A stretch of 64,000 bases of DNA from Eledone cirrhosa (lineage: Eukaryota). Below the pieces are notes generated by a model. It was given only the letters and a program-made list of their open reading frames with translations. It made no database searches and had not been told where the DNA came from. The position numbers were made by a program, and so were the translations under genes. The stretch lies in contig OZ024740.1 of assembly GCA_964016885.1 (NCBI GenBank), positions 82,212,001-82,276,000 of the forward strand, given 5' to 3'. Positions 1 through 64,000 of the stretch are shown here, in pieces. Numbering within the stretch: the stretch's first letter is position 1; each line of letters starts with the position of its first letter.

Positions 1-606
1 AGGTCGGAAAAACAACCGTTCTTCCACCACAACACATAGAGGTGGTTTCTCTTACCCATTTATTTCTTTTGCAAACACTGCACTCTTTCCACATTGCCAC
101 AACATCAATCAATTTCTGTGTAGAATAATCATGTTTTGGGATTATAATTGAAAGCTGCTCTTGAATGATACAACTCTTCTGTCAAAAGTATTCAGCACTA
201 TCTTGATGAAGATGTTTACGTCTTTCTTCTGAAGATTGGTGAAGTCTTGCAACAACTGTTTGCTCCAGGTTTTTTCTTTGACTAATCACTCACTAACCTA
301 TTAGCTCATTGTCAATTCTTGCAGTTTTCTTTGTCTTGCATCCTTTAAACACTTTTCTCTTTCCTTGTTTGACTCTAGACTGCTGCGAATTGCATTTTGT
401 TGACGTAATTGTTCTAACCATTTTTCCCTTGCCTCTTGTAACTCATTAGCCCTGCGTGCAGCAGCGCTCCTCCAGTCGCAGGCATGTCTTTGCTGTCGTT
501 GTACGGGGGACTCTAGTGACCTTGTTCTGGCTACCTGTTCTCGACTTTTCTTCGCGGTAGAAAAGTGATCATATACCCCATCTCCTTTTATAGAGACTGA
601 AAGCAT
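1..606 (-). mobile_element. Degraded N-terminal part of a Helitron Rep/Helicase ORF (continues beyond the left edge)
   Basis: The reverse strand of 1-120 translates to IDVVAMWKECSVCKRNKWVRETTSMCCGGRTVVFP, matching the Helitron N-terminal zinc motif MxxxCxxCxAxKWxxExxxMCCxxGKVxLP. It is preceded by an R/E/Q-rich coiled-coil-like ORF (301-606). Stops interrupt the frame. Confidence 0.7.
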
Positions 607-1643
607 TTTTCTCGGAAACTTTTTTGAAAATTAAAATGGGGATTAAATGAAAATATAAGTGAAACTTACGTGAATATCTTCACAAAAGTGATTGAAATAA
701 ATGGCGATTGTGGAACGCCGCACGCACACACACACACGCACGGAAATGCACACGCACACACGTACACACACACGTACATGCTCGTACATGTTGATAGTTT
801 TTACTTTCTGTGGAAAGCCACACGCGCACACACATATATACCACACACACACGCACGCATACAGGTACACACACACAAATATTATTAGTTATTTCTTTCC
901 TTCCCCTCTTATTTCCACACACACATCACACACGCATGTATCTACACTGACACATACAGTATAACACATCCAGCGTCTCTCCCGCTTTCCTACTCTCTTT
1001 CAAATTCTCATATAGAAACTTGTTTTTCTCTCTGTTTCTTTCTCTCTTTTATCTGTCTTTCTCTCGCTCACAAATATTCTCTCTCCCTCTATAACACTTC
1101 ATCTCTTTTAGTCTAGGTCTGTTTCTCTCTCTCTCTCCCTCTCTTTCTCTATCTATCTATCTCTCTTTTTCTAATTTATTCACACACTCTCACTATTTAC
1201 ATTTCTCCCTGTATCGAAAGACGTTGTGATGAATGAGCTGATGGAGCAGGAGATGAAAAGAGTTACTTCCTCACTTTGCCCCTCTGTTTCTTTCCCTCCC
1301 CACTCTCTCCCTCAATGGAATTATGCACAGACATATGTTAATATACACATATATAGAGAGATTATTGTTATTAGACATATCGTGGTGATATTTCGTTTTA
1401 GTGTTCTTTTATTGCCATATTATATGATATAATATTATGCGACCTTACCTCATTTATATTACTAGCAGAAAAACCACCCTTATATGCATGTAGATATGAT
1501 ACATCAAATAAAATCGTAATTGACAATATACACAGACTTTGAACGAAGACTCTGTTAATCTTTCTAATGTAATCAGTAACGTAATCCATGTTGCATTAAC
1601 AAAATTATATATCTGCTAGCATGTGTAGTGTGTATATCGCACT

Positions 1644-2367
1644 AACCAGAGGTATATGATTTTAAAGCGATGGAATACCAATGAAGGTTGGAAGATCACT
1701 GATGAAGGACTAACTTTATTCATATGTAACACAATTGCAACCACGCAGCACGTTTGTTTTCATATTCACACATATATTTTCCTCCGCTGTGACCTGTCTA
1801 TTTCGTTCTTACTGCTTCCTTTTTCTCTGTATCTTTCACCTCCCTTTACCCTCTTTAACAGTCACTCTCTCTGTTAGCCTCTTCCTCACCCTTCACTCAC
1901 TCACTCTCTGCTACTACCTCTCCTACTTCCTCCCGTTTGACCTGTGCGTAATTCTTTTCTCGCGCACGCTTGACCAGGCTGGTTGTTCCTTTTTTCTCTC
2001 TTGTCTACGATTTCACAGAATTATGTTCACCGAATTCAGGGACTAGACTCCTTCTTCCTCCAGTTTGACCTGTGCGGAATTCTTTCCTTGCTCACATTTC
2101 GACTAGGTTTGATGGTCTTTATTCTCTCTCGTTCACGATTTCACCGAACTTATATTCATAGAACTCTGGGACTTGACTCTTTCTTCCTCACTTTTCGTTG
2201 AGTTGATTTACCATCTTTGTTTGTTTACAGTCTCGCTCGCTCCGCTTATTTACGTGTCCCAACGACTTTCTGTAGCCGTTGCTCGCACCAACCGGAGGTA
2301 TATGGTCTTTAAAGCGATGAAATACTAATGAAGGTTGGAAGATCACTGATGAAGGACTAACTTTATT

Positions 2368-2368
<1 letters not shown>
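1644..2368. repeat. Partial tandem repeat (period ~646 bp), pLTR-like; related copy at 38190-38890 (period ~514 bp)
   Basis: The block AACC(A/G)GAGGTATATG...GAAGATCACTGATGA recurs at 1644, 2290, 38254 and 38768, with shared pyrimidine-rich internal sequence. Confidence 0.75.
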
Positions 2369-2454
<86 letters not shown>

Positions 2455-2456
<2 letters not shown>

Positions 2457-3300
2457 CATTAAAGCCCGTCGTTGCTGGGGGTTACCAAAGTTAGATTGCA
2501 CCACCCATTTTATGGCACCACCTTTTTGTCTGCCAGGCACTGGGTGAATGAATTGTAGACCTGGACTGCGCCACCAGTGACAATTGTAGTTTCGCCTATG
2601 GATATTATCTCTGTGCAAAGAAGTGTTGAAATTTATTGTTTCACAATACTTGCGCAACACGCGGGTAGACGATGCCAGCCGAACAACAGAGCTGCGATGG
2701 AGTTGTTCTGCATGGTTGTCTAATGTGTGTTTTCTAACTTTAAGACACTAGGGAGGGGTGTGATATGGGAGAGAGTTAGATGTTGTTTCTAGCAGGTTTA
2801 TTGACCTCATAGAGCATATGTGTTTTCTAAATTTAAGACAATGGGGAGGGGTGTGATATGGGGGAGAGTTAGCTTCTCTTTCTAGCATGTTTAGTAGCCG
2901 CATAGAGGATATTATTGTGTATAGTAAATAAACTGATACTTCTTCTTTCACGTTTGTTGAGAGATGTTTTAAAAAAGATTTATCGCTATTTTTTTTGTTG
3001 TTGAATAAATTTATTTGTTGCTTTTGAATAATTCTTGTTTGGTATAAAATGTAATAAGTTCTCTTCGTTGTCATTGAAGTAAATAAATGTTTGACACTCA
3101 AAAACAAACGTTCTCTCTCTCTATCTCACTCTCTTCTCTCTCTCTATCTCTCTCTCCTTCATTTCGTTCTCTCTTCTTTCTTCGACGTTCCTAAAGGAAG
3201 TTTTTAAGGAGGGGCTTAAGCATATATAAGAGAAAGTTGCAGGATGTATGTAGTTTTATCGAATTTTAAGGGGAGTAAGAGAGAAAATCAGATTGTAGTA
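2455..3300 (+). mobile_element. Possible non-autonomous Helitron/Helentron-like element
   Basis: Begins with a GC hairpin-like GCCCGTCGTTGCTGGG just after a (TA)n tract. Contains internal ~90-bp tandem units (GGGAGGGGTGTGATATGGG at ~2751 and ~2844) and a CT microsatellite. The family call is from recalled architecture only. Confidence 0.3.
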
Positions 3301-3464
3301 GAGGGGTTAAGCGTCATGTATTTAGTTTTATCGATTATTACCGTAATTCTGGGTGAGGTGGAAAAAATAAATAGTCGGTTACCTAAGTTTGACGATTTAG
3401 AACATTCATACAGACGTTGAGTCGAATCGGTTTGAAATTGTGCAAATGTATAAATATGGAACAT

Positions 3465-3518
<54 letters not shown>

Positions 3519-3573
3519 CAACAACAACAATCTGCTTTTTATATATAATGATATATATGTATATATATATATA

Positions 3574-4474
3574 TACGAGGTGTGTCAGAAAACTTCCAGG
3601 ACTGATGTCACAAAAGATTTATTTCAAACCCAAACTTCACAATAAGAGTTTTCTCCTTCAAAGTAACCCCCTGGAGTATGTAACTGTAATCTTAGCTCTC
3701 TGCAGCGATCACACTTTTTTCTTCATAATTGTATGTACATGTCCTCTGTTTCACGTCGTCAAGCAATGAGCACAGAGCAACGAACAAACTTGAAGTTTCT
3801 GGTACGGTTGGGGAAATTCCGCTGCAGCAAGTGTATGGAGATGAGGCGATGTCACGCTCACGTGTTTTGGAGTGGTGCAAGAGGTTTAAAGAAGGACGCG
3901 AGGACGTGGACGATGACCTCAGGAGCGTAAGGCCCTCAACAACCAGGACTGAGGTCAACGTAGAGCGCATCAGTCAGATGGTGCGTAACGATCGTCTGAT
4001 GGCTGACTGTTAGACTGAGTACAAATGAGCTGAGCATGAATCGGGACAGCGTCTGGAAGATTCTCACTGAAGATTTGGACATGCCGAATGTCTGTGCGAG
4101 GATGGTGCCAAAACTGCCGAACGATGACCAGAAGGGTCGACGTATGCAAGTGTGCCTGGACATCCCTGAGCCCCTTGAAACCGAACCAGACTTGCTATCG
4201 ACAGTCATCACCGGTGATGAGTCATGGATCTTCGAGTACGATTCGGAGGGGACCCGTTTTGTAGACGTGGGCGACATCAAAAGGCCGTGACGACGGAACT
4301 GCGGAGGATCCCGGAAGAATCCCTCCCGGAGTGCACGCAATCGTGGCAGAAAAGGATGGAAAAGTGCATTAGACTCCTGGGGGATTACTTTGAAGGAGAA
4401 AGCTCTTAGTGTAAAATTTGGGTTTGAAAGAATTCTTTTGTGACATCAGTCCTGGAAAATGTCTGACACACCTC

Positions 4475-4477
<3 letters not shown>
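3574..4477 (+). mobile_element. Tc1/mariner DNA transposon, internally deleted
   Basis: ~100-bp imperfect TIRs (TACGAGGTGTGTCAGAAAACTTCCAGGACTGATGTCAC... / ...GTGACATCAGTCCTGGAAAATGTCTGACACACCTCGTG) inserted in TA repeats. Mariner HTH VYGDEAMSRSRVLEWCKRFKEGREDVDDD and first catalytic motif VITGDESWIFEYD, fused directly to C-terminal GTRF...LLGDYFEG. Confidence 0.92.
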
Positions 4478-4541
<64 letters not shown>

Positions 4542-5307
4542 CAATTTCCAACTACAGAGTTCCATATACACAACCACAGTGAGCGTTCGGTCAGTTGCAA
4601 ATTGATATGAATGATTCCTGTTTTGCATTTCTTTGTTTTATGTAGCAGTATATATGCAAATAACTAAGAAACAATAATGACACGAATTTTCATATTTTAA
4701 TCATTGTTTCTATTTTGAGACAAATGTGTGAGATTGCTAAATAGATGTACATTTTCATAATTTCTACGTGCTATATTCAGAATTCATTCCTTAGTAGGGT
4801 CATTCTGATATATTTTTAATGGATTTTGTATTTATCACTATTGAGTATGAATTCTGCTTGATTTTTTTTTTATGACATACTGAATTTTATGAATATTCAT
4901 TTCAGAAATTATGTCTTATTTATTCATAATATGTTCCTATTTTTAGCATAGTTTATTTTTGAGGAATATGTTATTTATTCTATTTCGAAAATCTATTTTA
5001 GCATCTGTTGCACATTTTTATATGCGGAAAATGTAATTGTCATAGTAATAATAAAGTTATTGGACAATACTTTCTTATATGTAGTTTTTACATAGCGAAT
5101 GAAAACTACATCGACATCTCTAACAGTCAAATGGTTGCTACAACATAGCCACGTAGGTGTTCTCCTTTACGTAAAGTGTAAATGTACCATTTGAATACTT
5201 TGGGCGAATATTGCAATGTTCGTGTCTTGCATATATATGAGAAGGTGAGTAGCAACAGAATTTAGGCATATGTTCATACACACACGTACATGTGATATAT
5301 ATATGTA

Positions 5308-5420
<113 letters not shown>

Positions 5421-5449
5421 GTGTGTGTGTGTGTGAGTATGAATGTATA

Positions 5450-5516
<67 letters not shown>

Positions 5517-5572
5517 ATATATATATATGTACATATATACATATGTATATATGTATATATATATATACAATA

Positions 5573-6204
5573 TAAAGAAATACACAGATACATGCGAATA
5601 CATACATATACATGCATATACGCACATATATCCCTGAATTTGTGTGGTGTCAACCTTAATCGTTGTTGCTCTATGATTAATAGGGACAAAATAATCTGAA
5701 TTAATTAGATTGACTCTATATCAGAGTTATATAATACATTATAAAGAAAGAAGAAACATTAGACATGAATAAATAAATATATATACCCAATATTCCTCTA
5801 CATTCTCGACTGCGCACTTTCGTGGCTACTTTGCAAAAACATTACATCATAGAGATGCAGTATTTCTGTGAGTTTTGCCAACTTATCAAGAGAATACCTC
5901 ATTTAAAGTTTCAAAATACGTCTGCAAGCCGCGAGAGAGAACCCGGAAAGGCGGATGGGGAAACTTATCACGTGATACAGCGGTCAAGAAACAGAGTGAA
6001 GCCTCTTACAATCAAGAGAAAATACCACAATTGGGGGGTATTAATATCTAGGCTACAGACGAGGTGGCTAAGGAGGGCTAGAAGTGTAAATAGTGTAAGC
6101 CTGACAGCAGTCACTATACTTCCATGGTTACTCTACCGTAGGGAGTTATAGACAAAATAAAGAAATACACAGATACATACGAATACATACATATACATGC
6201 ATAT
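5573..6204 (-). repeat. pLTR/retrozyme-like unit (partial tandem, ~585 bp period); homolog at 56323-56800
   Basis: TAAAGAAATACACAGATACAT..GAATACATACATATACATGCATA occurs at both 5573 and 6158. The internal sequence aligns with 56.3-56.8 kb and contains an HHR. Confidence 0.65.
5802..5895 (-). ncRNA. Type I hammerhead ribozyme, U3-A8 core variant
   Basis: Reverse strand: ATTCTC-TTGATAA-GTTGGC...(long stem II)...GCCAC-GAAAG-TGCGCA-GTC-GAGAAT. Stem I is 6 bp; 15.2-16.2 is mismatched in this copy. Confidence 0.65.
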
Positions 6205-6554
6205 ATATATATATATAGATATAGTAATAATAATAAATTTGAAGACTAAAATACAAAGAGGTTTCAAAAGATCCCGTTAAGGGTTAAAGCAGCGATTCTT
6301 TGCTTAAACTTTAATCTGTTATTTTAATATATATATATATATATTTCGTTTCTGAATTTGTTTAACAAGATTCTTTATCTGAAATCGTGTGTTGAAACCG
6401 ATATTGTTATACTTTGGGAGGATCATGTTGCCAATAAGAAACACACGCACCAGTTGCTTTCACTTCAATTTATTATAATAAATTTATAAATTTAGGAATC
6501 TATACATTTCTGGTTGGTTGGTTGGTTCCACAACCAGATAGTTGTTTATATATT

Positions 6555-6597
6555 GTCAAAGTTCTTTCGTCACACATTCTGTGACCTCTTCAGTGAC
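6555..6597 (-). ncRNA. Type I hammerhead ribozyme in family A pLTR
   Basis: Reverse strand: GTCA-CTGAAGA-GGTCAC(AGAATGT)GTGAC-GAAAG-AA-CT-T-TGAC. Confidence 0.8.
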
Positions 6598-7443
6598 TGG
6601 GGATTCTTTTCTTTGTTTTTGTGCCTCTCCTTTGTTGTCCTACGCCATTTTGTTTCTGTGTGTATGTTGTGTGCTCAGTCTGCGCATGCGCCACATCCGG
6701 GTGTCTGTGTGTGTTTATGTTCATTTATTTACTGGTTATGTTCATTTATTTACTATGTGTGTGTGTGTTTTCATTTTGTCTTTAATTGTAAGTTGTGATG
6801 TGGCTGTTCCACTCATATTTTCTATTTAATTTTGGTTGTCATTCTTTTATGTTTATTGTCTCTGTGATTTGTCTAAACATTGCGTCTTTTCTGTGTGTAG
6901 ATTCTATTTTTATTTCTATGTTCTCTAATTTACCCTTGTGTTCTATTTTAGCATGTTGGTAGAGTACAGATGATTCTTTACTATCTTGAAGGTCTCCCCA
7001 GTGTTCATTTATCCGTTCCCCTACGCTACGGGCTGTCTCACATATGTACACTATATTTTTGTCTCTACATTGTCCTTCAGTACATCTTATGCTATACACT
7101 ACATTTCTAGTTTTACAGTTAATATGGGGGCTTATTTTACAGGTTATACATTTCTTATCTATACATGAGGGTCTTTGAAAAGGGTATGTCTTGCTAATAA
7201 GTGTTTTTTACGGAGGTACCTGGTTTTTCTACTATCTTAATATTGAGTTTATGTTTATCTAGGGCCCTTCTAAATTTGTAAGCTAATTCACCTCTAGGGG
7301 TTGTATCGATGAACATTACACTCTGGTATTTATTGCTATCATACCATAAGTTTATTCTATTAGCCTTGTTCCTAGTTCTTTCTATTCTATTCCAAAATTT
7401 GCTCCTATACAAGGGACAGGTCCCATTTATGTCATTATTTACC

Positions 7444-7626
7444 GGTGGATTGGCAGTATTGGTAGTGTGTTGGACGCCATGCTTTGACGTATAGAGTTAC
7501 GGCCCTTGCCTTTCTGAGTTCAAATCCCGCCAAGGTTAACTTTGCCTTTCATCCTTACGGGGTCGATAAAATAAAGTACCAGTAATGCACTGGTTAATTG
7601 CTGGCCTTGTGCCTAACGTAGAAACA
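7444..7626 (+). mobile_element. tRNA-derived SINE inserted in PLE, 10-bp TSD ATTATTTACC
   Basis: A-box-like TGGCAGTATTGG, B-box GAGTTCAAATCC, core GCCTTTCATCCTTACGGGGTCGATAAA. TSD at 7434-7443 and 7627-7636. Confidence 0.88.
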
Positions 7627-9672
7627 ATTATTTACCATTTTTTCCCATTTGGTTCTGGCTCCTCTATACACTCTGATTTTATCTCTATGATTGTAGCCAG
7701 AGAACTGCATACGGTGGATGAAGTGTTGTATGTGTCTCTCTAGCTCTTCGGGGTTGCACATGCGGGACACGTTTCTCATCACCCGTAACAAATCCGCAAT
7801 CAGTATGTTGATTTCGGTATGGTCCGAAACGGCCGAGTTTCGGTGGATCAGATGTTTGGAAGTCATGGATTTGGCCTAATTGGAATGGAGGATTTGTTTT
7901 TTGTTATTAATTGTATCTAACCAGAGCTCTGTGTCTAGTACAGGTAATCGATGGTTGGGGTGTTTACTTGGGTAGTCTATAGTAACTGTAATACTCTGGT
8001 GGATGGAGTTAGCTATTTGCTGGATGCTTTACATTGTGTTTTTCTCTAGTTCCTGACTGTTCTCTAGTGGGGGTGTCTTAACTACGATGTTTATATCATC
8101 AACGTAGCGGGAGTACATTATCAGGGTTAAGGGGTCTTCTAATTGTTCTTTAAGTTTAAGTTTAAGTCTACTGTCCCACCATACCATGAATAAGTTAGCT
8201 ATGTCGCCTGCAATGCTAACACCAATGGCTGCTCCTTCCTCTTGGGCATATGTTTTTCCATTAAATTTGAACATATGTTCCTTAAGTGTTAGTTTTATGC
8301 TGGCCCCTACCGCATGTGCAATCATTTTCTTCAGTTCATCGTGGTTTTCGGGTGTCCGTATGGCTCTGGTCCACCCGTTCCATCTATCTCTGTGTGTTTT
8401 CTTGGCCATTGAGGTAATGGTAGGTGGTCTGCCTCTTGCTGGTCTTGTAGGGCACAGGTTGCTAAGGTCATATGTGTCTAGGTAATTATTACTATAGGTA
8501 AGTTCAAGTAGGAGTCCCAGCTCACTGGTATCGATCCCACGGAACTCAACATTGCTCTCACTGATCATTTCTACGCATTTCTCCACAGCAAAATCCACGT
8601 TAATAGATGGATACATGGACACAACGTCCATACTACATATTATGCAGTTTGTTAGGTCCCTAGATCGGTTACTCTCACCGATTCTGCTGAGGAGGTCCTC
8701 CGTGCTATCACATACATCTGGGGACATTTCAATGATGGGGCGTATGATCAGGGAGAGGAAGTAGGACAGTCTTTAGTTACTAGCAATGTTAGCTCCACAG
8801 ACTGGCCGTGTTGGTGGTCCCGTGACAAGGTCACTGCCCGTTTTATGGTCTTTCCGAAGCCCATACAACGCCGGCACGTCATTGTTCCAGGCCTGGAAAT
8901 TGTTGGCAGTCCTTTTGTTGGGCTGCATTATATTCGTCCACATCACCATATGGGCATTGAGGGCTTTTTCTCTATCCTCATGCTCCTGTGGTGTTACCTC
9001 TCTTGTGTTAGTGATGTGGGGTTGCATTGCCTGGATGTAGTTTGGCAGGCTGTCAACCGACATTCTGCCAGACTTGTCTGTTGGAAAGCATGCTATCTCT
9101 CCATTACGCGAGCCCTGCATGAGCTTACGCAAGCCATTTGCAGATTTTTCTCCCAGTTGCTGGGCCTCCATTCTATTATGCTTCTTGCTATACTGTTCTA
9201 TAATATTTCTAAGTTCGGATCTAGCTATACTAAATTGTGCTTCTGTTTGTTCATCGACCTGCGACGGCAATTGTGTGCGTTTGTTAAATGGTAAAGTCGT
9301 GGCGTGGACTCGTCGCAGGTCGAACAATTTATCGGAGGGATTATAAAAAGTAGAGTTCCAGGCTGCTGCTTTATGTGTACTAGTGCTATTGTTATTGTTA
9401 GTTGTGTTGTTTCTATTTCTATTTCCACCAACAGCCTCATGGTTGTTTCTATGTCTCTCATAATTATTCCTGTCTCTTTCCACTGGCTCATTGTTGTTAT
9501 CTACCCTATTTTGTGTGTCTGTGTGTTCGTCTTGGTTATTTTCTTTGTCCTTAGTCTCCCTTCTTTTAATCCTATTACTTTCCCTTATTTCTGTGATTTC
9601 TGTGCTACTGTCATTACTTGTTTTCTGTGTCTGTGTGTTTGTTAAGATTGTGGAGGTGGTGAGAGGCATTGA

Positions 9673-10095
9673 GAATGTGCCTCGTCCTGAGTTTACACCA
9701 ACACCATCAACACCGACGTAAGAAGATTATAACTCACCAAAAAACAAGCAGATAGGCTAAAACGAACACTAATTCTAAACATAAAAAAAGAAGATCTATA
9801 GAGAATTAAGTCATCAAGAAAAACATAAGCGTAACCTAATACAAGAAATAGCTAGGATCACCACACCAAGAGAGAAACTAATATTTATAAGCCTTATACG
9901 TCCTGAAGAACAGTACATTGCTCAAGAATGTGATAAGCACTTTAACAAGAAACTAAAGTGGCTTAAGCAGATAAAGCTAAATCAGGATACTGTAGAGAAT
10001 ACCAATAGATATCCCGACAAAATATGGCCGACACATCATTAACAGATGAGTTCAACAACAACAACACAAATATATACGACAACACAGTAATAGAG
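9673..10095 (+). mobile_element. Inverted 5' segment of family A PLE
   Basis: Matches ~58651-59087 (ECASSRVYTNTINTDVRRLQ...) but lies in the opposite orientation to the adjoining PLE body. Confidence 0.85.
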
Positions 10096-10096
10096 A

Positions 10097-11362
10097 TTAA
10101 GGGTTTGTCGTTTTTCTCGCATCTGTTTGGTGTTCGAAAGCTCTTTCTGTTTCATGTGGAAATAAAGGCTCGAATTGGTGTTTTTTTAATAATTTAATTT
10201 GGTTGGTTGATGACAGTTACGTGAATAAGTATAATAGCTTTTGTGCCAGTTCGCATTCCAAAGTTCTTTTTTTAAAAGATGTTGATTTGTTTTAAAATAT
10301 GTGAGTCACATTATTATTTTTTTTATAAGTGTAATTTGGTTGGTTGATGAGTGTCCCGTGAATAAGAACATCAGAATTTGCGCCAATTCAAACAAAAAGT
10401 AATGGTCAAGAAATGGGAGGAGGGAGAAATAGTGATTGTGCAGAGAGTATGGCTGATTACGTGTTGAAGCGTCAAAATTCATACTTCCATTTGAAATAAA
10501 TTGAATGTTTGTGTCATTAGTGGTAGCGGTGGCGATGGTTGTGGCAGGGTAGAAAAGAGAAATATATATTTTTTATTTGTATGCGTGTGTTTTTTTTTAT
10601 TTATTTTTTATTTATTTTTTTTATTTTTATCGTCTTGATAATAGAAATAAAAATAATAGAAATAAAAATAAAAATAAAAATAGTAATGGAGTCATTTTTA
10701 TTTCTTGAAAGTTATCATTTGTTTCGTACAAAACGTTCTATGACAAACTATCATGGATTGGCAGTATCGGTAGAGGGTTTGACGCCATGCTTTGCAGCAA
10801 AGAGTGAAGACCCTTTATGGTCTGAGTTCATATACCGCCGAGGTTAACTTTGCCTTTCATCCTTACGGGGTCGATAAAATAAAGTACCAGTAATACACTG
10901 GGATAATTGCTGGCCTTGTGCCAAAAGTAGAAACAATTATTGGCACCTATGTTATATGGCCAATCATGTGACTGTGAAAATGGCAAGAAAGAACCTTCAA
11001 ACTCGAACTGACGGGAAATTTGATGTACTTAATCACGTGACAGTCATCAATCAACCAAATTACACTTATAAAAACAATAATGTGATCCACATGTTTTAAC
11101 GCAAATACAATAATAAATTTCGAACCCGAACAGTCATTAACCAAACAAATTAAATTATCTAAAAACAAAGAAAAACAACAAGTCGAGCCACTCTTTCCCC
11201 ATAAAACAGAAAGAACTTTCGAATTCCAATCAGAAGCGAGAAAAACCACAAACCCTCCACCTCAATTCTACGTTTGAAAAGCATAAGAACTGTGAAACAG
11301 GTAAAATAAATAAATATTCTTAAAAAAGACTCCAGTTGCATTTTCGATTTCTTTTCATTATA
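10097..11362. repeat. Two inverted, diverged pLTR remnants of family B type (~10097-10330 minus; ~11030-11362 plus)
   Basis: 11150-11360 aligns with 28100-28320 (GAGCCACT..., CAGTTGCATTTTCGATTTC) and is inversely similar to 10097-10330. A degenerate TTGAAAA-GCA...TGT-GAAAC-AG-GTA HHR lies at ~11271-11310. Confidence 0.6.
10755..10941 (+). mobile_element. tRNA-derived SINE (same family as 7444)
   Basis: GGATTGGCAGTATCGG...GAGTTCATATACC...GCCTTTCATCCTTACGGGGTCGATAAAATAAAGTACCAG...GAAACAATTATT. Confidence 0.88.
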
Positions 11363-11586
11363 CTTTCACCCGTGTAGGACATCTCGTTCTTTTATTTAAA
11401 AAACCCTCATTATCCTATATAGGATAACAAATTATCGTTATAGGTAATCCAGTTAGAGGTTGTGAATAATCCGTATTGTGGATAGCTTTAGCGTACGGCG
11501 CTGTTTGACTCAACAAGAGGTTTCCTTAGGTAGCGAGTTTGTGAGTTCTCGGGAGTTCCTATGCAGGTTAATCTTGGAGTAATAAT

Positions 11587-12289
11587 AATGAAAGAGTGAA
11601 GAATAACAAAGTCAACAGTACAAAAGGGGTTTATTTATAGTCTTAACAATTGTTTCATTGATTAAGTTGTCTAAAAATTACTAATCACTTGAAGTTGTGT
11701 CACTCAATTTTAAATACAAATCATCAGAAAAACTGTTTAAAATTATACACAGCGGTTGTAATATACTAGGGAAATTCAAATTAGAACATCGGTAACAAAG
11801 AAAGAGAAAGAAAAAAAAACGAAAAAAAGACAAAAGAAAAAGAAAGAGAAACATAAAAATTAAAAATAAAAGTAATAAATGAATAATAATAAAAAAGTTA
11901 TAATGAAGACGATAAAAAAAAATTATGTGTGCTAAGAGAAGTGAACATAATATGATTGTTGAAAATAGTTGTGGTGTTGGTGGTTAAAATATAAAGATGT
12001 GATGGTATAAAGATCAACATATTAAATATATACATATAAGTATTGGTTAAATTAATAAATTACTAAATTAGAAGTGAAGAGAATCTGAGAGGATATAATG
12101 TAATTACAAACGCCGTGTATAATTTTAAACAGTTTTTCTGATGATTTGGTTAAGCATGCATTGTATTTAAAATTGAATGACAACTTCAACTGATTAGAAA
12201 TTTTTAGACAACTTAATCAATGAAACAATTGTTAATACTGTAAATAAAACCCTTTTTGTACTGTTGACCATGTTATTCTTCACTCTTTC

Positions 12290-12292
<3 letters not shown>
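11587..12292. repeat. Inverted repeat (arms ~11587-11762 and ~12103-12292), each arm with an HHR
   Basis: The arms are reverse complements (AATGAAAGAGTGAAGAATAAC... / ...GTTATTCTTCACTCTTTCATT). Confidence 0.8.
12130..12240 (+). ncRNA. Type I hammerhead ribozyme with long stem II insert (inverted, partly deleted copy at 11639-11735)
   Basis: CAGTTTTT-CTGATGA-TTTGGTTAAG...CTTAATCAAT-GAAAC-AATT-GTT-AATACTG; stem III is the palindrome AACAATTGTT. Confidence 0.65.
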
Positions 12293-12380
<88 letters not shown>

Positions 12381-12426
12381 CGTAAAATAAGAAAATTATA
12401 AAAATGAACTTACTTACTAAAATTTC

Positions 12427-12509
12427 ACTCCAACTAATTAGTTTCTGAAAGGGAATAAACATGGTTTCCGAAGGAACGCATGGAGAAAGCCTTTCGTCAT
12501 CAGAGAAGT
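12427..12509 (-). ncRNA. Type I hammerhead ribozyme in a pLTR-like unit (12375-12722), homolog of the 34.7-35.5 kb palindrome arms
   Basis: Reverse strand: ACTTCT-CTGATGA-CGAAAGG...CCTTTCA-GAAAC-TAATTA-GTT-GGAGT. Confidence 0.7.
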
Positions 12510-12720
12510 CTATTCCGAACTAAGTTTCCAGGCAATGCGTGGACACAGGGAACTTAAACAAAAATAATTCAGTGTGTGGAAAAAAGCAAAGCGTGGACTA
12601 AGTTCCAAGTCATTGAAAAAATCACTGCCTCTTTGGTCGGTGGCAAATTCAAAAGAATCAATCACGTAACGTCGAGGTTAATCAGTGATGATGGGGTGGT
12701 AAGAAGACAGCAGCCGAACC

Positions 12721-12759
<39 letters not shown>

Positions 12760-12928
12760 GTTCAATGTATTGTTTTTTTGGCGGTAACTTACTTCCTCAT
12801 TTTTGAATCGGTTTGAGTGTTTCTTTAGAACTGCTGGAAGAGCAACCTAATATATACCTCAGACACTGATGGGGATTATCGCTAAATACTGATGTTGGTT
12901 AGATTATCAATATTAGTATTATTGGGCA

Positions 12929-13055
12929 CCCACTGATGAATTATAGGAGCCCACTTGAATATATATCTATTGATGGTATACAAGCTCCTACGTAAATTGG
13001 TATAATTTCACCCAAATTGTAGGAATCCTATAATGAAACGAGACATCCGTCTGGG
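12929..13055 (+). ncRNA. Type I hammerhead ribozyme with ~95-nt stem II domain; family copies at 33316-33442 (minus) and partial at ~42365-42606
   Basis: CCCA-CTGATGA-ATTATAGGA...TCCTATAAT-GAAACG-AGACATC-CGTC-TGGG: canonical core, 9-bp stem II base, GUC site. Confidence 0.78.
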
Positions 13056-13221
13056 AAGGTATGTGTCTTATGAAATAATACAGCCAATTTTCCACACAAT
13101 ACATTTAGTTAGCACCCCGAACGCAAAATTAGGAATATACTCACTTATTTCCTAATATTTGTTGAGTGAGTTGGAATTAGGCCGGAGTATCGCTAAAAAG
13201 CTTTCTCCGATAATGTATTTA

Positions 13222-13265
<44 letters not shown>

Positions 13266-13268
13266 TAT

Positions 13269-13347
<79 letters not shown>

Positions 13348-13455
13348 TAAAAGGAAAAGAAAATGGTGACAAATTGTTCCCAGTGAAAAATAGTTTAATT
13401 AGGAATAAGTAAAAATTAATAATAGTATTGGTTAGTATTCAGTTTTGGTTTTAAG

Positions 13456-13491
13456 TTTTACCGGTTGCGCATTTCTAATGCTTTTCAAAAA
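13456..13491 (-). ncRNA. U3-A8 hammerhead motif with GCAA instead of GAAA (identical copy at 18406-18441)
   Basis: Reverse strand: TTT-TTGAAAA-GCAT(TAGAA)ATGC-GCAAC-CG-GTA-AAA; homologous to the intact HHR at 28216. Confidence 0.6.
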
Positions 13492-13839
13492 TAATTTTGA
13501 GATAGAGCGCACGTGATGTTTGCTCTAATCTAATTAGTTCGGGAAATTCTACCTGTTTTATGTAAAAAAACGTGGCTCCAGATGTATGAAAAAATTCTTG
13601 TGGTCAAAACAATTTTGATTGGACGGTAGAGGTCATGTGAATCTTAAAAATTGATTTTGCGCCAAAAGTAGGTTTGTCTCGGCTGATTGGGAAGTCACTG
13701 AAAAATAAGTCTTTCAAGACAAATATGTGTGTGTGTGTGTGTGTAGTAGTAGTAGTAAAGAGGTTCGTTGCTGTGGTAATGGTCAGCAGGGATGTGTGTG
13801 CGAACCGCAGCATGTTGACAGTTCAAATGCATATTAAGA

Positions 13840-13884
<45 letters not shown>

Positions 13885-13977
13885 TAGTAGTAGTAAAGAG
13901 GTTCGTTGCTGTGGTAATGGTCAGCAGGGATGTGTGTGCGAACCGCAGCATGTTGACAGTTCAAATGCATATTAAGA

Positions 13978-14042
<65 letters not shown>

Positions 14043-14699
14043 CAGAGTAATTCGTGGTAGAGGTATGGTCAGTAGGAATGTGTCTGTACGTGTGTATTTT
14101 AACATGTTAAAAGATATTTTTCAGCTCTTGTCTTATACGGACAAGTGTGTGTGTGTATGTGTGTATATGTCTCTTTGTATGTTAATGTACGCGTGTGTGT
14201 GTGTGTGTATATATGTGTGTGTGTGTGAGAATGTGTGTGTGGGGGGGGGGGGGACCAGTATTTTTGTGATACTGGTAAAAATGGTGTACATTATTCGATA
14301 TTTTCAGTAAAAACGATTTTCTCAATAGAACATCAAAAACATTAATAATAAAAGGTGTGAAATGATATATAGTATTGGCATAATACCAAAGTGTGTGTGA
14401 GTGTCCAGATTGTACGTACTGCAAGGGGAATCCATTAGGCCTTGCCGTATTGGAATACTTGTGTACAACTATATATGTGCCCATCAGTGAGCAATGCATG
14501 TGTGCGTATATGTATGTGTGTGTGTCGGCACGTTTATATCTATAGACATCAAAAGATATGCAAATTTGTGTATATTTCTGTTGCACCATAGACATGTGTG
14601 TTTACGTATGTCATTGTGTTTATATGTGGATAGAGATGTATGCTGATGTAGGTATGTATGTTGACGTGTGTATGTTGTGGGTTCGTCTTAGGGAGAAGT

Positions 14700-17000
14700 G
14701 TTTAGACTGGGTCCGTATTTGTTAATAAAGTGAGATTCCTTGCTGATGCGCTGGGTTTGGGTGGCATTATCTTTAAATTTGTAGAGGGCAAAGATTCTGA
14801 AGTTGGGATGATTTTAGGCGGCACAGGTATCAATGTGTTCACTGAGTGGTATTTTCCTGTATTCCCGTATTTTAATTTGGGATCTATGGACAGTCATGCG
14901 TTGGCGGAGACTGTCTTTGGTTTGGCCTTTGTATTGTTCTCGACAAGCTGAGCAAGTTAATACATATATTAGATTTTCTGATGCGCATGTGAAATTGTGT
15001 TTTACTATAAAACGTTGTCCTTCTTTGACATATAATTCCGAACCCTCTATTAGGTTGATGCATATGCCACATTTAGGTCTATCGCATTTTTTTACTGTGG
15101 GTTTCGTTGTTGTCGTTGGCAGTACTTTGGCATGTGTTAGGATGTTTTTCATTGACTTAGATTGTCTTTTTCTCTTTATGATATCGTCTGTTCGTAGGAT
15201 TTGGTTCATTCTATGGTCCTTTTTCAACACAGGGATGTTCTGGAGGATGGTGTCAATGCCCTATTGTTGAGGGGGTTGTGTGTGGAGATGTATGGAAGAG
15301 CTTTTAGTTTCGGTTGATTTACTTTAGGGTGTCTAATGTCCTGGGTACTGAGTTTTAGGGCACGTTGTATTCCATTGTCAATTAGTGGTGCAGGGTAGTC
15401 CCTGCTTATGAGTGTGTCCTTTAGTTCTTGTAGCCGTAAGTAGCACGTGTTTTTATTGGAGACTATAGTACAGATTCTCTTGGCTAAGTTGTAGGGAATA
15501 TTAATGTTAACGTGTCTAGGGCGGCAAGAGTTGAAAGGAAGATACTGCTTGGTGTCTGTGGGCTTGTAGTATATGTCTGTTTCTATTTTTTTGTTATGGA
15601 TCTTAATGAGCATGTCGAGGAAGGGGAGTTGTTGATGGCTGTATTCCATGGTGAAGTTAATATTCGTGTTGAGCCCATTTATAAGGGTGTGAAATTCTTT
15701 AAGTTTCTCGATGTTTTCGTGCCAAAGGATGAAGCAGTCATCTAGATATCGCTTCCAGTTCCTTTCTATGTGTAAGTGGAGAGTGTTTCCAAATTTGTTT
15801 AGTACTTTAGTGTAGAGGGTGATTTCCAGGTATCCCATGACTAGGTTGGCATAAGTGGGGGCTGTTTTCGTTCCCATAGCGGTCCCAGATTTCTGCCTGT
15901 TGGGTTTGTTATTGAAAACGAAGTAATTGTTCTCCAAGATAAATTTAAGTCCCTCTATCACAAATTCTTTTTTGATGCGTTGTGGGTGTTCATTGTGGTA
16001 ATTATCCAGCCAGAATTGGATAGCTTCTATTCCTATGTTGTGGGGATGTTGGAGTATAGGTTGACTACATCGAACGTCACTAGTAGGGTTTGTTCAGAAA
16101 GGGGAATATTAGGGAGGTGATTGAGCATATCTAGGTCGTCCCTTATATAGCTTTTGATGTGTTTGAGAACAGGCTTGAGAAGGGTTTCAATGAAGTTGCT
16201 AAGGCGGTGGGTTTCGCAAGCGGGGCCTGCTATCATAGGTTTTAATTTGAGATCATTGGGTGAGGGGATATTGATGACCATGTCTGTGGCTTCCTTGCAT
16301 GCCTTACTTATTAATTCGCTTTTATGTACTTTAGGGATACCGTAGAAAAGGCCGGATTTACTTGTGAAGTCTGTGATGAAGCTGAATTCCTTGTTAGTGA
16401 GTCCTTCTTTGTATTAGTTGATCCGTGTTTTTAGGTTTCTCATAATTTTCTGTTGATTGTGGTGTTCAGCCTTTTCGTAGTATATTTCGTTTTCCAAAGT
16501 GGAGAGCGCTAAGTTGATATAGATTTCTGTCTCCTTTTGGACTACTGTACTCCCTTTATCAGCCTCTTTAATTGTAATGGTTCTGTCGGTTTTTAATCTA
16601 TATAATTCTTCACATTATTTCTTGTTGTGGTTTGGCTTGTGTTTTTGCCTGTGCAAGTGTTGGTAAGGGAAGTTTGTGATGTGTTCACAGAATTCGTCCA
16701 GGATTTTATTTTCTACCTTTTGATGGGGTGTAATTGCTTCTATTTCTGGCTAATGATTCATCCTCATTGTACTGGTCGAATAGTTCTTCACTGAATCGTA
16801 ACTTTCTACAGAAGTCTGTGATGTCTTCCTTCATTTCATAGTAGTAGGGTCAATGTGAATTTAAGACCTTTGGAGAGTAAGTTTATAAGGTTGGGTGTTG
16901 GTTCTGAACTAGTTAGATTGATCATTTTTAGTACTCTCGGTTTCTCCTTCTTGTCTTGTGTTATTTTGTTTGCCTGTATTTGTGTGCTGTGTCTAAAAAA
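14700..17000 (-). pseudogene. PLE ORF2: reverse transcriptase + GIY-YIG endonuclease, frameshifted
   Basis: ORF fragments 16033-16281, 15224-15961 and 14814-15230 are collinear with the 24918-27188 protein. Confidence 0.9.
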
Positions 17001-17166
17001 TGGTTGGGGTAGAGGGGTTGTCTGCTGATGTTAAGTGGTCTCCTGTGTTTGTTATATTCCTTGTTGTTGTAAAATGTGGTTCGGGTTCGTGGTTGTAGAT
17101 TGAATGGGGTGTTCCTGTATTGCGAGTATGGATGTGTGTTTCTATGTGTCATGTTGGATTGTGGTG

Positions 17167-18234
17167 TTATAGGTGGCCTACGTTATTGGTTGTATCGTGT
17201 GGTGTGGGTTTGTTGTGTATTGTGGAAGCGAGAGTTGAGAAAATGGAAATTATCTTGCTGTCCCCTTGAAGCGGGGAAGTTGTTACATCTATCATGGTGG
17301 TGGCATCCGCGTAGTAGTTGACTGATTTGGTATGGTGTCTCCTTGAAGGGGGAAAGTTGTAAATGTCATTCTGGGGGAGTTGATTTCTAGGGTTTTTGTT
17401 CCTTCTTATGGTAGCGAGGTTGGGAAGTTCATCTTCGGTGTGGTGCTTCCTTCTTCTTTTGTTAGTGGCTGGGGGGTTCGCGAAGTTGTTGTGCGGTTCG
17501 GTTATGGGTTTTCCTATTTTTATGAACGGGTTATTGGAGGTGTAATCCGTTTGAAAAATCGATTCATAGTGTAGGAACCAAGCGGCACATTTTTCCCAGC
17601 GTTGAAAGGATTTCAGTTCTTCTCTGTTGCAGAGAAGAACTGAAATCTTCTCTACCTTGGGGCCTTCAGTTTTACTGTTGATTTCCAGGAGGATCTCTTC
17701 ATCGATGGTTTTGATTTTTTCCTCATTTGTCTGGGCCCTCAATTTAAGAAGTTCAATTTCTGTCTTCATTTTTTCCAATGCCATTCTTTCCCTAAGGTGT
17801 CTTTGAGGTTCGGATTCATTTGGAATGGACTTTATTTGTATTTTACGGGGGAGAGTTAGAGGGGATGAGTTAAGCCGTTTTTCAAATATCTCCGCTTTGT
17901 TGTGATTTTGTATAATCTTCCAGAATGAGAACTTTCTGTCCCTGAGGGATTTGTTCCATTTTGGAATTGTTCGAATTTTCATTTTGTATGAATCAATCTC
18001 ACATGGTTCTTCGTTGATTTGTTCTGTGTTGGTAGTAGTGAACATAGTTTGGATAGTATCGCAAAGGTTTTGAAGTTTATCGCCGATTTCGGAGGGTTTG
18101 TATCCGGTGACGGTTTCCTCATTTGTGGAGTCAAGTTTGTCGACCAGCACAGATAGGTTGGTGTTAATTTTCTTGAGTTCCTGTAGAATCTCTTCATTTG
18201 TGTTGATAAGAGTTGTATCTGTTTTTGTTGGCAT
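17167..18234 (-). CDS. PLE family B ORF1: coiled-coil protein with basic N/R/Y-rich C-terminus (likely continues after a decay frameshift to 16961)
   Basis: 355-aa ATG ORF starting 60 nt downstream of the 5' pLTR. Heptad-like E/K/L runs (EEILQELKKINTNLSVLVDKLD; MALEKMKTEIELLKLRAQTNEEKIKTIDEE). No RT motifs. Confidence 0.75.
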   Translation of the reverse strand: MPTKTDTTLINTNEEILQELKKINTNLSVLVDKLDSTNEETVTGYKPSEIGDKLQNLCDTIQTMFTTTNTEQINEEPCEIDSYKMKIRTIPKWNKSLRDRKFSFWKIIQNHNKAEIFEKRLNSSPLTLPRKIQIKSIPNESEPQRHLRERMALEKMKTEIELLKLRAQTNEEKIKTIDEEILLEINSKTEGPKVEKISVLLCNREELKSFQRWEKCAAWFLHYESIFQTDYTSNNPFIKIGKPITEPHNNFANPPATNKRRRKHHTEDELPNLATIRRNKNPRNQLPQNDIYNFPPSRRHHTKSVNYYADATTMIDVTTSPLQGDSKIISIFSTLASTIHNKPTPHDTTNNVGHL

Positions 18235-18914
18235 GTTCGTGTGAGGATATGATATTTAAAAGAACAGAGGTGTAACACACGAGTTATGATATATTGGTAA
18301 ACGGAAAAATAAATGCTGACAAATTGTTCACACTGAAAAATAGTTTAATTAGGAATAAGCCAAAATTAGAAATAGTATTGGTTAGTATTCAGTTTTGGTT
18401 TTAAGTTTTACCGGTTGCGCATTTCTAATGCTTTTCAAAAATAATTTTGAGACAGGGCGCCCGTGGTGTTTGCTCTAATCTGATTCGTTTTGGAAATTCG
18501 ACCTGTTTTATGTAAAAAAAAGTGGCTCAAGATGTATGAAAAAATGATTGTGGTCAAAACAATTTTGATTGGTCGGTAGAGGTCATTTGAATCTTAAAAA
18601 TTGATTTTGCGCCAAAAGTAGCTTTGTCTCAGCTGATTGAGAAGTCACTGAAAAATAAGTCTTTCAAGACAAATATGTGTGTGTGTGTGTAGTAGTAGTA
18701 GTAGTAAAGAGGTTCGTTGTTGTGATAATGATCAGCAGGGATGTGTGTGCGAACGGCAGCCTGTTGACAGTTCAAATGCCTATTAAGACAAGTGTGTGTG
18801 TGTGTAGCAGAGTAATTCGTGGTAGAGGGATGGTCATAGGAATGTGTCTGTACGTATGTGGGGATATTTTAACATGATAAAATATATTTTTCTGCTCTAG
18901 TCTTATACGGAGAA

Positions 18915-18947
<33 letters not shown>

Positions 18948-19399
18948 ACTCTTTGTATGTAAATGTACGCGTGTGTATGTGTGTGTGTCTGTATATGTGT
19001 GTGAGAATGCGTGTGTGGGGGTGGGGGTGGACCAGTATTTTTGTGATACTGGTAAAAATGGTGTACATTATTCGATATTTTCAGTAAAAACGATTCTCTC
19101 AATAGAACATCAAATACCTTAATAATAAAAGTTGTGAAATGATATATAGTATCGTCATAATACCATGGTGTGTGTGAATGTCCAGATTGTACGTATATAT
19201 ATATATAATAGTAATAATAAATGTGAGGACTAAATTCCGAAGGAGGCCCGATAAGGTTATATATGTGTCGATATATATAAACCCGTAGAGCAAATATTTA
19301 TTATAAGAATAGATTAAAGTTTAAGCAAAGTTTCAGAAGATCGCGTAAAGAGTGAAATCAGCGACTCGTTGCTTAAATGTTACTGTTATTTTAATATAT

Positions 19400-19487
<88 letters not shown>

Positions 19488-19739
19488 TATGTTATATATA
19501 TTATATATATATATATATATTTATATATAGATATATATGTCTGTGTGTGTGTGTGTGCGCGAAGCATTTTCAGATTTTGACTGCCTTTCCCTATGCATTG
19601 AGTACTTCCATGATTATATATAAATATATATATATATACAGAGAGAGAGAGAGAGAGAAATATACACGGGTGTGTATGATTGTGTATAGAAGATTATGTT
19701 AATAAAAGGAATTCCAACTTTGTCTGATTTACTCGTTTT

Positions 19740-21030
19740 ATTTAAAATCCTTTAAAATTTATAATGGTATTAGAATGAAATAGTATGGTAGAATATTAAA
19801 TGTTAAGTGTTAATTGAACAAGTACTTTTATGCTTTCGCAATCTTCAGGTTCATAATGTGTGGTGACAGTCAAGTTTGCAATTTTCAACTGTAATGAGAT
19901 GGGTAAATGTCGTGCCTTAAATACAGTGAAAAGTGGCTCCAGAATGCTAAATCTTGCAAACTGTATTTCGACCAATCGGTGTGTAATTTCACTGGATTAC
20001 TATAGCTGATTGGTTTAGGCGTCACGGTTGGTTGAGCATGTCTAACGACCAATAATTGATCCTATCCAAAGCATCAATTGTTTTGCTATTTTTAGAAATG
20101 ATGAAAATAGCATTTTCTAGTAATCATCACCATCAACATCACTTTTATTATTATTATTATTGTTGTTGTTGTTGTTCGTGGTCGTAGTTGACATGGTCAT
20201 AGTCATAGTCATAGTAGGAGAAATACCCCATTATTATTGTTCATTTAGCTTGGGTTGGAATTTATCAATAAAATTATTTTCTTTGATTTTTCTCTTGATT
20301 TCACTTGGTTGTGTAATTTGTAGAATGGCAATATTATAAATATTCCCTGACCACATGTTGCTAGATGGTTACTTGGGGGTATCTGACGGATATTTTGGGT
20401 TTCTGATTTGCTGTCGATGTACCCGTGCACGTTCCGATAGTGCATTTCCAGTTTGACCGACATATATTTCTTCACAATTCGGGCATTTAATGCAGTAAAT
20501 TAGATTTCTGCTTTTGCAGTTCATATTTGCATTTGGGAATATTTTTCCAGTTTTTATTTTCATATATTGACCGGCGTGTTTGGATTGAAATGTGCCACAT
20601 CGACTATCATTGCATTTAGATACAGTGAATGATTGGTCTTTGTTGTTAAGGTCAAACTTTGCTTTTGTTAGTAATTGCTTCACATTTTTCGGCTGTCTTT
20701 TACTAGGAGTCAAACATCGATCTGTGATTAAGCCTTTTAATTCATTACTTTGAGCAATGATCGATAGGTTTGCTTTGGCAGTGTTGAAGATATTCTGGTG
20801 ACATGGGTTGTGTATCATTATAAATGGTATGACCAGTTCTTGGTTTCTTCTTCCTTGGGTTGTCCTAAGTTGTTGTATAGGTATTTTTATAGCCCGCTCT
20901 ATGCCATTCTCTATAAGTAGAGATGGGTATTTTTGTTTGAGCAAAATTTCTCTTAGTTCTGTTAGGCGTTTGTACCTGGTATTCGTATCTACTACAATGG
21001 TACACATTCTTCTGGCTAGACAGTATGGAA
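19740..21030 (-). mobile_element. 5'-truncated Penelope-like element (RT thumb + GIY-YIG + pLTR)
   Basis: ORF 20369-21007: KRLTELREILLKQKYP, SKCNDSRCGT, NLIYCIKCPNCEEIYVGQTG, RARVHRQQI. Confidence 0.88.
19815..19853 (-). ncRNA. Minimal type I hammerhead ribozyme lacking stem II
   Basis: Reverse strand: TGAAC-CTGAAGA-TTGC-GAAAG-CATAAAAGTA-CT-T-GTTCA; perfect 5-bp stem I, located in the 3' region of the PLE. Confidence 0.7.
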
Positions 21031-21043
21031 TGATATGTATGTA

Positions 21044-21091
<48 letters not shown>

Positions 21092-21134
21092 TATATGTAT
21101 ATATACATATACATATATACATATATATATATAT

Positions 21135-21848
<714 letters not shown>

Positions 21849-21849
21849 G

Positions 21850-28363
<6,514 letters not shown>

Positions 28364-28419
28364 AGGGTGTTAAAGTTTGCTTGAAGCATTGTGAAATGTG
28401 TAAAATATGTAGTTTAGAA

Positions 28420-31400
28420 AGCCACAACAATGCAGATGTGAAATCTCGAGGTAAGAAGTGAGTGAGAAATAGGAGAAAAGTGAAAATGAAAATGAAAACA
28501 AAACAAAGGTAGAAGGGTTACCGTAGTGGAGATTTAATCCCAATATTTCGGGCTCACGCCCATCAACGGGGGAAAGTTCCAAAAGGGGGGGGGGGGGGGG
28601 GGGGAACAGGCTAAGCCGGAGAAAGTTGTATTGTCGTTAAAACTTAGGAATGCCGTTATGGGGAAAATTCAAACGAGGGAAAGAATGTGCGTGCGCGTGA
28701 TAGGCTGTGGCAAAAGCTACTGACCAATTGGGTTAAATCAATAGGGTGCGCTAGCGTGTGAAAGCCGTAAAATATGTGTGTGTAAATATATATGTGTGTG
28801 TATGTGTGTATGTGTGTATGTATGTGAGTGTGTGTGTGTGAAAGATAGTGGGCCGTAGAAGCTGGAAAACAAAGAGTGCAAACAAGTCCTGAGCCAGGAC
28901 TTGTTTGCACCCATAAGGGACCTATTCAGACTATCGGAGATTCGTGCCAAACTCGGTTGCCAAATTACCTTCTTAAAATGCTGCCTAAAGAACAACATCA
29001 TTCCAACCACCATCAGGAATATACATTTACCCGAATGTTTACGATTACCATCCTTCGAAAACACCATCCGCCACATTCAACGCACGTTTATCAAGAAAAT
29101 ACTACAGCATAACCACCATCCACTGCGACTCCATATACAAACGCTCTCCGAGCACATAGATCGTATAGCTCCAACCCTCACCCCTGACCACCAGATCCAG
29201 AAAATACGCGAAGCTATCGATCAGTGTTACCACACCAGAATCAAATACGATAAACAGCGCCTTATACGGAAATACGAATGGACTGTAAACAAATACTACA
29301 ATGACAACATCCGCTCCCACAGACGGACCGACTACAACCACACCAGGGGCAACAGCGATACAACACCCTCCGCTACACCCCCCAACAGCGATCTACCTAC
29401 CAACGATGCTTCACACCTCGTTACCGACCTAACCGGTACCCTCACCAACGACGAACTCGAACTCCTGCGCCTCGGACCCAAGTTCATCATTACACAGCGT
29501 CTCGATGATAGACTGAAACTCGACATCGAAACCAACTTCTGTCGGACAGCATATCAATTGAAATGGCTAACCGCCATCCAAAACAACACCGAGATCGATT
29601 ACAACCCCCCCCCCCCCACACCCCACGTACCACCTCGACAACCCCCCCCCCCCCCACCTACCAACCACGAACTTGACACTAAACTACTCAGGTTGAAACA
29701 TTCTATCTCTAACATCCTTTCCCAACACACACACACACACACAATAAACGAAACCTCACCAATGCACAATTTAATACTCTCACCAACCTAAGATCCAGGA
29801 ACCTTGTTTACCTTCCCTCTGACAAGGGGAAAGAATTCTGTGTCATCTCGAGAGAGACCTACAACAACTTAGCTCTCAGACATCTTAATGACGACAGCCT
29901 CTACTTGAAAGTCACAGGGACCTCCTCGACTCTAATCGAGGAAGGCATTAACACCATATGGACTAACATCTGTGTCCAACGAAAACTGCCAAAGAAGGTA
30001 AAAAACAACATAATGACTCGAAACAGCAAACTACCCACCTTCTACCACCTGGTGAAAACCCATAAAGAAGGACCCGATTTGAAAATCAGGCCCATTGTCT
30101 CTAGCGTGGAGGGCCGACTTTACAAAATATCGTGGCTGCTCTCCACACTACTGAAACCCATTCTACACACACTACCAGCCCATGTCTGCAGCTCAAAGGA
30201 GGTCTTGGAGCGACTACACCATCTGGCGCCCAACACCAGAAAGGACAACGGATATGCCTTCAGTCTTGATGTGGTCGCCCTTTATACCTCCGTACCAGCA
30301 TCCCCAGCCGTCGACTTGTTGACCGAACGAGTCCGAGCATCTAACTTACACTGCTTCGGACTCACACACACGGACATCCACCAACTCCTCTCCATCGTTG
30401 TGGATAATGCATTCTTCAATTTCCTCGGCCACACGTACAAACAGATCTCTGGGCTACCTATGGGCTCTAATCTGTCCGGCATACTTGCGATCTCGTACAT
30501 GGACCACCTGGAACGCAAGGCACTCAACACCTACCTACCCAACGCCGTCGCCTTCTACTCCAGATACGTCGATGACATACTGATACTCACTTCTTCCCGG
30601 GAGATGGTGAATGAAATTCACCAAATCTTCAACGACACTGACCATCACGTCGATTTCACCATCGAACACCCTGGAGAAGACGGGTCACTCGCCCTCCTCG
30701 ACTTCCGTATCAACATCTCGGAAGAAGGAGACATAAACACCACCTTCTACCGCAAGGCAGCGTGCAAGGACTTATTTGTGCATTACAACTCAGCCCTCCC
30801 CAACAACGCTAAGAGAGGCTATGTTCTAAATGAACTTACACGGATCACTAATAGATGCAGCGACCCGATGGGTGGTCTCACCCATACCACGCAATTCCGT
30901 ACTCTACTCAAGTCTAATGGATATCCCAAGCGACTGATTAACGGAATTAGAGACCCTAGACCCAATAGACAGACACCCACTAGAAACTTAGGTAAAAGCA
31001 GGTGCTTCTTTAAAATCCCCCACCTGAGTGAATATACGACGAACGCCATCCTCAGGGCCATACGGAGGGAGGGACTTGACATACATTTGGCCCACACAGG
31101 ACCTTCGCTCCGAAGATGCCTCTCCAACAAACCCGACGAGTCAGATGGGACGTGTTCCCTCAGCAACTGCCCGATACGGGGGGCAGATTGCCTACGCACC
31201 TATGTCGTATATAAGATTCAATGCGATAAATGTAACAAGTTCTACATAGGTAGCACCATCCGACCCCTACATGTTCGTATCAAGGAACATGTCAACACCA
31301 ACGCATCTTCCTTCCGTAAACACATCCTTAAATGCGGAAACCCACAGGGCAGACCCTTGGTCACAGTCCTAGCGACTGAACGCAGCATCGGATCCTTAAG

Positions 31401-32066
31401 GATAAAGAAAGCACTTGTTATTAAGAACCTTAGACCCCCACTTAACAACCGGGCTGAGAGAAATGAACTGACATGGCTAATTTAACCATAGTGACCAGTA
31501 ACAGCCCCTACGGCCTACTATCTTTCATACACACGCACTTATATGTATACCCATACACATACACACACACATCTATATTTATACACGCACACATATTTAT
31601 ACAACCTACCACCTTTCACACTCTTTGTTTTCCAGCTTCTACGGCCCACTATCTTTCACACACACACACTCACATACATACACACATACACATATACACA
31701 CACATATATATTTACACACACATATTTTACGGCTTTCACACGCTAGCGCACCCTATTGATTTAACCCAATTGGTCAGTAGCTTTTGCCACAGCCTATCAC
31801 GCGCACGCGCATTCTTTCCCTCGTTTGAATTTTCCCCATAACGGCATTCCTAAGTTTTAACGACAATACAACTTTCTCCGGCTTAGCCTGTTTCCCCCCC
31901 TTTTGGAACTTTCGTGAGCCCGAAATATTGGGATTAAATCGCCACTACGGTAACCCTTCTACCTTTGTTTTGTTTTCATTTTCATTTTCACTTTTCTCCT
32001 ATTTCTCACTCACTTCTTACCTCGAGATTTCCCATCTGCATTGTTGTGGCTTTCTAAACTACATAT
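28420..32066 (+). mobile_element. Penelope-like element, family C, nearly intact, with inverted 5' pLTR copy (~28420-28877 = reverse complement of ~31618-32066)
   Basis: ORFs 28901-29791 and 29905-31485: LRLGPKF, PSDKG, IRPIVS, LDVVALYTSVP, GLPMGSNLSG, YSRYVDD, VVYKIQCDKCNKFYIGST...RIKEH. Confidence 0.95.
28901..31485 (+). CDS. PLE RT + GIY-YIG protein split by one frameshift at (CA)n 29725-29742
   Basis: The frame after the CA tract reads HNKRNLTNAQFNTLTNLRSRNLVYLPSDKGKEFCVI directly into the 526-aa ORF. The YVDD and GIY-YIG motifs are intact. Confidence 0.85.
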
Positions 32067-32152
32067 TTTATATATATATATATATGAATATGGAAGTACT
32101 CATTTAGCCACGCGCCTAAATATATATATATATATATATACGTATATACATA

Positions 32153-32191
<39 letters not shown>

Positions 32192-32200
32192 GTATACATA

Positions 32201-32262
<62 letters not shown>

Positions 32263-32475
32263 CATGTATACGTACATACATATATGTATACAGACGTACA
32301 GTAGTATGTATATATATATACATCCATGCACACTTATATATATATGTACGTATGGTTCACTGAACATTTATTATAATGCTCGTTGTGTTTGTAAACAAAC
32401 ATCCGGAATTGAGCAGTACAGTGTCTAGCAGCCATCGTTGCTCCTTTGTTCAACACTGACACACACACACACACG

Positions 32476-32529
<54 letters not shown>

Positions 32530-33094
32530 ATGATCTGTAATAATATATGTAATAATCTCCAGTTAGTTTTAGATACAATTTTGGCTGTATTGGGCTGCGC
32601 TTTCTAGCAAAAGGCCACCAGCCGTGAGCAACTAATCACATTCTTTCTAACTTGACCGCTGCTACGTCACGATTCTTAGCCATTTTTGAATTTATTCTTG
32701 GCGCGATCACTTTCGAAAATTAATTGTCTAAATTTGAGCTAACTCCTGAAGTGTCCGGTGCTCCATATGTCCAATGTTATCGGATATCTTAAAATGTGGA
32801 GGAAACCATGGTAGAGGTAACTAAATATGTTCACTTCTCTCCTAGTTTATTTTACACCTAATTCTGTTTAGTTTACTGTATATCTGGTCGATTTATACAC
32901 GCTGTCGAAATACTCGATAAATACTCCGTCGCAACCGCCGCGAAGGGCTGCTTTCGGTTATTTGTCGGAGATTTCTCCATAGAAGCCTTTATTATTATAG
33001 CTTGGTGTAATAGATTTTTTATATGGTTAATGATGCTAATTGGGAGAGGAAACGGTATGTATTTTATCTGGTGATTCTATAGACATGTTTTATG

Positions 33095-33130
<36 letters not shown>

Positions 33131-33492
33131 ATATATATATAAATACATTATCTGAGAAAGCTAATAGCGATACTCCGGCCAAATCCCAACTCACTCAACG
33201 AACATTAGGAAATATGTGAGTATATTCCTAATTATACTTTCGGGGTGCTAACTAATTGTATTGTGTGGAAAATTGGCTGTATTATTTCCTATGAGATATA
33301 TCAAATATATCTCTTCCCAGACGGCCGTCTCCTTTCGTTATAAGATTCCTACAATTTGGGTGAAATGACACCAATTTATGTAGAAATTTGCATAAGGTCA
33401 ACAGATACTTATTCAAGTGGGCTCTTATAATTCTTCAGTGGGTGCCCAATAATATTAATGTTGATAATTAAATCAACATATATATATATGTA

Positions 33493-34130
33493 TAAATGGA
33501 AAAAATGAAATTTCATTTCTCACTCTTAGTACGGCTGATACTTAAATATAAATATGTATACGTACATACATATATGTATACAGACGTACAGTAGTATGTA
33601 TATACAAACAAACATGCACACATACAGTGTATATATGTACGTATGGGTTTACCGAACATTTATTATAATGCTCAGTTTGTTTGTGAACAAACAGCCAAAA
33701 TAAAGCCGTACAGTGTTCGGCAACCATCGTTGCCCTTTTGCTCAACGCTGAAAAAGGAACGATGAACTAGTTTCCAGCTTATTAGCTGTCATCAGCACCG
33801 TATACCTTCCTGTCAATCGATTGAACGTTTGAAAGTATATACTTTCCTTATGCATATTAACGGCTGAGCAGCCTAATTTGCATATCGAGTGAGTTAGTCG
33901 GCCTGGTATACAGAAAACGATAAATGGAAAAAATGAAATTTCTCTTCTCACTCTTAGTACGGCTGATACTTAAATATAAGTATGTATACGTACATACATA
34001 TATGTATACCGACGTAGAGTAGTATGTATATACATACATACATGCACACACATATATATATATATGTACGCATGGGTTTACCGAATATTTATTATAATGC
34101 TCGGTTTGTTTGTAAACAAACCGCCCGTAT
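33493..34130 (-). repeat. Partial tandem repeat (period ~428 bp) carrying an HHR; family copies at ~32250-32460 and ~62830-63285
   Basis: TAAATGGAAAAAATGAAATTTC...CTCTTAGTACGGCTG occurs at 33493 and 33921, and a related block at ~62850. Confidence 0.8.
33759..33801 (-). ncRNA. Type I hammerhead ribozyme (degenerate copy at ~63104-63147)
   Basis: Reverse strand: ACGGTG-CTGATGA-CAGCT(AATA)AGCTG-GAAAC-TA-GTT-CATCGT. Confidence 0.82.
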
Positions 34131-34131
34131 T

Positions 34132-34162
<31 letters not shown>

Positions 34163-34657
34163 TTAAATAACATAAAACATGTCTATAGAATCACCAGATA
34201 AAATATATACCATTTCCTCTCCCAATTAGCATAATTACCCATATAAAAAAATCGATTAGACCAAGCTATAAGAGTAAAGGCTTCTATGAAGCAATCTCCG
34301 ACAAATAACCGAAATCAGCCCTTCGCGCCGGCTGCGACGGAATATTTATCGAGTATTTCGACAGCGTGTATGAATCGCCCACATATACAGTCAATTAAAC
34401 AGAATTAGGTGTAAAATAATCTAGGAGAAAAGTGAACATATTTAGTTACCTCGACCATGGTTTGGTACGCATTTTAAGAGATCCGATAGCTTCGGACACC
34501 TAGAGCACCGGACTCTATAGGAAGTTAGCTCAAAGTTAGACAATAAATTTTACAAAGTGATCGCGCCAAGATTACATTCAAAAATGGCTAAAATGCGTGA
34601 CGTAGCAGCGGTCAGGTTAGAAGGGATGCGGTTAGTTGCTTATATAAATAAATAAAT

Positions 34658-34715
<58 letters not shown>

Positions 34716-34719
<4 letters not shown>

Positions 34720-35461
34720 AGACGTAAGATAAGAAGATTATAAAATTAACTTACTTACTAAAATATCACTTCCAACTAATTAGTTTCTGGAATGGAGTAG
34801 ATGCATCTTCCGAAGAAGGTGTCGAGAAACATCCCGTCATCAGGAAAGTCTATTCTCATACAAGTTTCCAGGCAAAACGAGGACTCTGGAAGCTTGTTAA
34901 AAAATAAATCAGTGAATAGGAAATAGCAAAGCGTGGACTTACTTCCTAGCCATTGAGAAAATCACTGCCTCTGTGTCTGTGGCAAATTCAAAAAGAATCG
35001 AACGCGTGACATCGAGGTCAATCGGTGGAAAGTGTGTTGTTAATAAGACAGCGGCCAGCCTACTACCGTAGCAGCAGTCATGGCCAGTATTGCCATGACT
35101 GCTGCTACGGTAGTAGGCTGGCCGCTGTCTTATTAACAACACACTTTCCACCGATTGACCTCGATGTCACGCGTTCGATTCTTTTTGAATTTGCCACAGA
35201 CACAGAGGCAGTGATTTTCTCAATGGCTAGGAAGTAAGTCCACGCTTTGCTATTTCCTATTCACTGATTTATTTTTTAACAAGCTTCCAGAGTCCTCGTT
35301 TTGCCTGGAAACTTGTATGAGAATAGACTTTCCTGATGACGGGATGTTTCTCGACACCTTTTTCGGAAGATGTATCTACTCCATTCCAGAAACTAATTAG
35401 CTGGAAGTGATATTTTAGTAAGTAAGTTAATTTTATAATTTTCTTATCTTACGTCTCTTAT
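34716..35461. repeat. Near-perfect ~745-bp palindrome with 7-nt loop (35085-35091); HHR in each arm (34768-34849 minus, 35327-35408 plus)
   Basis: Centre CATGGC-CAGTATT-GCCATG; mirrored ORFs 34939-35151 and 35025-35237. HHR: ACTTTC-CTGATGA-CGGGATG...CATTCCA-GAAAC-TAATTA-G(T/C)T-GGAAGT. Confidence 0.92.
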
Positions 35462-35577
35462 ATTATTGTTCTGCAACCCCATGCATTGAACCACAATGTT
35501 ATTAAGACAAAACCTATATATTTGCTAGCATCGATATGCATTTGTATGTATATATATGTTACTAGATATAAATTCTT

Positions 35578-35690
<113 letters not shown>

Positions 35691-35692
35691 GT

Positions 35693-37150
35693 AGAGAGCA
35701 CTAACAAGTTTGATGTAGAACGTAGCACAATGGAAAGCATCCAGCAGACCTTTTTATGGTATGGTGGGAAAGGAGACTCAAAGATCTCCTTCATGAGGCC
35801 TCCATAGACCTCATCATGTACTCTCATTACGTAGACGACATGAATATAGTAATAAGAACATCCCCAGAAGAGAGTACTAGCAAGTTTGATTTCGAACATA
35901 GCACAATGGAAAGCATCCAGCAGATAGCTAATTCCATACACCAGAGTATAACTGTAACTATCTACTACCCTTCCAAACACCCTAACAATAGACTTCCTGT
36001 ATTAGACACGGAACTCTGGATGAATACTATAGACGAGAGAGCCCAAATTCTCCACTCACACTATGCTAAACCAATGGCCTCCAAATACCTGATACTCAAA
36101 AACACAGCAATGTCCAGTAGTGCTAAGTTTAATATTCTGATCGCAGATTTGGTACGAGTGATGAAGAATGTGTCCCGCATGTGCGACCCAACAGAAATGG
36201 AAAGTCAAACCCAACACTTCATCAACAGCATGCAGTTCTCTGGCTACAACCAAAGAGACAGAGTCAGAGTTTACGAAGGAGCCATGGAGAAGTATAAGAC
36301 CCTCATAGAACTGGACATGAAAGGAATTGGCCCATTATACAGGAGCAAATCATGGAATAGCTTAGATAGGGCTAGACATAAGATAGGGAAAGCCACCTCA
36401 TGGTACGACAACCAGATATACCAGAGTGCCATGTTTGTGGACGCTAGCCCTGGAGAGATATTGACTAACCAGTGTAGAAAGGCCCTGAGAAAGACCCACT
36501 TACTGATTAAGGTGGTAGAAAAGCCAGGAACCACCATAAAATCCCTGAACAGCAAAACCTACCCTTTTAAGGAAACCCACTGTACTAATAGGAAATGTAT
36601 CATATGTAAGGTAAACCCCCGGATAAACTGTAAAACTAGAAACTTAGTCTATAGCATAAGATGTACAGAGGTACTTGCAGAAACATGACAACAACATACA
36701 TAGGCGAGACAGCTCGTAGCATAGGTGAAAGGATAGACCAACACTGGGGAAACTAAAAGGACGAAAAAACGGTTCAGTACTATACGAACATGCCAGACAA
36801 CAACACGAGGGTAACATAGACAACATAGAAATTAGAATAATATCTAAACATAGAAATGACCCAGCAGATAGGCAAATCAGAGAGGCCAGTGAAATAGAAC
36901 TTAGAAGGCCAAGACTAAACAGAAAGAATGAATGGAATAACAACAACACCCATACAAACAACACTGACCTAAGAGAAGTATAAATAAATAAATAAATCGA
37001 TAAATAAATAAATAAATACATACACAAGCACAATAACAACAAACACATATAAACACACACTAGTAAAGATAGAATACATTAACCGATAAATAGTCCCCAA
37101 TCACGAACACACATGAAAATCACAAGAAAACAGAGTCAAGATAAATTAAT
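35693..37150 (+). mobile_element. 5'-truncated PLE related to family A (diverged subfamily, no SINE)
   Basis: ORF 35756-36688 MVWW...YSHYVDD...[10 protein letters not shown]...LVYSIRC; frameshifted GIY-YIG part HIGETARSIGERI. Confidence 0.9.
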
Positions 37151-37384
37151 AAAAACAATGAATAAAAACAAAGAAACGGTTCCTTATATTAAAAAATTCA
37201 TCATTTTACGATCGTTTCTAGGATATATATATATATGTGTGTGTGTTGGTATGTATATCATATAGATCTATGTAAAATGTTTACAAACTAACAGAGGAAA
37301 TATACATACCTACCACATATATATGCTGTCTTCAGAAATAATGTAATATATATATATATATAATATATTTATATATATATAATG

Positions 37385-37464
<80 letters not shown>

Positions 37465-37799
37465 CTCATAATATAGCTAAATAATTTCTTAAATTCTGGA
37501 ATAATATTCCACCATTACTACAAACTTTTAATTCTCATTAAATTCACGTAAATACCAGCTTTTCTTCCTTTCTGCCTACACATACATACATATATCCTAA
37601 TAATTATTTAAATCTACCCAGCCCCTAAAATAGCGTTTTTTTTAGCCCTATATCTCAACGTCATTTGCATGCTCATCTTAATAATTTGAAATATTTGACA
37701 GTTTTTCTCTTTCTCTTCTTTCTTTTTACTATCCAGGAAAAACTTGAACCGTCAAGATCTTCCTGGATATGTCAATATATTTATATAACAGACATTGTA

Positions 37800-37858
37800 T
37801 TTTATCTGATGAGGGCGTACCAAAATGTTGGTACCCTTGAAATATATATATAATAGAA
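37800..37858 (+). ncRNA. Type I hammerhead ribozyme (homolog at 45709-45770)
   Basis: TTTTAT-CTGATGA-GGGCGTACCAA(AATG)TTGGTACCCTT-GAAA-TATATATA-TA-ATAGAA. The 45.7 kb copy reads TTTTAT-CTGAAGA...GAAA-TATATA-TA-ATAAAA and shares downstream flank (ATGG.TTTATAAATATAG.TTCCATTTATT). Confidence 0.72.
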
Positions 37859-38189
37859 TAAATATGGTTTTATAAATATAGGTTCCATTTATTTAATATC
37901 ATTGATATAATTATATATATATATATATATAGAAGCATTTACACAACAGTTAGTTCACCATACCGAGAACAATTGTTTTACCTCTGCGGATCTTCAGCTC
38001 GTAATGGACATGTCTATACGGAACGGGAAGGACAACCGTCACTTCACACAGGCAATACTAAAAAGCGTGCGAGGGATGCAAGGAAGATAACTGCGAATGT
38101 CCGAAAAGTTTGTAGTTGATAAGAAAATTAGGATGTTGTGATTCTATCCGGAGCTTTGTAGTTTTGTATATATATATATGTTTCTTTAC

Positions 38190-38890
38190 ATGTCTCGCTC
38201 GTTTCACCCTATTTTACGTGTCCCAACAACTTTCTTTAGCCGTTGCTCTCACCAACCAGAGGTATATGATCTTTAAAGCGATGAAATACCAATGAAGCCT
38301 GGAAGATCACTGATGAAGGTCTAATTTTATTCATATGTAACCCAATCACAACCACGCAGCACGCCATTTTTTCATATATTTATATATTTTCCTCCGCTCT
38401 GACCCGTCTGTTTCTTTCTTACTGCTTCCCCTTTCTCTGTATCTCCCATTTGTTTACACCCCTCTGCCAGTCACTCTCTCAGTTAGCTTCTTCCCACACT
38501 TTCACTCACTCACTCTCTGCTACTCCCTCTCCATCACTTCCTCCCGTTTGACCTGTGTGAAATCCTTTTCTCGCTCACATTTGACCCAGGTTGGATGGAC
38601 TTTATCTCTCGTCTACGATTTCACAGAACTTAAGTTCATTGATTTCAGGGACTTGACTCCTTCTTCCTCTCTTTCCGTTGCATTACCATCTTTGTTTGTT
38701 TACATGTCTCGTTCGTTTCACCCTATTTTACGTGTCCCAACGACTTTCTTTAGCCGTTGCTCGCACCAACCAGAGGTATATGATCTTTAAAGCGATGAAA
38801 TAACAACGAAGGCTGGAAGATCACTGATGACGGACTAATTTTATTCGTATGTAACCCATTTGGAACCACGCAGCACGCCATTTTTTAATA
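38190..38890. repeat. Partial tandem repeat, period ~514 bp (same family as 1644-2368)
   Basis: TACATGTCTCG.TCGTTTCACCCTATTTTACGTGTCCCAAC...CACGCAGCACGCCATTTTT occurs twice. Confidence 0.8.
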
Positions 38891-41329
38891 TATATATATA
38901 TAGTGGAAAATGTGTGAGATCCTTGGTACAGTTAGGTATATTTGAAAAAAAGGAAAATAATGACTTCACTTGTAGTGCTAAATAATTTGATTTAATTTTA
39001 TAATATTATATTATTATGAGTTGGAAGGTCTAGTAAGTTCTTTGTTAACTTCGGTGGGAAGAATTTTAAAGATTCCTGGTTCACTTTGTGGGAGCACTTT
39101 CTCGCATTTGTCGGTGGCGATTGTCAAACTGAGATCAGGTTGTGTTGTGATGTGTGACTCTATATATAAGAGAGATTCGGATGTGTCTGGAGTGTGGGGT
39201 GTGGTGTTAATTAGTGTTGATGAAGATTTAAAGGAATTAACGCCCCCCCACACACACACCCCCACACACACACACATATATATATATATATGTGTGAGGC
39301 ATGTAAACCTGGCATCAGATATCTAAAATTGAATATGTTCTGAAAGTGGTTAGAGAAAACAGTTAAACATATAAAAATGTAAATTGTGTATAAATACGAG
39401 TTCTGTGTGTATCTATGTGTGTGTATGTATGTATGTATGTGCGTGTGAATGAGTGTACGTATGAGTTCGTCAATACATCATGACGGATTCAATTTTGTAT
39501 TGTTTGGTTTTAGGTGATAAAATAGAACTTGTGAACTTGTGTATGTTTTTAAAGGATATTCGGTATTGTTCACTAATAATCTTGACGTGTGTGTGTGTTT
39601 AAGATAAGGTCACAATATATATATGCTGAGGCACAATATATATATATGCTGAGGCTCGGTGTGTATGTTTAAGTATATGAGCCTTATGTGTGTTTGCGTG
39701 TGTTTATAATGTCTGCGTGAGAAACTAATATTTCTATTACACGAAAGCTGATGTACGTGCGGGTGCGTGTTCGCGATGAATTTTGCGGACACGAACCTTT
39801 TAACCCGCTTTATCCTCTAATAAACATGCGACAGCAAATCGCCAGCTTCTGAGTACCACGAATTTTTAAAATCGATCCCACGTTGTACACCAAGTTTTAT
39901 ATAAGAAAAATCCCATTTCTGATTCAATTGAAGATGCGCTTCTTGTAATGGCAACATCATTAATGGAAGGATTTAGACCGCAGTCGCCGTTGCTTTAGAA
40001 GGCATGAACGCAGAACATAATGACACGGAAAGTAATATACGACTCTTACACACATGTAATCTATATAAGAACTTTTGAAAAGCGACCAATAATTGAATGG
40101 TTTTCACTCAGTACCATTTATCCGAATACAAATACTAGCGCGTACGTATAGATGGTTTAGGGCAACAAGAAGCTGTCCATCGATCACATGTCCCTGCAGA
40201 AACTTCCACATCAAGTCACATGGAACGCAGTCATAGACATTTTCGAGGTCTACTATACAAGGTTACAACTCTTGGCAATATTCCCACGATTTGACGATCT
40301 CCCTATATGCCTTTGGCAGATACTTAAAATAGATTTTACCAGGGAAGCTTAACAAGATCTCTCTATAAAAGGAGAAATGCCTCTTGTTTCCCTTTCAGAA
40401 AATCGTGATTATCACTCCTGATTTTATATTGCGTTGATGCCGAGTCAGATAGAATACTTACGCTATTTAAGGCTTTTTAATGTATCGGGTCGACTCCTAT
40501 CCTCCCCAGCAAACTTGCCGCATTGAGCTCTTTAATTGCTCTTGTGAACTTATTGTTGCTTGATAGCCGGATTTAGGAGAACAGCAAAGTATTCATTCCT
40601 CCTATTGAGGATGCCCTATAAACCGCCTTCCTGATGGTCTGCCAAAACACTTTATTTGCTGATTTTCATTCGTATTCCACCTTAACCAAAGACCTGTCAT
40701 ACCTTAACTTTGGACGCTTTAACTGTGTCTGTTGCGACTTTTTGCGCCAGTCTGTACCGCAAGTTCCAAGAAGGAGGATTTATTTCCAAGTCAAAGTATG
40801 ATGGTATCTTTCACCACTTGTTTAAACCAAGGTGTTCTTCTGTCACGTGGCGCCACATCAACCAGATTTCGCCCGCAACATTTAACAACTAAAGCAGAAA
40901 CTGCCGAGCAAAATTTCATCAGTTTGCTGAGAGAGTTCGCTGAAATCAGATATCACAAAATTCCGCAAGCCGGTTCCCGACTGCCATTTCTTCCAGCGAC
41001 TTTATATTTTTCGTTATAGGCCAAGGTGGATCTGCAGATTGTGTGACTTTCTGCAATATGAAGCAGCAGATAACTACATGGTCATCAGTTGAAAGCTCGG
41101 CACTTTTGTTAAAAACGAACATCAAGCAGAGAATGAAACATCAGATATACCATGTAGGTTTATGAGTGTTTATGAGGTAATATAATGTGTTCATAATAGA
41201 GAGCCCATTACTTGAGCAAAATTATTTCTCACCATTTGTATGTATATCTGGATAACTGTTCATGTCAGTTAGTCAGTGCGTAATCTCACTTCTATTCATT
41301 GTCTTCGTGGTCACGATTGTCATACGCAG

Positions 41330-42075
41330 CTGGGTTTGAAGCGGTATCTAGAATTGTGTGAGTAGGACGAGTCAGCTGGAATTTGCAGACGACATGGTAC
41401 TACTTAACGCGTCAGACGGTTTTTCCGACTTGCATCACACATGTTTACTGCCATGTCCTTCATGAGTGGAATGAAAATTGGTTCTGTGAACATTGAGAAT
41501 TATTCTGTCAAGGAAGCCTGCGCAGTGCACTCTACATGTGAATGGAAGTCCAATGAAGAAGTTTGAGAGTTTTAAGTATCGTGGGTCTGTATTCACGGGC
41601 GACGGAATGTAGGATGCTGAATTACGTCCAAGTAGTGCACCAGCTGGTGAAGCAATACGCCAGCATTATCATTCGGCAATCAGAACAAGGGAGGAAGGTG
41701 TAAACACCAGACAGATTCTCTTCAATTCTGCATTAACGCACAGCATTAACTATGGTCATTAATATTCGTTAGCGACGAAAAGAACACGATAGCGAATAGT
41801 AACAGCGAAATCGCGTTCTTCCGACTGGTCTATGGAGCAAAGTTACGCGTTAGAATGAGGATCTCAGAGATCAGAGAATCACTCCAAGTAGAGCCGTTAC
41901 TTCTTCGTCTTGAGAGATCATAGATCCAATAATATGGGTACGTGCTTAGAAATTCCCAGAAAAAAAATCAATGGACAAATTTTACGGACAAATCTAACTG
42001 ACAGAAGAAGAAGAAGAAGAAGAAGAAGAAGAAGAAGAAGAAGAAGAAGAAGAAGAAGAAGAAGAAGAAGAAGAA
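41330..42075 (+). mobile_element. Degraded 3' end of an RTE-type LINE with (GAA)n tail
   Basis: FADDMVLL (~41381), ESFKYRGSVF (~41565, FKYLGS-like), IRESLQVEPLLLRLERS; ends in (AGA)n at 42003-42075. Confidence 0.7.
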
Positions 42076-42645
42076 ATTCAATAGTCGAAGCATGTGAGTA
42101 TGTAAAAACGTTAGATAAGCCTCACTTTATCGAGAAACTCAACTTATTTTTTGTATCTTTTTAAATATAATATATTTTGTATGATCTAAATACTTCCCCA
42201 GCGTTGCCTGTCTGTATACAAATCGTTACGTGCATCTTCAAGGCTTTACTCTTTTTGCTATACATAGGAAAGGAGTCATGCGCACACATACACACACACA
42301 CACACACTCACGCACTGTTATATATATACAAGTGCCCACTTTAATAAGTATATGTTCATCTTATACAAGCTTCTACATAACTTGGTATATTTTCACCCAA
42401 CTTGTAGAAATCTTTTAATGAAATGAGTCGTCTGGGAAATGATATATTTGATATATCTCATATGAGATAATACGGCCAATTATCCACACAATACAATATA
42501 GTTAGCACCCGAAATGTTTAGTTGGGAATATACTTAGGTATTTCCTAATTGTTTGTTGAGTGAGCTGGATTTTGGCCGGGGTATCGCTATTAGCTTTCTC
42601 CGATTATGTATATATATATATATATATATACACGCACACACACCA

Positions 42646-42743
<98 letters not shown>

Positions 42744-43134
42744 TTATTTATTTATGAAGTAGACGTTGCTAGATCTAGTTCTATGGAATCGTGACACAGT
42801 AGTGAACAAAGGTGACAGCTCCAAGTAGCGTTCATGTGAAATACATCAAATGAATATTACAATTTTAATACAGGCGTTATCTAGACGGGATTTTCGAGCA
42901 ACTAAATGACAAAAATATTACTTGTTACGAAAATAGATTTTGAATGTGGCAGACCAAACAGTATTTCTCTATACAACGCTATAAATCTTTCTTCGAACCG
43001 TTGATAATGTGTACCGATTTCATTCAATCGATTTTAAATCTGAATATATTGCATAGTTTTTAGTTCTGGAAATTCAATGACCGTGCCTTTAGACCTCCTA
43101 CATTTCTACATATTACACGCTAACATCACATTTA

Positions 43135-43338
43135 CTGCAGCTCCTCCTCTTCCACCATCACCCTCTTCCTCCTCCTCCCCTCCTCATCCTCCTCACATTC
43201 TTCTTGGCCCCATCTCCTCCTCTCCCCTCCTCCCCTTTCCTCCCATTACACTTATCCCCCCTCCACTTCTACCCCTCATCCGCCCCTCCTCACCCCCCCC
43301 CCCTCCACTCCCTCCTCCTCCTCCTCCTCCTCCTCCTC

Positions 43339-43414
<76 letters not shown>

Positions 43415-43470
43415 CAACACTACTTCTAGTGCTTCTGCTGCTGATAATCATACTAATTATAACTATAATA
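43135..43470. repeat. Compound simple repeat (CCT)n-(ACT)n with C-rich low-complexity flank
   Basis: Direct reading of the sequence. Confidence 0.9.
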
Positions 43471-43949
43471 ATTCTTTCTTTATTGTTCAATACAGGCCGA
43501 AACATAAAATACAATACAAAAGAACAGGGTCAGTGGGATTATACAACAATGTGTAATAAAGGAAAAGGCATTGACTCTGGGAGTTTGGTTCCTTTGTGTT
43601 TGGGAGCTGGTGTATATTTATATATTTATATATTTATTTACCGCAACACATGTTGCATCCACATACACTATAGTGACATGTTTTTATCCTTAACATAGAA
43701 GACGCATTTTTATCAAGTATAAATAAATAGCAACCCCTTCCTTTATAATCATGAGATCCCTGACTCACCCCTTTGTGTGATATCTTGTTCAATTTTCTTT
43801 ACCATATTCTGGGATCGACCAAAGCTTTGGATTTGAAACTGGATAGAACAATCTAGTGTAGAATACCGTTGAATGGAGAGTAGCTATGACTTCAAAGCTC
43901 CAATCTTAACACAGTGTTACGCCGATTATCCCAGAGAATTATGTTAAAT

Positions 43950-44450
43950 GGATCTGTGTCTTCGAATGCTTATACCATGAGGTGTAGCTTTCTCTCAATG
44001 CAGAACTGAAACACTCACCCGGTCGGAGATTTAATATTAGTTTAATAATTTGGCAAACACTAGGAACAAACTTGTAAACGTTCACCACTCTTATGCACCA
44101 TTAACAGAAGCATAGACTATCCCATAATTGAAGAAGGCACATTAAGAGTAAACCTAAGTGTATATAGAAAACAACACACCTGATGGCACAAAATGCTAGG
44201 AAGATTCAAGGAAGCCATCGAATGAAGACTAAATACCGAAGTTAGCATTGAATAATTAATAGTGGAAGAGCGTTTACATACCGATGGCATTCGAAAAAGA
44301 TTTACGATGCACAGAATTATATATATATAAATTTTGTTTTCAAATCCATATTTAATAAAAGCACCATGTTATTTATTCATTCTGACGACTGAAGACAGAC
44401 ATAAATATCTGCCTTCAAGAAACCACTGGTAAATGAAATAATTATCTTAT
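43950..44450 (+). mobile_element. Highly decayed PLE 3' end followed by an HHR
   Basis: GCTAGGAAGATTCAAGGAAGCCATCGAA resembles the GIY-YIG C-terminal RK(I/F)KEAIE motif (frameshifted); an HHR lies ~150 bp downstream. Confidence 0.45.
44376..44437 (+). ncRNA. Type I hammerhead ribozyme
   Basis: TTCATT-CTGACGA-CTGAAG...CTTCAA-GAAACC-ACT-GGTA-AATGAA; 6-bp stem I. Confidence 0.75.
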
Positions 44451-45176
44451 GTTGTTTATTTCATAACTAATAACCTCTGTAGCTTCCATAGAGTACTCTT
44501 TTTACCTGTACCTTTCCTACGGGAACACTTCATATATATACTCTGTTTCGACATCTTATCAGATATGCAAGATTATATGTGCAAAAAGTCATTATAAAAT
44601 GTTTAAAGTTTTCTTTGCACATATAAGCTCTCATATCTGACGAGAGGTCAAAAAGAGACGCGCCTCGTCATGTTGATTGTACCCTGAGGTGATCGATATC
44701 CAAACAGTTATAATATCCAAATAAAGTTTGTACATATGCTGAAATATTGTCTTTGATTCTTGGAAATATATCAACAATTTGCACACCACAGTTGTAACTG
44801 ATGTATACAGGCCAAACGAATCGGATCTCATAACGGCGTTGACTTCTTCGGACGAGGCGCCGCCTGTAACTGTGGTTGCACACATTTGTATGTGTGTATG
44901 TGTGTGTGTGTGCGTGCGTGTGTGTCTGCGCCCGTGTGTAGGGCCCGAGTCAAATCGGGATTTACCACAGTAAATAAGGAACTCAATGCAGTAAGTAACA
45001 ACGGACATTGAATATAGAATTTGCTTCTACAGAACTAGAATTGTTTCATTTTTATGAAATCATAACGAATGCCCTTCCTGATGATTCCATATGAATAAAA
45101 CACTTCTCGTCCCGTAGAAGCCATTTCTATATTAAATTGTTGTTATATATAAACACAAACACCCCCCCCCCCCTCC

Positions 45177-45225
<49 letters not shown>

Positions 45226-45906
45226 ATTATTAATACATCTTAATATATTTTAAATAGTTCATATTTTTAATTAAATTTAACAGTATTTTATTTATTATTA
45301 ATTTAATTTTTAACTTATCATTATAAATATAGTATTAGGTTTAATATCAACATAGAATAATGAACGTTATATTTACGATTTGAGTATCCATCCCTGGAAA
45401 AGCTAATTCCTTCGCTCGCTCTTCCTTAAATTGTATTCACTATCACTCTGCATAATCTTAACTCTCTTTCTTTCTCCCTTTTTATCACCCTTTTTCTTTC
45501 TTCTTCTCTCTTTCTCTTTTTCTTTTTTTTTCTCTCTCCCTTTCACTATTCTTTCTCTCTCCTTTTCAATATTTTTCTGACACTCATTTGCATATTTACT
45601 GATAACTTTGAATCACCCTCAATAAAATATTTTTCCACTATCGAGCGAACCTCAACCGTTAAGGTTGTCTTTATGCGGGTATGTCAATATTAATAAAACA
45701 AATTTGTATTTTATCTGAAGAAAGCGCACCAAAATTTGCCTTGGTTGCCCTTGAAATATATATAATAAAATAATTATGGGTTTATAAATATAGTTTCCAT
45801 TTATTAATATATTGAATATTTACTCCACTAAACTGTTGAGTGCTTTATATCAGGTATAAACATTTTTAAGCTTGTTGAATCACAACAAATTAAATATAAC
45901 ATCTGC

Positions 45907-46009
<103 letters not shown>

Positions 46010-46028
46010 TATATATATATAAAGATAT

Positions 46029-46122
<94 letters not shown>

Positions 46123-46194
46123 CTTAGAGTTTACACTCAATGGGGTCATTTACAATTATTTCAGCTCCAAGAATCGCTTCTGAGTAGTATAAAT

Positions 46195-46757
46195 TAATAT
46201 ATGATAAACATTTACTTGTTTTAGTTGCAATTGACTAATAACATAGTTAGAATGAAATATCTTATATGGCCTTGGTACCTAGACACGTTTAAATTTCAAA
46301 ATACAAACTTTTTCCGCAGATCAGTCAGAACTTCAAACTTTAAACATGTTTCACAAAGGACGGTATAATAGTGAAATAATTAATTAATTAGTAGTGAGTT
46401 AATTAATTTTCTGTGTTTATCAAAAGGTACCCAGATAAATTAAGTAAGTACCTATTGATAAACACAGAAAATTAATTATCTCACTACTAATTAATTAATT
46501 ATTTCACTATTATACCGTCCTTTGTGAAACATGTTTAAAGTTTGAAGTTCTGACTGATCTGCGGAAAAAGTTTGTATTTTGAAATTTAAACGTGTCTAGG
46601 TACCAAGGCCTTTTGCCCATATGGGTTTGTGAGTATTGATTTATTATTTTTTAGATCATACAGGCAAACTATATGTATTTGAATTAAGATATTTTATTCT
46701 AACTATTTTATTAGTCAATTGCAACTAAAACATGTAAATGTTTATCATATATTAATT
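46195..46757. repeat. AT-rich palindrome: inner arms 46268-46430 / 46448-46610, plus outer arms separated by a ~70-nt one-sided insert
   Basis: GGCCTTGGTACCTAGACACG... / ...CGTGTCTAGGTACCAAGGCC and TTAGTTGCAATTGACTAA / TTAGTCAATTGCAACTAA. Confidence 0.88.
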
Positions 46758-46795
46758 TATATATATACATATATATATATATATATCTATATATA

Positions 46796-46886
<91 letters not shown>

Positions 46887-47586
46887 ATGTGCAAGTTAAA
46901 CACCTCTTGTCCACATAATTCCAGAACCTACTGCTATACCCTGATTGCGCATACTATGGGGGGGGAATCCAATTTAGACCTTCTGAAGATACCTTATGGA
47001 TCTCATAGTATTTCTATGACTCTACAGATGGGAAACTAAATCACCTGTCTTCTATAGTAACCACTGAATACCCTCCTATGTTGCTTTTGTGTGCCTTCAC
47101 ATGCCTCAATTTCTTTTTTTCTTTTCCCTTTGTTTAATTATTATTATATATTTTTTAAATTATTTTCTTCATTATTTTTAATTATTTTTATTTATTATTT
47201 TATTATTTTATTATTTTATTATTTTATTATTTTATTATTATTTTTTATTATTCTATTATTATTTTATTATTATTATTTTTAAAATTTAAAATTTTACTTT
47301 TTTTTAAATTTCTTTTAATTATTTTAAATGTTTTAAATTATTTTTTAAATTATCTTTAAGAGGTTTCGATTGCTTTTGTGTGCCTTCACATGCTTCAGTC
47401 TCTTGTGGCAAAATCTGCCTGTGTTCTTGTATTATCATGTTTTGCTATGATGTTAATAAACCCAGTAAGCATTCTCTCCATCCTTCTCAAATCCAATTTC
47501 CCTCTTACTATCCTGTACTCTTTCTCTACTGCTCTGGTGACTAAGCTTGGTAGAGCTTATATTCAGAACTATATTTTTGTTTATTA

Positions 47587-47633
47587 CGCTCTGATGATTC
47601 CTGCCCGACAGTATGGATGAAACATTGTTAGCG
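47587..47633 (+). ncRNA. Type I hammerhead ribozyme in 5' pLTR of family D
   Basis: CGCT-CTGATGA-TTCC...GGAT-GAAAC-ATT-GTT-AGCG. Confidence 0.75.
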
Positions 47634-50600
47634 AATAAAAATTGTATAAGTATGTAGGCGTTCTTTGATTTATTTTATCCAGAACGGCTCTGTTTTTGTA
47701 CATTGAGCTAATACGATAATGTCACAAATAAAACACTGTGCAGGTCTGCTTATGCATATATGCTCCGTTGTCTACGTAAATAATACTGCTCCCTATGGTA
47801 AAGCTAATAAATATGACCTGCACATCTACTGGTGTATGCTTATATAAAATTGACAGTATGCTAACCAAAGACTACCTACCTTTGTCACTTAAGAACATAC
47901 CCATCCCGTCTAGGAATACATATGAGAGACTGCTCGTTGCTAGTGTTAACTCCTTTTTCAAACGAATTAGGTTGAGCGCCTTCCACTTTGATAAAATGCG
48001 GGATAACCCCCAGCAAGAGAACCGGGATAATAAATATGGCTTTAGGACTTACAGGAATCAACCACATAACAGTATGCTGGATGGCTTTGAGAACGATTTT
48101 TTAACTCTTGTAAAGAATATTAGGTACAGGAAAAATCACACTAACACTAATACATTCCGTAAAATTCTCAAATCTATAGTTAAGGGCTTTAGCGATAGCG
48201 ATTCTATTCTCGTCCCATCAGATAAAACTAAAAATATTCATAGCCTAGTTTATAAAACATATCGCAGGTTAATTTATAAAGAACGCAATAGGAACTATAA
48301 GAAGACAACTTACACCAACCAGAATGAAATAAACATGGAGGGGCTTGACATTGTTAGGAAATTAAAACTAGAGAGATACACCCAACCCTTTACCTCTAAG
48401 CAACCTAGGTTTACACTAAAAAACCTTAAGGAATACTTTATTAGCAACCCCTCTGTTAGATAAATTAGCCCTTCTAAATCTAACACAGGGATCATAAGTA
48501 AAAAGATTTTAGATGGAATTATACCTGTAATTAGAAATAAAATTTACCTTGACCTGTGGGGGAATACGGAGGAGGTGATTGAATGGTTCTCAAGCATTAG
48601 TAACCATAAATCCCTTATGTTTGTCCAATTTGATAGGGATTCGTATTACACTTCTATCTCTCCCATCCTTCTGAATAAGGCCCTCACCCTGGCCATGCAG
48701 ACTAGTGATCTAACCAGATCCCAAAGTGGTATCGTTCTTGCCGCACGTAAAACTATAATCCTTTTTGAGGAACAATTATGGACCCTTAGCAACCCCTCTG
48801 TTAGATAAATTAGCCCTTCTAAATCTAACACAGGGATCATAAGTAAAAAGATTTTAGATGGAATTATACCTGTAATTAGAAATAAAATTTTGGACTTTAA
48901 CTCCTCCATGAGCTGCATAAAACATTTCCGTATCTTCGCGGTGGATTATATCATGACGATGCTCTCCTCACCCTTGAGTATAAACAAAATATAACATTGA
49001 AAGGACAAGGAAGGACCTGCGTAATTCTTTAAAGACTCTAACCTTAGTATTACTATGGATAGGAATAATAAATCAGTTAATTTCTTAGATGTAACTCTTG
49101 ACCTAGAAAATAAGATCTTCTCACCTTATCATAAACCTAATGAGAGACTGACGTATGTGAAGGCTAATTCCAACCATCCTCAATCAGTACTAAATGCAAT
49201 TATTAAAGGCGTATCTAATAGGATTAGCCGTTTATCATATAGTGAGGACGCATTCAATTCTAATGTTGAATATTATAATGATGCACTAGCAAAGTCTGGC
49301 TACATGAATAAGTTATATTACATACCTAGCAGCTCCCAAACCACCCATGCTGGACCAAATAGTATAATTACGCACAAAATGTCATTGAATAATAATAGTA
49401 ATAGAAATAAGAGTATGGGTAAGACTCGTATAGTAAATAATTTGGCCCGGCCCCTACGGAATAGCCCTGCTGTGCATCCTCTCCATATTCCTGCTAATAA
49501 CACTAATAACGCTAATAGCGGTATGATTAGATCTTGAATCTCAACGCGCAGTAGGTAGGCCTGTTGATGGGGGAGGGACCAAAATAATATGGGGCATTCA
49601 CAACAGGTAAATTATAGCAATAATATTGATGGCAATATGAGTAATGTGTGGTTCTAACAGTAACCCTTCTCTTGTTAGGAAAAAGAGAAAGAATAGAAGA
49701 AGACGGAACACATACTTTAACCCACCCTACAACTCGGAAATCCTAACTAAGCTTCCCAGAACCTTCTTCTTAATCCTAGAAAGGAATGTCCCGCCTGGCA
49801 GTAGATACCATAGTATAATCAATAAAAATACGATTAAACTATCATACTCCACTACCCCAAACCTAGTCTGCCACCTAGCACGCACTAATAATAAGAAAAT
49901 TATACTAGGGTTCGACACCATCAAATCTGTAAGTAAGCACCAACAACCTAACCTATTGCGAAATGAGTTACCCGATGGTGGTAACGGCACATTAGAGGAA
50001 CAAATCCCGTATCGGGAAAGTATTACGAACCAATCCTCCCGACACGAGGAGCAATACACACCGCAAATGTAATTGTAGACGGAGGGAAAATTGCCCTTTG
50101 AACGGCAATTGCCTCATGAGGAATATAGTTTATGCTTGTGATGTTGTAAAGGCAACCTCCACCAAAATATATGTGGGATTTACTTGTACCCCATTTAAGA
50201 CTAGATACAACTCTCAGAGATATACGTTTAGTTACGATAGGCTCAGGAATACCACCTCCCTGGCTAAATATATTTCCTTCTTAAAAGACGCTAGTATTAA
50301 TTATACCCTTAATTGGAGACTGGTAACTAAATCTACGCCCTACTGCCCCCGAGCAAAACTTGTAGCCTGTGCCTTCTGGAATCTCACGCCATAATATACT
50401 CTAGATGTAAACTGCTCAATAGGAAATCAGAAATATTTTCTTCTAGCATACATATGAATCTTAGTTCCTTTTACCACTTTAAGCTAGATCCGCCGGGATA
50501 TCACTCCCCTCTCTTCGGTAGCTCTGTAACAAGCTTTCAACTATCCGCCTCCTTAAGCCTATCTCCTTAACCAAATAACTTCTCCTCCTGTTGACTCTCC

Positions 50601-52940
50601 TCGGTATGTAATATTGCATGCATATGAGCCATTGCACTTGTGTATTGCTTGACAATCAGATGTTTCTGGTTGGCCCGGCCCACGGATGTCTGAGTTCCCA
50701 GGGGTGGCTCCACGTGACCTACACTTCGTGACTTCCCTACTGCTACTAATGTTGGGTACTAACATCCACCCATCTATCCCCAACTCGAGGGTTGCTGGTG
50801 TGTATAGGTATGCCTGGCTCGCGTGTGGGGCGGGGATTCAAACTTTAAATGGTTGCGTGCTTGGTCCCTGATGGATAGCATAGCGTCCCAATAAATATCT
50901 CTCCTAGATAATGGACGGTACTCTATCGGGTATAATAGCCCGTAGCTATTACGCGGGAGGTAACTTACCTAATCGCCCCAATTGGTGTGGTTCCACAGAC
51001 TCCTATGGGCGTATCTAGTTCCATATATAGACCCTTCTTGCTGCAGGATATACGTACACTGCCCACTCCTCCTACATATGGCTATAACTCCTACCTATTG
51101 TGGGGATAGACCCCATACCAACACATATGTATTAAATTAGGGTTCTCTTTGGCGTAGTACCTATATATAATGCCATCTGTTTGAACCAGCCACAATATGA
51201 ACACTTTCCCATAGTAGCATGAGTATAGTAAATTATGGTCTTATAGACATATCCTACGTTAAACTGGGATTTAATAGCATATGGTTTGGTCCACTTGACA
51301 GTTCTGGAGATCTAACAATATTATAGCTCCTTAATGGTACGAATCTTATTGACACAGTGTGGTAACTCACTTGGTGGATAAATTTTCTGTGGCGGTTGAA
51401 AATAAGTAGTCTCATAGGTAACGTCATAGACTAGTGCCCCTTTCTCTGCCATTGAAACGTCATTAACTAGTGACTGAAAAGAGTTATACCCCGTATGTAC
51501 ATTTTACGTCATGGATTGGTGTGTATATACCTATCGCCATTGGGACGAATTTGAAGCGCGTGTGTTTAATTTTTGCAGAGCCGGGCTCTTGGATTATTGC
51601 GGAATATGGGAGCTGTCTTGTATGACTAATGTACACCTGTATGAGTACGACCTCAATTGACAGACATGCTGTTGTGCCTGGTGGAATTAGGGATCTGATC
51701 TGAGCACTTGTATGTCCTTTTCTGTGTTGCTTGTTGATCCACGTGCTGTACGCTTGGAGTCAACGGGAATTTACTGCTGGATATAATCAAGCAATATTTG
51801 GACGCGGTTACGATTGGATTGCGGAGTGGTTTACATATGGTCATAGGAGGATTTGGAATTATAACACATCTCAATCTGGATTTTCGAGCGTATGAGGATT
51901 TGGATGCGTAAAATTAGCTTGTAACACATATCAATATATGTGCTGGTATATATTGGTGAACATATGAATACGGTTGTAATAACATCTACAGACGATCTTC
52001 ATATGTTATGACTTCTTGCCGATTGGATTACCATCTACGGTTGATCCACATGTGTTATGATTTCTCACCAAATATACCTTAACAGTGACTAAACCATGTT
52101 TGTTGTGTATTGATTGCTTCAGCTTGTTTATGCATTAAGCCCGCTTTGTCTGTGTTTGGTTTATATCGGTGTGGTGCCTGTCCATGTGCAAGTTTAACAC
52201 TTCTTGTCCACATAAGTCTATACTGCTATACCCTGATTGCGCATACTATGGGGGGGGGGATAACATCCCCTTTAGACCTGAAGATACCTTGTGGATATCA
52301 TAGTATTTCTATGACTCTAAAGCATTGGAAACTAAATCATCTGTTTTCTATAGTAACCAATGCATACCCTCCTTTGTTGCTTTTGTGTGCCTTCACATGC
52401 CTCGATTTCCTTTTTCGTTTCCCTCTTTGTTTAATTATTATTATATATTTTATTATTTTCTCAATTATTTTTTATTATTTTTATTTATTATTTTATTATT
52501 TTATTATTTTATTATTTTATTATTATTTTTTTTATTATTTTATTATTTTATTATTTTATTATTATTAATTTTTTATTTTTACTTTTAAATTTTTTAAAAT
52601 TTATTTTTATTCATTTAAATTTTTTTTATTATTTTTAATTATTATTAATTAATTTTAATTATTTTTAATTCATTTTAATTATTTTTAAAATTATTTTTTA
52701 AAATTATATTTAAGTGCTTTTGATTGTTTTTGTGTGCCTTCACATGCCTCAGTCTCTTGTGGGAAAATCTGCCTGTGTACTTGTATTATCATGTTTTGCT
52801 ATGATGTTAATAAACCCACCACGCATTCTCTCCATCCTTCTCTAATCCAATCTCCCACTTGCTATCCTGTACTGATTCTCTACTGCTCTCTTGACTAAGC
52901 TTGGTAGAGCTTATATTCAGCACTATATTTTTGTTTATTA

Positions 52941-52987
52941 CGCTCTGATGAGTCCTGCCCCACGGTATGGATGAAACATTGTTAGCG
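52941..52987 (+). ncRNA. Type I hammerhead ribozyme in 3' pLTR of family D
   Basis: CGCT-CTGATGA-GTCC...GGAT-GAAAC-ATT-GTT-AGCG. Confidence 0.8.
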
Positions 52988-53035
52988 AATAAAGATTGTA
53001 TAAGTATGTAGGCGTTCTTTGATTTATTTTCTCTC

Positions 53036-53196
<161 letters not shown>

Positions 53197-53797
53197 TATA
53201 TATATGTGTGTGTGTGCATGTATGTATACATATATATATATATATATATTTTATCTGCTTATCTTCAAGAACTATGCCTATAAATAATATTATTTTTTCT
53301 TTCACATTGCCTTATAATGTTCCACATTACGCCCCTTTTTTTTCTTTTTTCTTTTCACTACTTAAACCTTCTTTGTAAATAACATTATTCTTTCTTCACC
53401 ATTTCCTTAAAATTTTCAACACCACCATTTTACACCAATACATATATGCGCGAGGACATAGAAATAGTCAGCTGGACACCCGATCGCGCGGTTAAACCAT
53501 TGGGAGTGGAGGGCCCTTAGCCTTTGTCAGGGCATTCTTCTAGGAGAAAACAACTCAGGAAACTGGTATAACTCCGATATAAAACATACCGTTCAGTAGT
53601 TACCGATGATGTTGATCTTTTCTTCTTTTGGGGTTATAGCTACTGTCGCTCAGAGAGTGGGATTGGCTCAGTGCACAGTCTTTCCTCGTTTTAAAATATA
53701 TATTCACGCACATGCATTGCACGATTTAGTTAATTAATAATTATTAATAATGGTAGATCGTTCAATGACATTACTCGATAACGAGGGGGCAGCAATC

Positions 53798-53881
<84 letters not shown>

Positions 53882-53939
53882 ACAGGGAGAAAAAGACGTT
53901 TATTAGGAAGAAAAGTATATTTTTTTCATTTTCATTTTT

Positions 53940-56005
53940 TTCTCTTTTTTCTGGATTAGAAAATGATTAAAACAAAATATTTTACTTTGTGTGAAGTGTT
54001 AAGCTATTAGTTAATTTATTTATTAATTAACAATGGCATTTATTTATTTATTTATATATTTAATAATTGTCTATTACCGGTTTCAGTATTTTTATGTATT
54101 GGTGTAAAATGGTGGTGTTGAAGATGTTAAGGAAATGATGAAGAAAGAATAATGTTATTTACAAACCAGGTTTATGAATTGAAAAGAAAAAAGAAAATTA
54201 AAGGGCAATGTGAAAGAAATAATAATATCATTTACAGGCATGTTCTTGAAGATAAGCAGATCAAAATGTGTTAATATAGCAAGAGTGCTTAGTTGATCCA
54301 TGATGGAGGCAAATGGTAGTCTGGGGTTTGATATGATTTCCCTTTTAGAGAGTTAATATGCAGGGGGAGGTAATTCATGGTGGTCATGTAGGTGGGAGAG
54401 AAATGATCGATGGTATTTAATTAATATAAGAAAAAGGATTAGGTAGGGTGTATGGGAGGTGACTCTTCAGAGAGACATTGGTATTTGGATTTGGTTCATT
54501 TTTCGGTCCAGTTTTAGTTTAGTCAGAAGTTTACTGCATTAAGTAGGGGTTGAAATTGGTACGATGGATGAAAGTAGTGTTGTCTATGAATTTGTAAATG
54601 GGCCAACATTTTAAAGTTTGGATGTAGATTGGGTGCACAATTGGCGATATGTTCATTAACGCAATCCTTCTGTATTCGTGTATTTTGATTTTTGATCTAT
54701 GGACGATCATACGTTGTCGGAGGCTGTTTTTTATCTGTCCTATGTAGTGCTCTTGACAACCTGAGCAGGTAAAAACATAGATTAGGTTTTCAGATGCACA
54801 TGTAAAGTTGTGTTTAACTGTGAAATGTTGTCCTTATTTAAAATGATATGTTGAACCTTCTATTAGATGTATAATATACCACAGTTGGGCCTTCCGCATT
54901 TTTTTTACTGTAGGGTTCATTGTGAGGGTTGGTTGGAATTTGGCTTGTGTCAGGATGTTTTTTATGGATTTAGGTTGTCTTTTCTTCTTTATGATGTTGT
55001 GTTTGGAGAATTTTGTTCATTCTTGAGTCTCTTTTTAGTACAGGAATGTACTAGAGGATGGTGTCCAATGCCTCATTGTTGAGGCGGTTATGTTTGGAGA
55101 TGTATGCTAGAGCTTTCTGTTGCGGTTCATTCCTGAGTTTGGGGTATCTGAGTTCCTGGATGTCGAGTTTTAGAGCACGTTGGAATACATTGTTGATTAT
55201 GGATGGTGGGTAGTTTCTGCTGATAAGTGTGTTTTTTAATTCTTCTAGCCGTGTGCAGCATGTGTATTTATCTGAAACTATTGTGTAAATCTTTCTGGCT
55301 AGGTTATAAGGAATTGCCCTTTTGGTATGTCGAGGGTGGCACGAGTTGAATGGAAGGTATTGTTTGGAGTCTGTGGGTTTGTAGTATATGTCTGTTTCTA
55401 TGTTGTTGTTTGTTTTATTTATGAGGACGTTGAGGAAAGGGAGTTGTTCATGGCTGTAATCCATTGTAAATTGTAAGTCTGTGTTGAGTTCATTTAGAAG
55501 GGCTTTAAATTCAATCAGTCTATCTATACTTTCATGCCAGAGGATGAAGCAGTCGTCCAGATATCTCTTCCAATTCTTTTCTATGTGTTGGTAGAAGTGG
55601 TTACCGTATTTGTCTACAACTTTGCGGGAGATGGGTTTCCCAAAATATACCATGACAAGGTTGCCGTATGAGGGGGCTACTTTGTGCCCATGGCAGTCCC
55701 AGATTTCTGTCTGTAGTATCTGGCATCGAATTCAAAGAAGTTGTTTTCCAAGATGAATGTGAGTCCCTCCAGCACAAATTATTTAGGGATGCGCTGTGGG
55801 AGTTCACTAGGGACATGTTCAAGCCAGAACTGTATTGCCACTCTACCTAGGTTGTGTTGGATATTGGAATATAAATTGATGACATCAAAGGTTACTATTA
55901 TTATTGAGTGTTGTTGGGAGGTGGTTGAGCATGTCAAGGTAGTCCCTTATGAAGCTTTTCATGTGTTTTAGGAAACGTTTAAGCAGAATATCTAGGAAGT
56001 TGATA
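53940..56005 (-). mobile_element. 5'-truncated family B PLE; part of its pLTR is copied in inverted orientation at 53248-53444
   Basis: ORF 55051-55653 NWKRYLDDCFILW...ETDIYYKPTDSKQYL; GIY-YIG remnants at 54700-54900. 53248-53444 is the reverse complement of ~54093-54267. Confidence 0.88.
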
Positions 56006-56140
56006 ATGAACATATCCTACTAGTAACCTTTTAATCTTATAGCCTGGTCTAATTGATTTTTTATGTGTTTAATTAAGGTAATTGTGATAGAAAATGGTGT
56101 ATATATATTATCAAATGATTCTATGGATATACTTTATGAC

Positions 56141-56174
<34 letters not shown>

Positions 56175-56178
56175 ACAT

Positions 56179-56304
<126 letters not shown>

Positions 56305-56397
56305 ATATACATATATATACATATACATTATGAAGAGAGAAGAAACATTTAGATATAATTAGTAATAAAATGTATCATACCTAAACTGTTCCTAAAT

Positions 56398-56485
56398 TCC
56401 TCGACTACGTAGTTTCGTGGCATAAACAAAAACAATATATCAAAGATATAGAGTCCTTGCGAGGTCTGCCGACTTATCAAGAGGA
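56398..56485 (-). ncRNA. Type I hammerhead ribozyme, U3-A8 core, long stem II
   Basis: Reverse strand: TCCTC-TTGATAA-GTCGGCA...TGCCAC-GAAAC-TACGTA-GTC-GAGGA. Confidence 0.78.
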
Positions 56486-56835
56486 TACCTCATTTTACTA
56501 GTCTCAAGAACGCGTCTACACGACGTGAGAAAGAATCCCAAAAGGCGGAGGGGGAGATAGTCACGCGATATAACGGTCGAGAAACAGAGCTAAGCCTCTT
56601 ATAACCACGAAAAAAATACCACGGAGGCGGAGGGGGTATTCATATCGAGGCCGTAGAAGAGGTAGTGAAGAAGGCGAGAAGTATGAGTAATGGAAGCTTT
56701 CCAGTTGTCCCCACACTTCAAAGATTGCTCGACCAGAGGGAGTTATTAATACATTTAGAAACACACAGATACATGCGGACACACACATATATACATGAAT
56801 GCATCCGCACCCAACTGTGAGTTAAGGGTGCCAAC

Positions 56836-57034
56836 TTCACCGATGTTGCTCAATGAATGACTGGGACAGACCAATTCAGTTTGAACCAGACTGAACCAGT
56901 ATCAGAGTTAAAAATACATTATGAAGAGAGAAGAAACATTTAAACATTTAGATATAATTAACTCTGATACTGGTTCAGTCTGGTTCAAACTGAATTGGTC
57001 TGTCCCAGTCATTCATTGAGCAACATCGGTGAAG
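56836..57034. repeat. Perfect ~75-bp inverted repeat with a spacer copied from 56323-56360
   Basis: CTTCACCGATGTTGC...ATCAGAGTTAA / TTAACTCTGAT...GCAACATCGGTGAAG; spacer TACATTATGAAGAGAGAAGAAACATTT...AGATATAA. Confidence 0.85.
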
Positions 57035-57100
57035 TAATCGGCAGATTAATGATGTTATATTCTTATAGAAATCTAGTAAATAATCAGGAGCTGATTATGC

Positions 57101-57634
57101 TATAAGAATATAACATCATTAATCTCAGTAGACGGGCGGGGTAGTTGGCCTTGATAAGCTTCAACAAAAGCGAAACATGTGATGTCGGCTTATCTCCTCC
57201 TGTTTGCTGAGATCGAAGTGAGTGAATTTGTCACTACTTTAAAACAATAGCTTACGGTCTTCAAAATGCTTTTAATTAAGCATAAAGTGTATTGCAAAAT
57301 ACATTATATTTACATCCATATATATATTGCTATTTCAGAGCTACAATTCTAATTTTTAATTTCTGCCTGACCAACAACCGCTCTGCATAATCAGCTCCTG
57401 ATTATTTACTAGATTTCTATAAGAATATAACATCATTAATCTCAGCAGACGGGCGGGGTAGTTGGCCTTGATAAGCTTCAACAAAAGCGAAACATGTCAT
57501 GTCGGCTTATCTCCTCCTGTTTGCTGAGATCGAAGTGAGTGAATTTGTCACTACTTTAAAACAATAGCTTACGGTCTTCAAAATGCTTTTAATTAAGCAT
57601 AAAGTGTATTGCAAAATACATTATATTTACATCC

Positions 57635-57637
<3 letters not shown>
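57101..57637 (+). repeat. Tandem 317-bp repeat, one HHR per unit (retrozyme-like)
   Basis: Nearly identical units. HHRs at 57148-57189 and 57465-57506: GCC-TTGATAA-GCTT(CAACAA)AAGC-GAAACAT-GT(G/C)-ATGTC-GGC. Confidence 0.85.
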
Positions 57638-57669
<32 letters not shown>

Positions 57670-57676
57670 CACACAT

Positions 57677-57781
<105 letters not shown>

Positions 57782-60700
57782 CGTTTCTGAATTTGTTTAG
57801 CAAGATTCTTTATCTGAAATCGTGTGTTGAAACCGATATTGTTATACTTTGGGAGGGTCATCTTGCCAATAAGAAACACACGCACCATTGCTTTCACTTC
57901 AATTTATTATAATAAATTTATAAATTTATAAATTTCTGGTTCGTTGGTTGGTTCCACAACCAGATAGTTGTTTATATATTGTCATAGTTCTTTCGTCACA
58001 CACTCTGTGACCTCTTCAGTGACTGGAGATTCTTTTCTTTAATTTTTGTGCCCCTCCTTTGTTCTGTCCTACGCCATTTTGTTTCTGTGTGTTGTGTGCT
58101 CAGTCTGCGCATGCGCCACATCCGGGTGTCTGTGTGTGTTTATGTTCATTTATTTATTTGTTTATTTACATGTTACTGGTTGGTTGTTTGTTCTATGTGT
58201 GTGTGTGTTTTAATTTTGTCCTTAATTGTAAGTTGTGATGTTGCTGTTCCACTCATATTTTCTATTTAATTTTGGCTGTAATTCTTTTATATGTATTGCC
58301 TCTGTGATTTGTCAAAACATTGCGTCTTTTCTGTGTGTAGATTCTATTATTATTTCTATGTTCTCTAATTTACCCTTGTGTTCTATTTTAGCATGTTGGT
58401 AGAGTACAGATGATTCTTTACTATCTTGAAGGTCTCGCCAGTGTTCATTTATCCGTTCCCCTACACTACGAGCTGTCTCACCTATGTACACTATATTTTT
58501 GTCTCTACATTGTCCTTCAGTACATATTATGCTAAACAAATTCAGAAACGAAATATTGTAAGCCTTAGCCAGGCTAACAAGATACTGAAAACCACCATGT
58601 TCTGTTGTCTACGAAAAACCATAACATCTCGACAACTACACTTCATAAAAGAATGTGCCTCGTCCCGAGTTTACACCAACACCATCAACACCGACGTAAG
58701 AAGATTACAACTCACCAAAAACCAAGCAGATAGGCTAAAACGAACACTAATTCTAAACATAAAAAAGATCTATAGAGAATTAAGCCATCAAGAAAAACAT
58801 AAGCGTAACCTAATACAAGAAATAGCTAGGATCACCACACCAAGAGAGAAACTAATATTTATAAGCCTTATACGTCCTGAAGAACACTACATTACTCAAG
58901 AATGTGATAAGCACTTTAACAAGAAACTAAAGTGGCTTAAGCAGATAAAGGTAAATCAGGATACTGTAGAGAATACCAATAGATATCCCGACAAAATTGA
59001 CGGTATAAATATGGCCGACACCTCATTAACAGATGAGTTCAACAACAACAACAACAACACAAATATATACGGCAAAATGGTAATAGATGACGATGAGTTA
59101 TCTGTATTACTTCTACCACCGAAATTTGAGACATTCAAGAAGGTAAATATGATTAGTTGTCTGTCAGAAATAGAAAAATAATTTACAAAACTACGTTGGA
59201 GCCTCAAAAACAAAAAGAAAAACAAAAGTAACAATATACGCACACACATATACAACACAGATCCCAACAACAACAAAATTAACAATATACGCACACACAT
59301 CTACAACACAGATCCCAACAACAACAGACACACAGACACAAACAACAATAACAACAACATACACACCACCACCAACAACAACAACAACAATAATAACATA
59401 CCCAGAAACAACAACAACAGACACGCAGACAAAAACAACAATAACAACACACACAACAATAATAACACACACGGAGACAACAACAACACACATCAACAAC
59501 AGCACACATCAACAACAACAACTCACACACATTCAATGCCTCTCACCACCTCCACAATCTTAACAAACACACAGACACAGAAAACAAGTAATGACAGTAG
59601 CACAGAAATCACAGAAATAAGGGAAAGTAATAGGATTAAAAGGAGAAGGGAGACTAAGGACAAAGAAAATAACCAAGACGAACACACAGACACACAAAAT
59701 AGGGTAGATAACAACAATGAGCCAGTGGAAAGAGACAGGAGTAATTATGAGAGACATAGAAACAACCATGAGGCTGTTGGTGGAAATAGAAATAGAAACA
59801 ACACAACTAACAATAACAATAGCACTAGTACACATAAAGCAGCAGCCTGGAACTCTACTTTTTATAATCCCTCCGATAAATTGTTCGACCTGCGACGAGT
59901 CCACGCCACGACTTTACCATTTAACAAACGCACACAATTGCCGTCGCAGCTCGATGAACAAACAGAAGCACTATTTAGTATAGCTAGATCCGAACTTAGA
60001 AATATTATAGAACAGTATAGCAAGAAGCATAATAGAATGGAGGCCCAGCAACTGGGAGAAAAATCTGCAAATGGCTTGCGTAAGCTCATGCAGGGCTCGC
60101 GTAATGGAGAGATAGCATGCTTTCCAACAGACAAGTCTGGCAGAATGTCGGTTGACAGCCTGCCAAACTACATCCAGGCAATGCAACCCCACATCACTAA
60201 CACAAGAGAGGTAACACCACAGGAGCATGAGGATAGAGAAAAAGCCCTCAATGCCCATATGGTGATGTGGACGAATATAATGCAGCCCAACAAAAGGACT
60301 GCCAACAATTTCCAGGCCTGGAACAATGACGTGCCGGCGTTGTATGGGCTTCGAAAAGACCATAAAACGGGCAGTGACCCTGTCACGGGACCACCAACAC
60401 GGCCAGTCTGTGGAGCTAACATTGCTAGTAACTAAAGACTGTCCTACTTCCTCTCCCTGATCATACGCCCCATCATTGAAATGTCCCCAGATGTATGTGA
60501 TAGCACGGAGGACCTCCTCAGCAGAATCGGTGAGAGTAACCGATCTAGGGACCTAACAAACTGCATAATAGGTAGTATGGACGTTGTGTCCCTATATCCA
60601 TCTATTGACGTGGATTTTGCTGTGGAGAAATGCGTAGAAATGATCAGTGAGAGCAATGTTGAGTTCCGTGGGATCGATACCAGTGAGCTGGGACTCCTAC

Positions 60701-61580
60701 TTAAACTTACCTATAGTAATAATTACCTAGATACATATGACCTTAGCAACCTGTGCCCTACAAGACCAGCAAGAGGCAGACCACCTACCATTACCTCAAT
60801 GGCCAAGAAAACCCACATAGATAGATGGAACGGGTGGACCAGAGCCATACGGACACCCGAAAACCACGATGAACTGAAGAAAATGATTGCACATGCGGTA
60901 GGGACCAGCATAAAACTAACCCTTAAGGAACATATGTTCAAATTTAATGGAAAAACATATGCCCAAGAGGAAGGAGCAGCCATTGGTGTTAGCATTGCAG
61001 GTGACATAGCTAACTTATTCATGGTATGGTGGGACAGTAGACTTAAACTTAAACTTAAAGAACAATTAGAAGACCTCTTAAACCTGATAATGTACTCCCG
61101 CTACGTTGATGATATAAACATCGTAGTTAAGACACCCCCACTAGAGAACAGTCAGGAACTAGAGAAAAACACAATGTAAAGCATCCAGCAAATAGCTAAC
61201 TCCATCCACCAAAGTATTAGAGTTACTATAGACTACCCAAGTAAACACCCCAACCATCGATTACCTGTACTAGACACAGAGCTCTGGTTAGATACCATTA
61301 ATAACAAAAAACAAATCCTCCATTCCCATTAGGCCAAACCCATGACTTCCAAACATCTGATCCCCGAAACTCGGCCGTTTCGGACCATACCAAAATCAAC
61401 ATACTGATTGCGGATTTGTTACGGGTGATGAGAAACGTGTCCCGCATGTGCAACCCCGAAGAACTAGAGAGACACATACAACACTTCATCCACCGTATGC
61501 AGTTCTCTGGCTACAATCATAGAGATAAAATTAGAGTGTATAGAGGAGCCAGAACCAAATGGGAAAAAATGGTAAATAAT

Positions 61581-61763
61581 TGTTTCTACGTTAGGCACAA
61601 GGCCAGCAATTACCCAGTGCCTTACTGGTACTTTATTTTATCGACCCCGTAAGGATGAAAGGCAAAGTTAACCTTGGCGGGATTTGAACTCAGAAAGGCA
61701 AGGGCCGTAACTCTATACGTCAAAGCATGGCGTCCAACCCTCTACCAATACTGCCAATCCACC
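61581..61763 (-). mobile_element. tRNA-derived SINE in PLE copy 2, TSD GGTAAATAAT
   Basis: Same site and TSD as 7444-7626 (TSD at 61571-61580 and 61764-61773). Confidence 0.88.
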
Positions 61764-62627
61764 GGTAAATAATGACATAAATGGGACCTGCCCTTTGTAC
61801 AGGAGCAAATTTTGGAATAGAATAGAAAGAACTAGGAACAAGGCTAATAGAATAAACTCATGGTATGATAGCAATAAATACCAGAGTGTAATGTTCATCG
61901 ATACAACCCCTAGAGGTGAATTAGCTTACAAATTTAGAAGGGCCCTAGATAAACATAAACTCAATATTAAGATAGTAGAAAAACCAGGTACCTCCGTAAA
62001 AAACACTTATTAGCAAGACATACCCTTTTCAAAGACCCTCATGTATAGATAAGAAATGTATAACCTGTAAAATAAGCCCCCATATTAACTGTAAAACTAG
62101 AAATGTAGTGTATAGCATAAGATGTACTGAAGGACAATGTAGAGACAAAAATATAGTGTACATATGTGAGACAGCCCGTAGCGTAGGGGAACGGATAAAT
62201 GAACACTGGCGAGACCTTCAAGATAGTAAAGAATCATCTGTATTCTACTAACATGCTAAAATAAAACACAAGGGTAAATTAGGGAACACAGAAATAAAAA
62301 TAGAATCTACACACAGAAAAGACGCAATGTTTAGACAAATCACAGAGGCAATAAACATAAAAGAATTACAACCAAAATTAAATAGAAAATATGATTGGAA
62401 CAGCAACATCACAACTTACAATTAAGGACAAAATGAAAACACACACACACATAGAACAAACAACCAACCAGTAACATGTAAATAAACAAATAAATAAATG
62501 AACATAAACACACACAGACACCCAGATGTGGCGCATGCGCAGACTGAGCACACAACACACACACAGAATCAAAATGGCGTAGGACAGAACAAAGGAGTGG
62601 CATAAAAAACAAAGAAAAGAATCCCTA

Positions 62628-62670
62628 GTCACTGAAGAGGTCACAGAGTGTGTGACGAAAGAACTATGAC
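62628..62670 (+). ncRNA. Type I hammerhead ribozyme in family A pLTR
   Basis: GTCA-CTGAAGA-GGTCAC(AGAGTGT)GTGAC-GAAAG-AA-CT-A-TGAC. Confidence 0.82.
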
Positions 62671-63277
62671 AATATATAAACAACTATCTGGTTGTGGAAC
62701 CAACCAACCAACCAGAAATTTATAAATTTATAAATTTATTATAATAAATTGAAGTGAAAGCACCTGGTGCGTGTGTTTCTCATTGGCAACATGACCCTCC
62801 CAAAGTATAACAATATATATATATATATGTATGTATAAACGGAACAAATGAAACGAAATTTAATTTCCCACTCTTAGTACGGCTGTTACTTAGATATAAG
62901 TAGGTATACGTACATATATATATGTATACAGACGTACAATAGTATGTATATATATATACATACATGCACACACATATATATATGTACGTATGGATTCACC
63001 GAACATTTATTATAATGCTCGGTGTGCTTGTAAACAAACATCCTGTATTAAGCCATAGTGTCTAGCAACCATCGTTGCTCGTTTGTTCAACGCTGACAAA
63101 GGAACGGTGTACTAGATTCAAGCTTATTAGCTATCGTCAGTAACGTATACCTTCCTGCCAGATGTATTGAACGTCTGAAAGTATATACTTTCCTCATATA
63201 TATTAACGGCTGAGCAGCCTAATTTGCATATCGAGTGGGTTAATCGGCCGGATGCACCGAAAACGATAAACGGAAAA

Positions 63278-63322
<45 letters not shown>

Positions 63323-63614
63323 TCCAATTAGTTTGCAAGGTTTTTTATATGAAATCGTGTGTCGAAACAAATATTGTTATACTTGGGGAGGGTCATATTT
63401 GTGTAATATTGCCAGAATTAAAAACAGAACACACTCACTGTTTGGTTGGTTTTCGCTTCTCGCTTCTGTGTCTTTTATATCGGTAATCTAACTTACTCGG
63501 TCCTCAATGTTGCCATTGACTGACCGACGGTCAAAAATAATACAGATACAATATAGACACAAACACATATAGTTTATCATAAATCTTTCGTATGTATATA
63601 TCAATATATATATG

Positions 63615-63706
<92 letters not shown>

Positions 63707-63752
63707 TAGACAAACAAATTATAAACGTAAACATGTAAGTATGTTTTTGAAA

Positions 63753-64000
63753 CGGTGCGCGAGTTTGAAATTAGAAATTAGAAGCTTTCACCGTATTTTA
63801 GACTAAAGAAATTTCTAGCCTGGTAGTGGGGTTTATAACCCTCGGATAAATGGAAAAAGATGAGTGTTGCCGTACATGTACGGCAACAGTCATCTTTTTC
63901 CATTTCTCCGAGGGTTATAAACCCCACTATCAGCCTAGAAATTTCTTTAGTCTAAAATACGGTGAAAGCTTTTAATTTCTAATTTCAAACTCGCGCACCG
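63753..64000. repeat. Near-perfect spacer-less palindrome centred at 63876/63877, probably extending beyond the window
   Basis: Centre GCCGTACATGTACGGC; 124-bp arms with few mismatches; the window ends in ...CGCGCACCG, mirroring CGGTGCGCG at 63753. Confidence 0.92.

Follow-up and report, generated by a model that had tools for sequence, protein, structure and literature searches.

We analyzed a 64,000-nt stretch of AT-rich, microsatellite-laden DNA with the character of an animal genome (hereafter, the window) and found that a previously predicted frame within it is a decayed copy of ORF1 from a two-ORF, endonuclease (EN)-bearing, Neptune-like clade of Penelope elements, in which a conserved -1 site probably links ORF1 to the reverse transcriptase (RT) and the ORF1 protein (ORF1p) would function in a ribonucleoprotein (RNP). 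The expression logic of these elements would be gag/gag-pol-like, not LINE-1-like, and operate through a predicted -1 slippery site that the original prediction of a coiled-coil ORF1 missed.

A Penelope-like unit and its neighbors in the window

The unit lies on the minus strand between two direct copies of a pseudo-LTR (pLTR). The 5′ copy occupies 18289-19195 and the 3′ copy, which ends in (TA)n, 13339-14418; the two share identity blocks of 93% and 83%. An optional 37-nt pLTR "tail" reaches 18252, and many contigs end at 18289 or 18252, followed by (TA)n. Between the pLTRs are ORF1, a decayed RT, a Zn-finger-like CX4CxxC linker, and a GIY-YIG nuclease, which bears out the original placement of the ORF between a 5′ pLTR and RT. 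The last three components make up ORF2 (14688-17000, minus strand), which is in the -1 frame and carries several stops and indels, for example at 16840 and 16709. Contigs of many identity classes stack on the 2.1-kb stretch 16300-18400 (1,510 from run X1, at varied identities) and become fewer toward its 5′ end, as expected for a 5′-truncating repeat, with depth not equal to copy number.

A 5′-truncated member of a sister family, inserted at (TA)n, occupies 24772-27188 on the plus strand. It retains an ORF1 tail (stop at 24949-24951), a heptamer at 24882-24888, and an RT-GIY-YIG frame in -1. The piece at 24772-24951 had been described as compositionally similar to the ORF1 tail; the relationship goes beyond composition, as the piece is a true homolog (P0002 tail match, E 5e-4 within the window). 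More 5′-truncated relatives of the same RT/EN group as the focal unit are found at 54580-56006 and 20369-21076.

Several other repeats share the window. Between the two Penelope copies lies a decayed Tc5/pogo-type DNA transposon (22331-23884, minus strand; HTH_Tnp_Tc5 E 2e-9, DDE_1 E 2e-4). A further Penelope-type element (28597-31900; RT and GIY-YIG) is flanked by 282-nt inverted repeats. Across a (CA)n tract, the reading frame of this element shifts by -1 between the N-terminal domain (28859-29791) and the RT (29713-31485), probably through decay. A third RT family, with an Asn-rich linker, is present as two copies in inverted orientation 50 kb apart (6753-9564 and 59644-62454); they are 98-99% identical, indicating recent activity or duplication. 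At 34713-35463 there is a near-perfect palindrome with 372-nt arms, 99% complementary, and a 7-nt spacer. Rfam returned no hammerhead ribozyme in the window or in 9 loci, and the pattern CTGANGA..GAAA is absent from the window copies; by eye, hammerhead-like core motifs that Rfam did not report occur in the 3′ regions of two of ten loci examined (L041 near 3277 and L088 near 3659, oriented coordinates).

ORF1 frames and lesions in the window copy

An ATG at 18234 on the minus strand opens a 355-codon frame that stops at 17167-17169 (17167-18234), of which only codons 1-311 belong to the native ORF1 frame. The native basic, disordered tail is now in the other frame at 16961-17301, where it contains a nonsense codon at 17183-17185 and ends at the ORF1 stop, 16961-16963. 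Because the span 16961-18234 measures 1,274 nt, which is not divisible by 3, and its tail lies in the other frame, the "ORF" of the original prediction merges two frames: its start, its 355 codons, and the W-rich motifs it quoted are present, but its end at 16961 with an N/R/Y/P-rich tail is not, since the frame stops at 17167 and the tail is read in another.

We compared this copy with contigs from 4 of 11 listed runs (three organism labels) aligned on 16300-18400. In one X4 contig, 28 additional letters follow 17301; the alignment of an X5 contig is clipped six letters further on, at 17307, and no X1 contig is listed with these letters. From the X4 contig and frame arithmetic we call a 28-nt deletion at 17301-17302, a loss that is exactly the shift needed between the 355-aa frame and the tail frame. 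It takes ORF1 out of frame from codon 312, so that residues ~312-355 of the 355-aa frame are out of the native frame. This call stands on thinner data than the other ORF1 lesions, and the X4 contig behind it also shows a 2-nt gap at 17348, which is absent in other runs. The nonsense codon (TAA, 17183-17185) is a sense codon in 4/4 runs. A perfect 18-bp palindrome at 17595-17661 (z -8.5) is specific to the window copy, and at 17633-17644 a 9-nt loss with substitutions, at which all four runs differ from the window, deletes W201, which 84 of 88 homologs retain. Substitutions replace W120 and Y117 as well. By arithmetic, the intact ORF1 comprises 437 codons including the stop, or about 436 aa. 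ORF1 had been said to have stayed open while ORF2 decayed; the deletion, the nonsense codon, and the palindromic lesion each break it, and judged from these lesions the window copy is dead, ORF1 having decayed together with ORF2.

Linkage of ORF1 to Penelope-type RT

Among representatives at 50% identity, we identified 339 ORF1 relatives with E ≤ 1e-3; a word-indexed search returned only one. To place ORF1 relative to RT we used loci selected by a degenerate pattern matching the N-terminal motif of RT, a sample outside which free-standing ORF1 homologs would fall. This yielded 98 loci, 56 of which encode Penelope-type RT. The ORF1 core profile matched 14 of these 56, on the same strand in every case and 578-1,673 nt upstream of the RT motif, and 0 of the 42 non-RT loci. 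Thus, across 98 loci picked by RT motif, homologs sit upstream of the Penelope-like RT in 14/14 profile matches, a linkage that the original prediction had proposed as a check. A fifteenth ORF1-RT locus, L006, matches P0155 at 99.5%, and the next ORF1 start after its nuclease indicates a tandem. L021 contains a whole 4.3-kb unit: a 342-nt terminal repeat, a 474-aa ORF1 starting 20 nt after the repeat, the heptamer, an RT that is broken downstream, and EN. pLTRs in a partial tandem layout, as in EN+ Penelope-like elements, are therefore seen in the window pair, L021, and L006.

Comparison between copies, which had also been proposed, reveals purifying selection on ORF1 (pN 0.19 versus pS 0.92 for L054/L069; dN 0.054 versus dS 0.188 for L021/L026). 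Taken at the sequence level, these results support ORF1 as a real, conserved, element-encoded gene. The two-ORF elements form one RT clade (SH-aLRT 98, in a quick tree with 6 short rows omitted and no named references). L014, first labeled single-ORF, is placed inside this clade and has a heptamer at -258 and an ORF1-like tail. A near-intact two-ORF Penelope-like element with a 770-codon RT-EN was also observed on a contig binned in a Bacteroidota MAG (L088, 3,875 nt); its presence in this bin is probably eukaryotic contamination.

A predicted slippery heptamer at the ORF1-RT junction

A predicted -1 frameshift site, U_UUU_UUA, lies in phase at 16994-17000 on the minus strand, where ORF1 reads H-F-L and the -1 frame F-F-R. 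T TTT TTA closes ORF1 in both window copies (16994-17000 and 24882-24888), with the RT frame in -1. Every ORF1-positive metagenome locus with ORF1 upstream of RT (14/14) has an in-phase T_TTT_TT[A/G]. Among 23 close RT relatives, 17 have the in-phase heptamer, one has a T8 run (L058), and five are without a site, one being too short and four looking decayed. At the other RT loci an in-phase heptamer at ≤300 nt occurs in 2 of 32 (L014 and L072; L082 falls in neither set). L072 is single-ORF, with an RT frame open through a repeat, and its in-phase T6G is due to chance. Following the heptamer, TTA is succeeded by G at 11 of 12 sites and TTG mostly by T, a difference that may reflect ancestry.

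The surrounding frames have the organization expected of a -1 frameshift, namely an in-phase X_XXY_YYZ heptamer with a downstream -1 ORF. The RT frame is stopped within 19 codons upstream of the heptamer at 18/19 junctions, and at 12/19 there is no Met between that stop and KGLKF. ORF1 continues 3-41 codons past the heptamer, overlapping ORF2, and in six loci the RT frame stays open from the heptamer through the whole nuclease, a length of 765-794 codons. X4 and X5 contigs span the junction without an indel. The signal can also be read in the proteins: 70 of 92 long-tailed ORF1 homologs have "FL" among their last 50 residues, compared with 2 in 6,866 other tail positions. Codons for K, E, Q, M, and W cannot end in U, and none of these residues precedes FL (0/70 against an expectation of 21%; P 6e-8 under the assumption of independence). 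The homologs are related, and the FL and heptamer counts overstate independence accordingly. The remaining 22 of 92 long tails are without FL; some end in FF/FR or look frameshifted.

We found no conserved hairpin or pseudoknot within 80 nt of the heptamer (median shuffle P 0.51 for pseudoknots and 0.63 for hairpins, 17 junctions). The region downstream of the window heptamer is unstructured (z +0.9), and the sole feature after the heptamer is a short GC-rich stretch that often encodes F-F-x-P in the RT frame. The slip therefore probably depends on the slipperiness of the heptamer itself or on a non-canonical stimulator. The available portion of PMC3458567 gives 4-6% -1 slippage for U6A in reticulocyte lysate with no added stimulator, such that the heptamer alone could suffice.

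Predicted architecture of ORF1p

As predicted from its homologs, intact ORF1 shows three parts within about 400-470 aa: an N-terminal coiled coil, a three-helix core, and a basic disordered tail. The coiled coil (aa 11-41) and a second amphipathic helix (aa 47-67) map to 18034-18204 on the minus strand, with periods of 3.5 and 3.65, AF2 helices at pLDDT 57-81, and matches to coiled-coil chains (best E 9e-4); across 89 homologs, aa 11-41 has a hydrophobic period of 3.5. The conserved core (aa 78-239; 17518-18003, minus strand) includes W93, R100, P129-R-K, E140, E159, D178, W201, and NPF. Two heptad-like regions had originally been described; aa 11-41 is a true one, but the later helices (78-122, 142-188, and 192-230) have weak heptad periodicity, and the model packs them into a three-helix bundle instead of a free coiled coil. 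The tail is Asn/Arg/Gln-rich, basic, and disordered, and it is net positive in 91 of 92 homologs. Two motifs recur in tails among 160 homologs, [TS]YA[DEQSN][VAI] in 45 and [YF]IG[RKQ] in 13, and are possible binding motifs.

ORF1 matched no Pfam family and no named family was found. No homology to LINE-1 ORF1p or Gag was detected by sequence or fold among the matches listed, a CCHC zinc knuckle occurs in 0/160 homologs, and no capsid fold is among the listed structure matches. The model has no beta-sheet domain, and none of the listed matches is to an RRM or CTD, the domains that follow the trimeric coiled coil in LINE-1 ORF1p. ORF1p is likely helical and RNA-binding, and it is probably an RNP protein or chaperone, a role that a coiled coil joined to a basic disordered tail would fit.

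Class of the element

A Penelope-type RT with a C-terminal GIY-YIG places the element with EN+ Penelope-like elements; its Pfam RVT_1 and GIY-YIG matches are mostly below curated cut-offs, with GIY-YIG above cut-off in the sister copy. The C-terminal position of EN differs from the N-terminal GIY-YIG of Naiad/Chlamys, and the presence of GIY-YIG together with (TA)n flanks differs from Athena/Coprina, which have no endonuclease and attach to telomeric repeats. Elements combining a coiled-coil ORF1 with a frameshift, as reportedly described by Arkhipova and colleagues in 2017, are EN-less Athena/Terminon with T6A/T6G sites. Both window copies carry CX4CxxC, consistent with the long CX2-5CxxC, CCHH form of the Neptune linker when compared by eye with supplementary Figure S2 of PMC8557442. 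By eye, the RT motif is also nearer the Neptune rows than Naiad or Nematis, alongside a tree without named references. Canonical EN+ elements are described as single-ORF in the accessible text of Craig et al. 2021 (PMC8557442), but two overlapping ORFs occur across the whole clade studied here.

Our literature search, with incomplete coverage of key sources, found no published description of an ORF1 of the window type. According to the Figure 1 legend of PMC8557442, a frameshift that has a pseudoknot may set ORF1 apart, and coiled coils are marked; on this basis, a frameshifted coiled-coil ORF1 is already in print for some Penelope-like elements, and the EN-bearing version is the variant here.

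A model for ORF1p function and its alternatives

We propose that RNA initiated in the pLTR would be translated mostly into free ORF1p. Very likely, to judge from the junction sequences, the majority of ribosomes terminate at the end of ORF1 and a few percent shift to -1 at the heptamer, aided by its own slipperiness or by a non-canonical stimulator, to produce an ORF1-RT-EN fusion of about 1,200 aa. A fixed excess of upstream protein over polymerase is the Gag/Gag-Pol strategy. The excess ORF1p may then oligomerize through its coiled coil, its basic tail binding or condensing on element RNA, and the scarce fusion molecules would join through their shared ORF1 part to form an RNP that serves target-primed reverse transcription at (TA)n. 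That free ORF1p coats the RNA and recruits the fusion for (TA)n retrotransposition in this way is, on the features of the predicted protein, a reading we moderately favor.

The main rival to the RNP mechanism is that the slip merely throttles RT: the fusion would be the working protein, its ORF1 part an ordinary Penelope-type N-terminal domain, and free ORF1p a by-product or repressor. In single-ORF Neptune-like loci an N-terminal domain is encoded in frame; its model resembles that of the ORF1 core, with shared top folds 3lg7, 1s94, and 8ipq, and these elements manage at a 1:1 ratio. The models place helices at 4-33, 54-101, and 103-144 in the single-ORF domain against 78-122, 142-188, and 192-230 in the core, matching in their helix-loop-helix-turn-helix lengths. 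The first loop of both holds a helix of 3 residues, and on this basis homology of the two is plausible. However, the profile-profile match is not significant (probability 0.1-0.2%, E 0.4-0.6), with only proline loop motifs aligning, and the two-ORF clade has kept the coiled coil together with a strongly basic tail, a combination typical of stand-alone RNP proteins. We regard the throttle as unlikely. It is very unlikely that the -1 product arises instead from polymerase slippage on T6 or from LINE-1-style reinitiation of ORF2: one extra U yields the same fusion, no stimulator is conserved, and an in-frame Met is usable at 7/19 junctions, but the fixed codon phase seen in all intact loci is not something that polymerase slippage would require, and 12/19 junctions have no Met ahead of the conserved RT N-terminal motif.

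Alternatively, the T-run could serve in RNA processing, for instance as a 3′ splice acceptor, with RT reached by splicing. Eleven of 20 junctions read TTTTTTAG (T6-A-G), which is acceptor-like, and the available text of PMC8557442 notes conserved introns in Penelope-like elements. Against this, the other 9/20 junctions have GT, GG, or AA in place of AG after the run, which makes an acceptor very unlikely; moreover, in 16/70 proteins FL is followed by a residue for which no codon starts with G, and the run is exactly six T in a fixed phase. Capture of a host gene, or a chance reading frame within a repeat, would accord with the ORF having no named family and a single relative by word-indexed search, but this reading is largely refuted by the hundreds of relatives with the same C-terminal signal, the fixed place upstream of RT, the purifying selection, and the 1,510 contigs of one run that cover the 2.1-kb stretch with a spread of identities.

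Significance and comparison with known systems

Little is known about how Penelope-like elements package their RNA and reach their targets, and those bearing EN are usually annotated as single-ORF. For a two-ORF clade with a fixed -1 site, standard RT ORF calls begin wrongly and omit about 400 aa. The ORF1-RT junction is possibly a stimulator-free frameshift, and the ORF1 core is a small helical domain; if that core is the domain carried in frame by single-ORF elements, it would provide the first testable role for it. A broader scenario, which we consider doubtful, is that the ORF1 core is the ancestral Penelope three-helix N-terminal domain, uncoupled from RT in one widespread EN-bearing clade by a stimulator-free U6A/U6G slip to become a Gag-like structural protein of a new fold class that packs the RNA, with a few fusions, into an ordered particle, the Gag/Gag-Pol strategy thereby being reinvented in telomerase's sister lineage.

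The window element shares with the Neptune group, as presented in the available parts of PMC8557442, pLTRs, (TA)n targets, an RT with G-x-A-M-G, a long CX2-5CxxC linker, and a C-terminal CCHH GIY-YIG. Canonical Neptune is single-ORF in that source, whereas here the -1 site connects RT to an ORF1 of its own. A killifish Neptune has an unassigned 420-nt ORF1 with no frameshift signal reported in the accessible text of PMC12602865, unlike the window clade with its -1 site, and PMC5408684 mentions some Neptune-like elements with an esterase, which the window element does not have. Coiled-coil-ORF1 Penelope-like elements likewise have a coiled-coil ORF1 upstream of RT with a frameshift between them (PMC8557442). 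Comparing by that description only, a pseudoknot is present there and no conserved pseudoknot here, and the window element is set apart by its C-terminal GIY-YIG and its position in microsatellites.

With HIV-1 gag/pol the window element shares the identical heptamer, U_UUU_UUA, as given in the portion of PMC3458567 available, and presumably an excess of upstream protein. In contrast to HIV-1 as treated there, the window clade has no conserved stem-loop, CCHC knuckle (0/160), protease, or capsid-fold match among those listed, and U6G is common. Like LINE-1 ORF1p (coiled coil, RRM, CTD) and ZfL2-1 ORF1p (coiled coil, arginine-rich motif, esterase), ORF1p is encoded by the first ORF and would combine an N-terminal coiled coil with a basic, presumed RNA-binding segment; ZfL2-1 ORF1p is the precedent for pairing a coiled coil with arginine-rich RNA binding without an RRM (PMC3905857, available text). 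The modeled core of the window ORF1 is an all-alpha three-helix domain, in contrast to the RRM/CTD or esterase of the non-LTR proteins in the same text. Expression also differs: the window RT would be fused to ORF1 by frameshift. By analogy, we infer that the element resembles Gag/Gag-Pol in stoichiometry and non-LTR ORF1p in build. LINE-1 ORF2, unlike the RT of the window clade, is a separately initiated ORF.
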